Source of the DNA: Vulcanimicrobiales bacterium
Lineage (GTDB): Bacteria > Vulcanimicrobiota > Vulcanimicrobiia > Vulcanimicrobiales > Vulcanimicrobiaceae
Direction: 5' to 3'
DNA: 64,000 bases
Assembly: GCA_038231455.1 (NCBI GenBank)
Contig: JBBRLI010000016.1
Location: 1 to 64,000, forward strand
The notes below the pieces were generated by a model. It worked only from the letters and a program-made list of their open reading frames with translations. It did no database searches and was not told where the DNA came from. Shown one piece after another: positions 1 to 64,000 of the stretch. The position numbers were made by a program, and so were the translations under genes. The stretch's first letter is position 1; each line of letters starts with the position of its first letter.

Positions 1-1148
1 GCCGAGTTGAACGGCACGAAGAGCGTTGCTGTCGTCGAGTTGGCGGCGGTTGTGGCGAGTGCCGCCGTCACCTGACCCTGATCGGTCGGACCGATTTTGA
101 TGTTGCTCGCCGAGATCGCGCGCTGCGAAACGATCGGCTGAAAAATCGCAACACCGGCAACGCCGCTGCCGTCGTACGCCGACTGCGTGATGCGATCGTA
201 TTCCGTCGCAAGACCCAGTGCGAACGCGTCGAGCGACTTTCCGTACGCCAAAAGCTTGTTATTGTAGAGGTCGGTGTAACCAGCGAGCTGTCCGCTGCCG
301 AGCGGGACCGGCACGGGGTTGATCGGGTTCGGGTCGTTCGCAAAACCGATGACCAAGCTCGGAACGCCGCTCGTATTGGGGGCAACGACCGAGGGTGCCA
401 AGTGGTAGGCGATCGTGTCGTTAACCAGCGCCCGGCCGTTCACCGTGACGAGAACCGATCCCGTCGATTGGATCGAGGTGGTCGTCGAAAGATATTGCGA
501 GAGTTGGTCGATCAGATGATCGCGCTGGTCTTTGTACGTGTTCGGATTGTCGCCGACCGCCGTCGAGGCCCGGATCTGTCCGTTGAGCGCGGCAATCTTG
601 TCGAGCACGTCGTTGAGTTGAACGACCGTCGAATTCGTCTGATTTTGGACTTGCAGCTCTTGTTGCTGAATTGCACCCGACGCACTGCTCAAGGCCGAGG
701 TCAGGGCATTGGCCGTGCCAACGACGTTTTGACGCGCGTTCGGATCGGCGGGATGTGCGACGAGTCCCTGAATTGCGTTTTGGAACTTGCTGTAGGTGTC
801 GTTGATCCCGCCGCTGGGCTCGGAGAGCGTCGCTTGCGTCGCCTGCAGCTGCTGCTGCTGAATCGTGTAGTAGTTCGATGACGACGAAGCACCGCGAAAG
901 AGGCCGTCGTACGAATCTTGATGGACGCGCGTGATCGACTGGACGATGACGCCGTCGCCGCGTGTCCCCGGACCGAAGTGCGTCGAATAGAACGGGCTGC
1001 CCGCGATCGGCGGCGCTTCCGTCAGATTAACGATTTGTCGCGACGCACCGGGCGTCGAGGCATTGTTCAAGTTATCCGACGTGACGTTGAGTGCCGTCTC
1101 GAATGCCTGGAGCGATTTGCCGGCAAGGCCTAAGCCAAAGAAACTCAT
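1..1148 (-). CDS. flgK: flagellar hook-associated protein 1 (runs off the window's left edge)
   Basis: Manual translation from ATG 1148 gives MSFFGLGLAGKSLQAFETALNVTSDNLNNASTPGASRQ, a typical FlgK N-terminus. ATGA overlap with the flgN stop. Confidence 0.9.
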   Translation of the reverse strand, partial: MSFFGLGLAGKSLQAFETALNVTSDNLNNASTPGASRQIVNLTEAPPIAGSPFYSTHFGPGTRGDGVIVQSITRVHQDSYDGLFRGASSSSNYYTIQQQQLQATQATLSEPSGGINDTYSKFQNAIQGLVAHPADPNARQNVVGTANALTSALSSASGAIQQQELQVQNQTNSTVVQLNDVLDKIAALNGQIRASTAVGDNPNTYKDQRDHLIDQLSQYLSTTTSIQSTGSVLVTVNGRALVNDTIAYHLAPSVVAPNTSGVPSLVIGFANDPNPINPVPVPLGSGQLAGYTDLYNNKLLAYGKSLDAFALGLATEYDRITQSAYDGSGVAGVAIFQPIVSQRAISASNIKIGPTDQGQVTAALATTAANSTTATLFVPFNS

Positions 1149-1624
1149 GCGCGGCGGCTCACAAGGACGCTGCCGTCGGGCGGCGGGACGGTCCCGCGAC
1201 GTTTGTACGTGCCGGGTTGCTCGACGCCGGCGCGTTGGATGATCGCGACGGTCTTCATCAGCCGATCCATTCCGGCAAGAATCAACGATTTGTTATTCTC
1301 GTTGGTGAGTCCGAGCGCGTGCGTGGAGACTTGAATCTCACACATATCGCCATACAGGTTCCACGCAATTTCGCGCGGCGCGTACGCGATGACGCTTGCG
1401 ATCGACATCTCGCCAAAGCCCCGCTTCTGCGTCTCAACGCGGCGTTGGAACACGGCGTTGTGACGGCTTTGCTCGACTTCGAGCTTCCGCTCCGAAAGAG
1501 AAATTGCCGTCGTATCGTTTTCTACGAGGGCGCTCGTCATTTCCATCGCGACGGTGTTGAGCACGCGGAGCTGATCGCGCTCGGCGCGCAGCATGTCGGC
1601 AAAACTATTCCAGCTATCGCTCAT
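1145..1624 (-). CDS. flgN: FlgN-family flagellar export chaperone
   Basis: 159 aa helical protein between flgM and flgK, with an NxxNxxLI motif and C-terminal GTY. Confidence 0.75.
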   Translation of the reverse strand: MSDSWNSFADMLRAERDQLRVLNTVAMEMTSALVENDTTAISLSERKLEVEQSRHNAVFQRRVETQKRGFGEMSIASVIAYAPREIAWNLYGDMCEIQVSTHALGLTNENNKSLILAGMDRLMKTVAIIQRAGVEQPGTYKRRGTVPPPDGSVLVSRRA

Positions 1625-1658
1625 GTGCGGCTCCCGTCGGTGTGCGGAGCCGCAGCGA

Positions 1659-1931
1659 CTACGCTAGGGCGGCCTCGGCGAAGAGACGTCCCAAAATCTT
1701 TTCCACGATCTGCTCGCTCGGCACGAAGTACTGGCCCTGCGAAATTCTGCGGCCCAACTCGTTGACGAGTTCCTCGCGAAAAAACGGCGACTGCTTCACA
1801 TCGGCGGCGAACGCCGCAAGCGAGAGTCCGTCCCCGGCCACGTAAGAATCCGACGGTGAGGACGGCGTGCGCTTGCGCGCTGGCCGATTGGCGGAAATCG
1901 CTGAGCTGACTTCCGTCCGGCTGATGATCAT
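1659..1931 (-). CDS. flgM: anti-sigma28 factor
   Basis: C-terminal REELVNELGRRISQGQYFVPSEQIVEKIL is FlgM-like. ATG 1931 follows a CAGGAG RBS. Confidence 0.8.
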   Translation of the reverse strand: MIISRTEVSSAISANRPARKRTPSSPSDSYVAGDGLSLAAFAADVKQSPFFREELVNELGRRISQGQYFVPSEQIVEKILGRLFAEAALA

Positions 1932-1966
1932 GCAGGTCTCCTGGGATTGCTTCCTTGCTAAGGAAA

Positions 1967-1994
1967 GCATCGGACCAGGACAAGCGCGACTTTA
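1967..1994 (-). promoter_or_regulatory. sigma28 (FliA/SigD)-type promoter upstream of flgM
   Basis: TAAA-N16-TCCGATGC on the minus strand, versus consensus TAAA-N15/16-GCCGATAA. Confidence 0.6.
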
Positions 1995-2000
1995 GCATTT

Positions 2001-2396
2001 TCACGGCCCAACCTCGGGTTCGCGAGGCGACGATTTCGCATCCGTGTTCGGCGCCACAACCGGTAGGGCGGCGCCCGCCGGCGGACCGCTTGGGAGCGAG
2101 CCGATGACTGACTGACGGAGCTGTGCTTCCATGAGCTTGCCGATCCCAAGCGAGCCGGTTTTGGCAAGGTCTTCCGCGCGCTTTTCGTCGAGCATTTCAC
2201 CGAAGGTGCGTTCTGCCTCACCGATCTTGCCGGTGATTGAGGTCTTGGACTGGCCTTCGCGCATCGTCTTGAAGAGCATGTTAACGAACACGCTCTCGAA
2301 TTGCTGCGTTGCGTCGTGCAGCTTCTTGAGCGCCGAGCGTTGCTCGGAGGTCAGGTTGGCGTCGGCGTCCGGCGGCGGGATGCGATCGATCGACAT
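2001..2396 (-). CDS. flgJ: FlgJ rod-binding domain protein (no muramidase domain)
   Basis: KLHDATQQFESVFVNMLFKTMR and GLGIGKLM motifs; follows flgI. Confidence 0.85.
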   Translation of the reverse strand: MSIDRIPPPDADANLTSEQRSALKKLHDATQQFESVFVNMLFKTMREGQSKTSITGKIGEAERTFGEMLDEKRAEDLAKTGSLGIGKLMEAQLRQSVIGSLPSGPPAGAALPVVAPNTDAKSSPREPEVGP

Positions 2397-2399
2397 AAC

Positions 2400-3518
2400 T
2401 TAGATGATCTCCACGTCGGCTTGTAGCGAGCCGGATTCGCGCAGTGCCTGCACGATTGCGATGAGATCGCGCGGCGAGACGCCGATCGTATTGAGCGCAC
2501 GGACGACTTGGGCCAGCGTCGCCGCGCCGTTGATGTAGATGAGCTTGCGGCCGTTCTCTTTTGCTTCGACGCGCGTGTTCGTCTGCGTGACCGTCGGAGC
2601 GTTGGTGAACGGGCCGGCGGGTACGGCGGTGTTGGTCGTCGTGATCGTCAGCGAGAGATTGCCGTGCGCGATCGCCACCGGCGCGAGCTTGATGTCTCCG
2701 CCGAGCACGATCGTCCCGGTGCGTTCGTTGACGACGACCTTCGCGAGCGAATCGGCATCGAGTCGCAAGTCGCTTGCATCGGCAAGAAAGTTCACCGTGT
2801 CGTTGACGTAACGCGAGGGCAAGTTGACGCGTACCGTTTCCGCGTCAAGTGCGCGCGCCGTACCGCCGCCGAAGCGTTTGTTCAGGGCGATCGCGAGGTG
2901 TGCGGCCGTTTTGTAGTCGGGCGAGGTCAGCACGTACGAGAATCCGGACTGATCTTGCTGGAGATTGGTCACCATATCGCGCGCGATGATCGCCCCTTGC
3001 GGGATGCGGCCGGCGGCAGTGTGATTTTTCGATACGGTATCGGTCCCGGTGCCAAAGCTGAAGCCGCCGACGGACATCGGTCCCTGAGCGGTCGCATACA
3101 CCAAATTATTTGCCGCTCGCAGCTCGGTCAGGATGAGCGTGCCGCCCTGCAGGCTACCCGCATCGCCCATCGAGCTGACGGTGACGTCGATATTGTCGCC
3201 GGAGTGCGCGAAGGGCGGAAGGCTTGCGGTAACCACAACGGCCGCGACGTTGCGCGTGCGCACGTCCTGCGAGGTCGTCGAGAGACCGAAGGTTTGCAGC
3301 ACGTTCTGAATCGTCTTCGAGGTGAAGGCAACCGAAGTCGAATCGCCCGTTCCCTGGAGACCGGTAACGAGTCCGTAGCCGACGAGTTGGTTACTCGTTA
3401 CGCCTTGAACGCGCGTGATGTCTTTGAGACGAACGTCTTGCGCTGAGGCGGGAGCGGCGACGAGCGTCGTGCTTGTCACGAGCGCGGCGAGAGCGATAAG
3501 TGCGAGTTTCTTCATCAT
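2400..3518 (-). CDS. flgI: flagellar P-ring protein
   Basis: RLKDI...NQLVGYGLVTGLQGTGD, VVVNERTGTIV and C-terminal LQADVEII. Confidence 0.97.
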   Translation of the reverse strand: MMKKLALIALAALVTSTTLVAAPASAQDVRLKDITRVQGVTSNQLVGYGLVTGLQGTGDSTSVAFTSKTIQNVLQTFGLSTTSQDVRTRNVAAVVVTASLPPFAHSGDNIDVTVSSMGDAGSLQGGTLILTELRAANNLVYATAQGPMSVGGFSFGTGTDTVSKNHTAAGRIPQGAIIARDMVTNLQQDQSGFSYVLTSPDYKTAAHLAIALNKRFGGGTARALDAETVRVNLPSRYVNDTVNFLADASDLRLDADSLAKVVVNERTGTIVLGGDIKLAPVAIAHGNLSLTITTTNTAVPAGPFTNAPTVTQTNTRVEAKENGRKLIYINGAATLAQVVRALNTIGVSPRDLIAIVQALRESGSLQADVEII

Positions 3519-4120
3519 CAGAATAAGAAGTCCAGAATCTTGCGAATGATGCCCTTATTCTTCTCTTGAAAGTCGCCGGCAAATTTTGCTTGCACGTTGG
3601 CGATGCGCGTCGAGAGCACGGTGTCGGTCGAGTCGATGTCCTCAGGACGAACGACGCCTGTCACGTGCAACGTTTGATTTTGACCGTTAATATTGAGGCC
3701 TTGATCGCCCGCTACCGCAAGCGCACCGCTCGGCAGCACATTCGTGACCGTCGCCATCATCGCGCTCACAAACGAATTCGTGCCGTTGCGCGTCTTCGAG
3801 GACTGCGCGGCGGTCGTGCCGCCGATCCCCGTTGGGAAGCGCAGGATGCTCTGCGCGAGGTTGCCGGTGCCCGCTCCGAGGTTGACGTTGTAGCCTTTGC
3901 CGTCTTGGGAGACGTCCGAACTTGCGGTATTGACCGCGAAGTTGAACTGGATCTCGACCAGATCGCCGACTTGGCTTGCGCGATGATCCGGCCCAAGACG
4001 CATCGGATGGCCCGGCGCCTGTGCGGGCGGGGCGGCTACGTACAGCGTGTCGGCGGATGCAACGCCCGAAGCCGCGACGAGCGCGGCCAGTATGGCGGTC
4101 AGAACGATTTTGGATTTCAT
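3518..4120 (-). CDS. flgH: flagellar L-ring protein
   Basis: DHRASQVGDLV, VTNVLPSG, GVVRPEDI and STRIAN motifs. Confidence 0.93.
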   Translation of the reverse strand: MKSKIVLTAILAALVAASGVASADTLYVAAPPAQAPGHPMRLGPDHRASQVGDLVEIQFNFAVNTASSDVSQDGKGYNVNLGAGTGNLAQSILRFPTGIGGTTAAQSSKTRNGTNSFVSAMMATVTNVLPSGALAVAGDQGLNINGQNQTLHVTGVVRPEDIDSTDTVLSTRIANVQAKFAGDFQEKNKGIIRKILDFLF

Positions 4121-4839
4121 GTGTCGTCTCCCGGGAGAGTAAGTTCGACCTTCCCTGGTCCGGTAACGAGTCCGCTCAGCGCTTTGTGCGTCTGCGGATT
4201 ATAGACAAAGACCGTTTCGCCGAGCGCTCCGCTACTTCGCGCAACGACGTCGGCGGAAACAACGACCGGCCCGTCGTGGACCAGGAAGACGACCATCTCG
4301 CCCGCTTTCACGACCTGGACGGCCGTCGTTGCTTCGGGGTAAACCGCGGTGCCTTTGAAGGTTGCCGTACGGATCTTGCGACCGATGAGCGCGTCGAGAC
4401 CGACGGTCATGCGTCCGGTCGCGGGAACGCGATCCAAGATTAAATCTTTTTCGCTCAAGATTGTACCGGCTTCGAGGTCGCGAGCGGCGGCGGCACTGCG
4501 AACGAACGCGGTCACGCGGAAGCCCGCCGTGATCGTGCGCTCGAGTTTCCCGTCGACCGAAATCGCAACGGGGACCGTTGCGAAACCCGGATTGACCGTA
4601 GGCGCCTTGACGATCGTAACGACGACGTTGCCGACCGGGACGCGCTGGTCGACGATTGCGTAGGCTGGCGAAACGACGCGATCGGCATCGTGAACGACGC
4701 CGAGTACGGCAGCTTTGGCAATCGAGCTGATCGTCGCTCCGGCCACGACCTGCTCGGCGCGCGGCGCGGCGACGCTTGCGTTTGCAAACGTCGGCGCGAC
4801 GAGCGCGAGAAAGGCGGCGGCAAGAGCGATGCGGCGCAT
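4117..4839 (-). CDS. flgA: P-ring formation chaperone
   Basis: Signal peptide, SAF-like segment (AARDLEAGTIL) and C-terminal GALGETVFVYN...GLVTGPGKVEL; lies between flgG and flgH. Confidence 0.88.
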   Translation of the reverse strand: MRRIALAAAFLALVAPTFANASVAAPRAEQVVAGATISSIAKAAVLGVVHDADRVVSPAYAIVDQRVPVGNVVVTIVKAPTVNPGFATVPVAISVDGKLERTITAGFRVTAFVRSAAAARDLEAGTILSEKDLILDRVPATGRMTVGLDALIGRKIRTATFKGTAVYPEATTAVQVVKAGEMVVFLVHDGPVVVSADVVARSSGALGETVFVYNPQTHKALSGLVTGPGKVELTLPGDDT

Positions 4840-5624
4840 TAGCGTTTCGTGTTGACCGCGGTCGTGAGGATCTCATCGGAGACCGTCACGGCCTTGGAGT
4901 TGGCTTCGAAGGCGCGCTGCGCGGTGATCAGGTTGACGATCTCTTCAACGACCGCGACATTCGACTGCTCGATGTAGCCGCCCTGAAGCGTCCCGGCACC
5001 GTTGAGTCCGGGAGCGGTGATCGTCGGTGCGCCCGAGGCGCCGGTCTGCACGAACAAGTTGCGGCCCTGCGGTGCAAGTCCGGCGGCGTTGGTGAAACGC
5101 ACGAGCTGGATCTGACCGAGTTGCTGGGGCTGCTGCTGTCCGGGGACGAGTGCGGTGACGATACCGTCTTGACCCACTTGCACTTGCACGGCGTTGGCCG
5201 GCACTTGCAACTGGGGCGAGAGGAAGTAGCCGTCGGCGGTGACGATCGAGCCGTTATTGTCGCGTTTGAACGTTCCGTCGCGGGTGTAGGCGATGGTGCC
5301 GTCCGGCTGCGTGATCTGGAAGAATCCGTCGCCTTCGATTGCGATGTCGAGCGGATTTTGCGTCTGCTGCAAGAGGCCTTGCGTGAAGAGTTTCTCGGAC
5401 GATCCGACCTTCACACCCAGACCAACTTCTTGGCCGACCGGAACGACGGATGCACCGACGGGCGTACCGGGAGCGCGGAGTTCTTGATAAATCAAGTCCT
5501 GGAAGCGCGCTTGGTTTTTGCGGAAGCCCGTGGTGTTGACGTTCGCGAGATTATTGGAAGTCGTATCGATGTTGTATTGTTGGGCGATCATGCCGCTGGC
5601 CGCGGTATAAAGTGCTCGCATCAT
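4839..5624 (-). CDS. flgG: flagellar basal-body distal rod protein
   Basis: MMRALYTAASGM...NNLANVNTTGF, YTRDG, EQSNVAVVEEIVNLITAQRAFEAN. Confidence 0.97.
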   Translation of the reverse strand: MMRALYTAASGMIAQQYNIDTTSNNLANVNTTGFRKNQARFQDLIYQELRAPGTPVGASVVPVGQEVGLGVKVGSSEKLFTQGLLQQTQNPLDIAIEGDGFFQITQPDGTIAYTRDGTFKRDNNGSIVTADGYFLSPQLQVPANAVQVQVGQDGIVTALVPGQQQPQQLGQIQLVRFTNAAGLAPQGRNLFVQTGASGAPTITAPGLNGAGTLQGGYIEQSNVAVVEEIVNLITAQRAFEANSKAVTVSDEILTTAVNTKR

Positions 5625-5639
5625 GGCGGGTTATTGCTC

Positions 5640-6443
5640 CTAGCGGCTCGAGTGGCCGACGTACTGAATCGCTTGATTCGTCGCGTCGTCTTGTGCTTGG
5701 ATCACTTTTTCATTAGCGTCGAACCAGCGCTCGGCGGCGATCAAATCGACCATCGAGCGTACGACATTGGCGTTGGATTTTTCGAGGGTGCCCTGCAGCA
5801 CGTTGCTGCCGGTCGCAGGCGTCGGGCCGGCGCCGCCATCGATGAAACGGTTCGAGCCTTCGCTCCGCATGAAGCGCGTATCGCGAAATTCGACCGTTTG
5901 AATCTGATCGACGAAGCGGCCGTTGACGGTGATATTGCCTTTGCGGTCGACTAAGAAGTCACCGGAGTCGGGAACTTGGATCGGGTTCCCGTTCTGACCG
6001 ACAACGGCATCACCGCTATCGGTCACGAGCTTGCCGCTGTTATCGCGAACGAAGCCGCCATCACGCGTGTAGCGCAACTGCCCTTGCGGATTACGCACGG
6101 TGAAGAACCCCGGACCCTCGATCGAAAAATCGAACGGGTTGTTTGTTGTTTGCGTCGGGCCTTGTTCGAAGACGGTCGGCGTATCGGGCGTATCGTAGAT
6201 GCGCGAGCCGAAGCCCAGCGGACCAACGTACGCGACGCCGGCTCGACCGGGCGTGTGCGAACCGGGCGCCGTGCCGTTCTCGGTCTGAAGGCGATAGATC
6301 TGCGCCTTCTCGATCGATTCGACTTGGAGGAACGTGCGCTTGAAACCGTTGGTATTCGTATTTGCGATGTTATTCGCAATGACGTCCACGTTGGCTGTCG
6401 CGACGACCGCTCCGTTAGCGGCGATATAGAGACCACGAACCAA
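5640..6443 (-). CDS. flgF: flagellar basal-body rod protein FlgF (FlgF/FlgG family)
   Basis: Start taken as TTG 6443 (MVRGLYIAANG) with a GGAGG RBS. ANNIANTNTNGFK, YTRDG and LEKSNANVV motifs. Confidence 0.88.
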   Translation of the reverse strand: MVRGLYIAANGAVVATANVDVIANNIANTNTNGFKRTFLQVESIEKAQIYRLQTENGTAPGSHTPGRAGVAYVGPLGFGSRIYDTPDTPTVFEQGPTQTTNNPFDFSIEGPGFFTVRNPQGQLRYTRDGGFVRDNSGKLVTDSGDAVVGQNGNPIQVPDSGDFLVDRKGNITVNGRFVDQIQTVEFRDTRFMRSEGSNRFIDGGAGPTPATGSNVLQGTLEKSNANVVRSMVDLIAAERWFDANEKVIQAQDDATNQAIQYVGHSSR

Positions 6444-6451
6444 TTGAAAAA

Positions 6452-6567
6452 GCCTCCGCACGATTGGTGCTCGTGCCCGGCATTGCGCCAAGCGTCGAGC
6501 AAGATAGCCATCAATCAATCCGGCTATCCCAGCGGTCTCCACCCGTGCGAAGGGCAGTCCGACCGCT
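6452..6567 (-). ncRNA. candidate structured cis-regulatory RNA in the flgF 5' leader
   Basis: Three consecutive hairpins with G-U pairs favouring the minus strand. Two loops are complementary to the segment adjoining the RBS (see findings). Confidence 0.5.
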
Positions 6568-6578
6568 ATACCTTTTGG

Positions 6579-6606
6579 TGTTCGGCAACTTCTTAGAGAA
6601 CCTTTA
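6579..6606 (-). promoter_or_regulatory. sigma28-type promoter upstream of the flgF leader
   Basis: TAAA-N16-GCCGAACA on the minus strand. Confidence 0.65.
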
Positions 6607-6637
6607 GCTTCCCCTCCTCGATGGTGCCACCTCGGGC

Positions 6638-8413
6638 TCAGGCAGCGGGGATCGATCGTCCTGCGAGCGTGGCGAGAACCGAGATGAGCCCTTGGGGCGT
6701 GCTCGCGCGGTCGGTAAAGTCTGCCATCACCGCTGCGATTCGGAGCCGATGGCTCTGCCGCTCCGCTGCGATCTCCGGTGGGACTTCGCGGGACCCGTAG
6801 AGCGCGTCCAGTGTCGGTAGGTAGAACGTGCGCAGCAATCCGGTCTGTTGACCGACCAACCCCAAGCGGGCCGAGACTTCGAGCGTCAGATCGGGCAGGA
6901 CGGCGATTGGCTCGGTTGCTTCGAAGCGCATGATCTGGTCGAAATCTTCAAGGAGGGAGACCGACTCGTTGAAGAGACCCGCGCGCACGAAGGCGCGGCG
7001 ATTGGCAAGGAGGGCGTTGAGCGGCAGACTATTGGCAATCGAGCTCTCCCACGGCGCGTCGAGGGCAGGACCGCGATAGATGCCCTCGACCGAGGCCACC
7101 AGAGCCGAGTCGAGGGCGCGCGGCTCGAACCGCACGACCTGGAGGCGCGCCGAGCTCGCAACGACTTGCGAACCCGTGCGCTCGATTCCCGAAACGAGCG
7201 CCTCGAGATGATCGGGCAAGAAGCGGTTGTCCTCATCGAGGAACGCAAGATATTCGCCCCGAGCGAGGCGCAGTCCGAGATTTCGCGCGGCGCCCGGCGG
7301 CAAGACCGCGGGCAGCCGCACGTAGGTGATGCGCTCGGCCCAGGGATGGTCGTGGATGAGTTCGCGTAGCGGAATCACGCCGGCGTCGACGACGACGATC
7401 TCCCAGTTTGCGAACGATTGCGCGCACACCGAGTCAATCGCGGCTAGGGCTTCTCCCGGCAACCGGGTCACGGGCACGATCACGCTCACGCGCGACTCTC
7501 GAACGCGAGCGGGCTCGTACGCCTGGGCTTGTTTACCAAACTGTGCGCGGAGCCGAGCAATCCGTTCGTGGACCTCGCCCGGTAAGGGATCTTCCCCGAT
7601 CGTCGAGCGAACCGAGGCGACCATCAAATCGATGAAATTGACGAATGAGAGCTGGCGCCCGAAGAGCCGTTCCAGACCCGGGTGATTCGCGTACCGCTCC
7701 GCCATCTGCACTAGTTCTATGACGTAGCCGCCGCGATTGTGAAACGACGAGCCGGAGGCATTATTCCCGTGCGCACGCACGCAAGCTGAAGGCTCGGCAA
7801 GATACGCAAACCGCTTTCCCTCTGCGGCGCAGCGAATCGCAAACTCCCAGTCCGAGCAAAACGGCAACGTCTCATCGAGCGGGCCAAGTTCTTCGAAGAG
7901 TTCGCGCCGGAATAGTGCGGCGGGCAAACACAATTGACAGAACGTCGCGAGCATTTCCGGCAGCTCGTCGCGGATGTCGACATAGTCGAAGGGGAGTTGG
8001 CTCGTCTCCGCTTTGACCGCGAACGTGCGCTCGTGCTCGTCGGCAAAGAGAATATTGGTGTAAACGACATCGAGCGCGGAGTTGCGTTCGAACACGGCCG
8101 CAAGACGCTCGAGATGGCGCTCGAGAAACCAGTCATCCGCGCACAGCCAAACGATGAATTCACCGCGCGCGTGCGTGAGGGCGCGATTGAAATTGCGGAT
8201 TAGACCGATATTTTCTTCGTTTTCAAACACGCGCACGCGTGGATCGTGTGCGTATCGCGACCGTAAGACGGTCATCGTCTCGTCGGTCGAGCGATTGTCG
8301 GTCACGACGATTTCAAAATTTTCGTACGTCTGCGCAAGGACGCTATCGATCGATTTTTCGATGAATCGCGCGTAGTTATACGACGGAATCAAAACGGAGA
8401 TGAGCGGCTTCAC
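6638..8413 (-). CDS. glycosyltransferase with two GT2 (GT-A) domains
   Basis: Domain 1: ISVLIPSYN...DNRSTD...LCADD. Domain 2: VSVIVP...ARNLGLRLARGEYLAFLDEDN. Confidence 0.9.
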   Translation of the reverse strand: MKPLISVLIPSYNYARFIEKSIDSVLAQTYENFEIVVTDNRSTDETMTVLRSRYAHDPRVRVFENEENIGLIRNFNRALTHARGEFIVWLCADDWFLERHLERLAAVFERNSALDVVYTNILFADEHERTFAVKAETSQLPFDYVDIRDELPEMLATFCQLCLPAALFRRELFEELGPLDETLPFCSDWEFAIRCAAEGKRFAYLAEPSACVRAHGNNASGSSFHNRGGYVIELVQMAERYANHPGLERLFGRQLSFVNFIDLMVASVRSTIGEDPLPGEVHERIARLRAQFGKQAQAYEPARVRESRVSVIVPVTRLPGEALAAIDSVCAQSFANWEIVVVDAGVIPLRELIHDHPWAERITYVRLPAVLPPGAARNLGLRLARGEYLAFLDEDNRFLPDHLEALVSGIERTGSQVVASSARLQVVRFEPRALDSALVASVEGIYRGPALDAPWESSIANSLPLNALLANRRAFVRAGLFNESVSLLEDFDQIMRFEATEPIAVLPDLTLEVSARLGLVGQQTGLLRTFYLPTLDALYGSREVPPEIAAERQSHRLRIAAVMADFTDRASTPQGLISVLATLAGRSIPAA

Positions 8414-8458
8414 GGCATTCGGGTGTTTGCCGCAAGACCGGCGATTTCACTCTTCGCC

Positions 8459-9301
8459 TTACGGCGTCGTCACTTCCACCGCCGGTAAGAGGGCAGCGAA
8501 TCGCTCCTCGACCGCGCGCGCGCCCGGGGGCCGGGCCGCCGGATCGAAATCCAAGAGCGCATCGACGAGCGTGACGAGCCCCGGGTCGTGACCGAGGGGT
8601 GGAACGCGAATTGGCGCAGCATCCGGCCCGATTCGACTCAGGGCAATCATCCAGGCCGGCGCTTTGCCCTCCGGGAGCTCCCCCGTCATCATTTCGTAGC
8701 ACACGACGCCAAGAGCGAAGAGATCGGATGACGGCGTCGCCGGCGACCCGGTCATCAAGCGCGGTGAAGCATACGGCATCGAGCCGACCACGATGTCATC
8801 GCCCGGGGGTGGCTCGTGGTCGTCTGCTTCGAGGCGAGCGAGGCCAAAGTCACCGAGTTTCGGTGTGCCGTCCGCATCGATGAGCACGTTAGCGCTCTTC
8901 ACATCACGATGGACGATGCCGGCTTCGTGCGCGATGCAGAGCGCGCGGGCAATAGCGATCGCAAAGTGCACCGTTTGAGGATCGGGAAACGGCGCGTGCT
9001 CGCGAATGAGCGTGCGCAGCGAACCGCCCGGAACATACTCGAGAACGAGGTATGGCCGCCCCTCGTGTTCGCCAATGTCGTGAATAGCGATTACGCTGGT
9101 GTCGTCGATTTTCGCGACGGCGCGGGCTTCGCTATAGAGGCTCTCAGTGACGACCGGGTCGGAGGCAAGTCGCGGCTGTAACAGCTTGATCGCGACCGTG
9201 CGTTCGAGCACCGTATCGAAAGCTTGGTATACAACGGCCATGACGCCGCTTCCGACCACGTGATCGAGCCGGTACCGGCCTCCGAGAAGCGCTTCATCCA
9301 T
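8459..9301 (-). CDS. Hanks-type Ser/Thr protein kinase (kinase domain only)
   Basis: GSGVMAVVY, VAIK, HRDVKSAN and DFG present; the APE motif appears as SPR. Confidence 0.9.
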   Translation of the reverse strand: MDEALLGGRYRLDHVVGSGVMAVVYQAFDTVLERTVAIKLLQPRLASDPVVTESLYSEARAVAKIDDTSVIAIHDIGEHEGRPYLVLEYVPGGSLRTLIREHAPFPDPQTVHFAIAIARALCIAHEAGIVHRDVKSANVLIDADGTPKLGDFGLARLEADDHEPPPGDDIVVGSMPYASPRLMTGSPATPSSDLFALGVVCYEMMTGELPEGKAPAWMIALSRIGPDAAPIRVPPLGHDPGLVTLVDALLDFDPAARPPGARAVEERFAALLPAVEVTTP

Positions 9302-9319
9302 CGCCTCTCCATTCCCATA

Positions 9320-9358
9320 AAAAGAGCAGGCCCCCAGTAAGGAGGCCCGCTTCTTTTC
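9320..9358 (-). terminator. intrinsic terminator after fliE
   Basis: GCGGGCCTCC-TTACT-GGGGGCCTGC stem followed by TCTTTTT on the minus strand. Confidence 0.7.
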
Positions 9359-9378
9359 TACGAGATCGCCGCCAGCGG

Positions 9379-9732
9379 CTAGATTTGCATGCGGGCTACT
9401 TCTTGATACGCCTCGAGCAGTTTGCTGCGCATCGCCATGGTGAACTCCATCGCGAGATTCGCCTCTTCGACCGACGTCACGACTTTTTGGAGGTCGTTCG
9501 TCTTGCCGCTTGCGAGGTCGCGCTGGTTAGCATCAGAGGTGTTGAGCTTGGTATTCGCATCACTCAGCAGGCCGACGACCGTGTCTTTGAAAGTCGGGGG
9601 CTCCGCGGCGACGCCGGTTGGGTTGATGCCGCCGACGGGCGGAAGCGGAGTGATCGTCGGGGCGTTTTCGCCGATATCGGCAACGAACGGATTGGATTTC
9701 GAGATGGCCGGGAGCGCGGAGGCGAAATCCAT
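9379..9732 (-). CDS. fliE: flagellar hook-basal body protein
   Basis: C-terminal EEANLAMEFTMAMRSKLLEAYQEVARMQI. Confidence 0.93.
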   Translation of the reverse strand: MDFASALPAISKSNPFVADIGENAPTITPLPPVGGINPTGVAAEPPTFKDTVVGLLSDANTKLNTSDANQRDLASGKTNDLQKVVTSVEEANLAMEFTMAMRSKLLEAYQEVARMQI

Positions 9733-10172
9733 TAGGCTTTCAGCAGTCCGAGGGTAGCGGTGCCCATGGCGCGCGCTTCCTGGATCGCGGTGACGTTGGC
9801 TTCGTAGGCACGCGAGGCGGACATCATGTCGACCATTTCTTTGACGACTTCGATGTTCGGCATATGAACGTAGCCCTGGGCGTCGGCGTCGGGGTGCATC
9901 GGATCGTAAACGAGCCGGTCGGGACCGGGATCGTTGACGATTCCGACGGCTTGTACGCCGGCAAGGCCTTTGGAGGGCTCATTCGGATCGAGCGAATCGC
10001 TCTTGGATTCATCGAGCTTCTGCGCCATGACGGTGAGCTGGCGCTTGAACACGCCGCCTTCGGGTGTGCGCGTGGTATTGACGTTCGCGATGTTATTCGC
10101 GATGACGTCCATACGCAGGCGTTCGGCCGAGAGGCCGCTTGCACTGACTTCAATCGAGGAATAGAAACCCAT
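9732..10172 (-). CDS. flgC: flagellar proximal rod protein
   Basis: SASGLSAERLRMDVIANNIAN, YDPMHPDAD and ASRAYEAN. Confidence 0.97.
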   Translation of the reverse strand: MGFYSSIEVSASGLSAERLRMDVIANNIANVNTTRTPEGGVFKRQLTVMAQKLDESKSDSLDPNEPSKGLAGVQAVGIVNDPGPDRLVYDPMHPDADAQGYVHMPNIEVVKEMVDMMSASRAYEANVTAIQEARAMGTATLGLLKA

Positions 10173-10175
10173 GGA

Positions 10176-10601
10176 TTAGATTCGCTCCGTAATCGCTTGG
10201 CGCATGCGCGTGTACTGCACGGCAAGCAGTTGGTTCATCGTTTGCGCGTAGCCCGAATTGATCGCGAGCTTCGCCATTTCCGAATCGACGTCAACGTTAT
10301 TGCCGTCGAGGCGTTGCACCGTCAAATCGTCTTTTTGCGTCCAGATTTCAAACGGCTGGGGCGCCTCGGCGCCGCCAATCGCAAAATGCTTCTTGTCCGT
10401 GGCGGCAAGTTCGAGCTGGTTCGGATCGGCATCCGACCCAAGCGACGCGGCCAGCGAATCTTTAAAGCTCACATCCGTCCGATGGTAGAGCGGCGTATTG
10501 ACGTTCGCGATATTGTTCGCGATCACGGCATGGCTTGCGCCCGCCCCATCGACGGCATTCTTGAGTAGGTCGGCGGTCACGCCGAAATTGATCTCGCTCA
10601 A
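10176..10601 (-). CDS. flgB: flagellar proximal rod protein
   Basis: IANNIANVNTP...DVSF and DGNNVDVDSEM. Confidence 0.95.
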   Translation of the reverse strand: MSEINFGVTADLLKNAVDGAGASHAVIANNIANVNTPLYHRTDVSFKDSLAASLGSDADPNQLELAATDKKHFAIGGAEAPQPFEIWTQKDDLTVQRLDGNNVDVDSEMAKLAINSGYAQTMNQLLAVQYTRMRQAITERI

Positions 10602-10622
10602 AATGACATCCTCACAGCTCTA

Positions 10623-10650
10623 CGTTCGGTCGGGATCGATGCGGACCTTA
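10623..10650 (-). promoter_or_regulatory. sigma28-like promoter upstream of flgB
   Basis: TAAG-N16-ACCGAACG, same spacing as the flgF and flgM sites. Confidence 0.45.
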
Positions 10651-12420
10651 GCGCGAAGCAAACTGCGCCGCGTGGAGTGTGGCGTAGGCCCCACCGCGCG
10701 CAAGCAGGCTCTCGTGTGTTCCGACTTCGGCTACGCGGCCGCCTTCTATATAAAGAATCTTTGACGCACGCCGGATCGTCGAGAGACGGTGGGCGATGAT
10801 GAGGGTCGTTCGTCCGACCAGAATCCGGTCCAGGGCCTCGTCGATGAGCTGCTCGGAGTGGCTATCGAGGGCGCTGGTCGCCTCATCGAGGATCAGGATG
10901 CGGGGGTCGCGCAAAATCGCGCGGGCGATGGCGATGCGCTGACGCTGGCCGCCCGAGAGCCGAATGCCGCGCTCGCCGACGAGCGTGTCGTAGCCCTCCG
11001 CGAGCTTGGTGATAAATTCCGCGGCGTTGGCCTCGAGTGCCGCGGCCTCGATCTCGGCGCGGCTAGCCTCGAGTCGGCCATAGCGAATATTCTCAGCGAG
11101 CGTGCCGTTGAAGAGTTGCGTTTCTTGCGGCACGAGCGCGATCCGGCCGCGTAAGTCGGAGAGGCGCATCTGCGCGATGTCGACGCCGTCGACCGTGATC
11201 CGGCCGCCTTGCGGATCGTAGAATCGCGGAACGAGATTGACGATGGTCGATTTCCCCGAGCCCGACGGGCCGACCAGCGCGACCACATCGCCGTGCAACA
11301 TCTCAGCGTCGAGGCCGTCGAGGACGGGCGGAGAGTCGGCGTTATACGCAAATCGCACGCCCTCGAAGCGGATATCGCCGCGCATGTCCGGGAGCGCGAT
11401 CGCACCCGGGGGATCTTCGCGCTCGATCGGCAGATCGAGGATTTCGAACACGCGGCTCGCACCGACGAGTGCGCGGGCGAAGTCGCCAAGGAAAATCGAG
11501 AACCGGTTCATCGGGTTGATCATCAGCGCCGCCGCGCCGAAGAAGGTCGCAACGGCGGCCGGCTTCAAGCGCCCAAGCGCGACTTCGCGGACCGTCATCA
11601 CGACGAGCAAAATGATTGCAAATGAGACAACCGTTGCGATCACGGGCGCCTGCGTTTGGTTGAGTTGCGTGACTTTCATGTAGTCACCGAAGAGGCGCTC
11701 GTTTGCGCCCTCGAAGCGTTCGCGTTCGAAATCTTCGCGGCGGAATGCTTTGACGACGCGCTCGTTCTGCAGCACTTCGGTGAGATTTGATGAGAGATCG
11801 GCGATACGGTCCTGCGCGCGTTTTGTTCCGGCAACGACCAGTTTATTGAACCGACCGATGACGATCGACACGAACGGCGCGCACGTGAGCAGCACGAACG
11901 CCAGCAGCCAATCGACATAGAACATCGTCGAGAGCGCGCCGATGAACGTGACGCTGACCTGCACCATTTGCGGGAGCGAAATGCTTACGGCATCCGTCAT
12001 CATCGGCAGATCGCTTGAGAATCGCGCGATGAACTCTCCCGAGCGCCAACGATCGAAATCCAGCATCGGCATCCGGTTGACTCGATCGAAGAGTCGCAGA
12101 CGCAGCCCCGCGATGAGCCGCTGGCCACACCAAGCGGTAATGTAGCTCTGCGCGTAGCCGGCAAAATTCCCGACGACCTGCGAGACGAAGATGATCAGCG
12201 CGACGAGCACCACGCCGCTCCAGACGATCTCGGTTGGGATCGTGATGCCGCCCCAGCCGCGATGCTCGAAGTGGATGACGTCGGTGAAGACGATCTCGGG
12301 CAGCTTAAAGAGCGCTAGCGGCGCAAGGCCCGCGATGACACCCAGAAACGTCGCGAACGCCAGGCGGCCGTAATACGGGCGCGCTTCGATGAGAACGCGG
12401 CGAAGGGTCGGACTAATCAC
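10648..12420 (-). CDS. msbA: MsbA-like ABC exporter (TMD plus NBD)
   Basis: N-terminal TM helices, Walker A GPSGSGKS, LSGGQRQR signature and ILDEATSALD. Confidence 0.8.
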   Translation of the reverse strand: MISPTLRRVLIEARPYYGRLAFATFLGVIAGLAPLALFKLPEIVFTDVIHFEHRGWGGITIPTEIVWSGVVLVALIIFVSQVVGNFAGYAQSYITAWCGQRLIAGLRLRLFDRVNRMPMLDFDRWRSGEFIARFSSDLPMMTDAVSISLPQMVQVSVTFIGALSTMFYVDWLLAFVLLTCAPFVSIVIGRFNKLVVAGTKRAQDRIADLSSNLTEVLQNERVVKAFRREDFERERFEGANERLFGDYMKVTQLNQTQAPVIATVVSFAIILLVVMTVREVALGRLKPAAVATFFGAAALMINPMNRFSIFLGDFARALVGASRVFEILDLPIEREDPPGAIALPDMRGDIRFEGVRFAYNADSPPVLDGLDAEMLHGDVVALVGPSGSGKSTIVNLVPRFYDPQGGRITVDGVDIAQMRLSDLRGRIALVPQETQLFNGTLAENIRYGRLEASRAEIEAAALEANAAEFITKLAEGYDTLVGERGIRLSGGQRQRIAIARAILRDPRILILDEATSALDSHSEQLIDEALDRILVGRTTLIIAHRLSTIRRASKILYIEGGRVAEVGTHESLLARGGAYATLHAAQFASR

Positions 12421-12509
12421 CGGTCTGCGCTTCGCCCCGGTGCCGCGAAACCTTTACGCCGCACGCCCAGTACGTGGGGGGCAGAATCACTTGCGGAGGG
12501 ACTTGAAGC

Positions 12510-13094
12510 GTGGATTGCTACTATCACAACGCCGTACCGTCGGTCGCGCTGTGCAACGACTGCAAAGAGCACCTGTGCGCGACGTGCCGCGGCGATGAGG
12601 GCATCTGCCCCGGCTGCCGCTTAGCGCAAAAAATCGATAACGCAACGCGCGTCCAGCGCGAGTTGCACGGTGAGGTTCCGTCCCGTTCCCAGCGGCAATA
12701 CGCGCCGCCACCTCCGCCGCAGCCGGGACCGCCCCAGACGCGACCCACGGCGACGGTCGCCGTGCGCACGGAAACGCGCGCGCTCATTGCGCTCGGCTAT
12801 CCCTTCTGGCCGCTCGCGCTCATCGCGCTGCTCGATTCGAAAGCCTCGCCGTTCGTCAAGAAACAAGCCTGGCAATCGCTCGCGTTCAATTTTGGAATGT
12901 ACGCATTCGGATTCGTGCTCCACGCAATTGCTGCGATTCCCGTGCTCGGCTGGTCGGCCTGGCCGCTCTTGCCGTTCGTCGTTCCCTTTGCGTTCGTCGC
13001 AAACGTGATCTACGGATTCAAGACCTGGCAAGGCGAGGACGTGCGCATTCCGATCGTGACCGATCTTGTCGAGGAACGCTTGCCCGCGACCTAA
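12510..13094 (+). CDS. B-box-like Zn finger plus DUF4870/Tic20-like membrane protein
   Basis: CYYH...CNDC...LCATC...CPGC, Pro-rich linker, then TM helices ending GEDVRIP. Confidence 0.75.
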   Translation: MDCYYHNAVPSVALCNDCKEHLCATCRGDEGICPGCRLAQKIDNATRVQRELHGEVPSRSQRQYAPPPPPQPGPPQTRPTATVAVRTETRALIALGYPFWPLALIALLDSKASPFVKKQAWQSLAFNFGMYAFGFVLHAIAAIPVLGWSAWPLLPFVVPFAFVANVIYGFKTWQGEDVRIPIVTDLVEERLPAT

Positions 13095-13097
13095 TCC

Positions 13098-14549
13098 CTA
13101 CGCGGGAACGACTTCGCGATTGTAGCGTTCGAGAAACGCGCGAGCCTCGCATTCGTGATCGAGGATCGGAAGCGGATAATCGGCGCCGCCGAACAGTGGC
13201 AGCGCCATCTGCTTAGCGCGCCGGCCGATCGCAGGATCGAGAATCGCTTGATCCGGAAACGTCGCGATCTCGGGGATCCAGCGCCGCACGTACGTGCCAA
13301 GCGGATCGAAGCGTCGCGCTTGTTTGAGCGGGTTGTAAATGCGCGGATACGCCGCAAGGTCCGCCCCGACACCTGCGACCCACTGCCAATTCCCGGTCGC
13401 AAGCGCCGGTGTATCTTCGGTGAGATAGCGGTCCCATTCATCGCGACCGACCCGCCAGTCGACGCCAAGATCGAAGCACAGAAAAGACGCGGCGATCGCG
13501 CGCACGCGTGGATGCATCCAACCCGTAGCGCGCAGTTCACGAATCCCCGCATCGACGAGCGGAAACCCCGTGCGCCCGCTGCGCCACGCATCGAGGTGGA
13601 CGTGTTTGCGTGCAAAGGTGAAGTCGCGCATCTTCTCTTGCAGCGGCGCCTCTTCGAGCGATTCGTTGTACCAGGCGAGCTGCAAAAAGAAATCTCGCTG
13701 CGCGAGCGACCGCAAAAACAGCTTGAGCGACGTGCGCTCTTCGGAAAGCAAAAACGGATCGGAAGCGCGTTCGCATGCGGCACGAACAACCGTCCGCGCC
13801 GCGATGGTGCCGAACGAGAGATCGGCGGAGAGATGCGAGGTTGCTCGATCGGCGGGGTCGTTGCGCGCGATAGCGTAATGCACGACATCCGATTCCAAAT
13901 ACGCAACGAGTCGCGCGCGAGCGGCGCGTTCACCCACCGCATATGGCAGATCCGCCCGCGACCCGAATTCGAGCGGCTCTGGCAGTACTTCGCTGGTGAT
14001 TTCCACGCTCGCAAGTGTCGCCTTAGGCGCCGCGGCGATCGGCAAGAGCGAACCCCAGCGCTCGTGATACGGAACGAACGCGCGATAGCCCGCACCAGAA
14101 TCGGAGCGCGCCAAAGCCGTATCTTCGGGCGGAATCGCCGGCGAATCGTGAACGGGTCCGGCACGTAGGCCAGCCTCTTCGAGCGTCGATTGCAGATCAC
14201 GATCGGCGCGGACGCTTTTCGCGTCATACGACACGCTCCATACGACCGTTCCGGCGCCCGCGGCGCGCGCGAGCGATCGTAAGATCGTCCCCGGCGACCC
14301 ACGCCGCACGATGAGGCGGCTCCCAGCCGCCCGCAAATCGGCATCGAGCGACTGAACGGCTGCGCAGTAAAACGCAGCACGTCGCGGCGACTGCCGCAGT
14401 CGAGCTGCTGCGATCGGGTCAATCACCAAGGCCGCAACGACATCGCCGTGGCGTGCCGCCTCGGCTAGCCCGGCGTGGTCATAAAGCCGAAGATCGCGCG
14501 TAAACGCGAAGATAGACCGGGCCACACGAATCGCTTCGCTAGCGGGCAA
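13098..14549 (-). CDS. photolyase/cryptochrome family protein (divergent)
   Basis: RDLRLYDH, TSHLSADLSFG, AWRSGRTGFPLVDA, GNWQW and FDPLGTYVRRWIPE. Confidence 0.9.
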   Translation of the reverse strand: MPASEAIRVARSIFAFTRDLRLYDHAGLAEAARHGDVVAALVIDPIAAARLRQSPRRAAFYCAAVQSLDADLRAAGSRLIVRRGSPGTILRSLARAAGAGTVVWSVSYDAKSVRADRDLQSTLEEAGLRAGPVHDSPAIPPEDTALARSDSGAGYRAFVPYHERWGSLLPIAAAPKATLASVEITSEVLPEPLEFGSRADLPYAVGERAARARLVAYLESDVVHYAIARNDPADRATSHLSADLSFGTIAARTVVRAACERASDPFLLSEERTSLKLFLRSLAQRDFFLQLAWYNESLEEAPLQEKMRDFTFARKHVHLDAWRSGRTGFPLVDAGIRELRATGWMHPRVRAIAASFLCFDLGVDWRVGRDEWDRYLTEDTPALATGNWQWVAGVGADLAAYPRIYNPLKQARRFDPLGTYVRRWIPEIATFPDQAILDPAIGRRAKQMALPLFGGADYPLPILDHECEARAFLERYNREVVPA

Positions 14550-14704
14550 CGAGCTCCCACGTCGATCGTTGATCGGGGGGCCTCACCGCGATACCTCCCG
14601 TTCTCATCCAGGGCGCTACTTCGAGCTCGTTCCATACGGCGAAATTACGCACCGATCTTGAAAAAGCTTATAACCATCTTTCATTTCAACAAATTGTGCA
14701 ACTC

Positions 14705-14916
14705 GTGGCGTCGCGCTGCGTTCGCGCATTCTCGGCCTCAAGTTCTTTGACGCGCGATAGGTCGCTTGCACTCATGCCGGCGTACTTCGAACGCCACAGC
14801 CGGATCGTATTGGCGTGGACGCCGTTACGCCGAGCAAGTTCTTCCATCGAAGCCCCGGCGTTTTACTCGGCGAGGATTCGGACGATCTGCGATTCGGTAA
14901 ATCGGCTCTTTCGCAT
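14705..14916 (-). pseudogene. IS3-family (IS407-like) OrfA remnant
   Basis: MRKSRFTESQIVRILAE*NAGASMEELARRNGVHANTIRLWRSKYAGM...KELEAEN has an in-frame TAA at 14863-14865 and is truncated. Confidence 0.85.
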
Positions 14917-14990
14917 GGGTGGATCTCCCGTCTGCCTTCATCGGCGGAATTCCACAGTTTTCCCTGGCTCCCGATCCGGGGCCGATCCTA

Positions 14991-15108
14991 ATCCGCATAG
15001 TTCACTCAACGATCTGACGCCCGAAGAGGTCGCGCGGTGATCGAAGAAGCAATCCAAAATCGCCGTCATTTCTAGAGCCCTCGCGGTTTAACTATCGGGG
15101 GGACGACC
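14991..15108 (+). mobile_element. 3' end remnant of another IS3-family element
   Basis: Encodes PHSSLNDLTPEE, the typical IS3 OrfB C-terminus, followed by an IR-like end. Confidence 0.5.
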
Positions 15109-15123
15109 CGAGTCAAATCCAGT

Positions 15124-15576
15124 TCAATCGGAGCGCGGAGTAATTCGTATGCACATGCTCGACAAAAACTGATAAGTTCCATCTCCGGAAGTTCGAAAGT
15201 CGGCAATTCGGAATGTAAGCGCCTTCCCCTCGAACCGTGCTCCCAGGCGCACATTTCCCGGTTTAACACCAAATACGATACTGACTAGCCTCCTGTCTAC
15301 ATAGAGGGCCACTACGTGATCGTACTTTTGGCTATCTGCTAATTCTGGAGCGAAAGCATACACCAAAACTTCATTATTTTGAACTGAATAACCATCGATT
15401 GTAAGTTGGCTGCCCGGCGGATCAACCGTAACTCCACCAGTAAGAGTGAAACACTCAGCCAGACTTCGTTCGGCAGGCAACCGAGGAAACGGAAGGGCCC
15501 GCGATGGCAACGGCTTTTCTGTCGATATCAAATTCATTCCGATCAAAAACGCGAAAATCAGCATTTCAAAGTCCAA
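15124..15576 (-). CDS. hypothetical exported protein (low GC; candidate immunity protein)
   Basis: 150 aa ORF with a hydrophobic N-terminus, AT-richer than flanking genes. Confidence 0.55.
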   Translation of the reverse strand: MDFEMLIFAFLIGMNLISTEKPLPSRALPFPRLPAERSLAECFTLTGGVTVDPPGSQLTIDGYSVQNNEVLVYAFAPELADSQKYDHVVALYVDRRLVSIVFGVKPGNVRLGARFEGKALTFRIADFRTSGDGTYQFLSSMCIRITPRSD

Positions 15577-15609
15577 TGCGAAAATTCAGACGAGGTCAGC
15601 AAAGCATCA

Positions 15610-15751
15610 CTACCTATGTAAATTTTGATAGAACGTCGTATAAATCGAACTTAACCCCTGTTGAATAGCGGCCTCCCTACCGTGCACCGCTAAGTAAGCC
15701 TGAAACTGATCAAACGTACCGGACGCGATGCCAGCTTGCCCAGCAAGGAAC
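15610..15751 (-). pseudogene. 3' fragment of an IS-interrupted low-GC ORF
   Basis: Frame FLAGQAGIASGTFDQFQAYLAVHGREAAIQQGLSSIYTTFYQNLHR* begins at the IS left end. Confidence 0.35.
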
Positions 15752-15817
15752 TGAGCCTGACCCGGTTTCCCGGACACTTCACAAAGGTTGGCGAAGAGCC
15801 GACCCACGAGGTATGTC

Positions 15818-16108
15818 TTGGGAAAACAGCGTCGATCATTCAGTGCCGAGTTTAAGTCCGAGGCCGTGCGGGCCACGATGGTTGGAGATCGCAGCCTGAC
15901 GCAAGTCGCGCGCGATCTGGGGATTAGTGCGTCGCTCTTACAGAACTGGAAGCAGCGAATGCTTGAAGAGAACGAGGATCTTGCCGGCTTGCGATCGGAG
16001 ACCCTGGAGCAAGAAAATCGACGGCTGCGTCGCGAGAATGCGTCGCTACGCGAGGACCGCGAAATCCTAAAAAAAGCGGCCGCGTTCTTTGCGAAGGAAT
16101 CCCGGTGA
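15818..16108 (+). CDS. IS3 transposase OrfA
   Basis: RRSFSAEFKSEAV HTH and EILKKAAAFF; A7G slippery site at 16069-16076 for a -1 frameshift. Confidence 0.92.
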   Translation: MGKQRRSFSAEFKSEAVRATMVGDRSLTQVARDLGISASLLQNWKQRMLEENEDLAGLRSETLEQENRRLRRENASLREDREILKKAAAFFAKESR

Positions 16109-16977
16109 AATACGCATTCATCGAGGAGCAGAGAACGCAGCACCGCGTGAATCGTTTTTGCGCGATACTGAAAGTGTCGCCTGCTGGATTCTACGAGTGG
16201 CGTGGCCGTCCGCGAAGTGCGCGATCGATTGCGGATGAAGCATTGCATGCAGATATTGTCCGACTTCACTCTGCGAGTCATAAGACGTACGGGCGACCGC
16301 GAATTCACGCCGACTTGCGCGACGAGGGTGCTCGCGTCAGCGCAAAACGAATCGCACGATTGATGCAAAACGGCGGTATTCAGGGGATTCGGCCGCGGCG
16401 CTACGTCCATACAACAAACTCGAAGCATCCCAATCCGATTGCGGAAAATATTCTTGCTCGGAATTTTGATCCTCGCGTTATCGGGGGAGTTAATCGCGTG
16501 TGGGCCGGCGACATCACTTACTTGCCCACGCGGGAAGGTTGGCTATACTTAGCAGTAGTGCTTGATTTGGGTTCGCGACGCGTCGTTGGTTGGTCGATGG
16601 CTTCGACGATGCGCGACGACCTCGTGATCGCGGCTCTCGATTCAGCACTCGCAGCACGACGACCGAACGACGGTACGATTTTTCATTCTGATCGCGGCTC
16701 GCAATACGCAAGCGCTGATTTCCGTGCTGTTGCGAAACGACATGGATTGACGCTCAGCATGAGCGCGAAAGGCGACTGCTGGGACAATGCGGTCGTGGAG
16801 AGCTTCTTCGGAACGCTGAAATCTGAATTGGGCGATCCAGTTTGGCCAACGCGAGATGCCGCACGCAGCGCTATTTTCAACTACATCGAAGGCTGGTACA
16901 ATTCCAGACGTCGTCACTCGACGCTCGGCTATGTCAGCCCAATCCAATTCGAGTCGTCGCTGCCGATCGCAGCGTAA
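16105..16977 (+). CDS. IS3 transposase OrfB (DDE/rve)
   Basis: WAGDITY, FHSDRGSQY, DNAVVESFFGTLK and RRHSTLGYVSP. Confidence 0.95.
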   Translation: MKYAFIEEQRTQHRVNRFCAILKVSPAGFYEWRGRPRSARSIADEALHADIVRLHSASHKTYGRPRIHADLRDEGARVSAKRIARLMQNGGIQGIRPRRYVHTTNSKHPNPIAENILARNFDPRVIGGVNRVWAGDITYLPTREGWLYLAVVLDLGSRRVVGWSMASTMRDDLVIAALDSALAARRPNDGTIFHSDRGSQYASADFRAVAKRHGLTLSMSAKGDCWDNAVVESFFGTLKSELGDPVWPTRDAARSAIFNYIEGWYNSRRRHSTLGYVSPIQFESSLPIAA

Positions 16978-17124
16978 TCCACTGTCCGGAAAAACGGGGC
17001 AGACTCAAATTGACATCGCACTCGGTATACATTTGCCGCCGTCCACGACCGATTCAGTGAATTCTATAACCGCAATTCAGAAAAGGACGGAGCAGCCCGA
17101 GTCGGCGTAAGAAATAGTTACAGA

Positions 17125-17559
17125 CTAACGCTCATGATATTGTTGTGGGCGAATTCGACATGGCGCCCTGCCAGGCCCTATTGAGGAACCCGCGATTGGA
17201 TGCCGGCTCTTTACCAACTCAACCAATTTTCTCGACATTCTCTCTTCCCTTTGTTGTTCGACTGATAGACCGTTAAACAAGCAATCATCAGGGAAATAGG
17301 CTTTGTCAGAATAAAACTGCCATTTATTATTTCTCTTGACATACAGGGTTGTAGAGGTTCCGGAACCGTAATCGTTTCCTAAAAGAGCGAGATTGTCGTC
17401 TAGAACAAATGATCGAACAGCGACCGGATTAGGACCCAACGCGAAAAGTCGAGCTGACTCAAGATGGTCCACTATCTCGATATCCTCTTTTGATCCAACG
17501 TCAGATTGACCACAACTCAGAAGAAAAGCGAGGCTCAAAAATACGAGCTTAGTACTCAC
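17125..17559 (-). CDS. hypothetical lipoprotein (candidate immunity protein)
   Basis: MSTKLVFLSLAFLLSC lipobox, low GC, start overlaps the stop of the upstream amidase-like ORF. Confidence 0.7.
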   Translation of the reverse strand: MSTKLVFLSLAFLLSCGQSDVGSKEDIEIVDHLESARLFALGPNPVAVRSFVLDDNLALLGNDYGSGTSTTLYVKRNNKWQFYSDKAYFPDDCLFNGLSVEQQREERMSRKLVELVKSRHPIAGSSIGPGRAPCRIRPQQYHER

Positions 17560-18038
17560 TTTATGCGACCCAATTTTCCCGGCGACAACCGCTGGTTAGT
17601 AGCGTTGGAAACGAATTGTGCCCAAGTAAGCGACTTTGACTCGTTTCCAGTAGATTCAGCAACTACGGTAGCGTGACCACTAGCATCGACGGCTTCAACC
17701 ATTACAACATGTGCGTCGTCAATTTTCCCGTCGCCATTCGTACCTTTCATAAAGAGTATATCGCCAACTTGAAATGCGCTTGAATCGAAACTAAAATCGG
17801 AGACTGTCTCATTTTGTGAAAAGTAGTTGAGCAGGTTACTTGAATTTTCCGCGTCATTCGTCCGAGTCCATGGCGTACGAGAATATTCGTAACCATCCGA
17901 GATCGGGCGACCGAAAGGATCTATTTCGAAAAATGGGGGTGGATCATGCAGATGAAGCTCATTGTTCACTGAACCCTCGAGATCAAGTCCCAGAGCCATT
18001 TTGTACACGTCGTAAATATATTTTGTGCAGTGAACTCC
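17556..18038 (-). pseudogene. 5'-truncated NlpC/P60-superfamily (DUF1287-like) Cys-His amidase domain
   Basis: The frame runs to the IS end: GVHCTKYIYDVYKMALGLDL...NLLNYF...QVGDILFM...HVVMV. Confidence 0.6.
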
Positions 18039-18967
18039 TGGAGTTGACTCGGTTCCGTGGACAGATAGTTATTTGACATCAGGCCGCGTCGGTCATCCGA
18101 CGCACGAGCTGCGTTCGAAGATGATTGGCCATGGCCCATCCAACGACGCGTCGACTGCAAGCATCGAGAACAACGGCAAGATACAGAAAACCTGACCACG
18201 TTGGAATGTACGTGATGTCAGCGACCCAGAGTTGGTCCGGACGTTCGGCAACGAATTTGCGATCGACGAGGTCCGGCGCTGGTCGTGCATTTGGGTTTCG
18301 CACCGTCGTAGTAGTCCATTTGCGGCGCGAAGCACCGTAGATATTGCGTTCTCGCATCAGACGTGCTGCACGTCTATTCGAAATCGCGATCCCGGCATCA
18401 CGTAATTCGGCTTGAATTCGTGGGCGGCCATACGTCGACCGCGAGCCCTTGAAGATCGCTTCGATCCGATCACCTAACAAGAGATCCGCTCGCTTACGCG
18501 CTGAAGGTTCGCGCGATTGCCAAGCATAGAAACCGCTTGTGGTGACGCCCAACGCCTCGCACATCAATGAAGTCGGATACTCTGCCTGATACGCTCGCAC
18601 TAGTCCGAAGATTTCTCCGGTATTATGTTCGTTTCGCGAGCGAACCAGGCCGCGGCTTTTTTTAGGATTTCAGTCTCCATTGTCAGCCGCTTATTTTCAC
18701 GACGCAATCGGGTGAGCTCTTGACGCTCGCTCGTCGTAAGACCATCGTCGCGGCGACCGCCATCGAGATCATCCTGTTTCACCCAGTTCACGATCGTTGT
18801 CGCGAGACGGTAAACTCGCGCGAGAGTTCGCTTAAGCCGCGGCCGGCTCGAGCCAGATCGATAATCTTACGCCGAAACTCCGGCGGATAGGACCGAGGGG
18901 ATTGCTTGGCCATGGTGGACTCTTTCTCCGTAAGTCGGAAAGTGTCCACGAGACCGAGTCAACTCCA
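18039..18967 (-). mobile_element. degenerate IS3-family element (929 bp, internal deletion)
   Basis: IRs TGGAGTTGACTCGGTTCCGTGGACA and TGTCCACGAGACCGAGTCAACTCCA match 23/25. OrfA (ATG 18913, MAKQSPRSYPPEFRRK) is frameshifted near 18795. OrfB (18079-18600) stops after the first catalytic Asp region. No target duplication. Confidence 0.92.
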
Positions 18968-18999
18968 GTTACCCAATCGACAAATTTAATATTCGTTAA

Positions 19000-19404
19000 C
19001 TACAAGGACTGGACGTATGCGGCGACGTCCTCGACGTCTTTCTCGCTCAGCGGAGACGGATACAGCTTCGGCATCGGTGCTTGCGGATTTTTGATCCACG
19101 CGACTGTTGCGGCCATATTCTTTTTCTTCTTCTCGCCGAGCAAGGCCGGGCCCACGCCGCCTTTGGCGCCGCCTGCACCGTGACACTGTGCGCAGTTCGC
19201 GGCGAAGATCGTCTTGCCGTGGGCCGAATCGCCCGACATGGCGGCGCTCATCGAGCCACCGGCGGGTGCCGCTGCCACCGACGGAGCGGCAGTTGCCGCT
19301 GCCGGATTGGTGGTCGTTGTGGTCGTGGTGTCGGTGCCCTTGCTGCAACCGGCCATCACGAGGCCCGCAACGGCCACGGTTATTAGCGCCAGACGTGTGT
19401 TCAC
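19000..19404 (-). CDS. lipoprotein monoheme cytochrome c (paralog 1)
   Basis: MAGC lipobox, Thr/Ala linker, CAQCH and distal PMP Met. Confidence 0.9.
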   Translation of the reverse strand: MNTRLALITVAVAGLVMAGCSKGTDTTTTTTTNPAAATAAPSVAAAPAGGSMSAAMSGDSAHGKTIFAANCAQCHGAGGAKGGVGPALLGEKKKKNMAATVAWIKNPQAPMPKLYPSPLSEKDVEDVAAYVQSL

Positions 19405-19515
19405 GAGTTCATCTCCTTTTGTAGCGGACTACCTATTGGCGAATCGTCGAATGCATCGCGATCGAGTTTTTCGGGTCGACAAAGCGCGAGCTATCGGGTC
19501 GTCAAGTTGATCAAA

Positions 19516-19908
19516 CTAGAGTGCCTGAACGTACGCAGCGACGTCGACGACCTCTTTTTCGGAAAGCGTCCCGGGATAGTATTTGGGCATCGGCGGTTGC
19601 GGATTTTTGATCCACGCGACGGTCGCCGCCATGTTCTTCTTCTTGTGTTCGCCGATCAGCACCGGGAACACGCCGCCTTTCGTGCCGGCACCGCCGACGC
19701 CGTGACACTCCGCGCAATTTGCGGCGAAGATCGCTTTTCCGTGGACCGCATCGCCGCTCACGACCGCGGCGGCAGGGCGCGCTGCCGAGGCACTTGCCGC
19801 GGGCGCCGTCGCAGTCGCGGTTGTCGTGGAGGTCGTCGTATCACTGCCCTTGGCGCAGCCAGCAATCAGCAGGGCGCCGGTCAATCCAACGATGGGAAGC
19901 GCGTTCAC
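19516..19908 (-). CDS. lipoprotein monoheme cytochrome c (paralog 2)
   Basis: GTG 19908 after AAGGAG; IAGC lipobox, CAECH and PMP. Confidence 0.9.
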   Translation of the reverse strand: MNALPIVGLTGALLIAGCAKGSDTTTSTTTATATAPAASASAARPAAAVVSGDAVHGKAIFAANCAECHGVGGAGTKGGVFPVLIGEHKKKNMAATVAWIKNPQPPMPKYYPGTLSEKEVVDVAAYVQAL

Positions 19909-19997
19909 GAGGTTCTCCTTCACACGGGATGGCGGGCAATCCGGGCGTTCGACAATTCGAGGCGGGACTTCGGATGCCCTCACCAAACAGAGCAAGC

Positions 19998-20489
19998 GTG
20001 AGTCGCGTTTTCATTCGATTTGCATTGCCGCGCGATGCAGCCCGACTAGTCGCCGACGGAATATTTACTTCCCCGCCGCCGGCGACCGAAACCTGGGAGG
20101 CCCGCATCGCGAAATGGCTCGCCGAGCAGCAGGCGGGTCGCCGCATCATGCTCATCGCCGAGGACGCAAGCGGCCTGCTCGGGACCGTCCAGTTGGTCTT
20201 CAAATTCCCGGCCGGCTATAACGATCCCGAAGCGGCAAACGGGATGGACATCGCGATGGTCGAGTCGCTGCGCACGCGCCATGACGCCTCGCCGCTGATC
20301 GCCACCCAGCTGATCACCGACGTGCAAGTGCTCGCCAAGAAACGCAATATCAAAACGATTACGTTTATCGTTCCGATGAGCAACAACTCCGGCATCAATC
20401 AAGTCAAGTCGTGGGGCTTCCAAGAATTCCGCATCATGCCCGAGGGCGGCAAGATGCTCGCCTTCTTCCGAAAATCGATCGACGACTGA
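19998..20489 (+). CDS. GNAT-fold-like hypothetical protein
   Basis: GTG 19998 gives MSRVFIRFA...MLIAED...GTVQL...KSWGF, a GNAT-like pattern. Confidence 0.6.
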   Translation: MSRVFIRFALPRDAARLVADGIFTSPPPATETWEARIAKWLAEQQAGRRIMLIAEDASGLLGTVQLVFKFPAGYNDPEAANGMDIAMVESLRTRHDASPLIATQLITDVQVLAKKRNIKTITFIVPMSNNSGINQVKSWGFQEFRIMPEGGKMLAFFRKSIDD

Positions 20490-20989
20490 TGGAGACGACG
20501 CCGCCAAAACCGCTCGAACGTCGCGCCGTCCGCGCGCTAATGTGGACGGAGCGGCTCGTCTTTTTCCTGATTGGCGCGCTGCTCTTCGTCGCGGCGCTCG
20601 CGCTGCTCGTCCGTTCGGCGGTCACGCTCTGGACGCTCATCAGCTCACCGACCACCTCGACGATCGGCGTCGGCTCCTCGTTTCTCGATCTCATTCTGCT
20701 CGTGCTGATGGTTGTCGAACTCGCGTACACCGTCGTACTCTCGCTGCGCGGCGCGGTGCTCGTCGCCGAGCCGTTTCTGCTCGTCGGGCTTATTGCCGTC
20801 ATCCGGCGCATTCTCGTCATCACGGTCGGTGAAGTCGGCGGCGCGGGCTCGGGGAAAGCAGGGCTCAACATCGCATCCGAAGTCGAGCTCGGCGTGCTCA
20901 CCGCAATCGTGCTCGCTTTCGTGCTATCGATTGTGATCTTGCGCTCGCGACCGCGCACGGAAATGATCGTCCTCGAGCACGAGGACTAA
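20489..20989 (+). CDS. PsiE-family membrane protein
   Basis: Four TM helices with EPFLLVGLIAVIRRILV. Confidence 0.8.
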   Translation: METTPPKPLERRAVRALMWTERLVFFLIGALLFVAALALLVRSAVTLWTLISSPTTSTIGVGSSFLDLILLVLMVVELAYTVVLSLRGAVLVAEPFLLVGLIAVIRRILVITVGEVGGAGSGKAGLNIASEVELGVLTAIVLAFVLSIVILRSRPRTEMIVLEHED

Positions 20990-20990
20990 C

Positions 20991-22316
20991 GTGCGCGGCA
21001 CGCGCGCGGTTGTCGCGCTGCTGTGCCTCGCGTTGCTGGGTGCTGCCCCGGCGCCCGGGCCATCGGCGCTGACCGGCGCGCTTCCCGACGGTGCGACATA
21101 CACGATCGAGGTACCAGTCGATTGGAACGGAACACTGCTGCTGTACAGCCACGGCTACGTGACACCCGGCGAAGCGAATCCCGCGCGCGACGCGGGTGAC
21201 CCGCGAACGGCCGCCTACCTCCTCGCGCATCGCTTTGCGCTTGCCGGTTCTTCGTATGCATCGACCGGCTATGCCGTTAAGGACGGTCTGCGCGATCAGA
21301 TCGACGTGCTCGACGTCTTTGCAAAGAGCGTGGGCAAACCCAAGCACACGATCGCCTGGGGCCACTCGATGGGCGGCATCATCACCGCCGGGCTCGTGCA
21401 AACCCATCCGGAACGGTTCGACGGCGCACTACCAATGTGCGGGGTCCTTGCCGGAACGACGGCGGGTTGGAACGGGCTTGCCGTCGCCGAGCACGCCTTC
21501 AAAACGCTTTTGGCAGCGCACGATCCGCTCAAAGAAGCGCGACTGAGCGATCCCATTGGCAACGTTGCGCTTGCGACGCAGCGTGCAAACGATGCCGCAA
21601 CGACCCCCGCAGGACGCGCGCGGCTCGCACTCATCGCCGCACTCGACGGCATCCCCGCTTGGTATCCACCGAGCGTGACCGAACCGACCGAGACGGCCGC
21701 AAAAACCGATGCGCTCATCGCCTGGCTGCGGCGCGTCTTCGTGCCGTTTGCATTCGGCTATCGCGCCGAACTGGAACATCGCGCGGGCGGCAATCTCTCA
21801 TCGACCACCGGATTTTCGTATGCGAACGCCTTTGAGGGGCTCGCCGAACGCGAACTGATCGTAAAACTCTATCGCGCGGCCGACCTCGATCTCCGCGCGG
21901 ATCTGCGCGCACTCGATGACGCACCGCCGTTGACGGCCGACCTGCCCGCGATGATGTATGCGATGCGCAACATCGACTTGAACGGACGCATTACCATTCC
22001 GGTGCTCACCGTCCACACGATCGCCGATGGCCTCGTACCGGTGAACGAAGAAGCCGCGTATGCAAGCGCCGTCGCCGCAGCCGGAAAATCAGCGCTGCTG
22101 CGTCAGCTCTTTGTCAAACGCGCGGGGCACTGCGCGTTCACCTCGGGCGAAACGATCGCCGCGATTCATCTCATCGAGCGCCGCGTGCTCACCGGCCGCT
22201 GGGATGATGAGCCACTGGCCGCGCTCAACGAGCGCGCTTCACTCTACGGCGATGAATACAATTCGAGTCCGCCCGCGTTCGCGCCGTTCACGCCGCTGCC
22301 GATGGTGGGTCGCTAG
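20991..22316 (+). CDS. secreted alpha/beta hydrolase
   Basis: Signal peptide, WNGTLLLYSHGY, GHSMGG nucleophile and GHCAF. Confidence 0.85.
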   Translation: MRGTRAVVALLCLALLGAAPAPGPSALTGALPDGATYTIEVPVDWNGTLLLYSHGYVTPGEANPARDAGDPRTAAYLLAHRFALAGSSYASTGYAVKDGLRDQIDVLDVFAKSVGKPKHTIAWGHSMGGIITAGLVQTHPERFDGALPMCGVLAGTTAGWNGLAVAEHAFKTLLAAHDPLKEARLSDPIGNVALATQRANDAATTPAGRARLALIAALDGIPAWYPPSVTEPTETAAKTDALIAWLRRVFVPFAFGYRAELEHRAGGNLSSTTGFSYANAFEGLAERELIVKLYRAADLDLRADLRALDDAPPLTADLPAMMYAMRNIDLNGRITIPVLTVHTIADGLVPVNEEAAYASAVAAAGKSALLRQLFVKRAGHCAFTSGETIAAIHLIERRVLTGRWDDEPLAALNERASLYGDEYNSSPPAFAPFTPLPMVGR

Positions 22317-23344
22317 CCGCCGATTTCGCTGAGCGCGCGCATGGCGCTTGCGGTTTGACCGAGTTCGAGATGATGGCGCTCGGGTTTGATGTACATCGCA
22401 CCGCGGAAGATCGCGGCGAGATCGTCGTGCGATGCGCCATCGCGAACGGGCGTGCGTAGATCGATTTCGTAGTCGCCGAAGAGGCATAAACGAAGACGTC
22501 CGTCGGCGCCCAGCCGCACGCGATTGCACGTTTCGCAGTAGTCGTGCGAGAGCGGGCTGATCACGCCCACCGATCCGGCCGCGCCGTCGAAGGCATAATA
22601 CCGTGCGGGTCCGTTGCCGCCAGGCCCGGCGACCGGCCGCAGATCGCCGAGCGCGTTAATGCGCTCCAGAATCTCGCTTGCCGCGACATAGGAGTCCGCC
22701 TGCATCCCGAGGTTTTCTTCGACCGGCATCACTTCGATGAAACGCACGTGAATCGGGCGCGTGCGCGTGAGTTCGGCAAATGCGCCGATCTCATCGTCGT
22801 TCTGGCCGCGCATCACAACGCAATTAAGTTTGATCGGCGTCATGCCCTCGGCAATCGCCGCATCGATGCCCGCGAGGACGCGATCGAGACCCGGCCGGCG
22901 CGCGATTGCAAAGAATCGTTCTTCTTGCAAGGTGTCGAGGCTAATGTTGACGCGCGTCAGTCCCGCTTCGCGCAATTCGCGCGCTTGCTCGGCGAGCATC
23001 AGGGCGTTGGTTGACAGCGCGATATCCTCAATGCCGGGGATGCTTGCGATGCGACGGACGAGCGTTGCAAGATCACGGCGAATGAGCGGCTCACCGCCCG
23101 TAAGGCGGATGCTCCTCACGCCTATTTTCGCCGCAGCCTCGACGATGAAGACAATCTCTTCGTAGGTGAGGATCTCGCTCTTCGCAATCCACGGGAGCCC
23201 AGCTTCGGGCATGCAGTAGACGCAGCGCAGGTTGCACCGGTCGGTCACCGAGATCCGCAGATACGTAATGGGGCGATTGAACGCATCGGCGAGCGGTTGG
23301 ACGCGGCCGATCAGGTCGATCACGGGAGCGGGCGAAATTGCCAC
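22313..23344 (-). CDS. moaA: GTP 3',8-cyclase
   Basis: YLRISVTDRCNLRCVYCMP, CETCNRVRL and C-terminal IGG. Confidence 0.97.
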   Translation of the reverse strand: MAISPAPVIDLIGRVQPLADAFNRPITYLRISVTDRCNLRCVYCMPEAGLPWIAKSEILTYEEIVFIVEAAAKIGVRSIRLTGGEPLIRRDLATLVRRIASIPGIEDIALSTNALMLAEQARELREAGLTRVNISLDTLQEERFFAIARRPGLDRVLAGIDAAIAEGMTPIKLNCVVMRGQNDDEIGAFAELTRTRPIHVRFIEVMPVEENLGMQADSYVAASEILERINALGDLRPVAGPGGNGPARYYAFDGAAGSVGVISPLSHDYCETCNRVRLGADGRLRLCLFGDYEIDLRTPVRDGASHDDLAAIFRGAMYIKPERHHLELGQTASAMRALSEIGG

Positions 23345-23360
23345 GACGAGCAGTTCGCCG

Positions 23361-24047
23361 CTACGGCTTGAACACCCGGTCGGCGATGGCGACGTTGATC
23401 TTGTAATCGGAGAACGCCGAGACGATATCCAAATTGAATTTCGGGATGTCGACATGACCGGTCGCCGACTTCACGACGTAGTTCCCTCCCACCGGCATGT
23501 ACTCTTGATTCAGCGAAATCGACCCGCCACCGGCGTCTTCTTTGTAAAACCAGGTCATCGTCGCAATCGTCGCCGTCTTGTCATCGACTTTGACGTCGAT
23601 ATGATCGATGCGGCCGTTCTTGCGGCGCACGAGTTTGAAGTTTGCGTTCGTGCCGTCATCGGCGATCGGTGTGACGACGTAGATCGCGTTCCACTCGGCA
23701 GGCGGCTCGATTTGCGGATACACGCTTTGGAATTTATCCGCAAGCGCCGGGACCTGATCGAAATGGATCGCATTTTTGTTGGGTTTCTTGTAGTATGCGG
23801 TGCCTGTGAGCTTGGGGCTCAAATACGGAAACGAATGCGAGGTGATGTCGAGTTTGAGACTCGCCGTATAGCTCGCGAGCCCCGCGTTGACTTTTTGCAT
23901 CCGCTCGTAGACGGCCGATGCGCCCGCGACGGACGACGAAGCCCCCGTCGCTAGGGGCACCGGGTCGTTTTGCCCGGCGCGGGCGATGCCCGGGGCGATG
24001 AGCGGGAGAGCAAGGGCGGCGACGAGCGCCAATCGTTGGATTCGCAT
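23361..24047 (-). CDS. exported LolA-like / outer-membrane sorting fold protein
   Basis: Signal peptide MRIQRLALVAALAL...ARA, YYKKPNK and a beta-rich body. Confidence 0.55.
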   Translation of the reverse strand: MRIQRLALVAALALPLIAPGIARAGQNDPVPLATGASSSVAGASAVYERMQKVNAGLASYTASLKLDITSHSFPYLSPKLTGTAYYKKPNKNAIHFDQVPALADKFQSVYPQIEPPAEWNAIYVVTPIADDGTNANFKLVRRKNGRIDHIDVKVDDKTATIATMTWFYKEDAGGGSISLNQEYMPVGGNYVVKSATGHVDIPKFNLDIVSAFSDYKINVAIADRVFKP

Positions 24048-24060
24048 GGTGTTCTCGGTT

Positions 24061-25182
24061 CTAACGCCCGCGCGCGGCGAACGGTTCCAATGCCGCGTCG
24101 ATCTCCCCGCCAACCGACGGTTCGCGCTCGCGCTCGGCGGCATCGCGCAGTCCCAGAATCGCTTGCGGCGACCCGATCCGTCCGAGCGCCCACGCCACGT
24201 GCCCGCGAACGAGCGGATGCGGGTCCGCCCCCAGCGCCCGCACGAGCGCCGGGACGCTCGCGCGATCGCCTTCGTTGCCGAGCGCAACAGCGGCATTGCG
24301 ACGCAGGACGGCACTGCCGCGCCACCCCACGGCGGTTTTCGCGAAGGTGCGTTTGAAGGCTCCGCTGCGCAGCACAAGCAGGTCGAGGAGTCGCGGAGCA
24401 GCGGCGTCTGGCGAGCGCGGTACGAACGCATCGCCGCCGTGCGCTCCGGCGTTGCGCGTCGGCGGACAAACGTCTTGGCAAATATCGCAGCCCCAGACCC
24501 ACGTGCCGATCAGCGCGCGCATCTCGCGCGGAATCGCGTCGGTGCGCTGCGTAAGATCTGAGATGCAACGCCGCGCATCGATCGTGTAATCGCCGCGCAG
24601 TGCCTGCGTCGGGCAGGCAACGATGCAACGCGTGCATGACCCGCACGACGTACGCAGCGGCGCGTCGACTTCGAGCGCAAGCGTGGTGATGATTTCGCCC
24701 AGGAAGACGAACGAGCCCAATTTCGGCGCGATGAGATTCGTGTGTTTCCCGACCCAGCCGAGCCCCGCTTTCGCGGCAAACGCGCGCTCGGCGATCGGCG
24801 CGGTGTCGCAGGTAACGCGTGTGACCGGCTCGCCCGCGAGTAGGTCGATCTCGGCGGCAAGCGACCGGAGCAGTGTCTGCATGCGCGTGTGGTAGTCCGT
24901 CGACCAGGCGTAGTTCGAGACGCGCCCCGTGCCGCGCGGTCGGTTCGTATCGGGCGTCGCATACGCGACGGCGATGCAAATCACCGAACGCGCACCGGAG
25001 AGCAGCATGCGCGGCGATGACGCGGTCCGCGCGTAGGCATCATCGTAATTCCACGTTGCAAGATCGCCGCGCGCGAACGACGCACGCAACCGCTCGTGCG
25101 TTTGCTCGTCGCCCGTCGCAGCGGCAATGCGAATGGCCCCGACACCGAGCGCCCGCGCGCGCTCGATGATCCGTTCCTTCAC
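24061..25182 (-). CDS. queG: tRNA epoxyqueuosine reductase
   Basis: CGSCTRCIVACPT, GCDICQDVCP and a C-terminal HEAT repeat. Confidence 0.95.
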   Translation of the reverse strand: MKERIIERARALGVGAIRIAAATGDEQTHERLRASFARGDLATWNYDDAYARTASSPRMLLSGARSVICIAVAYATPDTNRPRGTGRVSNYAWSTDYHTRMQTLLRSLAAEIDLLAGEPVTRVTCDTAPIAERAFAAKAGLGWVGKHTNLIAPKLGSFVFLGEIITTLALEVDAPLRTSCGSCTRCIVACPTQALRGDYTIDARRCISDLTQRTDAIPREMRALIGTWVWGCDICQDVCPPTRNAGAHGGDAFVPRSPDAAAPRLLDLLVLRSGAFKRTFAKTAVGWRGSAVLRRNAAVALGNEGDRASVPALVRALGADPHPLVRGHVAWALGRIGSPQAILGLRDAAEREREPSVGGEIDAALEPFAARGR

Positions 25183-26036
25183 AGCGTGGGCAAGCCGCTG
25201 CGACGCGCGCGCACCGGATACGCGTCGGCAATCGCTTTAATGTCGCTTTGATCGAGTTCGAGAACGCCAGCGCGTGCGTTCTCTTCAACATGCGCCACGG
25301 TCGCGGCTTTGGGAATCGCAAATGCGTTTGTTTCGCGGGTGAGAAACGCAAGAATAACGGCGCTCGTCGTGACGTCGCGATCGCGCGCGATGCGCTCGAG
25401 CACCGCTACACCGGATCGCAATTTTTCCGCGGCACCGCGCCCGAAGGGTGTGTAGGCGACCAGTGCAGCGCCATCGGCAGCCAGTGCCGGCTCTTCGTAT
25501 TCTTCCACGCTGCGTTCACCCAGATGGTACAGCAGCTGATTGCACGCAAGTCGTTCGCCGGCTGGGAGCCCCTCCCGCGCTTCGTTCCATTCATCGACAT
25601 CGAAATTGCTCAAACCGAAAGACCGGATTTTTCCCGCGTGGCGAAGCGAGGCCATCGCTGCGAGCGTTTCCGCGATCGGCGTGTTCCCCGGCCAGTGCAA
25701 GAGATAGCATTCAAGATAGTCGAGCTTCATGCGCTGCAGACTTGCCTCACATGCCTGGATCGTACCGCGCCGCGATGCGTTCGATGGAAGCACTTTGGAC
25801 ACGATAAAGAGCGATTCACGGGGGACGCCTGCGATCGCTTCGCCGACGATGCACTCGGCTTCGCCCGACCCATACATCTCGGCGGTATCGATGTGGGTGA
25901 GCCCAAGCTCGATTCCGCGTCGCAGGGCGCGTATTGCCTCATCACGCGCCGCGCCGCGCTCCGGAACGTTCCACGTCCCCTGGCCGATCGCCGGAACGCT
26001 CGGACCACCAGGCCCAAACGGCCGCGTGCGCATCAC
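25179..26036 (-). CDS. aldo/keto reductase
   Basis: IGQGTW, IDTAEMYG, YLLHWP, GLSNF and IPKA. Confidence 0.93.
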   Translation of the reverse strand: MMRTRPFGPGGPSVPAIGQGTWNVPERGAARDEAIRALRRGIELGLTHIDTAEMYGSGEAECIVGEAIAGVPRESLFIVSKVLPSNASRRGTIQACEASLQRMKLDYLECYLLHWPGNTPIAETLAAMASLRHAGKIRSFGLSNFDVDEWNEAREGLPAGERLACNQLLYHLGERSVEEYEEPALAADGAALVAYTPFGRGAAEKLRSGVAVLERIARDRDVTTSAVILAFLTRETNAFAIPKAATVAHVEENARAGVLELDQSDIKAIADAYPVRARRSGLPTL

Positions 26037-26044
26037 CGGGCCAG

Positions 26045-26569
26045 CTATGGCAGAAAGTCGAGCGGGACGGCGGCGTCTTTGGCGGAGATTCGCACCTCAC
26101 CGACGAGCGGCCACGCGATTCCGACCTGGGGATTGCGCCAGCTAATTCCGCCTTCGCTCGAGGGATCGTACTGCACGCTATTTTTGTACGTCACCGCGAC
26201 CTCATCGGCGAGCGCCAAGAACGAATGACCGAACCCGGGCGGCACGAAGAGCTGCTTGTGGTTGCTCTCGCTCAGATAGAAGCCTTGCCATTTCAAATAG
26301 GTCGGCGATTCGCGCCGTAAATCCACGATCACGTCGTAAATACGACCGCGCAGGCATTGCACCAGTTTGGCCATGCGGAAGTCGTAGTGCACGCCGCGCA
26401 TGACGTTGCGCGTCGACCACGACATCGAATCTTGAAACCACGCATCGGGTAAGCCGTGCTCGGTATAGCGGTTCTGTGCGTACGTCTCCTTGAAGAAGCC
26501 ACGATCGTCTTCGTGGACGACCGGAATGAAGATTTTGGCCTCGGCAAAGATGGTCGAGAGTACTTGAAT
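26045..26569 (-). CDS. rmlC: dTDP-4-dehydrorhamnose 3,5-epimerase (probable ATT start)
   Basis: The frame extends upstream of the ORF-track ATG to IQVLSTIFAEAKIFIPVVHEDDRGFFKETY. RGVHY and PPGFGHSF motifs. No ATG/GTG/TTG before the upstream TGA. Confidence 0.9.
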   Translation of the reverse strand: MQVLSTIFAEAKIFIPVVHEDDRGFFKETYAQNRYTEHGLPDAWFQDSMSWSTRNVMRGVHYDFRMAKLVQCLRGRIYDVIVDLRRESPTYLKWQGFYLSESNHKQLFVPPGFGHSFLALADEVAVTYKNSVQYDPSSEGGISWRNPQVGIAWPLVGEVRISAKDAAVPLDFLP

Positions 26570-26644
26570 GACGTGCTTCCTTCATCGATTGGTGGTGGGC
26601 GTGACTCGCCGCCGGGCAACGCGTTTTCCTGCCCGGCGCGGCCT

Positions 26645-27760
26645 TTAGAAAAAGCCGAATTCCGCATCGAGCGCGGCGTAGGCGAGCAGTCCGTCGCGCA
26701 AGTGGTAGAGTCGGCCGAAACCCGCCTCCCGCATGCGCTCGGCGGCCCAGCGTGATTTTTGTCCGACTCGGCATGCGACCACGTAGGCTTGCGCCGTGTC
26801 GAGTTCGTGCATCCGACGTTCGAGTTCGCCGGAGGGGATCGCGATGGAATTGGGGATTTCGCCCAGCACGCGTTCGTGCGGATCGCGAACGTCGAGCACG
26901 CGCGCGCCACTCTCCAGCATTGCATCGAGTTCGGCAGCATCGACTTCCGGAATCGTCGAGGGCGCCGCAGCCGACACCGATCGATCGAGTTCGCGAATCG
27001 TTGGCGAATCGCCGCAGAGCGGGCATGCCGGATCGCGCAAGATCCGCACCTCGCGCACGCGGGCGTCGAGTGCGTCCACCAGCAAGAGCCGACCCGCAAG
27101 CGTCGTGCCGATCCCCAAGATCAGTTTGAGCGCTTCGTTTGCCTGCCACGTGCCGATGATGCCGGCAAGGACGCCGAGCACACCGCCCTCCGCGCAACTC
27201 GGGACGAGATGCTCGGGCGGCGGTTCGGGAAAAAGACAGCGATAACACGGGCCGCCGGGCATGCCGAAGACCGAGACTTGTCCGTCAAACCGAAAGATCG
27301 AACCGTACACATCCGGCTTGCCTTCGAGCACGCATGCATCGTTGATGAGGTAGCGCGAGCCGAATGTGTCCGTTCCGTCGACCACGACGTCGTAGAGTCG
27401 CACGAGTTCGCGCGCGTTGGTCGCATCGAAGCGCACGCCGATCGGATCGATCGTGACGTGCGGGTTGAGCGCACGCAAACGTTCGGCTGCAGCACGCACT
27501 TTGGGAACGCCGACTTCACCCGTGCTGTAAAGAATCTGCCGTTGCAGGTTGGTAAGATCGACGGAGTCGTCATCGACGATGCCGATCCGGCCGATCCCCG
27601 CCGCCGCAAGATAGGCGAGCACGGGCGAGCCGAGTCCTCCGGCGCCGATGCAGAGCACGCGCGCTGCGCGCAATTTTTCGACACCCGCAAGCCCCACTTC
27701 GGGGATCAGCAAATGTCGCGAGTAGCGGCGCAGTTCTGCGCGCGAGGGAACGCCGCTCAA
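26645..27760 (-). CDS. moeB: molybdopterin-synthase adenylyltransferase with rhodanese domain
   Basis: RYSRHLLIPEVG, GAGGLGSP, NLQRQ, CYRC, CPLC and rhodanese CRVGQKS. TTG start overlaps the upstream stop. Confidence 0.93.
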   Translation of the reverse strand: MSGVPSRAELRRYSRHLLIPEVGLAGVEKLRAARVLCIGAGGLGSPVLAYLAAAGIGRIGIVDDDSVDLTNLQRQILYSTGEVGVPKVRAAAERLRALNPHVTIDPIGVRFDATNARELVRLYDVVVDGTDTFGSRYLINDACVLEGKPDVYGSIFRFDGQVSVFGMPGGPCYRCLFPEPPPEHLVPSCAEGGVLGVLAGIIGTWQANEALKLILGIGTTLAGRLLLVDALDARVREVRILRDPACPLCGDSPTIRELDRSVSAAAPSTIPEVDAAELDAMLESGARVLDVRDPHERVLGEIPNSIAIPSGELERRMHELDTAQAYVVACRVGQKSRWAAERMREAGFGRLYHLRDGLLAYAALDAEFGFF

Positions 27761-28518
27761 AGCGGTGCGGCAGGTTCGGAGACGTCCGCTACGTTCGTCT
27801 CGACACGCGGATGGCGCGCGTTCAACCACGCAAGCACGGTCCCGCGCGCATGCTCCGCAGCCGTTGTGTGGTCGCTTGCAACGGTGGCAAACGTCTTGGG
27901 TTCGGGCGCACGCTCGACGAGTGCCTCGACGCTCGAGCGCGCCACCATCCCGTCGCGCTCGGCGGCACAATAGAGCACCGGACGACCCGCAAGCCGCGGC
28001 AATGCCTCCTCAAGCAGCGGCGCCCACTGCAATGCAATCTCCGGCAGTGCAAGACCATCGACGTAGGACGATCGCAGATCGACGACGCCGCGCGCGCCGA
28101 GCGCATCGAGGGCACTCGGACGGCCCCAGCCCGTCGCAATCGACACGGCACCGGCGATCGTCGCGTCCGCACCCGCCGTGCACAGTGCCGTGACGGCACC
28201 CATGCTGTGCCCGAGCGTGTAGATCGTGGTCGCGCCGCACGAGCGCGCGTAACGAACCACTGCCGACATCGCATCGACCAGGTCGCCGGCGGAACGCAGC
28301 CGTCCGCCGCTGGAACCGAGTTTGTGACCGGGAAAATCCAAGCTCAAGACCGCGTAGCCGTGACTTGCGAGAAACGCGCAGAGCACATCGAGATTTTGTT
28401 TAGAACTCGAATACCCGTGGCCCGCAACGATCGTGACGGAACGGGCGCGGCGCGCTTCGTAAGCGAGCACGGCGATCTCGTTAGCACCGCCGGGGACGCG
28501 CCGCAGTTCGACGTTCAC
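27757..28518 (-). CDS. alpha/beta hydrolase
   Basis: HGY, DFPGH, GHSMG and a D...H triad. Confidence 0.85.
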   Translation of the reverse strand: MNVELRRVPGGANEIAVLAYEARRARSVTIVAGHGYSSSKQNLDVLCAFLASHGYAVLSLDFPGHKLGSSGGRLRSAGDLVDAMSAVVRYARSCGATTIYTLGHSMGAVTALCTAGADATIAGAVSIATGWGRPSALDALGARGVVDLRSSYVDGLALPEIALQWAPLLEEALPRLAGRPVLYCAAERDGMVARSSVEALVERAPEPKTFATVASDHTTAAEHARGTVLAWLNARHPRVETNVADVSEPAAPL

Positions 28519-28937
28519 GGCGCGATCGTATTCGCACGCCACGTCGCATCGCCGTCGACGTAGTGCTCTTTTTTCCAGACCGGGACGCGGAGTTTCAATT
28601 GGTCGATGACGTACTCGCAGGCATCGAAGGCGACGCCGCGATGTGCGGATGCAGCGGCAATACCGACGCTCGCCTCACCAAGTGCGAGCGCACCGGTGCG
28701 ATGCACGATCGCAACGTCCGCATCGAACCGGCTGCGGGCTTCAGTAGCAATGACCTGCATTTCGGAGAGAGCCATCGCCGGATACGCTTCGTACGTGAGA
28801 CCGTCGACCGGCCGTTCATCGCCGGCGGACGTCGCGCGCACGACACCGAGAAACGTGACCACCGCGCCGCACGCGTCGGTGCGTACGGCGGCGACCAGCG
28901 CGTCGAGCGCGATCGGCGCCTCGACGACGGCGATCAT
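28515..28937 (-). CDS. moaE: molybdopterin synthase catalytic subunit
   Basis: GAVVTFLGVVR, HRTG, SAHR and PVWKKEHY. Confidence 0.95.
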   Translation of the reverse strand: MIAVVEAPIALDALVAAVRTDACGAVVTFLGVVRATSAGDERPVDGLTYEAYPAMALSEMQVIATEARSRFDADVAIVHRTGALALGEASVGIAAASAHRGVAFDACEYVIDQLKLRVPVWKKEHYVDGDATWRANTIAP

Positions 28938-28939
28938 CC

Positions 28940-29185
28940 CTATCCGCCGCCGACCGGCGGCATCAATGCGATCTCATCACCGTCAAAAAGCGCGGTCGTC
29001 TCCTCAGCAAGCACGCCGTTACGCGCGAAGCGCGTCGAGGGCCGCATCGCTGCTGCATCCGGGCGTTCGGCGACCAACTGCTCCCAGAGCGTCGCCAGCG
29101 TCGCGCCATTCGGAAGAGCGCGTGATTGCGATGAGAAGCCGAAGAGTTCGCGCAGCCGAGCGAACGCGAGCACGTTGACCTGCAC
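28940..29185 (-). CDS. moaD: molybdopterin synthase sulfur carrier
   Basis: MQVNVLAFARLRE...DGDEIALMPPVGGG. Confidence 0.93.
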   Translation of the reverse strand: MQVNVLAFARLRELFGFSSQSRALPNGATLATLWEQLVAERPDAAAMRPSTRFARNGVLAEETTALFDGDEIALMPPVGGG

Positions 29186-29187
29186 GT

Positions 29188-29445
29188 CTAATAGCCGCCC
29201 AAATCCGTGGAGTACCCGCGCTCGGTGAGCCACGCACGGCTCTCGTCGTGTAGTCCGAGCAGATCGATCCGGCTGCACGTGAGTTTATGGAGCAGCGTAT
29301 CCCAAAAATGCTGGTCCATATTGTAAATATCGTCCGGCACTTGGTTCTCCGTACGCGAGAATTCGCGCAAGGATTGCCAATCGCGACGCGTGAGGATATC
29401 GCGTAGTCGCGCTTCGTAATCGGGACTCGGCGAGACCGGGTTCAT
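29188..29445 (-). CDS. small hypothetical protein
   Basis: 85 aa ORF packed between the HAD gene and moaD in the same operon. Confidence 0.65.
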   Translation of the reverse strand: MNPVSPSPDYEARLRDILTRRDWQSLREFSRTENQVPDDIYNMDQHFWDTLLHKLTCSRIDLLGLHDESRAWLTERGYSTDLGGY

Positions 29446-29446
29446 C

Positions 29447-30253
29447 TCAGGCCGTTTTGTTCTTACGCGAGATGATGAACTTCTCGAGCGCAAGCGCGAC
29501 GCCGTCACGATCGTGCGAGGCCGTCACATAACGCACTTGATCTTTGACTTCGGGCAGCGCGTTTGCCATCGCAATGCCGATGCCGGCCCACTGCAGCATC
29601 GGGACGTCGTTGCGCGAATCGCCGATCGCAAGCACGCGATCGCGCGTGATGCCGAAATCCGCGCAGAGCCGCGCGAGCGCCGGCTGTTTGCCGGCGTCGC
29701 GGCTGAGCACCGCACACTCGTGAAAATCCAGCCAGTGCTCGTACCGGAAGTTGAGCGGCAAATCGCCGAACTGCTTCTTCATCACTTCGACCGATTCGGC
29801 ACCCAGAAATCGAATGAACGTTGGCGCTTCGGTGAGGATCGCCGCAAGGGATGGCGTATCGCGCCATGTTGGTCCCGTCATATCTTGCATGTAGATGCGC
29901 TCGCCTTCGAGCCGCCAGAACGTCTCTTCGATGTAGACGGCAATCGAGAGTCGCGCTGCCTCGGCAAACTCGATCATAGGTTTGGCGTACTGCAGCGGTA
30001 CCGGAATATGCAGCAGCGTGCGATTGGCCTGAAAGTCCTTGGTGAGCGCACCGTGCGCGCAGATCACCGGCAAATTCAAATTCAGTTCGCGCGAGATGCG
30101 GATCGGCGTGTCGACGCCGCGTCCGGTGACGAGCACAACGCGAATACCCTCGGCGAGGCACTCGGTGATCGCGGCTTTATTGCGGGCGGAGACCGACTCG
30201 TCGGGACCCAGAAGCGTCCCGTCGAGATCGAGGGCGATGAGATCGATAGACAT
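29447..30253 (-). CDS. Cof-type HAD hydrolase
   Basis: IALDLDGTLL, VTGR and IGDSRNDVPML. Confidence 0.93.
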   Translation of the reverse strand: MSIDLIALDLDGTLLGPDESVSARNKAAITECLAEGIRVVLVTGRGVDTPIRISRELNLNLPVICAHGALTKDFQANRTLLHIPVPLQYAKPMIEFAEAARLSIAVYIEETFWRLEGERIYMQDMTGPTWRDTPSLAAILTEAPTFIRFLGAESVEVMKKQFGDLPLNFRYEHWLDFHECAVLSRDAGKQPALARLCADFGITRDRVLAIGDSRNDVPMLQWAGIGIAMANALPEVKDQVRYVTASHDRDGVALALEKFIISRKNKTA

Positions 30254-30819
30254 TACTGGCCTTGGGATTCGGCGTCGAGCCGCATCTCCATCGTCAGAAT
30301 GTCGACGCGTGGAATCCCCGCCCGCAGTTCGAGGTGATCGCGTAGCCAACCATGGCTCGGCGAGGCAAGCAAAGCCACGTAATCGAGGCTGTCATCTGCG
30401 GCCAGACGCCGGAGCGCCGTTTGGCGGAAACCAGCCGCTCGGTAGGCGGCGATCGCACGCAGGTTGTAGCCCGCGACATCGAGCGTCAACGTGCGGAAGC
30501 CCTCACCAGCGAGTTGCCGGCCAAGCTCGACGATGACGCGCCGCCCGATGCCGCGCCCGATCACGCGTGGGTCGCTCGAGATACCGAGGTCCGCCGTCCC
30601 AAAGGTCGGATCGATTTTCCGCACGATCGCGTGCACCGCGAACGCTCCATCGAGCAGTCCTGCGAATTGCCGCGTGCGGGGGCGCGCGCTCAGGACATCC
30701 CAATAGGCATCGCACTCCGCGTCGCTGAGCGCGGGGACGTTGTAGGCGGTGAAGAGCGGATCGGTATGCCGGCCCCACGACCGCATCGCATCGAGGTCGG
30801 CGCGGCACATCGGACGCAC
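30253..30819 (-). CDS. GNAT (RimL-like) acetyltransferase; start uncertain
   Basis: GRGIGR and NLRAIAAYRAAGF motifs. Confidence 0.8.
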   Translation of the reverse strand: MRPMCRADLDAMRSWGRHTDPLFTAYNVPALSDAECDAYWDVLSARPRTRQFAGLLDGAFAVHAIVRKIDPTFGTADLGISSDPRVIGRGIGRRVIVELGRQLAGEGFRTLTLDVAGYNLRAIAAYRAAGFRQTALRRLAADDSLDYVALLASPSHGWLRDHLELRAGIPRVDILTMEMRLDAESQGQ

Positions 30820-30870
30820 CGTAATCTCGGGAGCGGAAACGAAGGTCGTGCTACACTCGTTTCCATTACT

Positions 30871-31245
30871 ATGTTGCACGCGATCTCGGCCTTCGCCGTC
30901 GCTCTGGTCCTCACCGCCGCATCGGCGGCGTCGGCATCGTCCGACCGCTGCACGAAAGACGCATTAACGATCGAAGGCGTTCCGGTGATGGCGACGATCT
31001 GCGTCCCGGCGGGTGCCAGCGGATCGAAGGTCACCGTGAGCGAGACGCTCGTGGGAAGCGCGGGCACCCTCAACCATACCACCATCTTCGATTTGTTGCC
31101 CGCAGGCGTGTCGCGGACCGTCGACGACATCGTCCTCGAGAAGCTCGGCTCGAAGCGCACCTTGCACGTGACGCTCGCTTACCGCGAGGGGGTCGTGACG
31201 CTGGAACATGCCCTCTTACTGCCCGGAGCCATTCCCGTCAAGTAA
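30871..31245 (+). CDS. secreted hypothetical protein
   Basis: Signal peptide MLHAISAFAVALVLTAASA and two Cys. Confidence 0.7.
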   Translation: MLHAISAFAVALVLTAASAASASSDRCTKDALTIEGVPVMATICVPAGASGSKVTVSETLVGSAGTLNHTTIFDLLPAGVSRTVDDIVLEKLGSKRTLHVTLAYREGVVTLEHALLLPGAIPVK

Positions 31246-31389
31246 AATCGTTGGAGCGCCAGCCGGGTCCATCGCAACCTCTTGCCCGGACCAAGTTTTG
31301 TCGCTGGGGTAATGAAGCGCCGCTATATCGCCCACTCCTGTCCCAAAATCACCGAGTGTTGCGACTCGGTCCCCCGGTAGGTATCGCAC

Positions 31390-32826
31390 GTGGCATGCAC
31401 CGCGGTAAAAACCGACATGACGGCTCAGGAACGTGGCCGCTACCTCTATGAGAACATCCCTCCGGGGCTCTTCCGAGCCGAAGGAATCGCGGATGGTTCC
31501 GTAGCCTGGCGAGTCTCTCCGGAGCCGTTTTCGCTCTCTCCGCAAACCGGTGCGGCGATCGAGGCGCTCGGTGCAGATCTGGTCACGTTTTACAAAGCGC
31601 TCAACGCCCTCTACTTACGCAGCGCGCGCGGCACAGCGCCGGACTTCATCGCGCAGTATCTGGATCAAGGCAAACCCGAGAACATCATCAAGCTTGCGCG
31701 GATGAATCGCTTTAAAGGCGATATCCCGCAGGTGATTCGTCCCGATCTCATTCTTACCGAGGGCGGATTCATCGCAAGCGAACTCGACAGCGTGCCGGGC
31801 GGCATGGGATTCGTCGCGGCGATGGCATCGACGTACTGTGGGATCGGGCACGATACGCTCGGCGGCGTCGACGGCATGCCGATGCGCTTTGCCGAGATGC
31901 TCGTTGCAACAGCCGGCAAACCGCAGCCGACGGTTGCGGTGGTCGTTTCGGATGAATCCGCGGATTATCGCGGGGAACTTGGCTGGCTTGCCGGGCGCAT
32001 CAATGCGCTGGGCACCGCGCGTGTCATCGTTTGCGCTCCGCCCGATATCGCTTTTACCGAAGAGGCGCTTTTCTTCCGCGGCGAGGACGGCCGCGAAGAA
32101 AAGATCGACGTGCTCTACCGCAATTTCGAGCTGTTCGATTTGCTTAATATCCCCAAGCAGGATCTGATCTTGTACGCGGCGCGCCACAATCGCGTGAAAA
32201 TGACGCCGCCTCCCAAAGCCCACCTCGAAGAAAAATTGACGTTCGCGCTGCTGCACAATCCGCAGCTCGAAGCTTTATGGAAAACCGAGATGGGGGCGGA
32301 GGTCTACAACCGGCTCAAGACGATTTTCCCGCAGACTTGGGTGATCGATCCGCGCCCGCTTCCGCCGCAGGCCGCGATCAGCGGACTCACCGCAAGCGGA
32401 ACGCCGGTGCGCGATTGGATGCAACTTGCGGCGCTCGGGAAGAGCGATCGCGACTATGTCATCAAACCTTCGGGATTCTCGGAACTCGCGTGGGGATCGC
32501 GCGGCGTGCGCGTCGCAAACGACCTCACCAAAGATGCGTGGATTGCGGCGATCTCGGATGCCGTCACGGCGTACGATCGCACGCCGCACATCCTTCAGCG
32601 TTTCCACAAAGGCCGGCGCGTCGAGGTGACGTGGTTCGACCGTTCGAGCGGCGAGCTCAAACCGATGACCGGACGCGTGCGCCTCACGCCGTACTTCTTC
32701 GTTGTCGACGGCGCCGCGAAACTCGGCGGCGTGCTCGCCACGATCGCGCCGGCTGACAAACGCCTGATCCACGGTATGAGCGATGCAATCATGGCACCCT
32801 GCGCGATCGTCGAGGGCGGCTATTAG
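31390..32826 (+). CDS. ATP-grasp amide ligase (glutathionylspermidine-synthase / circularly permuted ATP-grasp-like)
   Basis: IRPDLIL...SELDSVPGGMG, YRNFE, VIKPSG...WGSRGV and ILQRF. Confidence 0.7.
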   Translation: MACTAVKTDMTAQERGRYLYENIPPGLFRAEGIADGSVAWRVSPEPFSLSPQTGAAIEALGADLVTFYKALNALYLRSARGTAPDFIAQYLDQGKPENIIKLARMNRFKGDIPQVIRPDLILTEGGFIASELDSVPGGMGFVAAMASTYCGIGHDTLGGVDGMPMRFAEMLVATAGKPQPTVAVVVSDESADYRGELGWLAGRINALGTARVIVCAPPDIAFTEEALFFRGEDGREEKIDVLYRNFELFDLLNIPKQDLILYAARHNRVKMTPPPKAHLEEKLTFALLHNPQLEALWKTEMGAEVYNRLKTIFPQTWVIDPRPLPPQAAISGLTASGTPVRDWMQLAALGKSDRDYVIKPSGFSELAWGSRGVRVANDLTKDAWIAAISDAVTAYDRTPHILQRFHKGRRVEVTWFDRSSGELKPMTGRVRLTPYFFVVDGAAKLGGVLATIAPADKRLIHGMSDAIMAPCAIVEGGY

Positions 32827-32851
32827 CGCACCGGTGATGTCGGGCGGGCGA

Positions 32852-33502
32852 ATGATTCTCCGCGGCCGGATCATCGGTTTCGGCGCGGCGATCCTCACCG
32901 CCGTCGCCGTTTTGATCTTCGCTCCGCACAGTTTTTCGGGCATCGCGCGCGACATCGCTGCCTACGATGCCGGCGCGATCGTGCTGCTCGTCGCGATCTA
33001 CTCGCTGACGATGTCGGACGATGCCGATCGCACGCGAACGCGCGCGGGGACGGACGATCCCGGCCGCTACATCGTGTTCTTCTCGATTCTGATTAGCTGC
33101 GCGATCGCGATGGGATCGGCGCTGCTCGTCCTCCCAAAGCCGCACAAATACGTGCATGACTGGGAGACGCAGTTCGTGATGGTCTTGGGGATCATTGCGG
33201 TCGGCTGCGCCTGGACGCTCATCCACACCGCGATGTCCTTACGCTATGCACGCCTCTTCTACTACGACGACGGCGACGGCACCGGAATCGGCGGCCTCGA
33301 ATTTCCGAAGACGCCCGCGCCCGACGACTACGACTTCATGTACTTCTCGTTTATCATCGGGATGACGTTTCAGGTCTCCGACGTCTTGGTCACGGACCCC
33401 GCATTCCGGCGCCACGTGCTCTACCACAGCGTCATCTCGTTTGTGTTCAATACCGCGATCATTGCGCTGGGCGTGAACATCGTCTCAGGCCTCATCCATT
33501 AG
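32852..33502 (+). CDS. DUF1345-family membrane protein
   Basis: PDDYDFMYFSFIIGMTFQVSD...HSVISFVFN. Confidence 0.85.
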   Translation: MILRGRIIGFGAAILTAVAVLIFAPHSFSGIARDIAAYDAGAIVLLVAIYSLTMSDDADRTRTRAGTDDPGRYIVFFSILISCAIAMGSALLVLPKPHKYVHDWETQFVMVLGIIAVGCAWTLIHTAMSLRYARLFYYDDGDGTGIGGLEFPKTPAPDDYDFMYFSFIIGMTFQVSDVLVTDPAFRRHVLYHSVISFVFNTAIIALGVNIVSGLIH

Positions 33503-33511
33503 GCCGCGGGT

Positions 33512-33940
33512 CTAACTCGGCGTGACGATATCCGCATTCGTACGCGAAGCATCGATCCGAATCTGAACGCCGATGCCGCGTCCGAATGCAGCGAGCGGCA
33601 CGTAAAGCGAATTGTTGAGCAGAAACGGCGATCCCGACAAACGCACTTTGCGACCTTGGACGACGCCAATCGGGCTGTTCACCGTAAAGGCGACGGAGTG
33701 CCCGCGAACGACGGTGCTGTACGTCTTGCCTTTGATGGACATCAAACCGCTGAACGTTTTGTTCAACAGAATCATATCCGCGTACACGACGCCGTTATGA
33801 TTGAGCGCAACCACGCCGTTGCCGGCGACCGGTCGGCCGTCAAGGGTTAGCTTCACCGACGTATTTGCGGCAAGTGCACTCGTGCCGAGCGCAGCGGCGA
33901 GGACCAGCGCGCTACCGATTGAAAAAATTCGTTGGATCAT
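33512..33940 (-). CDS. secreted copper-amine-oxidase N-terminal (stalk) domain protein
   Basis: Signal peptide, LTLDGR and PFLLNNSLYVPL. Confidence 0.75.
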   Translation of the reverse strand: MIQRIFSIGSALVLAAALGTSALAANTSVKLTLDGRPVAGNGVVALNHNGVVYADMILLNKTFSGLMSIKGKTYSTVVRGHSVAFTVNSPIGVVQGRKVRLSGSPFLLNNSLYVPLAAFGRGIGVQIRIDASRTNADIVTPS

Positions 33941-34572
33941 GCAACTCCGAGCATCTCTTTAGTATGCCAGGCAATGTTTTGCGCGCGGTCGCCGACCCGT
34001 TCGAGGGAAGCGAGCACGAAGAGCAAGAGCGTCCCAGCCCGCACAAGCTCCGGGTCTGCTTGCATCTCTTCCTGCAATGCCTCGATGCCGCGCCGGTAGA
34101 GGTTGTCCACCTCGTCGTCCTGATGGATCACGACATCCGCAATAGCGACGTCGTTTTCCCGGTACCCGCGCATCGTCTCGGAGAGCATCGTCTCCGCGAC
34201 GGCAGCGATGCGGCCGATCTCAACGCGCGCGGGGCGTAGCGGAACGTCGATGAGCTTGATTGCGTTCTTTGCGATGTCGACGGCGTAATCGCCGATCCGC
34301 TCGAGATCGGTAACGATCTGCAGCATCGTTGCGATCGCGCGCAGTTCGCCTGCGACGGGCTGCTGTTTCCAGATCAGCTCGATACAGCGTGCTTCGATTT
34401 TGCGACGCAGTTCGTCCATCTCATCATCGCCCGCGATGACGCGCGCGGCAAGCGCCGAGTCGCGCCGCTCGAGCGCGGCGGTAGAAGCGTGGATGGCGTC
34501 GGTGGCAAGCGCACCGAGCCGGACGACGTCGAGACGCGTATTTTCGAGCGTCTCATGGTAAGCCATTCGCAT
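33937..34572 (-). CDS. phoU: phosphate signalling protein PhoU
   Basis: QQPVAGELR, DLERIGDYA and LERVGDRAQNIA. Confidence 0.95.
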   Translation of the reverse strand: MRMAYHETLENTRLDVVRLGALATDAIHASTAALERRDSALAARVIAGDDEMDELRRKIEARCIELIWKQQPVAGELRAIATMLQIVTDLERIGDYAVDIAKNAIKLIDVPLRPARVEIGRIAAVAETMLSETMRGYRENDVAIADVVIHQDDEVDNLYRRGIEALQEEMQADPELVRAGTLLLFVLASLERVGDRAQNIAWHTKEMLGVA

Positions 34573-34692
34573 AGTTCGTTTATAACACCGATCTTTGGGC
34601 TGGGCCTCTCGCCTGATGGCCCCGGCTCCTTGGAGGGGAGCGCGAAGCGACGAACCTAGATTAGAGGCAAGACATTATCGTTTTCATAATGA

Positions 34693-35514
34693 TTGGGGAT
34701 TTTTGCGGTGAGTACTACGGACTTTGACGCTCTCGAGACGGTTGCCGTCCAGATCGACGGGGCGATCGGAACGATCACCCTCGATCGACCCAAGGTGCTC
34801 AACGCCCTCAATCGACAACTGCTCGCCGAGCTCGGCTCGGCACTTGCGGCGCTCGAAGACGACCCGAGCATCCGCGCTATCATCGTAACGGGGCGCGGCG
34901 AAAAAGCGTTCGCCGCCGGGGCCGACATCGGTGAACTCGGCGCGCTGCCCTCGGCGGTTGAGGGCGCAGCCCAAGCACGCCGCGGTCAGGCGATCACGCT
35001 TCAGATGGAGCGGATGCGCACGCCGATAATCGTCGCGGTGAACGGATTTGCGCTCGGCGGCGGCTGCGAAATTGCCATGGGCGGCGACATCCGCATCGCC
35101 GCGTTGACCGCGAAATTTGGCCAGCCGGAGGTCAATCTCGGGCTGATCCCCGGCTACGGTGGAACCCAGCGAATGGCGCGGCTGCTAGGTCGCGGTGCGG
35201 CAATGTACCTCTGCCTCACCGCAGAGATGATCGATGCACCCGAAGCCTTGCGGCTGGGCCTGGTCCAAAAAGTCGTCCCGCTCGCCGGGCTGATGCACGA
35301 AGCCCAGCGCATCGCGCAATTGATCGCCGCGAAAGCTCCGCTTGCGATCGCCGCAACGAAGGCCGCGATCAACGACGGTTTGGGTGCGGCTTCGATCGGC
35401 GAGGGGCTTGCAATCGAAGCGCTCCACTTCGGGTCGATGGTGAATACGGAAGATTTCGCCGAGGGCACGAAAGCATTTCTCGAAAAGCGCGCGGCGGTCT
35501 TTACCGGTCGCTAA
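34693..35514 (+). CDS. enoyl-CoA hydratase/isomerase (alternative start GTG 34708)
   Basis: AFAAGADI, ALGGGCE and GQPEVNLGLIPGYGGTQR. Confidence 0.93.
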   Translation: MGIFAVSTTDFDALETVAVQIDGAIGTITLDRPKVLNALNRQLLAELGSALAALEDDPSIRAIIVTGRGEKAFAAGADIGELGALPSAVEGAAQARRGQAITLQMERMRTPIIVAVNGFALGGGCEIAMGGDIRIAALTAKFGQPEVNLGLIPGYGGTQRMARLLGRGAAMYLCLTAEMIDAPEALRLGLVQKVVPLAGLMHEAQRIAQLIAAKAPLAIAATKAAINDGLGAASIGEGLAIEALHFGSMVNTEDFAEGTKAFLEKRAAVFTGR

Positions 35515-37588
35515 GCCCGAGATCCCACGCGTTCCAATAGTCGCGGCCCAAGACGTTTGGTCGGAAATGCACGGTACGCGCGGAGAGCGCGTACGCGCTG
35601 CGTTCGAATCCGAGTGGCAAAACCGGGAGATCGGCTTGCAGTTGATCTCCCGCGAGCTTGTACCAGCGCTGACGTTCGGCATCGTCGTAGGTCGCCGCGC
35701 CATTGCGTTCGTCTCGATCGAAATCCGTGCTGCAGTAGCCCATGGAGTTGCCGCCACCCGGCGGCTTCGCCGCGCAGCCGAAGAGATACGAGCGATCGGG
35801 GTCAAGACTCGGCGACCACGACGTCAGCGCCAAGTCGTACTTGCCGCTCTCCAAAATGCCGCCGGAGTCTTTGGCGCCCCAGAACGTGCCCGGGGCGTAT
35901 GATTTGATCGTCGCCGTTATCCCCGCACGCGCGAGTTGATCCACGATCTGCACCGCAGCCGCATCGCTCGAGCGCCACGTGCCCGCGATCGCGAGTTCGA
36001 CGTTCAGTGCCCGGCCGCCGAGTTGCGCGCGCGCGGCCGTCGCATCGAGCGGCGGCAGTGTGTGCCCGCTACGGTAGCGCGCGTCCAGCTGATCGGAATC
36101 CGTCGGCTCTTCGAGTCCACGGTACACCGTCTGAGCGATGCGCGCACGATCGATGGCCCGCGCGACGGCTTTGCGAACGCGCGCATCGGCAAACGTCGGA
36201 CGCGCAAGATTGAACTGTACGTAGTCGACAATGTTCGTCGTCGCGGTCGCAATGTGTAAGCCCGGAAGCGTGCGCACCGTATCGACCTGCGCTCCGGAAA
36301 GATAGATCGCATCGAGTTGACCGGTGCGCGCGAGGAGCAGACGCGTTTGGGGCGAGGGGACAACCGAGACACGCAAGCGGTCGAGCGCCGCGGGGCCGCG
36401 CCAATAGTACGGATTGCGCGCGAAGTCGAGGCGTTCGCCGCGCTTCCACCGCGTCAGGCGAAACGGCCCTAAACCCACCGGCTGCGTGTCGAGCGAACTG
36501 CGGTCCAGACTGGCAAGCGACCCGACCACGTGTTTTGGAAGAATCGCAAACGGATCGCTTGCGCCGAGGGTGAGAAACGAAGAAACGAACGGCGCTGATG
36601 GTTCGCGTAGCGTGACGACGAGCGTATCGCGGCGCGGCACGCGCACGGCGGCGATGCGGTCGACCGTCGAGCGGTCGGGGACGCTCGTGCGCGGGTTCCG
36701 TAACGCATCGATCGTGAACGCGACATCGCGCGCATCGAACGGCGCCCCGTCCGACCAGCGGCCCGTCCGAATGCGATACGTGATCGTCCGTCCGTCAGCA
36801 GAGATGCCGCCGTTCGCGCGCGTCGGGATCTCGCGCGCCGCATCGGGGACGAGTACGCCCCGATCGTCTACTAAAAAGAGATAGCCTTGTGTGAGCGGAG
36901 CGAGCTGCCAGCCATAGGGTGTGTTGCGAATCGTGTTGAGGGAACTTGGGTCTTCTTCAACTGCGAGGCTAAACGGTTGGGAGGTCTCCGCCGCCTGTGC
37001 GGGCGCGAACAGGGCAGTTTTCGGCTTCTTCGGCCCCGATACGTAGGTCGAGCGCGCGTTCTCCATCGCCGACTCGATCGCGGGATTGAAGCCGACCCAC
37101 TTCGCGCGCTCGAATCCCGCGGGGTCGACGACGACGATCGTGGGGAAATTGTCGATGCCGAAAGCGTGACCGGCGATCTGATCCGGGTCGAATGCGACGT
37201 TGTGCATGTCGTGCGCGACGGCAAAATCGCGCGCCACGGGAGGCGGTTCGCCGACGTCGATCGCGATGACGTCGACGTCCGGATGCGTTTTTGCATAGTG
37301 CTCGACAAGCGGCAATGCCAACTTGCACGGCTCGCACCACGACGCCCAGAAGTCTAAGAAGACGAGGTGCCCGCGATGGGCCCCAAGGGAGAAACCCGGC
37401 CCGGAGAGGGCGCTCAAGCGGACCTCAGGTGCCCGAACGAGGCTCGATGTGTCGAGTAGCCGCGGCGCGATCACGAATTTGAAGACGGCAAACGCGATTA
37501 CGAGTACCGCAAGGCCATCGAGGATGCGTCCCGTCCAGGGTTTCGGCGGTCGTACGGGCGCAATCGGCGTCGGTTCGGGTGTCTCCAT
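35501..37588 (-). CDS. fusion: membrane-anchored TlpA/ResA thioredoxin plus family-5 ABC substrate-binding domain
   Basis: One open frame from ATG 37588: TM helix, LDFWASWCEPC, then WSDGAPFDARDVAFT, PVGLGPF and RNPYYW. Confidence 0.85.
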   Translation of the reverse strand: METPEPTPIAPVRPPKPWTGRILDGLAVLVIAFAVFKFVIAPRLLDTSSLVRAPEVRLSALSGPGFSLGAHRGHLVFLDFWASWCEPCKLALPLVEHYAKTHPDVDVIAIDVGEPPPVARDFAVAHDMHNVAFDPDQIAGHAFGIDNFPTIVVVDPAGFERAKWVGFNPAIESAMENARSTYVSGPKKPKTALFAPAQAAETSQPFSLAVEEDPSSLNTIRNTPYGWQLAPLTQGYLFLVDDRGVLVPDAAREIPTRANGGISADGRTITYRIRTGRWSDGAPFDARDVAFTIDALRNPRTSVPDRSTVDRIAAVRVPRRDTLVVTLREPSAPFVSSFLTLGASDPFAILPKHVVGSLASLDRSSLDTQPVGLGPFRLTRWKRGERLDFARNPYYWRGPAALDRLRVSVVPSPQTRLLLARTGQLDAIYLSGAQVDTVRTLPGLHIATATTNIVDYVQFNLARPTFADARVRKAVARAIDRARIAQTVYRGLEEPTDSDQLDARYRSGHTLPPLDATAARAQLGGRALNVELAIAGTWRSSDAAAVQIVDQLARAGITATIKSYAPGTFWGAKDSGGILESGKYDLALTSWSPSLDPDRSYLFGCAAKPPGGGNSMGYCSTDFDRDERNGAATYDDAERQRWYKLAGDQLQADLPVLPLGFERSAYALSARTVHFRPNVLGRDYWNAWDLGLSDR

Positions 37589-37649
37589 AACAGCCGCCAG
37601 AGTTTTGCCGAAGGGAAAGAACACCCCTCGGCGCGCATAGGAGCCCTCG

Positions 37650-38597
37650 ATGCCCAACCTTCGTGCGCCCGCCATGACGATCGATGCTCGCGCATTACCC
37701 GCACTCAATCGCAGTTCGCATATTTTCGAGGCGTTCGACAAGCTCGGCGTCGGCGGAATTCTCGAACTGACCGAAGAGACCGACCCGCGCGCTTTGCGCA
37801 ACGAGTTTGGCCAGTCGCGCCCGGGGAAATTCTCGTGGGACGCGCGCAACCTCGGGAACGGCCGCTGGACGATCCGCCTCGAGCGCATCGACGAGCGGGC
37901 AGATACGAACACGTTTCTCTCGCACGCGCCGCCCTTCGCGAGCGCGAAAGCAGCGACGATCGCGGAACTTGCGGGCCTCGCGACCGAACGATCCTATCGC
38001 TCGGGCGATACGATCTTTGATGAAGGTGAGCAGTGGCCGTATCTTGCGTTCGTGCGCAGCGGCAAAGTCGTGTACACCTTGCTCTCGCCCGACGGCAAAA
38101 CACATTCGCTCGGCGAACGCCTCACCCACGATCCGCTCAACGAATCCGGGACGTTCGACGGCGGCGGTGCAACCACGCGCGCAGAAGCCCTCACCGATTG
38201 CGTCCTCGTCCTCGTGCCTTCGGAAGCCGTCGTCCATGCGGTACGCAACGATGCGGAGTTGGGCCTGGGGTTTCTCGCCGCGGCATCGCAGGCGCGCCGC
38301 CGCTCGATCGACACGATCGCCGATCTTGCGTTCGCGCACGTCTTGCAACGCGTCGCGAAGTTTTTGATCTCCTACGCGCCGGCAACGACGGGCATGGCGC
38401 CGGGATTACCGGGCGTTGAGAATCTCTCGCAAGCGCAAATCGCCGCCGCCGCCGGCACCGTTCGCGACATGGCTGCGCGTGCGTTGCTCCGTCTGAAGAA
38501 CGCAACTGCGGTCGAACTCGATCGTGGTCGCGTACGTGCGCTCGACCGCGCCCGACTCGAAGCCTTCGCCCATGGCGTGCAGGCGCCGCCCGTCTAA
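37650..38597 (+). CDS. DUF2249 plus Crp/Fnr-family regulator
   Basis: IDARALP...IFEAFDKL...DPRAL, then a cNMP-binding domain and HTH LSQAQIAAAAGTVRD. Confidence 0.85.
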   Translation: MPNLRAPAMTIDARALPALNRSSHIFEAFDKLGVGGILELTEETDPRALRNEFGQSRPGKFSWDARNLGNGRWTIRLERIDERADTNTFLSHAPPFASAKAATIAELAGLATERSYRSGDTIFDEGEQWPYLAFVRSGKVVYTLLSPDGKTHSLGERLTHDPLNESGTFDGGGATTRAEALTDCVLVLVPSEAVVHAVRNDAELGLGFLAAASQARRRSIDTIADLAFAHVLQRVAKFLISYAPATTGMAPGLPGVENLSQAQIAAAAGTVRDMAARALLRLKNATAVELDRGRVRALDRARLEAFAHGVQAPPV

Positions 38598-38598
38598 T

Positions 38599-39471
38599 TT
38601 ACCCGTTCGCCGCGGCGAAATGATCGGCGGGCGTTGGTTTTTCGACGGCCCGCCACGCGCGCATGTTGGCGAAGCCGCGTAGTGCCCCAAGCACGATGAC
38701 GATCGTGCCGCCCGCAACCGCATAGCCGAGCGGCGTTGCGCCGATAACGAGACTAGCGCACGCCAATATTACCAGCAGTAAGCCGGCAGCCGCAAGCGAG
38801 GTCTGCAAGGCGGAAATGCTCAATGCGCGCTTATTGATGACGCGTCCGGCGACGATCGCGGCAACGACGTCGGCGTGCATGAGCGTAAGCGGTACGAACG
38901 AGAGAAAGACGAGCGCCCACCACGGATACGGAAGCGCCGCGAATGCGATGAGGACGAACGTCGTCGCGGTTGCGAGCAGAAATTTCGGCCGCTTCGATGC
39001 GTTTGAATCGAGCGCGCGCGCGAGCAAATCGGCGGTCATCAATGCAGCGATCACGTTGACCACGGGCACGATCAAAAGCGCCGTAAAGAGCGCCGCGTGA
39101 TTGGAACGGCCGAGGCGCACTTCGGCAAACCGGCGCGCGTGATAGAACCACACGATCGTATAGAGTCCGAACGTGGCAAGCGTTAGTAGCGCGATCGTGA
39201 ACGGGCGCCGCACGAGTTTCGCCTCCGAACCCGTGAACGTCGCGATCCCGTTGTCGACGCGCAGCGGCGCCGCCCAATCGATGAAAAATCCCGGGCCGAG
39301 GGGCCGGTCGCTCTCCACGTCGATAATGTTCAGGTCGTGCCCATGCGGCGCCTCAAACGCGTCGCGCGGGCCGAGCGTGGCGAGCGCGGCCTCACGTTCG
39401 AGCTTGGTCCCACATGCGCGGCAAAAAACGGAGTCGGCGAGGGCCGGGGTGCCGCACTGATCGCAATACAC
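38599..39471 (-). CDS. zinc-ribbon plus DUF4234-like membrane protein
   Basis: MYCDQCG...FCRACG and LLTLATFGLYTIVWFY. Confidence 0.75.
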   Translation of the reverse strand: MYCDQCGTPALADSVFCRACGTKLEREAALATLGPRDAFEAPHGHDLNIIDVESDRPLGPGFFIDWAAPLRVDNGIATFTGSEAKLVRRPFTIALLTLATFGLYTIVWFYHARRFAEVRLGRSNHAALFTALLIVPVVNVIAALMTADLLARALDSNASKRPKFLLATATTFVLIAFAALPYPWWALVFLSFVPLTLMHADVVAAIVAGRVINKRALSISALQTSLAAAGLLLVILACASLVIGATPLGYAVAGGTIVIVLGALRGFANMRAWRAVEKPTPADHFAAANG

Positions 39472-39510
39472 GCCTCCCGCTTACCCGGTTGAGCGCGCGT
39501 CTATGCTTTC

Positions 39511-40461
39511 TTACCCCGGCAATGCCTTCAGCGCATCGGCGAACGTGTCGACCGGTACGACACGGACGTCTTTTTCGTCTTTGATCTCGGCATAGTTTTC
39601 GCGCGGGACGAGAAAGACGCTCGCTCCCGCGCGTTTTGCAGCGATCAATTTTTGGCGCGTGCCGTCGATTGGACCGACGGTTCCATCGAAGGCGATCGTT
39701 CCCGTACCGGCGATCTTCCGCTCGGGGCTCGGCGCGGCCGGATGGAGCGCGCGATAGATTTCGAGGGCGAACATGAGACCTCCCGATGGGCCGCCGATCT
39801 CGCCGATTCCGTAGGTTACCGGAATCGCCAGCGTCGCCGGTCGCGGCACCATCTGCGTACGGATCCCTAGGCGCGGTTGGCCTTCGAACGCGACGACCGG
39901 GATGAACGCTTCGCGGCTCTGGGCAAGGCGGTCGTAATCGACGCGCAACTCGTCCCCCACCTTGTGCGCGCCGACGCGCGTGCGGAGTTCGGCGCTCGTT
40001 CGAATCGGCGTTCCGTCGATCGCCGTGATGACGTCGCCGGACTTCAAAACGCCGATTGCGCGCGACGCCGGATCGACCGAAAGTACGGTCGTGCGCTCGG
40101 CGGGAATCGGCACCCGATAGCCCGCCGCACGTTCGGCGACGACGGCCGCTGCTTCTTGGCTCGTTTCCATTTGAATGGTCGAGACGGTGTCGAGGTCGCG
40201 CGCGCCCGAAGGGGCGATCGCGGCTACCTTTTGCAGTTTCACGCCCGGCAAGAGCAAGAGCGCAAGACGAATCGGCGAGGCACGCTGCAGCGTGACGTCG
40301 GTGAGGTAAAAACGGTCCGTCGGCGGGTGGTGGTGCGCGACGGATACCGTGTGTGTGAGGTCGACGGCGGTGCCGGGAGCGACAAGATAGTACGGAAGCG
40401 GGATCGCGCCGAGAACGACGATAACCGCCGCCACGACGAACCAGCGCGTCAGTGGGCTCAC
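39511..40461 (-). CDS. YlbL-like PDZ/Lon-C (S16) protease
   Basis: N-terminal TM, PDZ, IGGPSGGLMFAL and IAGTGTI...QKLIAA. Confidence 0.9.
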   Translation of the reverse strand: MSPLTRWFVVAAVIVVLGAIPLPYYLVAPGTAVDLTHTVSVAHHHPPTDRFYLTDVTLQRASPIRLALLLLPGVKLQKVAAIAPSGARDLDTVSTIQMETSQEAAAVVAERAAGYRVPIPAERTTVLSVDPASRAIGVLKSGDVITAIDGTPIRTSAELRTRVGAHKVGDELRVDYDRLAQSREAFIPVVAFEGQPRLGIRTQMVPRPATLAIPVTYGIGEIGGPSGGLMFALEIYRALHPAAPSPERKIAGTGTIAFDGTVGPIDGTRQKLIAAKRAGASVFLVPRENYAEIKDEKDVRVVPVDTFADALKALPG

Positions 40462-41045
40462 TTCGCGGGGACGGTCACCGATTCGAGTTCGGCAGTTTCG
40501 CGGAGTGCTGCGCTCTCGTCTTGCGCGTCGAATGCAACGCGTTTGGCGCGCGCCGCTGCATCGGCGAGCGGTTGGGCGATCGGGGTCTGCGCGATCTGCG
40601 CCGTGCGCGATCCGGCAAGTGCCTCGATGCCCTTCTTCACCGAACCCAGCGCCGTCGCGAGACGTGCGTCGAGATCGCTCAAGACTTGGGCTGCGTAGGC
40701 ATCTGCGCCGTGGCGCACTTTCTGCGCCCGCTCTTCGGCTTCGCGCATGATGATGTCCGCCGTGAGGCGCGCTTGACGCACGATCTCTTGCTGGTCGATC
40801 AGCTGCGCGTGTGCGTCGCTTGCTTCGCTGACGATCGCCTGCGCTTTTTCTTGTGCTTCGCGCAGTACGCGATCTTTATTGTTTGAAATGATTTTCGCGC
40901 GGCCCACTTCCTCGGGCAGCGTCGACCGCATCTTCTCGATGAACTCCATCAGCCGTTCTTCGGAGAGCACGCGATATTTGAGCGGGAGAACGGTCCCCTC
41001 TTTGACGTACGCTTCGAGTTTGTCGATCACGCGATAGATGGACAT
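40458..41045 (-). CDS. conserved coiled-coil protein commonly next to coaD (SepIVA/DivIVA-like)
   Basis: LPEEV...A...AQAIV...GADAYA...L pattern and its position. Confidence 0.7.
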   Translation of the reverse strand: MSIYRVIDKLEAYVKEGTVLPLKYRVLSEERLMEFIEKMRSTLPEEVGRAKIISNNKDRVLREAQEKAQAIVSEASDAHAQLIDQQEIVRQARLTADIIMREAEERAQKVRHGADAYAAQVLSDLDARLATALGSVKKGIEALAGSRTAQIAQTPIAQPLADAAARAKRVAFDAQDESAALRETAELESVTVPAK

Positions 41046-41068
41046 ACGAGTACCTCCAGTGGTTTGGG

Positions 41069-41584
41069 CTAGGGACGTAGGATCGCGCGTTTTTCGCGCA
41101 TGAAACGCATGACGGCTCGCGGGACGTACGAATCGATGTCACCGCCGAGTAAGTACACTTCTTTGAGCATGCTCGAGCTGACGAACAAGAAGCGCGGGTC
41201 AGACATCAGGAACATCGTATCGACGCTCGAGAGCGAACGGTTCATGAGCGCCGTCGAAAGCTCGGTCTCAAAATCCGAGACGACGCGCAGACCCTTGACG
41301 ATGACGTTGGCGTCTTTGCTCTTCACGTATTCGGCAAGCAGTCCGCGAAAATCTTCGACATCGACGTGCGGTAGGTGCGCGACGATCTCGGCGAGCATCG
41401 CTTTGCGTTCGGCAAGCGTGAACATCGGCTCGCGTTTTTGCGGGTTGACGACGACGGCGACCGTGAGCCGATCGAAGACGGCGGCGGCGCGTTCGATGAC
41501 ATCGAGATGGCCCATCGTCGGCGGATCGAACGAGCCGGGATAAATCGCGTGGACGCCGCTGCGCCCCGCGCCGTTAGCGCTCAT
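41069..41584 (-). CDS. coaD: phosphopantetheine adenylyltransferase
   Basis: YPGSFDPPTMGH, GLRVVSDFE and VSSS. Confidence 0.96.
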   Translation of the reverse strand: MSANGAGRSGVHAIYPGSFDPPTMGHLDVIERAAAVFDRLTVAVVVNPQKREPMFTLAERKAMLAEIVAHLPHVDVEDFRGLLAEYVKSKDANVIVKGLRVVSDFETELSTALMNRSLSSVDTMFLMSDPRFLFVSSSMLKEVYLLGGDIDSYVPRAVMRFMREKRAILRP

Positions 41585-42138
41585 GCGGCCGCCCGCGCGC
41601 GCATAAACGCAAGAGCGACCGCACCGTAGCGCTCGGTGCGCACGACCTCGAACTGCGGATCGACCGGTGCGGCGACGCTCGCCGAATGTTCGTAGATCAC
41701 GAGCGACTCTTGGTCGATCGTGCCGCGCGTGCGAAGCGCGGAGAACGCCGCTTGCGGATAGGGATCGGCGTACGGCGGATCGGCGAAGACGATGTCGTAG
41801 CGACCGGCAAGTCGCGCGACGGCACGTTCGAGCGGCGCGATGACGACGCTTGCACGGTCGCTCACGCCAAGATCGCTTGCGGTTCGTTGAATGGCCTGGG
41901 CCGTCGCCGCATGCGCTTCGACGAAGGTCACTTCGCGCGCGCCGCGCGAGAGCGACTCGAATCCGAGCGCTCCGGTGCCCGCATAGGCATCGAGCACGCG
42001 CGCATCATCGACATGCATTCCGAGGATCGAGAAGAGCGCTTCTTTGACCCGCGCTGGGGTCGGTCGAACGGCCCGTCCCCGCGGAGTGGGGACGCGGCGA
42101 CTACGTAACGTGCCGCCGGTCAATTTGAGACTCGCCAT
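41581..42138 (-). CDS. rsmD: 16S rRNA m2G966 methyltransferase
   Basis: RPTPARVKEALF, AGTGALGFESLSRGA and DPPY. Confidence 0.95.
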   Translation of the reverse strand: MASLKLTGGTLRSRRVPTPRGRAVRPTPARVKEALFSILGMHVDDARVLDAYAGTGALGFESLSRGAREVTFVEAHAATAQAIQRTASDLGVSDRASVVIAPLERAVARLAGRYDIVFADPPYADPYPQAAFSALRTRGTIDQESLVIYEHSASVAAPVDPQFEVVRTERYGAVALAFMRARAAA

Positions 42139-42143
42139 TCGAT

Positions 42144-42848
42144 CTAGCGTAAATTCTCCGCGGCGGTCCCGCTCCCTGGAATGTGTTCGAGAAGTTCGGT
42201 CAGGCGTTCGATCCGCACCTCGGGCGGCGGCACCCCCGGAGGCCACGTGTATCCTTCCCAGTCGAACCACACGCCGTGCATACCGGCATCGCACGCGCCG
42301 ACGACATCGACGAGCGGCGTGTCGCCCACATACCAGCACTCCGCAATCGGCGTTGCGAGCTTTTCCGCCAGCAATTCGAACGCCGCCGCATTTGGTTTCT
42401 CGCAGCCGATCGCATTGCTTACGAGTATGCGGCCGGTGTACCCAATTTTGGCAAGTTTGTGTTCTTGCAGCGGGCTCCAGCCGTTGGTCAAGACGGCGAC
42501 CGGAATCCCGCGCTCGTTCAAGGCTGCGAGCAGATCGAGGGCACCGGGCAGCGGTTGCACGAGGTCGGGGACGAGCTTCAGAGCGTGGAAACGAAAACAC
42601 GCCAGCACGTCATCCGGATGACCTGCCTTGATGTGCCCGCCGCGCAGCGCGATGAAGTCGACGAGTTTTTGAACGAAGCCGATCTCGTCGCCCGCGCGAA
42701 ACGCCCGCAGCCAGGCCTCGATGCGATCGTTCACCTCATCCGGGTCGACCAGGACGCCCGACTCGGCGAGAACCGCCATCACGGCTTTGCGTTCGAGTCC
42801 GTTGTCGATGCCAAGGGTGTGATCGAAATCGAATCCGACGGCGATCAC
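42144..42848 (-). CDS. HAD-family hydrolase
   Basis: FDFDHTL, LTNG, EKP and VGDTPLVDV. Confidence 0.9.
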   Translation of the reverse strand: MIAVGFDFDHTLGIDNGLERKAVMAVLAESGVLVDPDEVNDRIEAWLRAFRAGDEIGFVQKLVDFIALRGGHIKAGHPDDVLACFRFHALKLVPDLVQPLPGALDLLAALNERGIPVAVLTNGWSPLQEHKLAKIGYTGRILVSNAIGCEKPNAAAFELLAEKLATPIAECWYVGDTPLVDVVGACDAGMHGVWFDWEGYTWPPGVPPPEVRIERLTELLEHIPGSGTAAENLR

Positions 42849-44875
42849 GAGGTCACCAGAATCGCGCGCGCGGTTGCGACGGAGTCGACGAGTTCGAGCA
42901 GACGACGATTCTCGTCATCTTGCAGTTCGGGGTCGCGACTGAGGATCGCATCGGCCTCCGCTTTCGCTTTCATGTAAAGTTCGAAATCTTGGACGATATT
43001 ACCGACCGTGCTCCCCGCAACGCCCGCCTGCGCGGTCCCGGCGAATTCGCCTTCGCGACGGAGGCGCAAATCTTCTTCGGCAATTTTGAAGCCATCGGTC
43101 GTCTCGGAGAGGATGGTCAAGCGCTCGACTTCACCCGCATCGTCCGGGGCGATCAACATGCAGAACGAGCGCTCGACGCCGCGGCCGACGCGGCCACGTA
43201 ACTGGTGTAGTTGCGCGAGGCCGTAGCGGTTGGCATCGAGGATCACCATAACCGAGGCATTCGGAACGTCGACGCCGACTTCAACGACGGTCGTCGCAAC
43301 GAGTACGTCCACATCGCCTGCGGCAAATGCGCCCATGACGCGGTCTTTCTCACGCGTCGGCATCTTGCCATGAAGCACTTCCACGCGCAAGTCCGGGAAG
43401 ACACGCGCACGGATGTGTTCGGCTTCCGCAAGCGCTGAGGTGAGCGCGGATTCACTTTCTTCGATCGCCGGCGCGACGACATATGCCTGCCGTCCGAGTT
43501 CGATGTTCTTGCGCACGAATGCGTACGCTTGCGCCTTGCGGCTCTCGCGCAAAACATAGGTTTCGATCGGCGTGCGCCCCGGAGGCAATTCATCGATGAT
43601 CGAGAGATCGAGATCCGCGTATTTCGTCTGCGCGAGCGTGCGCGGGATCGGCGTTGCGGTCATGTAGAGCGTATGCGGAGCTTCACTCTTGCCGCGCAGA
43701 CGCGCGCGCTGCGCGACGCCGAATTTATGTTGCTCGTCGATGATCGCAAGGCCCATTTTTTTGAACGTCACGGATTCCGTTAGCAGAGCGTGCGTTCCGA
43801 CGGCGAGCATCGCTTCGCCGCTTGCGATCCGATCTTGCGCACGCCGCCGCTCGCGAGCCCCCATGCTGCCGAACACCGCCTCAACCGCGATGCCGAAGGG
43901 AAGTAAGAGCGGCGCAAGTTTCTTCGCGTGTTGCGAGGCCAAAATTTCGGTTGGCGCCATGAGCGCGGTTTGCACGCCGTGACGCGCCGCAAGCACCACA
44001 GCGGCCGCCGCTACGAGCGTCTTGCCGCTGCCGACGTCGCCTTGCAAGAGCCGATTCATCGGCGCGGTGCGCGCCATTTCGGCCCATATTTGTTCGATCA
44101 CGCGCTTCTGCGCGCCGGTCGGCGCGAACGGCAGTTCGGCAATCAAGGTCTTCCACAAATCGGGCGGCGCGGCAAGCGCAACGGCGCCGCCCGCAGCCGC
44201 GCGGCGAGCGCGTTTGATGGCTGCGGCAAGCGCGATGCCGAAGAATTCTTCGAACACGATCCGGCGTCGGCCGCGCGCAACGCTCTCCGGTTCGCGCGGC
44301 GCATGAACGGAACGCCAGGCCTGAGCGAGCGGTGGAAAATCGAACCGCTCGACGATGCCGTGGGGGAGCAAGTCGCGGCGGCGTTCGATGAGCGCGTCGA
44401 GATTTTTTGTCACGATCGTGCGGATTTGCCGCGACGGCAGGTCTTTGGTTGCGCCGTACACCGGCACGATCTCGCCGATATAGGGCTCGCCGTCGCGAAG
44501 CAGCTTGTGTGTCATCACATTGAGCGATGTCAAGAGCCCTTTGCGCGCTACGCGGCCCGTTGCAAAGACGCGTTCACCACCGGAGAGTTTGCCGAAGAGG
44601 TGGCGCCTGCCAAACCAATTCGCCGTGATCGAACCGGATTCGTCGACGAGTTCCGCCGAGACGAGCGGAAATTTACCTTGCCGTTCGCGCACACGTGCGA
44701 GCGTGCCGACGACGACGGCATCGCCCTCATCGAGCGCGTGCAAACTTGCAATCGGCATCGGCGTGCGCCAGTCTTTATACGCGCGGGGGATGTAGCTGAG
44801 CAGGTCGTCGGGCGTGCGCAAATCGAGCTCCGCGAATTTTTTCGCAAGCTCGGGACCGACGCCCGCAAGCGACGT
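42845..44875 (-). CDS. recG: ATP-dependent DNA helicase RecG (start possibly ACG 44875; first canonical start TTG 44821)
   Basis: LLQGDVGSGKT, IIDEQHKFG, TATPIPRT and QLRGRVGRG. The conserved SLAGVGP N-terminus lies upstream of the TTG. Confidence 0.95.
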   Translation of the reverse strand, partial: TSLAGVGPELAKKFAELDLRTPDDLLSYIPRAYKDWRTPMPIASLHALDEGDAVVVGTLARVRERQGKFPLVSAELVDESGSITANWFGRRHLFGKLSGGERVFATGRVARKGLLTSLNVMTHKLLRDGEPYIGEIVPVYGATKDLPSRQIRTIVTKNLDALIERRRDLLPHGIVERFDFPPLAQAWRSVHAPREPESVARGRRRIVFEEFFGIALAAAIKRARRAAAGGAVALAAPPDLWKTLIAELPFAPTGAQKRVIEQIWAEMARTAPMNRLLQGDVGSGKTLVAAAAVVLAARHGVQTALMAPTEILASQHAKKLAPLLLPFGIAVEAVFGSMGARERRRAQDRIASGEAMLAVGTHALLTESVTFKKMGLAIIDEQHKFGVAQRARLRGKSEAPHTLYMTATPIPRTLAQTKYADLDLSIIDELPPGRTPIETYVLRESRKAQAYAFVRKNIELGRQAYVVAPAIEESESALTSALAEAEHIRARVFPDLRVEVLHGKMPTREKDRVMGAFAAGDVDVLVATTVVEVGVDVPNASVMVILDANRYGLAQLHQLRGRVGRGVERSFCMLIAPDDAGEVERLTILSETTDGFKIAEEDLRLRREGEFAGTAQAGVAGSTVGNIVQDFELYMKAKAEADAILSRDPELQDDENRRLLELVDSVATARAILVTS

Positions 44876-45510
44876 TAACCCGCCGCCGAGGCTCTTCGTG
44901 CTAATTCGGCTCCAACCGTATCGAGCGAGACGCCGCGTGATTCCATCATCACGAGCAGATGGTAGAGCAAATCCGAGGTTTCCCAGACGAGTTCGTTCAC
45001 GTCGTTGTTTTTTGCCGCGATCACCACTTCGGTTGCTTCTTCACCGATCTTCTTGCCGATCCGATCGACCCCGCCCGCCAGCAGTTTTGCCGTGTAACTG
45101 GTCTCGGGATTCGCATCGCGGCGCGCGTGAATGGTCGCCGCAAGACGTTCCATTGCAACCGGGAATCGCGGACCGGCCGCCACGGATTTTGTATCGAGCG
45201 CAACCGGCGTTGAAAAACACGAGCGTGCTCCAGTATGGCATGCGGGACCCATTGCAATTACCCGATAGATCACCGCGTCGTTATCGCAGTCGGTCGCAAT
45301 CGAGACAACACGCTGCGTATGGCCGGAGGTTTCGCCTTTGTTCCAGAGCGCTTTGCGCGAGCGCGAATACAGCCACGTCGACTTCGTTGCACGCGTTTTC
45401 TCGAGTGCTTCGGCGTTCGCATAGGCAAGGGTCAGCACGTCGCCCGAGGCATCGTCGAGAATGATAACCGGCACGAGGCCGTCGGGACCAAACGCGATGG
45501 GTTGATTCAT
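44875..45510 (-). CDS. hisIE: bifunctional PR-AMP cyclohydrolase / PR-ATP pyrophosphatase
   Basis: [25 protein letters not shown] and KKIGEEATE. Confidence 0.96.
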
Positions 45511-46280
45511 ACGCTAGTCGTTACGGCGGGACGAATCGCGATTCCGCGTTCACGGAGCGCCTCTTTGAGTGTTTCGATGCGGAGTTCGCCGAAGTGGAAG
45601 AGCGATGCGGCGAGCGCCGCATCGGCGTCGGCGATGACAAACGCGTCGGCAAAATCGGCGATCGTCCCCGCGCCGCCCGAAGCGATGATCGGCAGGTCGA
45701 CGGCCGCGCGAATCGCGCGCAGCATCGGCAGATCGAAGCCCGATTTCGTGCCGTCTCGATCGATGCTCGTCACGAGGAGCTCGCCTGCGCCCAACTGCTC
45801 GACTTCGCGCGCCCACGCCACCGCATCGCGCCCCGTCGGCGTGCGGCCGCCGTCGACGACCACTTCGTAGCCCTCGCCCGCTGCGCGCGCGTCGATTGCG
45901 ACGATGACGCACTGGCTCCCGACGACGTGCGCGGCCGCGCGCACCAAATCCGGATCGCGCACCGCGGCGCTGTTCAAACTCACCTTATCGCAGCCCGCGC
46001 GCAAGAGGTCGCTGATATCGCTCACGCGTCGCACGCCGCCACCGACGGCGAAGGGAATCGTCAGTTCGGCAGCCACCGCTTCGATCACCGCGAGCGTCGC
46101 TTGACGACCTTCGACCGTCGCGGTGATATCCAAGAAAACGAGTTCGTCGGCGCCTTCGGCTTCATACCGTCGCGCGAGTTCGACCGGATCTCCCGCATCG
46201 GTGAGTTCGACGAATTTGACCCCTTTGACGACCCGGCCGTTTTTGATATCGAGACACGGAATGATTCGGCGAGCGAGCAT
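45507..46280 (-). CDS. hisF: imidazole glycerol phosphate synthase cyclase subunit
   Basis: [23 protein letters not shown] and TSIDRDGT. Confidence 0.97.
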
Positions 46281-46318
46281 CGGGTCGTCTTCGCTAAAGA
46301 CGGTGCGCGCGACTTCCC

Positions 46319-47665
46319 TTAGGCCGGCAGGCGCGTGAGACTCGCCGCGACGGGGGAAAGTTTGATCGCAATAATCGCCAGGTCATCGCCGATCGTCCCG
46401 CCGGAGCGTTTGCGGATCTCCGCGACGAGCGAATCGCAGATCGTCTGCGGATCGTCGCTCGCTCGAGCAAAAAGCGCGCGGATACCGTCTTCGCCGAGCA
46501 AGTCGCCCGACGCATCGCGCGACTCGGTCAGGCCGTCGGTTGCAAGCAAGATCGTTTCGTTCTCCGCCAGGCTCACGGTGTTTGCCGTAAAGAGTTCGTT
46601 TGGCCCAATGCCGACGATCGGACCGGTCACCTCGAGCGACTCGATGCGATCCGCGCGCCGGATGAACGCGGCGCTATGACCGGCGCTCGCGTACCGCATC
46701 GACATCGCGCGCGTATCGAGCAACCCCAAAAACAACACGACGAAGGTGGACGGGTTCGTGATTGTCTCGGCAAAGAGCCGGTTGAAGCGCGTGAGGATCA
46801 CCGCGGGATCGTCGCCGTCCGTGGCAAGCGTCCGTAGTGCGTACTGGACGAACGCACCGTCGACGGCCGCATCGATGCCTTTACCGCTGACGTCGGCGAT
46901 GAGGATGTAGCCGCGATCCGAATCGAGCCGCCACGTATCGAGTAAATCGCCTCCGATGAGCGCCTCGCGCGTTGCGGAGATGTACGTCGTGCCGATTTCC
47001 GTACGATCGAGCGAGCTTGCTTCCGCGCGCAACGCGCGCTGCAGGGTCGTGACAATTGCATGTTCTTTATCGAGCGCAGCGACCGCCGACGCGCGCGAGA
47101 TCGCGAGCATCAGCGCCCAGATCGCAAAGAGCGTGATAAGCCCGGCGCTGATCGCGACCGTCGTATTGATGCGGCGCTTGAGGACGGTTTGAACCCGCTG
47201 ATCTTCGACTTTGAGCCGCGTCCGAAGCGCGGAGACGTCGGCGGTGAAGCGGTCGATCTCGAGTTTACTTTCGGTTAGCCGGCGGCGCGCCGCGAGCGGG
47301 TCGCTTTTCTTGAGCGGCGCGCGGGCGGAGACTTCCCAGCGCTGGTGCGCGATCCGGATGTCCTCGATGAGGTTCGCTGCATCTTCGATCTGGGCGCCGA
47401 TCAGGCCGCGCGAGAGCGCGGTGAGGGCCGCGAAGGTCGGATCGTAGATCGCCGGGTCGGGCTCGTAGGTCGCTACCGGCACGCCCGCGCGCACCGCGGA
47501 TTCCTCATCGAGCTGGGCGCGCAGGAGCGACTCGAGGTCCTCCTGGGCTGCCGTGATGCGAAATTCGGTCGTCGCGGCCGCATCGAGCTGCCGGACAGCC
47601 ACGATCGGCCCGCCGAGAGCGACGGCGAGAAACACGCCGATCAGCAGAAAAATTGGAGGCGACAC
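46319..47665 (-). CDS. membrane sensor (CHASE3-like) PP2C/SpoIIE phosphatase; start uncertain (GTG 47665 in the tRNA, or ATT 47653)
   Basis: Two TM helices around a helical sensor; [22 protein letters not shown] and DDLA. Confidence 0.88.
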
Positions 47666-47727
47666 CCAGATTCGAACTGGGGGTGGAGCTTTTGCAGAGC
47701 TCTGCCTTACCACTTGGCTATGTCGCC
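47654..47727 (-). tRNA. tRNA-Cys(GCA)
   Basis: GGCGACATAGCCAAGTGGTAAGGCAGAGCTCTGCAAAAGCTCCACCCCCAGTTCGAATCTGGGTGTCGCCTCCA folds as a cloverleaf with encoded CCA. Confidence 0.97.
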
Positions 47728-47763
47728 GTTCAAGAACGCCGTCGGGTAAGCTCGACGTTCGAT

Positions 47764-47837
47764 TGGAGCGGGTGGCGGGAATCGAACCCGCGCGTCAACC
47801 TTGGGAAGGTCGCAGGCTACCATTACATCACACCCGC
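47764..47837 (-). tRNA. tRNA-Gly(CCC)
   Basis: GCGGGTGTGATGTAATGGTAGCCTGCGACCTTCCCAAGGTTGACGCGCGGGTTCGATTCCCGCCACCCGCTCCA. Confidence 0.96.
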
Positions 47838-48072
47838 CCGGCTGCATTGGTTGCAGCGGAGCGACAGAGCGCGTTCCGTGATCGTCTGAGGCGGTCCTGC
47901 CGTACGAGTGAGCATGCGTTCGTGTGGCTTCGACGAGCGCGAAGCGAATCACCGCGCGCTCGCCAAATTCTCACATCACAGTGTGGGGAGGGCCCGGTTG
48001 CCAACGTTTCGCAGCGCTCGCTCGTTTTTCTGGGTAGAGGTCGAATCGAAGACGACCCATTCCGGAGGATTC

Positions 48073-48876
48073 ATGAAACGTACCATCGCGACACTGGCAG
48101 CCCTAGCACTGTGCCTGGGGGCCGCCGTTCCGGCTCTCGCCGACCAGCAAGAAGACCAAATCGGTCAGCAAGTCTACCAAGAACTTGCGCAAAAAGGCGA
48201 GATCATCCATTCGTCGCCGTTCTATTCGACGCTCAATCCGATCGCAACGCAAATTAAGCGCGTCGCTGACCGGCAATATGACCGGCCGTTCACGTTCATT
48301 CTCGTCCACGAGAAATCGCCGAATGCGTTCGCCGTTCCGGGCGGCAACGTGTATGTAACCGATTCGCTGATGACGTTCGTGAAGAACCGCGAAGAACTCG
48401 CGGGCGTGCTCTGTCATGAGACCTCACATACGATCCATCACGACGTCATTCACAACATGAAGAAAGATCAGAACCTCGCAATCGGCGCGACGATCCTCTC
48501 CGTCTTGCTCGGTGGCCAGAAAAACGGCTATGTGAACGGCGGTATCAACATGCTCGCCGGCCTCAAGGCAAACGATTATTCGCGCGAAGTTGAAACCGCG
48601 GCCGATCACAAAGGTGCTGAAACGTGCGCCGCGGCCGGGTCGAATCCGTGGGGCATGGTCTGGCTCTTCCAACAGTTTGAAAAAGCCAGCAGCGGGGGCT
48701 CGATGGAGATGCTCTCCGACCATCCGACCGATGACCATCGCATCGAAGACCTCCAATCGGAGTTCAAAAACAACCCGCGGTTGTTCGGACACTACGATCC
48801 GGACATCAGCTCGGCTACGCCGCTCCATCTTGCCAGCCGACTCTCAGCCTCAAAGGCGCGCGTCGCCGTTCGGTAG
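48073..48876 (+). CDS. secreted M48-family metallopeptidase
   Basis: GGAGG RBS, signal peptide, PNAFAVPGG, HETSH, YSREVETAAD and SDHP. Confidence 0.92.
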   Translation: MKRTIATLAALALCLGAAVPALADQQEDQIGQQVYQELAQKGEIIHSSPFYSTLNPIATQIKRVADRQYDRPFTFILVHEKSPNAFAVPGGNVYVTDSLMTFVKNREELAGVLCHETSHTIHHDVIHNMKKDQNLAIGATILSVLLGGQKNGYVNGGINMLAGLKANDYSREVETAADHKGAETCAAAGSNPWGMVWLFQQFEKASSGGSMEMLSDHPTDDHRIEDLQSEFKNNPRLFGHYDPDISSATPLHLASRLSASKARVAVR

Positions 48877-48895
48877 GACCTGCGTTCGGTAGACG

Positions 48896-48924
48896 AAAAA
48901 GCCCGGTGATCCCGGGCTTTTTTT
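48896..48924 (+). terminator. intrinsic terminator
   Basis: AAAAAGCCCGG-TGATC-CCGGGCTTTTTTT. Confidence 0.85.
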
Positions 48925-48947
48925 GTTGTCTTGCTAAGGAGTGCGCT

Positions 48948-51020
48948 ACGAGCATCCGTTCTTCGTTCATCCGTTTTGGGGCCGCGGTTTCTGCAGCCGC
49001 CCTGCTCGCATTTGCCGGCACGAGCGCCACGCGCGCGACCGGCATTCCGGGGCCGCTCGCCGCACCCGCCTTTGACACGGCCAACCTCGACGTGAGGTGT
49101 CCGGCGTGCAAAGACTTCTTTCAATACGCAACCGGCGGATGGCGCGCGAAAAACCCGATTCCGCCAGAGTATTCGTCGTGGGGCCGCTTCTCGACCACGT
49201 ACGAAGCAAATCAAGCGGTCCTCCACGCAATCCTCGAGAGCGCGGCGGTCGACTCCGTCGCAGCACCGGGATCGACAACGCAGAAAATCGGCACGTTTTA
49301 TAAAACGTGCATGGATACCGAGGCGATCGAGAAGCATGGTCTGGGCGGCATCGCCGAACCGCTCGCGGCCATCGACCGCATTGCGACGCGCGCCGCCGTT
49401 CAGCGTACGATCGAACGCCTGCAGCCGCTGGGAGTGAACGCGGTCTTTGCGTTCGGCTCGGCGCAAGATGCGAAAAACAGCACGCGCGTCATCGGTGAGA
49501 TCGACCAAGGTGGCCTCGGACTTCCCGACCGCGATTATTACACCAAAACCGATGCAGCGAGCGTCAAACTACGCACGCAGTATGCTGCGCACGTCGCCAA
49601 AATTCTTCATCTCTTGGGCCAGAGCGACGCGCAAAGCACTGCCGATGCACGCGCGATCGTGGCACTCGAGACCACGTTTGCGCGCGCGCAATTGACCAAC
49701 GTCCAGTTGCGCGATCCGAATGCCAGCTACCATCTCTCGACGGTCGCAGCGATGCGCCGCGTCGCCCCCGATGTGAACTGGCCCGAATATTTCTCCGCGG
49801 TTGGCGCACCGAAGATGGCGCAGCTCAACATCGCGGAGCCCGGGTATCTTGGGGCCGTGAGTACGCTTCTCGCAAGCGAACCGCTCCCCGTCTGGCGCGC
49901 GTATCTGCGCTTTCACACGGTCGATGCCTTCGCGGCCTCGCTGCCAAAAACGTTCGCCGATGAGAACTTCGATTTCAACGAACGCATTCTCCAGGGAACG
50001 AAAAAACAACGCCCGCGCTGGAAGCGTTGCACCGCTGCGACCGACGCGTATCTCGGCGAAGCGCTGGGGCAAGTTTACGTCGCCAAAGCCTTCCCGCCCG
50101 CTGCGAACAAACGCGCGCACGAACTCGTCGAGAATCTTCAGGCGACGCTGCATGACGATATCAGCACGCTTGCCTGGATGTCGCCTGCAACCAAAACGTA
50201 CGCGCACAAGAAACTCGCCGCATACGCAAAGAAAATCGGCTACCCGAAAAAGTGGATCGACTACTCGACCTACCACGTCGGGGACGATTCCTACGCGGCC
50301 AACACCGAACGCGGCCGCGCTTTTGGTTGGAAGCGGGATCTTGCAAAGATCGGTCGTCCGCTCGATCGCGGCGCCTTCGGCATGAGTCCGCCCACGGTGA
50401 ATGCCTACTATAATCCGCAGCTCAACGAGATCGTGTTCCCGGCCGGGATCCTGCAGCCGCCGTTCTTCAACGAGAATGCCGACGATGCGATCAATTACGG
50501 CGCGATCGGCGCCGTCATCGGGCACGAAATGAGCCACGGCTTCGACGATCAGGGCCGCCAATACGACGCCGTCGGCAACTTGACCGACTGGTGGACCAAG
50601 AGCGATGCGGTGAAATTCGCGGCCCGCGCGAACTGCATCGTGAAACAAGCCGACAACTACGTCGTCCTACCGGGTGTGCACGAAACCGGAAAGCTCGTGC
50701 AAGGCGAGGCCATCGCGGACCTCGGCGGTCTTACGATCGCGTATAAGGCCTACGAACGCTCGCTGCGCGGTAAACCGCATCCCGCCCCGATCGACGGTCT
50801 CACCGCCGAACAGCGGTTCTTCATCGGCTGGGCGCAAGTCTGGGCCGAAACCGACCGACCCGAAAACACCAAACTACTCGTCAACACCGATCCCCACCCG
50901 GCACCGTCGTTCCGCGTCAACGCGACCGTATCGAACATGCCGGAATTTGCCAAAGCGTTCTCGTGTGATGCGAAGAGCGCGATGGTCCGCCCCGCCTCGC
51001 AACGCTGCGAGATCTGGTAA
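48948..51020 (+). CDS. M13 (neprilysin/PepO-like) metallopeptidase, paralog 1 (probable ACG start)
   Basis: VNAYY, HEMSH, GEAIADLGG and C-terminal CEIW; signal peptide. Confidence 0.93.
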   Translation, partial: TSIRSSFIRFGAAVSAAALLAFAGTSATRATGIPGPLAAPAFDTANLDVRCPACKDFFQYATGGWRAKNPIPPEYSSWGRFSTTYEANQAVLHAILESAAVDSVAAPGSTTQKIGTFYKTCMDTEAIEKHGLGGIAEPLAAIDRIATRAAVQRTIERLQPLGVNAVFAFGSAQDAKNSTRVIGEIDQGGLGLPDRDYYTKTDAASVKLRTQYAAHVAKILHLLGQSDAQSTADARAIVALETTFARAQLTNVQLRDPNASYHLSTVAAMRRVAPDVNWPEYFSAVGAPKMAQLNIAEPGYLGAVSTLLASEPLPVWRAYLRFHTVDAFAASLPKTFADENFDFNERILQGTKKQRPRWKRCTAATDAYLGEALGQVYVAKAFPPAANKRAHELVENLQATLHDDISTLAWMSPATKTYAHKKLAAYAKKIGYPKKWIDYSTYHVGDDSYAANTERGRAFGWKRDLAKIGRPLDRGAFGMSPPTVNAYYNPQLNEIVFPAGILQPPFFNENADDAINYGAIGAVIGHEMSHGFDDQGRQYDAVGNLTDWWTKSDAVKFAARANCIVKQADNYVVLPGVHETGKLVQGEAIADLGGLTIAYKAYERSLRGKPHPAPIDGLTAEQRFFIGWAQVWAETDRPENTKLLVNTDPHPAPSFRVNATVSNMPEFAKAFSCDAKSAMVRPASQRCEIW

Positions 51021-51029
51021 GGAGTACCC

Positions 51030-53093
51030 GTGCGATCCAGTCTTCTTCTTCGTTCCATCGGTGTTGCGGCGCTCAGCGCGCTTGCGTTCACCGCCGTCTA
51101 TCACGGCCCGCTTCCCGTCGGCGCATCCTCGGGTGTGCCGGCAGCAACGGCCGGCATCAATAAAGCGAATTTCGATCCCACGTGTAAGGCGTGCGATGAT
51201 TTCTATCAGTTCGTCAACGGCGGCTGGATCGCAAGTCACGAAATTCCGGCGAAATACGGCGCATACGGCTCGCTCACGGCGATGTCGGAACGCAATCGCG
51301 ACGTCGTCCACGAAACACTCGAAGCTGCCGCGAAAAATACGTCCGCTGCGGCCGGAACGAACGAGCAAAAAGTCGGCGCGTTCTACCGATCGTGCATGAA
51401 CGAGCCCGCGATCGAAGCCGCCGGCATCACGCCGCTACAGCCGGAACTGGCAAAGATCGACGCGATATCCGATGTTAATTCGCTTGTTCTCGAGTCGGCG
51501 CACTTGCGCACGATCGGCGTCGGCACGCTCTTCAATTCCGGCTCAACGCAAGACGACAAAGATTCGAGCAAACAGATCGCCGAGGTAAGCCAAGGCGGCC
51601 TGAGCCTCAACCGCGACTACTATACGGGCGACGATGACAAATCAAAAGACATTCGTGCCAAGTACGTTACCTACGTCTCAACGCAGTTTTCGAATCTCGG
51701 CGACGATCCGGCAAAGGCCTCAGCCGAAGCACAAAGTGTGTTAACGACGGAAACCGCAATCGCCCAGTACACGCTGCGCCGGGTCGAATTACGCGATCCT
51801 GCACTCAGCTATCACCCGATGCCGCTTGCAGACTTGCAGGCGATGGCTCCGGCGATCGACTTCACGGCCTACTTTGCCGCTGAAGGCGCACCGGCGTTCG
51901 CTTCACTCAATAACGCACACCCGAATTTCATGAAAGGGTTGAACGCACAACTCGCTTCCGAGTCGATTGCCGACTGGAAGACGTACATGCGCTTCAAACT
52001 CGTCGACTCGTATACCGGCTCGTTGCCGAAGAAATTCGTCGATGCCAACTTCGCCTTCCGCGGCGTCGAGCTCGGTGGTGCAAAAGAACTGCCCCCGCGT
52101 TGGGAACGCTGCGTAGCGGCAACGGACCGCGTCCTAGGCGAGGCGATCGGTCAGGCTTATGTCGCACGCAATTTTTCGCCGGTCGCCAAAGCCAAGGCCC
52201 TCGCACTCGTGAATAACTTGCAGTCGACGCTTGCCGCCGACATCAAGACGCTGCCGTGGATGAGTTCGCCGACGCAAGCCTACGCCGAAAAGAAACTTAC
52301 CGCATTCACAAAGAAAATCGGCTATCCGGACAAGTGGAAATCGTATTCAAAGCTCTCCGTCAGCGATGTTCCCTATGCGACGAACGCTATGGCCGCCAGC
52401 AGATTCTTCTGGAACGACGACGTCACACGTATTGGCAAACCGGTCGATCGCGCCGAATGGGGTATGACACCGCCGACGGTCAACGCGTACTACAACCCCG
52501 CCAACAACGAAATCGTCTTCCCCGCGGGCATTCTCCAGACACCATTCTTTAGTGAGAAAAATGACGACGCGCTCAACTATGGTGCCGCGGGCGCGGTGAT
52601 CGGGCACGAAATGACACACGGCTTTGACGATCAAGGCCGCCAGTACGACGCGACCGGAAACCGTATCGAGTGGTGGACCGCTGCGGATACCAAGAACTTC
52701 GATGCACGTAAAGATTGCATCGTGAGCGAGTACGACGCATTCGGCACCGCACCCGACGCACACGAAGACGGCAAGCTCGTCACCGGTGAAGCGATTGCTG
52801 ATCTCGGCGGCTTGACGATCGCATACAAAGCCTTCAAAAAGACGCCCGAATACAAATCGCACAAAATGATCGATGGATATACGCCCGAGCAGCGCTTCTT
52901 CATCGCCTTTGCGACCGTCTGGCAGCAAAAGGCAACCGACAAGGCCGAGCGAGCGCAGATGAAAACCAACGAACATCCGCTCAATAAATTCCGCGTGATC
53001 GGCACGCTCGTCAACATGCCCGAATTTGCTGCGGCGTTCAAATGCGCCGCCACCGACAAGATGGTCAAAAAAGACCGCTGTCAGATCTGGTAG
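51030..53093 (+). CDS. M13 metallopeptidase, paralog 2
   Basis: AAGGAG RBS; VNAYY, HEMTH, GEAIADLGG and CQIW. Confidence 0.95.
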   Translation: MRSSLLLRSIGVAALSALAFTAVYHGPLPVGASSGVPAATAGINKANFDPTCKACDDFYQFVNGGWIASHEIPAKYGAYGSLTAMSERNRDVVHETLEAAAKNTSAAAGTNEQKVGAFYRSCMNEPAIEAAGITPLQPELAKIDAISDVNSLVLESAHLRTIGVGTLFNSGSTQDDKDSSKQIAEVSQGGLSLNRDYYTGDDDKSKDIRAKYVTYVSTQFSNLGDDPAKASAEAQSVLTTETAIAQYTLRRVELRDPALSYHPMPLADLQAMAPAIDFTAYFAAEGAPAFASLNNAHPNFMKGLNAQLASESIADWKTYMRFKLVDSYTGSLPKKFVDANFAFRGVELGGAKELPPRWERCVAATDRVLGEAIGQAYVARNFSPVAKAKALALVNNLQSTLAADIKTLPWMSSPTQAYAEKKLTAFTKKIGYPDKWKSYSKLSVSDVPYATNAMAASRFFWNDDVTRIGKPVDRAEWGMTPPTVNAYYNPANNEIVFPAGILQTPFFSEKNDDALNYGAAGAVIGHEMTHGFDDQGRQYDATGNRIEWWTAADTKNFDARKDCIVSEYDAFGTAPDAHEDGKLVTGEAIADLGGLTIAYKAFKKTPEYKSHKMIDGYTPEQRFFIAFATVWQQKATDKAERAQMKTNEHPLNKFRVIGTLVNMPEFAAAFKCAATDKMVKKDRCQIW

Positions 53094-53098
53094 GACCG

Positions 53099-55216
53099 AT
53101 GCTTCGTACACCACTCGCACGATTCGGTGCGGCCCTGGTTCTTGTCGGCGGGCTCGTGCTCGCCGACAAGGTCCACGCTGCAACCGGGACTGACCCCAAG
53201 ACCGGCGCCGTCGAACCGGGCTCATCGCTTGCGATGACCTCGGCCAAACACGGCTTCGATCTCTCCCAACTCAACCCGGTCATCAACGCCTGCGCTAATT
53301 TCTATCAGTACGCGCAAGGCGGCTACCTCAAGACGCATCCGACGACACCCTCAAAATCCAGCGTCGGTCAATTTGCCGATCTTGCCGACCGCAATCTTAC
53401 CGTCGTCCATGCGATCCTCGATGAAGCCGCGGCAATGCCGAATGCAAAATCCGGTTCGCCCGAACAAAAAATCGGCGATGTGTACGCATCGTGCATGAAC
53501 ACTGCCGCGCGCGACGCTGCCGGCATCGCGCCGATCAAATCACTGCTCGACATCGCCTCGAGCGTAAAGTCCGCAGCGGATCTTCCCGGCGCGGTCGCGA
53601 CGCTGGCGAATAACGGCGTCGGCTCGTTTTTTAATGCTGGCGGATCGACCGATCCCAAAGACTCGAATAAGGTCATCGCGCAGATCGGTCAGGGTGGCCT
53701 GGGTCTGCCCGAACGCAATTACTATCTTGCAACCGACGACCAATCCGTCAAGACGCGCGATGCGTACGTCGCGCACGTCGCGCGTACGTTCGTCCTCATC
53801 GGTGACGATGCAGCGACCGCTGACAAAGAAGCCAAGAGCACGATGGCGATTGAAACGGCGCTAGCGACGGCATCGAAAAAGAATACGGAACTTCGCGATC
53901 CCCTCGCACGTGTCAATCCAACGACCGTCGCGGACCTTGCGACGCTCACGCCGCACTTCGATTGGGTCACTTATTTTAAGGTTCGCGGGACGCCTGCGTT
54001 CACGACCCTCAACGACGTGACCCCGAGCTTCTTCCAAAGCGAAGACATCCTGCTCGCCTCCGCCTCGGGCGAGGATCTGCGCAGTTATCTGCGCTGGCGC
54101 GTCATCGACCGCTACGCACCCACACTCACGACGGCGCTCGAGACCGAAGCCTTCTCCTTTAGCGGCACCGTTCTCTCGGGAACCAAGGAACAGCGGCCGC
54201 AGTGGGAACGCTGCGCTCGCACGACGGATGGCATGCTCGGCGAAGCACTCGGCCAAGAGTACGTCAAACGCAATTTCCCGCCGGCGTCGCGTGCTCGCGC
54301 GCAGCAGCTCGTGAAAAACGTAATCGCGGCGCTTCGCGAAGACCTCACAACGCTTGACTGGATGAGTCCCGCGACGCGGACCGAGTCGATCGCCAAGCTC
54401 GATGCAATCGGCGTCAAGATCGGTTATCCCGACAAATGGAAAGCCTACGCGGATCTACCCGTAAGCCGAGCATCCTTTGCGGGCAATGTCATCCTTGCCG
54501 CGAGCGTCAACAGCAAGCACAACCTCGAACGGATCGGCGGGAGCCCGGATAAAGCCGAGTTCAGCATGACGCCGCCAACCGTGAATGCACGCTACAGCCC
54601 GAGCCTCAACGACATTCTCTTTCCCGCCGGCATCCTGCAACCGCCGTTCTTCAATCCGGCGGCCGACGATGCCATCAATTACGGCGGAATCGGCGCCGTG
54701 ATCGGTCACGAAATGACGCACGGGTTCGATGATTCCGGTCGTCACTACGACGGAGCGGGTAACTTGCGCGACTGGTGGACCGCGGCCGATGCCGAGGCTT
54801 ACACGAAGCGTGCGACATGCGTGAGCGACCAATTCGACTCGTATGTTGCGGTGAAGAACCCCGACGGAACCGATCTGCACGAAAACGGCAAGCTCGTGCT
54901 TGGCGAATCAATCGCGGATCTCGGCGGCATGACCGTCGCCTACAAAGCGTTTCTCAAGACGCCCGAAGCAAAAGCCAATCAAAAAATCGACGGCTTCACG
55001 CCAGAGCAACGCTTCTTCCTTGGCTACGCGCAAATCTGGGGCGCGAACCAAACGTACGAAGCTGCCCGCTCGCGGACGCTTACCGATCCCCATCCCCTCA
55101 ACAACTGGCGCGTGATTGCTCCGCTTTCGAATACCCCGGCGTTCGCGCAGGCGTACTCGTGCAAAGCGGGCGACATGATGGTGCGTCCCGCAAGCCAGCG
55201 CTGCCAGATCTGGTAG
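53099..55216 (+). CDS. M13 metallopeptidase, paralog 3
   Basis: ATG 53099, signal peptide; VNARY, HEMTH, GESIADLGG and CQIW. Confidence 0.95.
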   Translation: MLRTPLARFGAALVLVGGLVLADKVHAATGTDPKTGAVEPGSSLAMTSAKHGFDLSQLNPVINACANFYQYAQGGYLKTHPTTPSKSSVGQFADLADRNLTVVHAILDEAAAMPNAKSGSPEQKIGDVYASCMNTAARDAAGIAPIKSLLDIASSVKSAADLPGAVATLANNGVGSFFNAGGSTDPKDSNKVIAQIGQGGLGLPERNYYLATDDQSVKTRDAYVAHVARTFVLIGDDAATADKEAKSTMAIETALATASKKNTELRDPLARVNPTTVADLATLTPHFDWVTYFKVRGTPAFTTLNDVTPSFFQSEDILLASASGEDLRSYLRWRVIDRYAPTLTTALETEAFSFSGTVLSGTKEQRPQWERCARTTDGMLGEALGQEYVKRNFPPASRARAQQLVKNVIAALREDLTTLDWMSPATRTESIAKLDAIGVKIGYPDKWKAYADLPVSRASFAGNVILAASVNSKHNLERIGGSPDKAEFSMTPPTVNARYSPSLNDILFPAGILQPPFFNPAADDAINYGGIGAVIGHEMTHGFDDSGRHYDGAGNLRDWWTAADAEAYTKRATCVSDQFDSYVAVKNPDGTDLHENGKLVLGESIADLGGMTVAYKAFLKTPEAKANQKIDGFTPEQRFFLGYAQIWGANQTYEAARSRTLTDPHPLNNWRVIAPLSNTPAFAQAYSCKAGDMMVRPASQRCQIW

Positions 55217-55232
55217 CGATGGACCGGTGAAG

Positions 55233-55269
55233 AAAAAGGCGCTCCCTCATCTCGAGGGCGCGCCTTTTT
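55233..55269 (+). terminator. intrinsic terminator
   Basis: AAAAAGGCGC...GCGCCTTTTT stem-loop after the M13 cluster. Confidence 0.8.
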
Positions 55270-55343
55270 CTTCTTGATTCGCGCAACTCGAATACGGATC
55301 GCGAAGTACGTAGCCGTACGACGCACCTGTTGGGAGAACTCAA

Positions 55344-55493
55344 GTGGCTATCATTGACGAACGCGAGATCGAACTCAAGAAAATTGCCGTCCAACTGACG
55401 GCTAGCATGCTCGACAATCATAACGGTGACTGGGATGATACGGAGACGGCAGCAGCGTTCCGCGTCATCTACGATGCGATCAAGAACGCCTAG
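55344..55493 (+). CDS. 49-aa small protein (below the ORF-track cutoff)
   Basis: GGGAGA RBS and GTG start; MAIIDEREIELKKIAVQLTASMLDNHNGDWDDTETAAAFRVIYDAIKNA*. Its stop abuts the next ATG. Confidence 0.65.
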   Translation: MAIIDEREIELKKIAVQLTASMLDNHNGDWDDTETAAAFRVIYDAIKNA

Positions 55494-56402
55494 ATGCATC
55501 TGAAGCGCACGCAGACCCACGGCGTTTGGGACCATTCCATCCCGCCGGTCATTCGTATCGCACCCGGCGATACGATCGAGGTCGAACTCGAAAACGCATC
55601 GGGAGGGCAACTTGCCGCCGATTCGCCTGCAAGCGCTCTTGCGACGCTGGACTTTGGGCGGATCAATCCGGTCACGGGCCCGATCTTTGTCGATGGAGCG
55701 AAGCCGGGCGACGCGCTCGTCGTCGAAATTCTCTCGCTCGATGTCGATGCGTGGGGCTGGACGGCCAACATTCCCGGGTTCGGACTTCTCGCAGATCGAT
55801 TCACCGAGCCGGCCTTGCGCGTCTCGCGGATCGCAAACGGCTCGATCGCCCTGTTCACGGGAATGACGTTGCCGAGTGTGCCGATGATCGGAACGATCGG
55901 CGTCGCGCCCGCCGAAGCGGGGGCATACTCCGTCGTCCCGCCGACGAAATACGGCGGCAATATGGATATTCGCCATGTCGGCGCTGGCGCGACTCTCTAT
56001 TTGCCGGTTGCCGTCGACGGCGCGCTACTCTCACTCGGCGATGGGCATGCCGCACAAGGCGACGGCGAAGTCTGCGGAACCGCGATCGAAACGACGAGCG
56101 TCGCGACGCTCCGCATCTCGATCAACCGCGGCCGCCACTTGCCCGCGCCGATGGTTCTCACCGATCCGCGCTCCCAGCGCACCGGACGCGCGTTTGCGAC
56201 GACCGGTATCGGTCCCGATCTCCATGCGGCCGCACGCGATGCTACAAGCGCCATGATCGCGGAGATCGCAAGCCGCACGAAACTCTCGGAGATCGACGCC
56301 TATCTGCTCGCGAGCGTTGCGGGTGATTTGAAAATCAGCGAGATCGTCGACGTTCCAAATTGGGTCGTCTCCTTACACATCGACGCAGCACTGCTCGCGT
56401 GA
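55494..56402 (+). CDS. acetamidase/formamidase family protein
   Basis: NPVTGPIFVDGAKPGD, GGNMD and GDGHAAQGDGEVCGTAIE. Confidence 0.93.
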   Translation: MHLKRTQTHGVWDHSIPPVIRIAPGDTIEVELENASGGQLAADSPASALATLDFGRINPVTGPIFVDGAKPGDALVVEILSLDVDAWGWTANIPGFGLLADRFTEPALRVSRIANGSIALFTGMTLPSVPMIGTIGVAPAEAGAYSVVPPTKYGGNMDIRHVGAGATLYLPVAVDGALLSLGDGHAAQGDGEVCGTAIETTSVATLRISINRGRHLPAPMVLTDPRSQRTGRAFATTGIGPDLHAAARDATSAMIAEIASRTKLSEIDAYLLASVAGDLKISEIVDVPNWVVSLHIDAALLA

Positions 56403-57754
56403 ACGAACCCGTCCTTCGTCGCGCGCTCGGTGTCGTCGAAACCGCGGGCATCTCCGTTGCGATGATGGCGCCAACGGCAGCAATGGCGCTGAACGGCGCG
56501 CTCGCCGCGCAGTATGCCGGCGCTGCCGTGCCACTTGCTTTCGTGCTGGCCTTTGCGATCGTCGCTTGCGTTGCATTCGCGTTCGTCACGTTCGCCCGCG
56601 TCTATGCAAGCCCGGCCTCGGTCGGCGAATTCAACGCACGCGGCATCGGACCGCTCGCGGGGCGCCTTTCCGGCTGGACGCTCGTCTTCGCCTATCTTCT
56701 GTTCACCGGGGGATCGGCGGCGGAATTCGGTGCATTTGCATCATCAGCATTCGCACTCGCCGGCTGGGCGTGGCTTCCGCTCGCCCTTGCGTGCATCGCC
56801 GTTTGCGGTTACGTCGGAACGCGACCGGCGCGCACGTCTTCACGCACGATGCTCCTCATCGAAGGACTCTCCGTTGCCGCGATCGTCGTCCTATCGATCG
56901 TGATTCTCGTCCGCGGCGGCGCGCACGGTGTCTCGTTTGCGCCGTTCGTTCCCAAGTCAAATGCGCTCGCAGGACTGGGACTTGCAACCGTGTTTTCGTT
57001 ACTCTCGTTTGCGGGCTTCGAAGGGGCTGCGGTTTTGGGAGCAGAGTCGCTCGATCCGACGCGCACGATTCCTCGTGCGTTGATCGGAAGTATTCTGCTC
57101 GCGGGACTTCTCTACGTCTTTATCGCGTTCGCGCAATCGATCGGCTTTGGTCTCGACCCAAAAGGGGTCGCCGCGTTTGCCGCATCCGCCTCTCCACTCG
57201 GCGATCTCGCTACGCGGTATACGAACGGGACGGTTGCATCACTCGTGATGGTTGGTGCGGCGATTTCCGCGTTTGCTGCGACCCTGGCCTCCGCGACGGC
57301 GGGGGCGCGTCTACTCTATGCATTTGCAAAAGACGGGCGTCTCGATAAGCGACTCGCCCACGTTTCCGGAACGAGCGGAACGCCGACCACCGCCTATACG
57401 ATCGTGCTCGTTATCGGAGCGATAACCGCCGCGGGATTTGGAATCGCACGCATCAGCGGAACCGATACGTTCGCAGCCTGCGGAACGATCGCAACGCTCG
57501 CACTGATCCTCATTTACGCAACCGTGCAAATCGCGGCGCTCCGTCTCTTCGCGCCGCAATGGATGCTCTGGCAACGGGCGATTCCCATCACTGCGTTCAT
57601 GGCGCTCATCGCAACGTTTGTCGCGAACGTTTTTCCTCTGCCGACCGGGCCGGCGGCGTTCTATCCGTATCTTGTGGTCGCGTGGATTGCCCTTGGACTC
57701 GTCGTCCTCCGCGGTCGCAGCATCCCTGCGGCCGATGCGTCCTCGGTATCCTAA
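56399..57754 (+). CDS. APC-family amino acid/amine permease
   Basis: About 12 TM helices with LSFAGFEGAAVLGAES. Confidence 0.9.
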   Translation: MNEPVLRRALGVVETAGISVAMMAPTAAMALNGALAAQYAGAAVPLAFVLAFAIVACVAFAFVTFARVYASPASVGEFNARGIGPLAGRLSGWTLVFAYLLFTGGSAAEFGAFASSAFALAGWAWLPLALACIAVCGYVGTRPARTSSRTMLLIEGLSVAAIVVLSIVILVRGGAHGVSFAPFVPKSNALAGLGLATVFSLLSFAGFEGAAVLGAESLDPTRTIPRALIGSILLAGLLYVFIAFAQSIGFGLDPKGVAAFAASASPLGDLATRYTNGTVASLVMVGAAISAFAATLASATAGARLLYAFAKDGRLDKRLAHVSGTSGTPTTAYTIVLVIGAITAAGFGIARISGTDTFAACGTIATLALILIYATVQIAALRLFAPQWMLWQRAIPITAFMALIATFVANVFPLPTGPAAFYPYLVVAWIALGLVVLRGRSIPAADASSVS

Positions 57755-57758
57755 GCCG

Positions 57759-58346
57759 CTAGGCCGTGCGCACGTTCGCGAAGAGCAGCCCGACATAGAA
57801 GAGCAGCCACGCAAAATTAGCGACGGCGATCGCACGCTGAACGCCTTCGGCTTTGCTAAAAATTGGCACGATCGTAAGAAAGATCACGCCGACTTTTAGG
57901 CTGGTGTCCAGCCCGGGCGCGATATGACCGTCGAGTAAATATGTTTGAAAAAACGACAACGCGACGACCACACTTTGCAATCCGAAGAATAAGCGGCGGT
58001 TATCGGCATACACCGATTCCATCGATGCATTCGCTGCGCGCTCGCTACCCGGTAAGAGCAGCGATGCATTGATGTAAAGAACCGTCGGCAGCGCAAGCGT
58101 CGTCAAAAAGATCGCAAACGTCCAATGGTCGTGGTGAAGTAAGCTGAAATCGGACCACCACACAAGGGTGAGCAGCAAGAAAAGATTGAGCGCCCAGAGC
58201 AGCGTCGGCCAATAGATTTTCGCCGAGCGCCGATGATGCAAGACGCGTACGACCCCCGCGAGGATCTGCGACATCCCAAAGCCGATGACGATCGAAATGA
58301 GTACCGAGAGATAGGTAAAGACGTCGGAATTTCCGCTCACGGGCAA
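57759..58346 (-). CDS. hypothetical membrane protein
   Basis: FTYLSVLISIVIGFG...YW...WW, with five to six TM helices. Confidence 0.75.
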   Translation of the reverse strand: MPVSGNSDVFTYLSVLISIVIGFGMSQILAGVVRVLHHRRSAKIYWPTLLWALNLFLLLTLVWWSDFSLLHHDHWTFAIFLTTLALPTVLYINASLLLPGSERAANASMESVYADNRRLFFGLQSVVVALSFFQTYLLDGHIAPGLDTSLKVGVIFLTIVPIFSKAEGVQRAIAVANFAWLLFYVGLLFANVRTA

Positions 58347-58358
58347 AGATGCGCCCCT

Positions 58359-58399
58359 TTGACTACTCGTGCTAATGTGCTATTGTATTAATGCGATAG
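58359..58399 (+). promoter_or_regulatory. sigma70-type promoter with overlapping palindrome
   Basis: TTGACT-N16-TATTGT with a TG extension. CTATTGTATT/AATGCGATAG imperfect inverted repeat at 58380-58399. Confidence 0.4.
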
Positions 58400-58426
58400 T
58401 TCAATGTCGACGTTCGGAGGACCCGA

Positions 58427-59299
58427 GTGAATCTGATGAGTCTCCTTCGTGTAAGCATGTTTGCCGTGTGGCTCGTCGCGACCGCCAGCCCCGAAGCCAC
58501 TTCGACGGCCCCGCCGATCCTCACGCCCGATGCCATCTACCTGCGCTCCGTTGCGGCCATGAAAGCCGCGCCGATTCCAGCCTACGTGGCATTTCGTGAA
58601 ACCGTCTCCGGACGAAATTTCCGTATGGCGTGCACGAAGGATGGCATGAGCCTAACGCTCCATCACGGCGACTCCAGCGGCACGTTCCACGTGTACGTCC
58701 GCACGAGCGACGGAAGCGCCATCTCCCAAAACATCGCCGACGCAAAGGCCCCGATATGCTCGGGAGCGCTTTTAATACCGGCTGGCTCAGAGATTTCGGC
58801 GCTGGGAGCGCCGCAAGCCACGGCTTCCGCGCAGCCGCACGATGCATCCTCAGACCTGAACGGACCGAAGATCATCGGATCGGTGCGCGTAAATAGCGTG
58901 CGCGATTATCACATTGATCTCGTCGGTCACGAAACGCTCGATGCAAACGACGTCTATCATCTGCATCTGCGCGCCTATCGCAATCCTGAAATGCATCCAC
59001 TCACCGATCTCTTCGTCGATCAGACAACGTTTCTCGTGCGCGAAGTTCGCGGCGAAGCCTCCGCGCACGCGATCGTCGGAAGCGGCCGCGTCGCGGGCAT
59101 CGTCGATTTCGATCGTGTCGGCGACTTTTGGCTCATCAAGCGCGAGCACTTTGAAGCGGCAGCAAACGCCTTGCTCGTGCACGCGCGCATGAGCGCCGAT
59201 ATCGAAGCCAGCAACATGTCGACGCCGAGCGATCTTCCCGGCATCACCTTTCCTACGGTCCGCCCATCGCCGAGCGCCGCACCATCGCGAAGCCCGTAA
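58427..59299 (+). CDS. secreted hypothetical protein (LolA-like beta-rich fold possible)
   Basis: GGAGG RBS, hydrophobic N-terminus, YHLHLR...DLFVDQTTF. Confidence 0.7.
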   Translation: MNLMSLLRVSMFAVWLVATASPEATSTAPPILTPDAIYLRSVAAMKAAPIPAYVAFRETVSGRNFRMACTKDGMSLTLHHGDSSGTFHVYVRTSDGSAISQNIADAKAPICSGALLIPAGSEISALGAPQATASAQPHDASSDLNGPKIIGSVRVNSVRDYHIDLVGHETLDANDVYHLHLRAYRNPEMHPLTDLFVDQTTFLVREVRGEASAHAIVGSGRVAGIVDFDRVGDFWLIKREHFEAAANALLVHARMSADIEASNMSTPSDLPGITFPTVRPSPSAAPSRSP

Positions 59300-59330
59300 C
59301 CGAGAGCGATCACGATCGTCGAGCGAGTCG

Positions 59331-59365
59331 AAAAAAAACACCACGCATCGCTGCGTGGTGTTTTT
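59331..59365. terminator. bidirectional terminator after rplL
   Basis: AAAAAAAACACCACGCA-TCGC-TGCGTGGTGTTTTT between convergent genes. Confidence 0.9.
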
Positions 59366-59384
59366 GATTTCGGTGAGGTCGAAA

Positions 59385-59756
59385 CTACTTGATTTCGACT
59401 TTCGCGCCGGCTTCTTCGATTTTGGTTTTGATCGTCTCGGCTTCTTCTTTGGTGATGCCGGTCTTGATCGCCTTAGGAGCCGATTCCACGAACGCCTTCG
59501 CTTCGGTCAGACCGAGCGAGGTGATTTCGCGGACAGCCTTGATGACTTTGATCTTCTCGGCGCCGATTTCCGTGAGGACGGCGTCGAATTCGGTCTTCTC
59601 GGCAGCCGGAGCAGCAGCGCCACCGCCAGCGGCGGGAGCAGCAGCGGCCGGAGCAGCGGCGCTAACGCCATACTTCTCTTCGAGCGACTTGACGAGTTCG
59701 TTGAGTTCGAGGACTTTGAGGTTATCGATTTGGTCGATGATTTCGGCAACGGACAT
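59385..59756 (-). CDS. rplL: 50S ribosomal protein L7/L12
   Basis: [30 protein letters not shown] and AGAKVEIK. Confidence 0.98.
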
Positions 59757-59774
59757 GATAAGTATCTCCTAAAT

Positions 59775-60308
59775 TTATGAAGCGGTTTCCGCGGCTTCTT
59801 TTTGCTCGCGGATCGCATTGAGTGCGCGGACGAGGCCGCTTTGATTGCCGGAGAGCACGTACACAAGACCCGACAACGGACTCTTGAGCGAACCGACGAG
59901 ACGGGATAGCAGTTCGATTTTCGGCGGAAGCGACGCAAGCGCGTTGACTCCAGCCGTATCGACGAGAGCGCCGTCGATCCAAGCTGCTTTGATCTTCACC
60001 GCTGCGTTGGCATCGGCAAATGTTTTGAGGGCTTTGGCAGGCGCGACGGGATCTTCGCCTGCGAACACCACTCCGGTCGGTCCGGCGAGGACCGATTCGA
60101 GCGCTTTGGCGACGTCGTCACCGGCAGCGATCGAGAAGAGCGTGTTCTTGACGACGGAATACGTCGTCCCGTCTTTGCGCAGCTCGGTGCGCAGCTTCGT
60201 GATGTCTTCGACGGTCAGTCCGGCGTAGTTCGTGAAGAACAGGTTCTTCGAACTGGCCAGCTTCGCGCGGAGTTCATCGATCGTCGCTTGTTTTTTTGCG
60301 GTGGGCAT
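59775..60308 (-). CDS. rplJ: 50S ribosomal protein L10
   Basis: MPTAKK...YAGLTV...VVKNTL...LASLP. Confidence 0.97.
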   Translation of the reverse strand: MPTAKKQATIDELRAKLASSKNLFFTNYAGLTVEDITKLRTELRKDGTTYSVVKNTLFSIAAGDDVAKALESVLAGPTGVVFAGEDPVAPAKALKTFADANAAVKIKAAWIDGALVDTAGVNALASLPPKIELLSRLVGSLKSPLSGLVYVLSGNQSGLVRALNAIREQKEAAETAS

Positions 60309-60330
60309 CGACTCTCTCGTTTCTGATATG

Positions 60331-60471
60331 AAAAACGCCTCCGCAAACGTGCGAGGCGCGAGAGTCAACCGGCTGCCTGTTGAGAGGAACACCGGGGGAG
60401 TCGACGCATCCTCGATAGGTGCCGGATTATTCCGAGCATTAACCGCCGTGAGGCGGACCTACGGTCATTGG
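60331..60471 (-). promoter_or_regulatory. L10 ribosomal protein leader with attenuator terminator
   Basis: CCAATGACCGTAGG...TTAA...CCTATCGAGG core, then CGCCTCGCA-CGTT-TGCGGAGGCG-TTTTT before rplJ. Confidence 0.85.
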
Positions 60472-60514
60472 AGCCAGCGATAAGTAAATCACAGAATCAG
60501 GCGGGCGGTCAAGC

Positions 60515-61285
60515 GTGACCACCATAGATGCGATGCGCGCGGAGCGCTGCGAGGGCGGCCTGTGGGCCACCTATGCGCGAAATATCGCAACGAGTGCTGA
60601 TACGCAGGACACCGGGGCCATCGCCGTTGCCGGCGGCTTTGCCATTTGCCTTCAGGGCACGTTTCTTGAATACGCGATCGGGATCGGAGCGGTGCGCCCG
60701 CTCGATGAGACGGATCTGGGGGCGGTGGAGGCGTTCTATACCCGCCGCGGCCTCCCGGCGCGGGTCGAGCTTCACGAAGACGTCGCGGCCCGCGATGCAG
60801 GCTTGCTCGCGGCCGCTGGGTATCGGCCCGAGTTGACCCTGGACGTGTACGAAGCGGAGATCGGGCCAATCGATGTCACGCCTCCCCTGGGCCTCACGGT
60901 GGAAAAAACCGAGAATCGCGTCGAGTGGGCCGAGGTCCTCGTCGAGTCGAGCGACGGATCGGATCGCGCTCGGACGACGCGTTCGGTCCAGGTCAACGCC
61001 CATGCGGCCGTTCTCTATGCCGTTGTTGCCGACGGTCAAATGGTCGGCGGCGGCGCTGTCTCGACCTTCGAAGATGGAGCGTTGCTCTTCAGCGGCGGCG
61101 TGTTGCCGGCGTACCGTCACCGCGGCGCACACCAAGCGTTGATCCGCTCGCGTCTTGCCTATGCGCGTTCGCGCGGCAGCAGTTTTGCCGTGCTGAAGAC
61201 GACGGCCGATTCGCCGGTGGCCGCAAACGCACTCGCGTGCGGTTTCGCGCGAACGCATTCGCGCGTTCGCCTTCGCAAAGCATGA
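60515..61285 (+). CDS. GNAT acetyltransferase (two-domain type)
   Basis: VLPAYRHRGAHQALIRSRL...CGF. Confidence 0.85.
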   Translation: MTTIDAMRAERCEGGLWATYARNIATSADTQDTGAIAVAGGFAICLQGTFLEYAIGIGAVRPLDETDLGAVEAFYTRRGLPARVELHEDVAARDAGLLAAAGYRPELTLDVYEAEIGPIDVTPPLGLTVEKTENRVEWAEVLVESSDGSDRARTTRSVQVNAHAAVLYAVVADGQMVGGGAVSTFEDGALLFSGGVLPAYRHRGAHQALIRSRLAYARSRGSSFAVLKTTADSPVAANALACGFARTHSRVRLRKA

Positions 61286-61878
61286 TCGCGGCGATCCCGC
61301 CGCTCGCGCGCGTGCTGGCGGCCAAACTCTCCGCCCACGTGGAGCTTCAAGGCGAGCCCGAATCCGTGGCGCTCGCATTCACCCCGGCGATCGCGGCGAT
61401 GGACGCGGCCGACCGGGCGTATCGTAAGGCCATCGAATCGGTCCTCGCACCGGCGGCGGCGAGCGAGGTACTGGGAACGATGGCGGCCTTCCGTCACCAG
61501 GTGACGCAAATCCGAGAGAATGCCGCAAAAGAAATCCGCGCGCTCTACGAACGCGCTGGGAAAACGTACGGCGACTACGATCCGCTCGACACCTACACGC
61601 CCTCGACCAGTGGACTTGCCCATGTCGACGGCGTGCGCGTCGCCGATCTCGGCGATCGAGCACGCGCCGACGTCGCGCGCATACGCACCGAAGCAAACGC
61701 GCGCATCGCTCCGCACATCGGCACGCACGCGGCGGCGATCGTCAGCGAAAAAAAACGCCGCGTGACCGCATTCAAAGGCGCACTCCACGAGGTCATCGTT
61801 CCGATCGTCGGCGGTAGCGCGCAAAGCATCTCACCAATTATCGACGATCTCGCTTCGATCGCAGACGGTTTTTATTAG
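61282..61878 (+). CDS. hypothetical protein
   Basis: ATGA overlap with the GNAT stop; helical 198 aa. Confidence 0.65.
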   Translation: MIAAIPPLARVLAAKLSAHVELQGEPESVALAFTPAIAAMDAADRAYRKAIESVLAPAAASEVLGTMAAFRHQVTQIRENAAKEIRALYERAGKTYGDYDPLDTYTPSTSGLAHVDGVRVADLGDRARADVARIRTEANARIAPHIGTHAAAIVSEKKRRVTAFKGALHEVIVPIVGGSAQSISPIIDDLASIADGFY

Positions 61879-61930
61879 GGCGTGATGACCCGAGCGCATG
61901 TCGGGCCTTTACGATTCGCGGCGTCGCGTT

Positions 61931-62299
61931 TTATTCGGTCGGGTTCAGTGTGCCACTCGTGAAGTAGCCGTACCGGCGCACGGCGCAATCCAACACGAAG
62001 ACAACGCCCGGACTCTGCGCGAAGAGTTCCTCGAGGCCGACGACGATCGGATCCACCTGCTGCTCTGTTACCACCGCAACGATGAGCATTTGGCTACTGA
62101 GTTCGTTGAAGAGCAGATGGCCTTCGTGATATCCATGATGGCCCATCCCCGAGACGTTCGGGATAACCGTGTAGCCGCTAACCGGAATCGCCCCCAGCAA
62201 TTCTTTCACGGCATCGACACGTTCGCCGGGTACGACAATTTGAAGCATCTTCATCGGAGTCAATTGGACGGTCACTGATTTTCCTTTGCCTTGGCTCAC
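61931..62299 (-). CDS. P-II-superfamily (SbtB/DUF190-like) regulator
   Basis: MKMLQIVV...SGYTVIPNVSGMGHHG...PGVVFVLD; coupled to dabA. Confidence 0.85.
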   Translation of the reverse strand: MSQGKGKSVTVQLTPMKMLQIVVPGERVDAVKELLGAIPVSGYTVIPNVSGMGHHGYHEGHLLFNELSSQMLIVAVVTEQQVDPIVVGLEELFAQSPGVVFVLDCAVRRYGYFTSGTLNPTE

Positions 62300-64000
62300 A
62301 CTGCGGATGCAATGCGATCGGTTTCAACCTGCGCACCGGTGATATCGCTCTGCGCTTCCCACGTTGCATCGGGCCGGTAATTCCAAAAACTGTTTGTCTC
62401 CGGATCGAATGCTGCGAGTCCGAGCCACTCATTGTGGAACAACCGCTGGAGAATCGCGTTGCGCGCGATCACACGGTCGATTCGGGCACGCGGCGCATTG
62501 ACGATTGCGAGCAGTCGGAGCGGTTCGTGAAACCATCCATCGCGGTCGGCAAGCGACTGAAGGGGCAGACCGGCGCGGATATCGCCTCGGTTTCCCGCCA
62601 TGACGCCGATCCGTCCGACCACATTGTGAATGACTTTCGTGCCGCTCCCATAGCGTTCGTTGTCGACCGTTGCGAAGTAGTAATGATTGTTGATCCACTG
62701 GGCGACGACGAGCGGCGCGGTCATGATGATTTCGAGCAGCGTGCCGTCACGATCGTTTGCAACATCATATTCGTGCAGAAACGTCCGCCGCGCAAGATCG
62801 ACACCGTACGTCATCGAACGCGGCGCGATAATAAAGGCCGCATTGCGCGCGAGCCCCCATTCCGGACGCACTTGCGCCCAGTCGGCAGACCGTGTGTCGA
62901 CGCGCGTTGATCCAAGATCGCGCGCGCGTTCGCTCGCCAAATGCTTGTGTGCCGTTTCAAGATCGTCTTCGAGTCGCTCCAAATCGGCGCGGTGATCGAC
63001 CGGCACGAGTCCTCGGTCGAGGATGGACACGCGATCGGTCGCGGTGTCATGTTCAGCCGCCACAAAGATCGTCGTGCTTGGGATGTCGATTCCGCGCGGA
63101 CGTAAACCTTCGCGTACATCGTCCCGACTGAGCATCGCTGCGAGTGCGCGGGCGTTTGGTCCACCGCGGTATCCCGCACAGGCGCCACAATCAAGAGAGG
63201 CCTCGAACGGATTGTTCTCAGTCGTGCTTCCATGTCCAACGAAGAGCACCAAGCGTGCAAAATTATCGCGCATTCCCATGAGTGCTAACGCCGCTTCGCA
63301 AAAAAATAGGCGCTCGGCCGGTGTAAATCCGACACGATCGGCTTCATGTGGACTCTTCTCGAACGCGAGAACTCTCGGCACGTCGGGTACGATCGCGCGC
63401 TTTACGATCCTACGCAGCGCGCTAAAGAAGCGCGGTTGCAGCGTTCGACCCGCAAGCGGCAGCAAAAACAGCGCACCAATTGCCTCAAAGAGGACGAATG
63501 ACGAACCGACACTGCTCTTGATCTCATCGAGCACTCGTTCGAATTCTGCGAGGAATGCGCGTCCGGCACGATACCGACGGGCGCGCTTCTTCGACGCAGC
63601 GAGGTGCTCGACAATCTCGTGTTTTGGCGTAAGCAAGACGGGGCACGCGGGCTGTGCCCAGTCCGAGTCGAGCGCCCGAAAAGAAATCGGTAACCCAAAG
63701 AATCCAGCGAAGCCGCGTGTGCGATACGGGCCCGTTCTCTCGAGGTGACGTCGAATACCCTCGGAGCGGACGTCGATGCAACAGACAACATCGGCGAGCG
63801 GAGTTTGATTCGAGTCGGTGGCCTGTTCGATCGCTTTGAGCAGGCCATCGCGCGTGTGGATTTCATGCGCTTGCAGCCAGATGAGACCGCGCTCATCGGC
63901 ATCGAGCGCGGTTGCGCCGGCAATAAGCCAGCGCACGTCGTCATCCTCGAGCGCGAGAACTTCCGTCTCGCTAAACTCGAGCACCGACGCCACGTTCGCC
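62296..64000 (-). CDS. dabA: DabA (DUF2309) inorganic carbon pump subunit (5' end outside window)
   Basis: CCIDVRSEGIRRHLE, GFAGFFG, GHGS, LDCGAC, DWAQVRPEWGLARNA and HEPLRL. Confidence 0.93.
   Translation of the reverse strand, partial: ANVASVLEFSETEVLALEDDDVRWLIAGATALDADERGLIWLQAHEIHTRDGLLKAIEQATDSNQTPLADVVCCIDVRSEGIRRHLERTGPYRTRGFAGFFGLPISFRALDSDWAQPACPVLLTPKHEIVEHLAASKKRARRYRAGRAFLAEFERVLDEIKSSVGSSFVLFEAIGALFLLPLAGRTLQPRFFSALRRIVKRAIVPDVPRVLAFEKSPHEADRVGFTPAERLFFCEAALALMGMRDNFARLVLFVGHGSTTENNPFEASLDCGACAGYRGGPNARALAAMLSRDDVREGLRPRGIDIPSTTIFVAAEHDTATDRVSILDRGLVPVDHRADLERLEDDLETAHKHLASERARDLGSTRVDTRSADWAQVRPEWGLARNAAFIIAPRSMTYGVDLARRTFLHEYDVANDRDGTLLEIIMTAPLVVAQWINNHYYFATVDNERYGSGTKVIHNVVGRIGVMAGNRGDIRAGLPLQSLADRDGWFHEPLRLLAIVNAPRARIDRVIARNAILQRLFHNEWLGLAAFDPETNSFWNYRPDATWEAQSDITGAQVETDRIASAV

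What the first reader, a model, noticed from the sequence alone, without database searches (positions are those of the whole stretch)
6452..6567. Three-hairpin RNA in the flgF leader whose loops can dock onto the ribosome-binding region (candidate new riboswitch or translational switch)
Seen: about 130 nt separate a sigma28-type promoter (6579-6606) from the flgF TTG (6443), and the minus strand there folds almost completely. Hairpin A is AGCGGUC/GACCGCU plus CUGCCC/GGGUGG with loop UUCGCAC. Hairpin B is GGGAUAGCC/GGCUAUCUU with loop GGAUUGAUUGAU. Hairpin C is GCUCG/CGAGC plus GCUUGGC/GCCGGGC with loop GCAAU. The 3' tail CCAAUC-GUGCGGAGG follows. Loop A is complementary over 7 nt to GUGCGGA, which overlaps the GGAGG Shine-Dalgarno, and loop B (GAUUG) is complementary to the adjacent CAAUC, so a double pseudoknot could mask the RBS. 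G-U pairs favour the mRNA strand. Known: c-di-GMP riboswitches often precede flagellar operons, but I cannot see the class I or II consensus here. Inference: an undescribed cis-regulator of the flgF-flgK operon.
Basis: partly seen in the sequence, partly recalled or inferred. Interest (0 to 1): 0.75.

Follow-up and report, generated by a model that had tools for sequence, protein, structure and literature searches.

The report
Conserved flagellar rod/hook mRNA leader motif
The flgF leader holds a real, conserved two-hairpin RNA, absent from Rfam, that precedes rod and hook genes in flagellated Eremiobacterota and here can pair with the ribosome-binding site; what it senses is unknown.

Summary
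The minus-strand leader 6441-6580 folds better than all 200 shuffles (z -3.8). Hairpins A and B are conserved with strong covariation across 57 distinct homologues (96.7% paired, 18 of 20 pairs with double changes). No Rfam 15 family matches, and six paper searches found no description.

In a phylum sample the long form occurs in all 25 flagellated genomes of the window's family and in no unflagellated one. It lies before flgF in 54 of 57 cases, mostly behind a sigma28-type promoter.

The apical part of hairpin A is a near-invariant anti-SD, 10-11 bp with CGUGCGGAGG. Covariation for that helix is thin.

Hairpin C is a variable insert.

New here: hairpins A and B form a portable core, with a GGA bulge and a 12-nt loop holding three GA. 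The core also sits before flgE in 31 of 31 loci checked, including this genome's, and before other flagellar genes in distant families.

Best reading: a translational operator read by an unknown factor. A riboswitch is not excluded.

The parts
6579..6606 (-). sigma28-type promoter: TAAA(G)-N15-GCCGAACA
   Evidence: Sequence read; pattern match. TAAA-N14-17-CCGA lies within 60 nt upstream in 51 of 57 distinct homologous leaders. A FliA/WhiG sigma factor is encoded in the genome (263.8 bits, cut-off 189.6). The consensus itself is recalled. The transcription start was not mapped.
6532..6566 (-). Hairpin A of the core: P1 (GCGGUC/GACCGC), a 3-nt GGA bulge (6560-6558), P1b (CUGCCC/GGGUGG), apical loop UUCGCAC, and a single purine (6538) opposite the bulge
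   Evidence: P1 is 97.7% paired with 6 of 6 pairs showing double changes. P1b is 93.4% paired with 4 of 5. The G of the bulge and the C after it are invariant in 62 of 62 sequences.
6544..6553 (-). Anti-SD segment CCUUCGCACG (3' end of the P1b 5' strand, the loop, and the first P1b 3' nucleotide)
   Evidence: It pairs with 6453-6462 in the MFE. 95.1% of cells are pairable across 57 sequences. Mean duplex energy is -14.7 against -6.6 kcal/mol for shuffled loops.
6501..6530 (-). Hairpin B of the core: a 9-bp stem and the 12-nt loop GGAUUGAUUGAU (6521-6510), of the form n-GA-nn-GA-nn-GA-n
   Evidence: 97.8% paired, with 8 of 8 pairs showing double changes. The three GA are invariant in 62 of 62 sequences.
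6469..6500 (-). Hairpin C, a lineage-specific variable insert
   Evidence: It folds. The stretch between hairpin B and CGUGC is 13-48 nt long in 54 leaders, and G000 has the longest. It is not part of the conserved motif.
6453..6462 (-). CGUGCGGAGG: the Shine-Dalgarno GGAGG plus a conserved 5' extension that pairs with the anti-SD
   Evidence: GUGCGGAGG is invariant in the 12 seed leaders and the C before it nearly so (11 of 12). GUGC is kept in all 55 anchored sequences.
6441..6452 (-). U-rich spacer (CUUUUUCAA) and the TTG start codon of flgF
   Evidence: The start is TTG in 53 of 54 leaders. The N-terminus LVRGLY... is conserved.
5640..6443 (-). flgF (267 aa), first gene of the flgF-flgG-flgA-flgH-flgI-flgJ-orf127-flgN-flgK cluster, which runs to the window start
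   Evidence: Pfam hits.

Best explanation
The flgF leader is a conserved cis-regulatory mRNA element made of two modules.

Module 1 is a portable core of two adjacent hairpins. Hairpin A carries a GGA bulge opposite a single purine. Hairpin B has a 12-nt loop with three GA dinucleotides at 4-nt spacing. In flagellated Eremiobacterota (Vulcanimicrobiota) this core precedes genes for flagellar axial proteins: flgF and flgE in the window's family, and flgG, flgD, flgE or flgN-flgK elsewhere.

Module 2 is specific to the flgF leaders of the window's family and its sister family. The apical part of hairpin A is an anti-Shine-Dalgarno sequence. It can pair with CGUGCGGAGG over 10-11 bp, either as a loop-tail pseudoknot or, after hairpin A opens, as a long-range helix that encloses hairpins B and C. 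Either way the ribosome-binding site of a weak TTG start is buried.

Inferred mechanism: a trans-acting factor reads the invariant bulge and loop of the core and so shifts the balance between SD-free and SD-sequestered states. A protein of the flagellar system seems most likely. This would tune translation of the rod operon and, by a simpler route, of the hook gene.

Shown: the structure, its conservation, its gene association and the SD complementarity.
Inferred: that translation is the step controlled, the direction of control, and the nature of the factor.
For: Structure
- z -3.81 for the single sequence.
- 57 distinct homologues: 96.7% of cells paired, 18 of 20 pairs with double changes, 0 of 500 shuffles as good, and slid controls at 33-50%.
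- An independent MAFFT alignment of 62 cores gives 94.2%, 15 of 18 pairs and 0 of 500.
- Many G-U pairs fix the strand as the mRNA strand.

Association with flagella
- Phylum sample of 151 genomes: the long model hits 25 of 71 genomes of family f1 and 1 of 1 of f2.
- These are the same genomes that carry FlgI: 25 of 71 and 1 of 1, with identical genus tallies.
- 54 of 57 hits sit directly before FlgF.

The core is a module
- R2 with filters off finds it about 20-30 nt before the FlgE start in 31 of 31 FlgE loci, at 17.6-45 bits.
- The best background hit in the 64-kb window scores 14.1 bits.
- In these flgE copies hairpin B is 97.3% paired, with 8 of 8 pairs showing double changes.
- G000 has exactly these two copies.
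- The core also occurs before flgG, flgF, flgE, flgD and flgN-flgK in four more distant families.

SD sequestration
- The helix is in the MFE.
- 95.1% of cells are pairable.
- Duplex energy is -14.7 against -6.6 kcal/mol for shuffled loops, with z below -2 in 45 of 54 leaders.
- The SD is paired with mean probability 0.85 in 54 ensembles.
- At the helix end, an A in the loop always meets a U in the tail (18 of 18). Overall 50 of 55 pairs are standard.
- Family f2 has a different anti-SD, CUGCCCUC, with GAGGGCAG. In one genome it reads CUGCCUUC with GGAGGCAG, a C-G to U-A change read from the sequences and consistent with the duplex. Three of 5 genomes show a contiguous 8-bp duplex.

Not coding
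- An in-frame stop lies in 41 of 54 leaders, and leader lengths fall in all three frames.
Against: - No transcript data: no RNA run holds the locus, so neither the 5' end nor expression is known.
- The core of the anti-SD helix never varies, so it has no covariation of its own (0 double changes).
- The one covarying end pair reduces to about 3 changes on the FlgF tree. There are only 2-3 independent pairs, which is not significant by sign test.
- 23 of 55 leaders have a C-A mismatch inside the helix.
- In 2 of 5 f2 genomes the duplex is no better than shuffles.
- In some leaders the MFE keeps hairpin A and buries the SD in a local hairpin with codons 2-3 instead. SD burial therefore need not depend on the anti-SD.
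- The flgE copies have no anti-SD at all, so the core's own action is unexplained.
- Only 4 credible of 20 flagellated genomes outside f1 and f2 have a detectable core.
- No candidate binding protein was identified.
- The CM-fitted alignment A3 leans towards the model's structure.
Confidence: 0.55

Rival explanations
1. It is a riboswitch. The two-hairpin core would be an aptamer for a small molecule tied to motility, for example a cyclic dinucleotide or another nucleotide messenger. The anti-SD helix would be its expression platform.
For: - The aptamer-like core is conserved and covaries.
- Unpaired nucleotides are invariant: the GGA bulge and three GA.
- In flgF leaders there is an evident SD-sequestering platform.
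- There are several copies per genome, before functionally related genes. This is typical of riboswitch regulons.
- c-di-GMP riboswitches before flagellar operons are known (recalled).
Against: - There are only about 10 invariant unpaired nucleotides and no multi-helix junction, which is simpler than most aptamers.
- No match to any Rfam riboswitch family at E up to 10.
- The flgE copies lack any recognisable expression platform that involves the core.
Confidence: 0.2
2. It is a CsrA-binding leader. The FliW-CsrA module of the same flagellar system would bind the GGA of the hairpin-A bulge and the GGA of the SD, and repress translation as it does for flagellin mRNA in Bacillus.
For: - G000 encodes adjacent fliW and csrA.
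- In several relatives csrA lies about 6-11 kb downstream in the same cluster (coordinates).
- A GGA is conserved in the bulge, and another lies in GGAGG.
Against: - The bulge GGA is not in a hairpin loop.
- 3 of 57 leaders have GGU there (L010, L104, L138).
- GGA in loop B is not conserved (CGA or UGA in most).
- CsrA does not track the motif. It is found in 67 of 71 f1 genomes, including 25 of 25 of an unflagellated genus. It was not found in the motif-bearing genomes G062 and G026.
- The three invariant GA are not explained.
Confidence: 0.1
3. It is a factor-independent structural element. It would act as a 5' or intercistronic stem-loop pair that protects the downstream message from RNases or marks a processing site. 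The SD pairing would only set a constant low translation rate.
For: - In flgF leaders the core starts about 8-15 nt after the predicted -10 element, so near the 5' end.
- In flgE leaders it lies in the flgD-flgE intergenic gap, 15-30 nt after a stop codon. That is a typical place for processing or stabiliser hairpins.
- The SD is buried by several alternative pairings.
Against: - Simple stabilisers do not need invariant bulge and loop nucleotides kept across families while the stems change freely.
- The same loop signature in two unrelated positions argues for specific recognition.
Confidence: 0.12
4. It is a transcription attenuator. The anti-SD:SD helix, followed directly by the U-rich spacer (UUUUUCUUUUG in most leaders), would act as an intrinsic terminator, with hairpin A as the antiterminator.
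For: - A GC-rich 10-11-bp helix is followed at once by a U-rich run, which is conserved in f1 flgF leaders.
- Hairpin A and the helix exclude each other in nested folds.
Against: - The terminator loop would be 50-90 nt long and hold one or two hairpins, which is unusual.
- The terminator scan found nothing in 6200-6900, though it only allows loops of 3-8 nt.
- f2 leaders keep the anti-SD pairing but have no U-run.
- G000's own spacer is CUUUUUCAA.
Confidence: 0.05
5. It is chance structure, a DNA-level palindrome (operator), or an N-terminal extension of FlgF starting at the in-frame GTG at 6542.
For: - An ORF is open from 6542.
- GC-rich DNA folds readily.
Against: - z -3.81.
- Compensatory changes and abundant G-U pairs.
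- In-frame stops in 41 of 54 leaders, and indels in all frames.
- The Flg_bb_rod domain starts at residue 5 counted from the TTG.
- Only two copies per genome, at orthologous places.
Confidence: 0.01

Closest known systems
SD-sequestering translational riboswitches and protein-dependent translational operators (for example ribosomal-protein leaders)
   Same: A conserved structured sensor lies in the 5' leader. A segment of it can alternatively pair with the Shine-Dalgarno region. There are several copies before functionally related genes.
   Different: No sequence or structure match to any of the 4227 Rfam 15 families. The effector is unknown. The anti-SD lies in the apical loop of a hairpin, not in a P1 stem. 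A second class of copies, before flgE, has the sensor but no anti-SD.
c-di-GMP-I (GEMM-I) riboswitch before flagellar operons, such as Cd1 upstream of flgB in Clostridioides difficile (recalled, not read here)
   Same: A cis-acting RNA with two side-by-side hairpins in the leader of an early flagellar operon.
   Different: No cmscan match. There is no GNRA tetraloop and receptor pair. Cd1 acts by transcription termination, whereas here the evident output is SD burial.
CsrA-bound hag (flagellin) leader of Bacillus subtilis with FliW (recalled)
   Same: Post-transcriptional control within the flagellar system, a GGA overlapping the SD plus an upstream GGA, and fliW-csrA present in this genome.
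   Different: The targets are rod and hook genes, not flagellin. The upstream GGA is in a bulge. The invariant GA triplet loop has no counterpart. CsrA presence does not follow the motif.
flg-Rhizobiales RNA motif (Rfam; name recalled)
   Same: An orphan structured motif upstream of flagellar genes, confined to one bacterial lineage.
   Different: A different lineage, and no match of the window leader to any Rfam model.

Membership tests
c-di-GMP-I riboswitch (GEMM-I) and c-di-GMP-II riboswitch (Rfam) | A match to the family covariance model (sequence plus structure). | tested here: not met
   cmscan of 6300-6750 at E up to 10 gave only BjrC68 on the opposite strand (17 bits against a gathering score of 39). 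The whole window at gathering thresholds gave only two tRNAs. Four homologous loci at E up to 1 gave nothing relevant.
Riboswitch (generic) | A conserved, covarying aptamer-like structure in a leader. | tested here: met
Riboswitch (generic) | An expression platform that overlaps the aptamer. | tested here: inconclusive
   Present in flgF leaders as the anti-SD helix. Not recognisable in the flgE copies.
Riboswitch (generic) | Direct, selective binding of a small molecule. | not testable with these tools
   Needs in-line probing, SHAPE or ITC.
CsrA/RsmA-regulated leader | Two or more GGA motifs, typically in hairpin loops, one of them overlapping the SD. | tested here: inconclusive
   GGA lies in GGAGG and in the hairpin-A bulge, not in a loop. 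Three of 57 leaders have GGU in the bulge. GGA in loop B is not conserved.
CsrA/RsmA-regulated leader | The regulator co-occurs with the target motif. | tested here: not met
   CsrA is in 67 of 71 f1 genomes, including unflagellated genera. No hit in the motif-bearing genomes G062 (97% complete) and G026.
RNA thermometer (fourU, ROSE) | A weak, imperfect hairpin that pairs a U-rich or UYGCU segment with the SD; a match to the Rfam models. | tested here: not met
   No Rfam match. The helix is GC-rich, 10-11 bp, with duplex energies of -8 to -22 kcal/mol. That this is too stable to melt at growth temperatures is inference.
Intrinsic terminator or attenuator | A GC-rich hairpin with a short loop, directly followed by a U-run. 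| tested here: inconclusive
   The scan found none in 6200-6900. A long-range helix followed by a U-rich spacer exists in f1, but not in f2.
Kink-turn | A 3-nt bulge followed on the same strand by tandem sheared G-A pairs. | tested here: not met
   After the GGA bulge comes a conserved C paired to G (58 of 62), not G-A. The defining rule is recalled.

The most novel reading that the evidence does not exclude
The two-hairpin core (GGA bulge plus triple-GA loop) is the aptamer of a new riboswitch class. It would sense a motility-linked signalling molecule and directly gate translation of the flagellar rod and hook genes in Eremiobacterota. That would make it an RNA checkpoint on flagellar assembly, in place of or alongside protein regulators.
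Probability: 0.18. Interest if true: 0.85.

Novelty: new variant of a known kind. Interest (0 to 1): 0.62.

Why it matters
Post-transcriptional control of flagellar assembly is known mainly for flagellin (CsrA-FliW, FlbT) and, at the RNA level, for c-di-GMP riboswitches in a few lineages.

This is a lineage-wide RNA signature placed before the rod and hook genes. Those are the early axial parts, whose stoichiometry and timing matter for building the basal body. The lineage is a candidate phylum with a single cultured member, and that member is unflagellated (PMC9758169, passages read).

If a factor reads this core, it defines a small post-transcriptional regulon (flgF operon, flgE, and in one genome an NHL-repeat lipoprotein). 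It would then give a concrete handle, whether a protein or a ligand, on how these bacteria time flagellar assembly.

The flgF form also shows how one sensor module gains an SD-sequestering output. Two sister families use different anti-SD/SD sequences for this.

If no factor exists, it is still a clean new orphan motif suitable for Rfam.

Tried and rejected
- **Rfam.** Three searches matched nothing relevant.
Rejected. Mean duplex energy is -2.85 against -4.24 kcal/mol for shuffled loops, z below -2 in 0 of 54 leaders, and E of -5 or better in 6 of 54.
- **Genome-collection pattern scan.** Too loose. The other 95 were treated as chance matches and dropped.
- **RNA evidence.** No RNA holder was listed for 5640-6900. 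The transcription start and expression remain untested.
- **Earlier findings of this scan.** Nothing by place, sequence or words.
- **My first estimate of the anti-SD helix probability (P above 0.5 in 36 of 54).** It undercounts. The regex anchors were wrong for some leaders, and one search shows that L010, L104, L145 and L157 do form the helix. I did not recompute it, so I use only the mean SD-paired probability from that call.
- **Permutation test of the covarying end pair (0 of 5000).** It ignores relatedness. The tree-aware count is only 3 changes and 2-3 independent pairs, so I treat this as weak support.
- **Weak R1/R2 hits judged false or unclear.**
  - L164 (24.8 bits, no flagellar gene downstream).
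  - L222 and L229.
  - L220.
  - Six of the 8 hits of my own descriptor scan.
- **Hit kept only as partial.** L224, before flgD, lacks the triple-GA loop.
- **Rows left out of counts.**
  - L162, L163 and L164 from the 54-leader analyses.
  - L162 and L164.
  - L004 (short ORF in the locus) from the tree.
  - L245, L248 and L260 from alignment A5.
- **Paper searches.** (and 87, for the cultured strain) found no description of such a motif. Only search listings and abstracts were seen, plus passages of PMC9758169.
Full report
**1. What is in the sequence**

Read on the minus strand, the 195-nt gap between a two-domain family-2 glycosyltransferase gene (6638-8413) and flgF holds the following features.

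- A sigma28-type promoter, TAAAG-N15-GCCGAACA, with TAAA at 6606-6603 and GCCGAACA at 6586-6579 (pattern match).
- Hairpin A: P1 GCGGUC/GACCGC, bulge GGA at 6560-6558, P1b CUGCCC/GGGUGG, loop UUCGCAC.
- Hairpin B: 6530-6501, with the loop GGAUUGAUUGAU.
- Hairpin C: 6500-6469.
- The tail ACCAAU-CGUGCGGAGG (SD region 6462-6453), a U-rich spacer, and TTG at 6443-6441.

The ORF from that TTG has the three FlgE/F/G rod-family Pfam domains. Downstream lie flgG, flgA, flgH, flgI, a rod-binding (FlgJ-like) gene, a 127-aa ORF with no Pfam match, an flgN-like gene (29.7 bits, just under the cut-off of 30.5) and flgK, which runs off the window start.

The leader folds better than chance. The MFE is -59.3 kcal/mol, z is -3.81, and 0 of 200 shuffles fold as well.

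The MFE does not keep hairpin A. It pairs CCUUCGCACG (6553-6544) with CGUGCGGAGG as a 10-bp helix around hairpins B and C.

**2. It is conserved, and the stems covary**

A 261-nt DNA query found matches in 12 of 61 related genomes. These were 11 of 36 in the same family (f1), 0 of 5 in f2 and 0 of 19 in f3. Identity ran down to 67% over the leader itself.

Twelve leaders aligned cleanly. RNAalifold recovered hairpins A and B.

A covariance model, R1, then confirmed 25 of the 120 loci returned by a loose pattern scan of one-genome-per-species contigs. Seventeen of these 25 had printed titles. Fifteen are named Eremiobacterota, Vulcanimicrobiota, Baltobacteraceae, Vulcanimicrobiaceae, Aquilonibacter, Lustribacter or Velthaea, and two carry Acidoferrum or Acidiferrales labels. 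NCBI places the three genera in Vulcanimicrobiota.

On 61 hits (57 distinct; alignment A3) the results were as follows.

| Measure | Result |
|---|---|
| Cells paired | 96.7% |
| Pairs with double changes | 18 of 20 |
| Shuffles as good | 0 of 500 |
| Slid registers | 33-50% paired |

A3 is fitted to the model, so I repeated the count on a plain MAFFT alignment of 62 cores (A4). That gave 94.2% paired, 15 of 18 pairs with double changes and 0 of 500 shuffles.

Frequent G-U pairs fix the strand as that of the mRNA.

One row of these alignments (L003, genome G029) comes from an unpublished genome. No claim depends on it alone.

**3. It goes with flagella**

I searched an evenly drawn sample of 151 genomes of the phylum.

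- R1 hit 27 genomes, counting G000: 25 of 71 in f1, 1 of 1 in f2, and 0 of 79 in the other families.
- FlgI (PF02119) in the same sample hit 25 of 71 in f1 and 1 of 1 in f2, with identical per-genus tallies and the same handles.
- FlgI also hit 20 genomes of other families that have no R1 match.

So within the window's family, every flagellated genome sampled has the leader and no unflagellated one does.

Fifty-four of 57 distinct hits lie directly before an ORF that begins LVRGLY... (FlgF). Fifty-one of 57 have TAAA-N14-17-CCGA within 60 nt upstream. The start codon is TTG in 53 of 54. G000 encodes a FliA/WhiG sigma factor.

The leader is not coding. An in-frame stop occurs in 41 of 54 leaders, and their lengths fall in all three frames.

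**4. Anti-SD pairing**

The segment CC(U/C)U(C/U)GCACG in the apical part of hairpin A, and CGUGCGGAGG, are both nearly invariant.

- Of 510 cells, 95.1% can pair, but none shows a double change.
- The duplex is much stronger than for shuffled loops: -14.7 against -6.6 kcal/mol, with z below -2 in 45 of 54 leaders.
- In 54 thermodynamic ensembles the GGAGG is paired with mean probability 0.85.
- In some leaders the partner is instead codons 2-3 (CGUGC with GUACG).

Anchoring on GCAC and GUGC shows that the helix extends by pairs that do vary. At the second position outwards the pairs are G-C 22, G-U 10, A-U 18 and non-standard 5. An A in the loop always meets a U in the tail.

On a FlgF tree this amounts to about 3 changes and 2-3 independent pairs. 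None contradicts the pairing, but they are too few for significance.

The sister family f2 (5 of 5 genomes) has the same core but a different apical sequence and SD context.

- CUGCCCUC faces GAGGGCAG.
- In one genome CUGCCUUC faces GGAGGCAG. This C-G to U-A change is read from the sequences and is consistent with the duplex.
- Three of 5 genomes give a contiguous 8-bp duplex (z -2.3 to -3.6). Two of 5 do not.

I conclude that SD sequestration by hairpin A's apical part is well supported as a possibility and modestly supported by evolution. In the leaders examined, energies of the alternative states lie within about 1-7 kcal/mol of each other.

**5. What does not hold**

Loop B does not pair with the tail in general.

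Hairpin C occupies a stretch that ranges from 13 to 48 nt, and G000 has the longest.

Some lineages instead carry an extra hairpin between the promoter and hairpin A.

**6. The core is a module used elsewhere**

Upstream regions of rod genes in more distant families showed a shorter version. It has P1, the GGA bulge, a 3-4-bp P1b with a small loop, and hairpin B with the same loop pattern.

In all 62 aligned cores the three GA of loop B (n-GA-nn-GA-nn-GA-n) are invariant, as are the G and C of the bulge region.

A core model, R2, gave these results.

- **flgE leaders.** Second, weaker copies appeared before a FlgE-like gene of about 490 aa in several f1 genomes. I then fetched FlgE loci from 29 of 32 genomes, plus G000, and searched them without filters. 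All 31 loci had a hit at the same place, about 20-30 nt before the FlgE start, at 17.6-45 bits.
- **Background.** The best background hit in the whole 64-kb window scores 14.1 bits.
- **Covariation in flgE copies.** Hairpin B is 97.3% paired, with 8 of 8 pairs showing double changes.
- **Position of flgE copies.** They lie in the flgD-flgE intergenic gap. They have no sigma28 promoter and no anti-SD. The SD (CGAAAGG or GAGG) follows hairpin B by 10-20 nt and often pairs with codons 2-4.
- **This genome.** G000 has exactly two genuine copies, the one in the window and one on another contig before flgE.
- **Other families.** The core precedes flgG (f5), flgF and possibly flgD (f7), flgF and flgE (f11), and an flgN-like gene and flgK (f18). 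Only 4 credible of 20 flagellated genomes outside f1 and f2 show it.
- **One exception.** One f1 genome carries a second flgF-type copy, with its anti-SD/SD pair, before an NHL-repeat lipoprotein gene.

**7. Mechanism**

Shown: a structured core with specifically conserved unpaired nucleotides, used in at least two leaders per genome before flagellar axial-protein genes. In the flgF leader it comes with a built-in means to bury the RBS of a weak start codon.

Inferred: a factor recognises the bulge and loop and changes RBS access.

A protein seems to me the more likely reader, for two reasons. The motif is simple: two plain hairpins and about ten invariant unpaired nucleotides. And the flgE copies offer no RNA-only output.

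CsrA is the obvious candidate, because fliW and csrA are present. But it fits poorly.

- The GGA is in a bulge.
- It is GGU in 3 of 57 leaders.
- The GA triplet is unexplained.
- CsrA occurs in 67 of 71 f1 genomes whether or not they are flagellated, and was not found in two motif-bearing genomes.

Other readings remain open: a small-molecule riboswitch, a factor-independent stabiliser or processing site, and an attenuator that uses the helix plus the U-run.

**8. Known or new**

No Rfam 15 family matches the window leader or four distant homologues.

Full-text searches found nothing on such a motif. I saw listings and abstracts only.

The only cultured member of the phylum lacks flagella and a flagellin gene (PMC9758169, passages read). 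Nothing could therefore have been learned from it.

The kind of element is familiar: a structured leader with SD sequestration. The family, its triple-GA loop signature and its rod/hook regulon are not.

**9. Limits**

- There are no RNA data.
- All genomes but one are metagenome bins.
- Relatives are not independent.
- E-values of the home-made models are rough.
- The direction of regulation and the effector are unknown.

Noticed in passing
G000 contig C9, about 65434-65493 (+); locus L230 1413-1472. Outside the window.: A second copy of the core motif lies in the flgD-flgE gap of the same genome, 29 nt before the FlgE start. It has a short hairpin A and no anti-SD.
   Followed up: yes
L163 1501-1606 (-), genome G129: A duplicate of the flgF-type leader, with its GCACG/CGUGC pair and a degenerate promoter, sits before an ATG-started NHL-repeat lipoprotein gene beside glutamine synthetase. 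This looks like a regulon extension.
   Followed up: partly
flgE leaders L230-L260: The SD context CGAAAGG is complementary to codons 2-4 (GCUUUCG, encoding Ala-Phe-Asp). This gives a local hairpin that buries the SD and the start codon. A similar CGUGC:GUACG option exists in many flgF leaders.
   Followed up: partly
G000 contig C58, 2764-3385 (+): fliW and csrA are adjacent. Across the family, csrA is also present in unflagellated genera (25 of 25 genomes of one genus), so it is not flagellum-specific here.
   Followed up: partly
window 1621-2004 (-): A 127-aa ORF between the rod-binding (FlgJ-like) gene and the flgN-like gene has no Pfam match. By position it could be an FlgM-like anti-sigma factor.
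   Followed up: no
window 50053-50077 (-): The only other TAAA-N14-16-GCCGA match in the window. Two matches against 1.33 expected, so it may be chance.
   Followed up: no
window 47657-47727 and 47767-47837 (-): Two tRNA genes, the only Rfam gathering-level hits in the window.
   Followed up: no
window 6638-9301 (-): Upstream of the promoter lie a 591-aa protein with two family-2 glycosyltransferase domains and a 280-aa Ser/Thr protein kinase. No terminator-like site was found between the glycosyltransferase gene and the promoter.
   Followed up: no
L122, L049, L123, L158, L032, L159, L016: In these lineages the sigma28-type promoter lies about 45 nt further upstream, and an extra small hairpin precedes hairpin A.
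   Followed up: no
flgF leaders, spacer between the SD and TTG: The spacer is strikingly U-rich (for example UUUUUCUUUUG) in genomes of about 60% or more G+C. TTG is the start in 53 of 54 leaders. Either an S1 or standby feature or a terminator U-run could explain it.
   Followed up: partly

Follow-up and report, generated by a model that had tools for sequence, protein, structure and literature searches.

Gene, domains and fold

The window, by which we mean the whole 64,000-nucleotide stretch of contig JBBRLI010000016.1 analysed here, carries on its minus strand a photolyase-like gene at 13098-14549, 483 codons long when counted from a TTG. The reading frame is open throughout, as the preliminary description of this DNA had said. 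A GTG at 14525 is the likelier start and yields a protein of 475 amino acids; it is also the start in an orthologue from the same genus and in many homologues. Residue numbers are counted from the TTG at 14549.

13098-14525, minus strand: photolyase-like gene, encoding a photolyase-fold protein of 475 amino acids from the likely GTG start
14049-14504, minus strand: N-terminal alpha/beta (antenna-type) domain, PF00875, residues 16-167
13119-13718, minus strand: FAD-binding-type helical domain, PF03441, residues 278-477

The two Pfam domains and the two-domain fold place the protein in the cryptochrome/photolyase family. It is about 30% identical to the class I CPD photolyases of E. coli (1dnp) and Anacystis nidulans (1owl/1qnf), with which it has the two-domain fold in common; the AlphaFold2 model, with a mean pLDDT of 88, matches 1qnf with a Foldseek TM of 0.89 and 1owm with a Z of 43.4 and an rmsd of 2.1 over 460 aligned residues. 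The best NCBIfam models score far below their cut-offs (TIGR03556, 263 versus 885 bits; PRK10674, 232 versus 506), a weak test given that the genome's own canonical photolyase also falls short (407 of 506). A search of the ESM Atlas with the protein returned generic photolyase clusters only. We also looked for longer, fused forms and set them aside; the evidence is weak, a single match among 8000 candidates (P0272) that keeps the canonical motifs and looks frameshifted.

Substrate pocket, flavin site and tryptophan triad

The available text of PMC8476157 assigns residues E274, W277, N341, M345 and W384 of CPD photolyase to substrate binding, R344, D372, A377, N378 and G381 to the FAD site, and W306, W359 and W382 to the Trp triad. 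We mapped these positions onto the protein with a HMMER alignment to the E. coli enzyme (1dnp):

13698-13709, minus strand: S281 and Q284, replacing E274 and W277 of the CPD pocket (alignment and clade tally)
13614-13616, minus strand: F312, replacing the terminal triad residue W306 (alignment and clade tally)
13497-13511, minus strand: P347 (N341), R348 (R342, kept), R350 (R344, kept) and A351 (M345)
13386-13457, minus strand: W365 (W359, kept), W372 (F366 changed to Trp, clade-specific), E378 (D372), A384 (N378) and W388 (W382, kept)

Four of the five substrate residues are missing, and W384 is kept. The preliminary description had listed the same exchanges in the pocket, together with those of D372, D374 (here T380) and N378; the alignment recovers all of them and rules out a misalignment that hides canonical residues. 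The exchange of D374 is no family trait, Asp being found there in 129 of 230 clade sequences. The set of FAD residues typical of classes I and III is broken (R344 is kept, D372 is Glu, N378 is Ala), and so is the class I/III triad, in which W306 has become F312. The earlier statement that the triad is retained therefore stands for W359 and W382, two-thirds of it; the third Trp that had been counted, that of DAWRSG (W322), is the equivalent of E. coli W316.

Loss of W306 alone leaves flavin chemistry possible, because short SPL photolyases without this residue repair CPDs (PMC8476157, available text). Tyr or Phe also occupies the position in 10 of 147 comparison photolyases. The changes in the flavin site lie on the isoalloxazine side; on the phosphate side, T237 and L240 are invariant and the T-S-x-L phosphate motif is kept. 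Two of the three families of the clade, f1 and f2, also keep W384 and the Arg-acid pair. Judged from sequence, the retained W359, W382 and T-S-x-L motif and the f1/f2 Arg-acid pair are compatible with a working flavin. In the third family, f3, all seven orthologues inspected are without R344 and show Cys at N378, and several are without D372. Three of them have His or Arg at W384; the Trp at W306 is kept by some and lost by others. These f3 proteins retain W359, W382, the phosphate-side Thr and the C-terminal motif described below.

A conserved clade under purifying selection

The 120 best homologues are 65-94% identical to the protein; where a taxon is named, it is mostly Eremiobacterota. We sorted 383 sequences by identity outside the tested columns, obtaining 235 clade members (a redundant set, mostly from family f1), 147 canonical photolyases for comparison (two of them from genomes marked unpublished) and one unplaced sequence. 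E274, W277, N341, M345 and N378 are each kept in 0 of the 235. The W306 position holds Phe in 218 and Trp in 9; W359 and W382 are present in every clade sequence that covers the site, and F366 is Trp in 229 of 235.

The gene evolves under purifying selection. Compared with L035, an orthologue 93% identical, dN/dS is 0.051 (dN 0.035, dS 0.68), and constraint is strongest in the FAD core (dN 0.003, dS 0.70). Over 1366 pairs with dS below 1 the median dN/dS is 0.29, and 0.14 for the FAD core. The preliminary description had proposed asking whether orthologues share the substitutions under such selection; they do, across all 235 sequences, which rules out private decay of the gene. A quick IQ-TREE tree of 77 sequences puts a branch with an SH-aLRT of 99 between the 24 clade rows and the rest, in keeping with the earlier suggestion of a new type within the family. 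With midpoint rooting, f3 is sister to f1 plus f2 and the clade is separate from the canonical photolyases of the same class.

The clade is a real, conserved and apparently undescribed subfamily. A full-text literature search, largely outside the subscription journals, found no published description of it, and the available text of PMC10140301 does not mention it. Two stretches are specific to the clade and absent from canonical photolyases, residues 303-307 (LQEKM) and an insertion at 265-272 (PFLLxEER); they are candidates for a second partner surface.

Distribution among light-linked genes

A clade profile finds matches at E<=1e-40 in 290 of 296 f1, 4 of 5 f2 and 29 of 30 f3 genomes. Seventeen of these 323 matching genomes have a best E above 1e-120, from fragments or canonical copies. 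Without them about 306 of 331 remain, so that the photolyase-like gene is near-core in one class of Vulcanimicrobiota. In other classes 3 of 69 genomes match the profile; their E of about 1e-103 is what ordinary photolyases give. In a search of 1.84 billion representatives, the degenerate signature appeared in only about 15 of the best 150 matches.

Other light-linked genes are patchy. In a sample of 41 genomes, a canonical CPD photolyase is found in 13, an FeS-BCP in 4 and reaction centres in 5. (Genomes marked unpublished are G020, G022 and G036 in this tally, the 13 including G020 and G036, and twelve in the 331-genome tally.) All five reaction-centre genomes, the phototrophs, have a canonical photolyase beside the photolyase-like gene. 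Judged from this tally, the light-linked genes travel together and the photolyase-like gene travels apart from them. In 19 genomes whose sequence we inspected, it is the only PF03441 match. One relative's canonical photolyase (L018, G012:C12) is split over two frames, by a frameshift or an assembly error.

The host genome of the window has three other PF03441 genes. Among them is a canonical class I CPD photolyase on contig C38 (L001), so that the separate canonical enzyme which the preliminary description had thought worth looking for is indeed present. The others are a divergent full-length member on C12 (L002) and a PF03441-only gene on C1 (L004); a fourth further family member, of FeS-BCP type, lies at C8:101392-102033. 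Two reaction-centre (PF00124) genes at G000:C8:68186-69842 mark the host as an anoxygenic phototroph, as are the four other members of the sample with such genes.

Gene neighbourhood and regulation

The gene belongs to a block found in all three families:

12510-13094, plus strand: convergent DUF4870 gene, a conserved downstream neighbour (68 of 73 loci)
19000-19404 and 19516-19911, minus strand: pair of small cytochrome c genes in tandem, their N-termini lipoprotein-like

The order of the block is cytochrome c, photolyase-like gene, convergent DUF4870 gene and ABC transporter. Among loci with enough flank, a cytochrome c gene lies directly upstream in 68 of 85 and the ABC transporter is present in 63 of 67; in many relatives the stop of one cytochrome c gene abuts the start of the photolyase-like gene. 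In the window, about 4.4 kb that include IS3-type elements lie between them. We read the block as inherited gene order, with DUF4870 as backbone synteny. No conserved DNA-repair, replication or DNA-metabolism neighbour was found among the loci compared.

The inserted stretch is of low GC and holds IS3-type transposase genes (HTH_Tnp_1, rve) at 15788-16977 on the plus strand and 18079-18600 on the minus strand, with two unannotated ORFs at 17125-18008, one with a weak CHAP match. A further conserved neighbour in f1 and f2 (60 of 83 loci), at 19803-20489 on the plus strand, has no Pfam match and looks GNAT-like by eye only.

Flagellar genes do lie about 2.5 kb away, as first noted, flgB being at 10176-10601. 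Of the 62 loci across the class whose flanks are long enough, 37 have flgB within 5.9 kb of the photolyase-like gene; among f3 loci the count is 0 of 7. The adjacency is not class-wide, and the phototaxis link that had been drawn from it loses its footing.

An SOS box, CGAAC-N4-GTTCG, precedes lexA, uvrA and dnaE2 in the host genome. None lies within 900 bp upstream of the photolyase-like gene in 72 of 72 loci, where about 3 would be expected by chance. On these boxless upstream regions we reject SOS regulation of the gene; they suggest constitutive expression and argue against a damage-induced role. A palindrome comparison revealed no motif shared with the photolyase-like gene, and a sigma-70 promoter scan found none. 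The SOS boxes of the host genome (C43:1784-1856, C7:101126, C4:110891 and C4:120941; before lexA, uvrA and dnaE2 and at an ImuB-like gene) outline a LexA regulon for the lineage. The PF03441-only gene L004 has a looser site resembling the SOS box about 70 bp upstream (G000:C1:355736).

A clamp-type motif in the C-terminal loop

The C-terminal part of the protein contains a motif that the preliminary description had missed, Q447-M-A-L-P-L-F453:

13191-13211, minus strand: QMALPLF (residues 447-453), a putative motif for beta-clamp binding, in a loop that is variable and of low model confidence

In the available text of PMC11139829, the clamp-binding consensus is Q-phi-x-[L/M]-[F/L] or Q-phi-x-[L/M]-x-[F/L], with QLSLPL of Hda as an example. 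QMALPL(F) agrees with the hexameric form, the window copy having Met at the aliphatic position. We scored the pattern Q[LIVM]x[LM]x?[FL] and a stricter and a looser version of it. Among 231 clade sequences the motif is in the loop in 198 with L, I or V as phi, in 209 with Met allowed and in 227 under a relaxed pattern; the corresponding counts among 142 comparison photolyases are 0, 0 and 1. Shuffled loops match at 2.2% per sequence. Conservation follows the motif closely; in 81 orthologues Q447 is kept in 80, L450 in 78, L452 in 79 and F453 in 68, and the flanking columns 441-446 and 455-457 are just 23-43% conserved. In the AlphaFold2 model the loop (441-460) has a pLDDT of 53-65, dropping under 50 at 447-449. 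The pattern alone is unspecific, matching 204 of 4476 ORFs in the genome. The host's DinB (QISLF) and DnaE (QVSLF) bear clamp-type motifs as well.

We modelled residues 430-468, a 39-residue piece rather than the whole protein, in complex with the genome's own DnaN, encoded at G000:C4:198392-199504 on the minus strand. The score is 0.63 (0.63, 0.65 and 0.54 in the individual runs) versus 0.01 for the best of three controls; of the solved pairs, 116 of 157 attain the score mark, and of the mismatched pairs 2 of 215; with the alignments used here these counts are only roughly valid. The runs have at least 56% of contacts in common, with a partner pLDDT of at least 45. Peptide-pocket residues of the E. 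coli clamp include T172, G174, H175 and M362, according to the available text of PMC11139829. In our model the confident interface sets residues 446-454 against DnaN 171-176, 244-249, 346-348 and 365-370. This interface corresponds to the peptide pocket of the clamp. The motif may thus fit into the peptide pocket of DnaN; since clamp-peptide complexes have already been solved, the prediction possibly reflects memory of them and speaks for likeness to known ligands, not for binding.

Four of five DNA-backbone contacts are kept as well. The available text of PMC8476157 names R350, N407, Q411, K414 and Q461 in the Anacystis/Synechococcus enzyme; the protein has R348, N406, Q410 and R413, and A469 in place of Q461. 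These residues would be compatible with DNA binding; canonical photolyases conserve them equally, and the fold may be the reason for their retention. The equivalent of R226 is lost in part of the clade (182/230).

Comparison with known proteins

The protein resembles class I photolyases in W359 and W382, R344 and the DNA-backbone contacts, and differs from them in the replacement of E274, W277, N341, M345, N378 and W306, in the Trp at F366 and in the added clamp-type motif. Plant cryptochromes (AtCRY1, 1u3c; ZmCRY1a, 6lz7) have lost the same pocket, including a change to Ser at E274, and their helix LFLKSIGLR resembles LFLRSLAQR of the photolyase-like protein. They have Asp facing FAD N5, where the clade has Ala or Cys; unlike them, the protein has no long C-terminal extension and has lost W306. 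It scores 199 bits against the plant cryptochrome model TIGR02766, whose cut-off is 604, and holds Ala384 at the N5 position. This model ranks third for clade members (195-222 bits, 6 of 6) and first for class III photolyases (376-425 bits, 3 of 3). From this unlike ranking we judge the resemblance to plant cryptochromes probably convergent and do not count it as kinship; the quick tree, built without plant sequences, places the clade outside the class III-like branch. The CRY-DASH model TIGR02765 gives 177 bits against a cut-off of 317, also well short.

Reuse of the photolyase fold without repair has precedent in mammalian CRY1/2, light-independent proteins of the cryptochrome family. The trypanosome photolyase-like chain 7pua_Ff is a distant match only. 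Both are eukaryotic and of separate origin, and we know of no clamp motif in either. Hda and other hexameric beta-clamp ligands (Pol IV, Pol III alpha's C-terminal motif) have Q-phi-x-L-x-L/F in common with the protein and do not share its fold; the very string of the Hda motif, QLSLPL (PMC11139829, available text), occurs in 9 clade members. The SPL/NewPHL short photolyases are also without W306 (PMC8476157, available text). Unlike the clade they have a complete substrate pocket with N378 in place; they are missing the N-terminal domain and are able to repair CPDs.

Possible functions of the protein

The interpretation that we favour, and to which we give about an even chance of being right, is that a photolyase gave up CPD repair and took on a new role as a DNA-associated factor, docked on the clamp and probably independent of light. 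Its ancestor would have been a class I-type CPD photolyase; photorepair would have been lost in the ancestor of the class and the protein retained for another job. The hexameric motif in the flexible C-terminal loop would tether it to DnaN, the beta sliding clamp, and the basic face for DNA contact that it retains would bind DNA at the replication fork or behind it. Constitutive and independent of light, the protein may act there as a sensor of lesions or single-stranded gaps, or as an adaptor for them, and would pass them on to repair or translesion proteins. In favour of the clamp-docked factor, flavin-side residues erode further in f3 while the motif stays, and the gene is near-core while canonical photolyase, FeS-BCP and reaction centres are patchy; the missing DNA-metabolism neighbour counts against it. 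The earlier view that the protein is probably not a repair enzyme is strengthened by the fixed substitutions, the purifying selection and the separate canonical L001. The companion idea, a flavin photoreceptor whose triad is intact, is made less likely by the Phe at W306 and the loss of R344 in f3, and by the retention of the gene regardless of phototrophy.

Clamp docking is common to the favoured reading and to two of its alternatives. One is a flavin-gated clamp regulator, in which FAD is bound and the loop is exposed or hidden depending on light or redox state, making a cryptochrome with the replication clamp as its output. We consider this unlikely, for all that it would account for the invariant W359 and W382 equivalents, the new Trp at F366, the invariant T237 and L240, the strong constraint on the FAD core, the cytochrome c gene upstream and, in f3, the Cys at N378 and the W306 kept by some members; cryptochromes reuse the flavin pocket and release their tails upon reduction (PMC11362059, available text). 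It has to contend with Phe at W306 in most of the clade, Ala at N378, the loss of E274 and N341, the loss of R344 in all seven f3 orthologues and the persistence of the gene in genomes without reaction centres or any other photolyase. That it amounts to a class-wide bacterial cryptochrome wired to the replisome, with the flavin kept and a light- or redox-gated loop switching clamp occupancy, we regard as a rather improbable outcome; if true, it would switch replication or fork repair across a whole bacterial class. We are more doubtful still of a clamp-tethered repair enzyme, whose reduced flavin would repair CPDs at a low rate, or another lesion, with the clamp bringing the protein to DNA. 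The 19 inspected genomes with no other PF03441 match, the photo-lyase label in databases, the W384 kept in f1 and f2 and the repair of CPDs by SPL enzymes without W306 (PMC8476157, available text) speak for such an enzyme, whereas four of five substrate residues and N378 are kept in none of the 235 sequences, three f3 orthologues have His or Arg at W384 and a canonical photolyase stands alongside in all five sampled phototrophs.

The other two alternatives do without the clamp. Canonical enzymes have a surface segment at the site of the motif, whose role could accordingly be structural; the protein could then be a nucleotide- or ligand-binding regulator with no clamp link. The commonness of the pattern in ORFs and a neighbourhood made up of other than DNA genes fit this, as does the binding of ATP in the pocket of plant cryptochromes that lost the same residues (PMC11362059, available text). 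We nonetheless hold it to be quite improbable, in view of the invariant Gln and alternating hydrophobics amid poorly conserved flanks in a low-confidence loop, the lack of the motif in 142 comparison photolyases and its placement in the DnaN pocket by the model. Least probable by our reckoning is the idea first suggested, a receptor for blue light that acts on phototaxis by way of the flagellar genes nearby. The proximity of flgB in many loci and the phototrophic host with its reaction-centre genes agree with such a receptor; against it stand the broken triad, the absence of flgB near the f3 loci, a motif that it leaves unexplained, and the 36 of 41 sampled genomes that are without reaction centres and nearly all of which keep the gene. 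We also considered a stand-in for missing mismatch repair and rejected it, the genome having MutS, MutL, two Y-family and two NucS-like matches.

If clamp docking holds true, a photolyase-fold protein would have been recruited to the bacterial replication machinery and be near-core where real photolyases come and go. The cryptochrome/photolyase family would gain a repair-dead subfamily, and the beta clamp a new kind of partner; our full-text literature search, largely outside the subscription journals, found no photolyase-fold clamp ligand. Databases label the clade proteins 'deoxyribodipyrimidine photo-lyase'. Since in many genomes this is the sole photolyase-like gene, database naming has probably led to photoreactivation capacity being over-called in the phylum.
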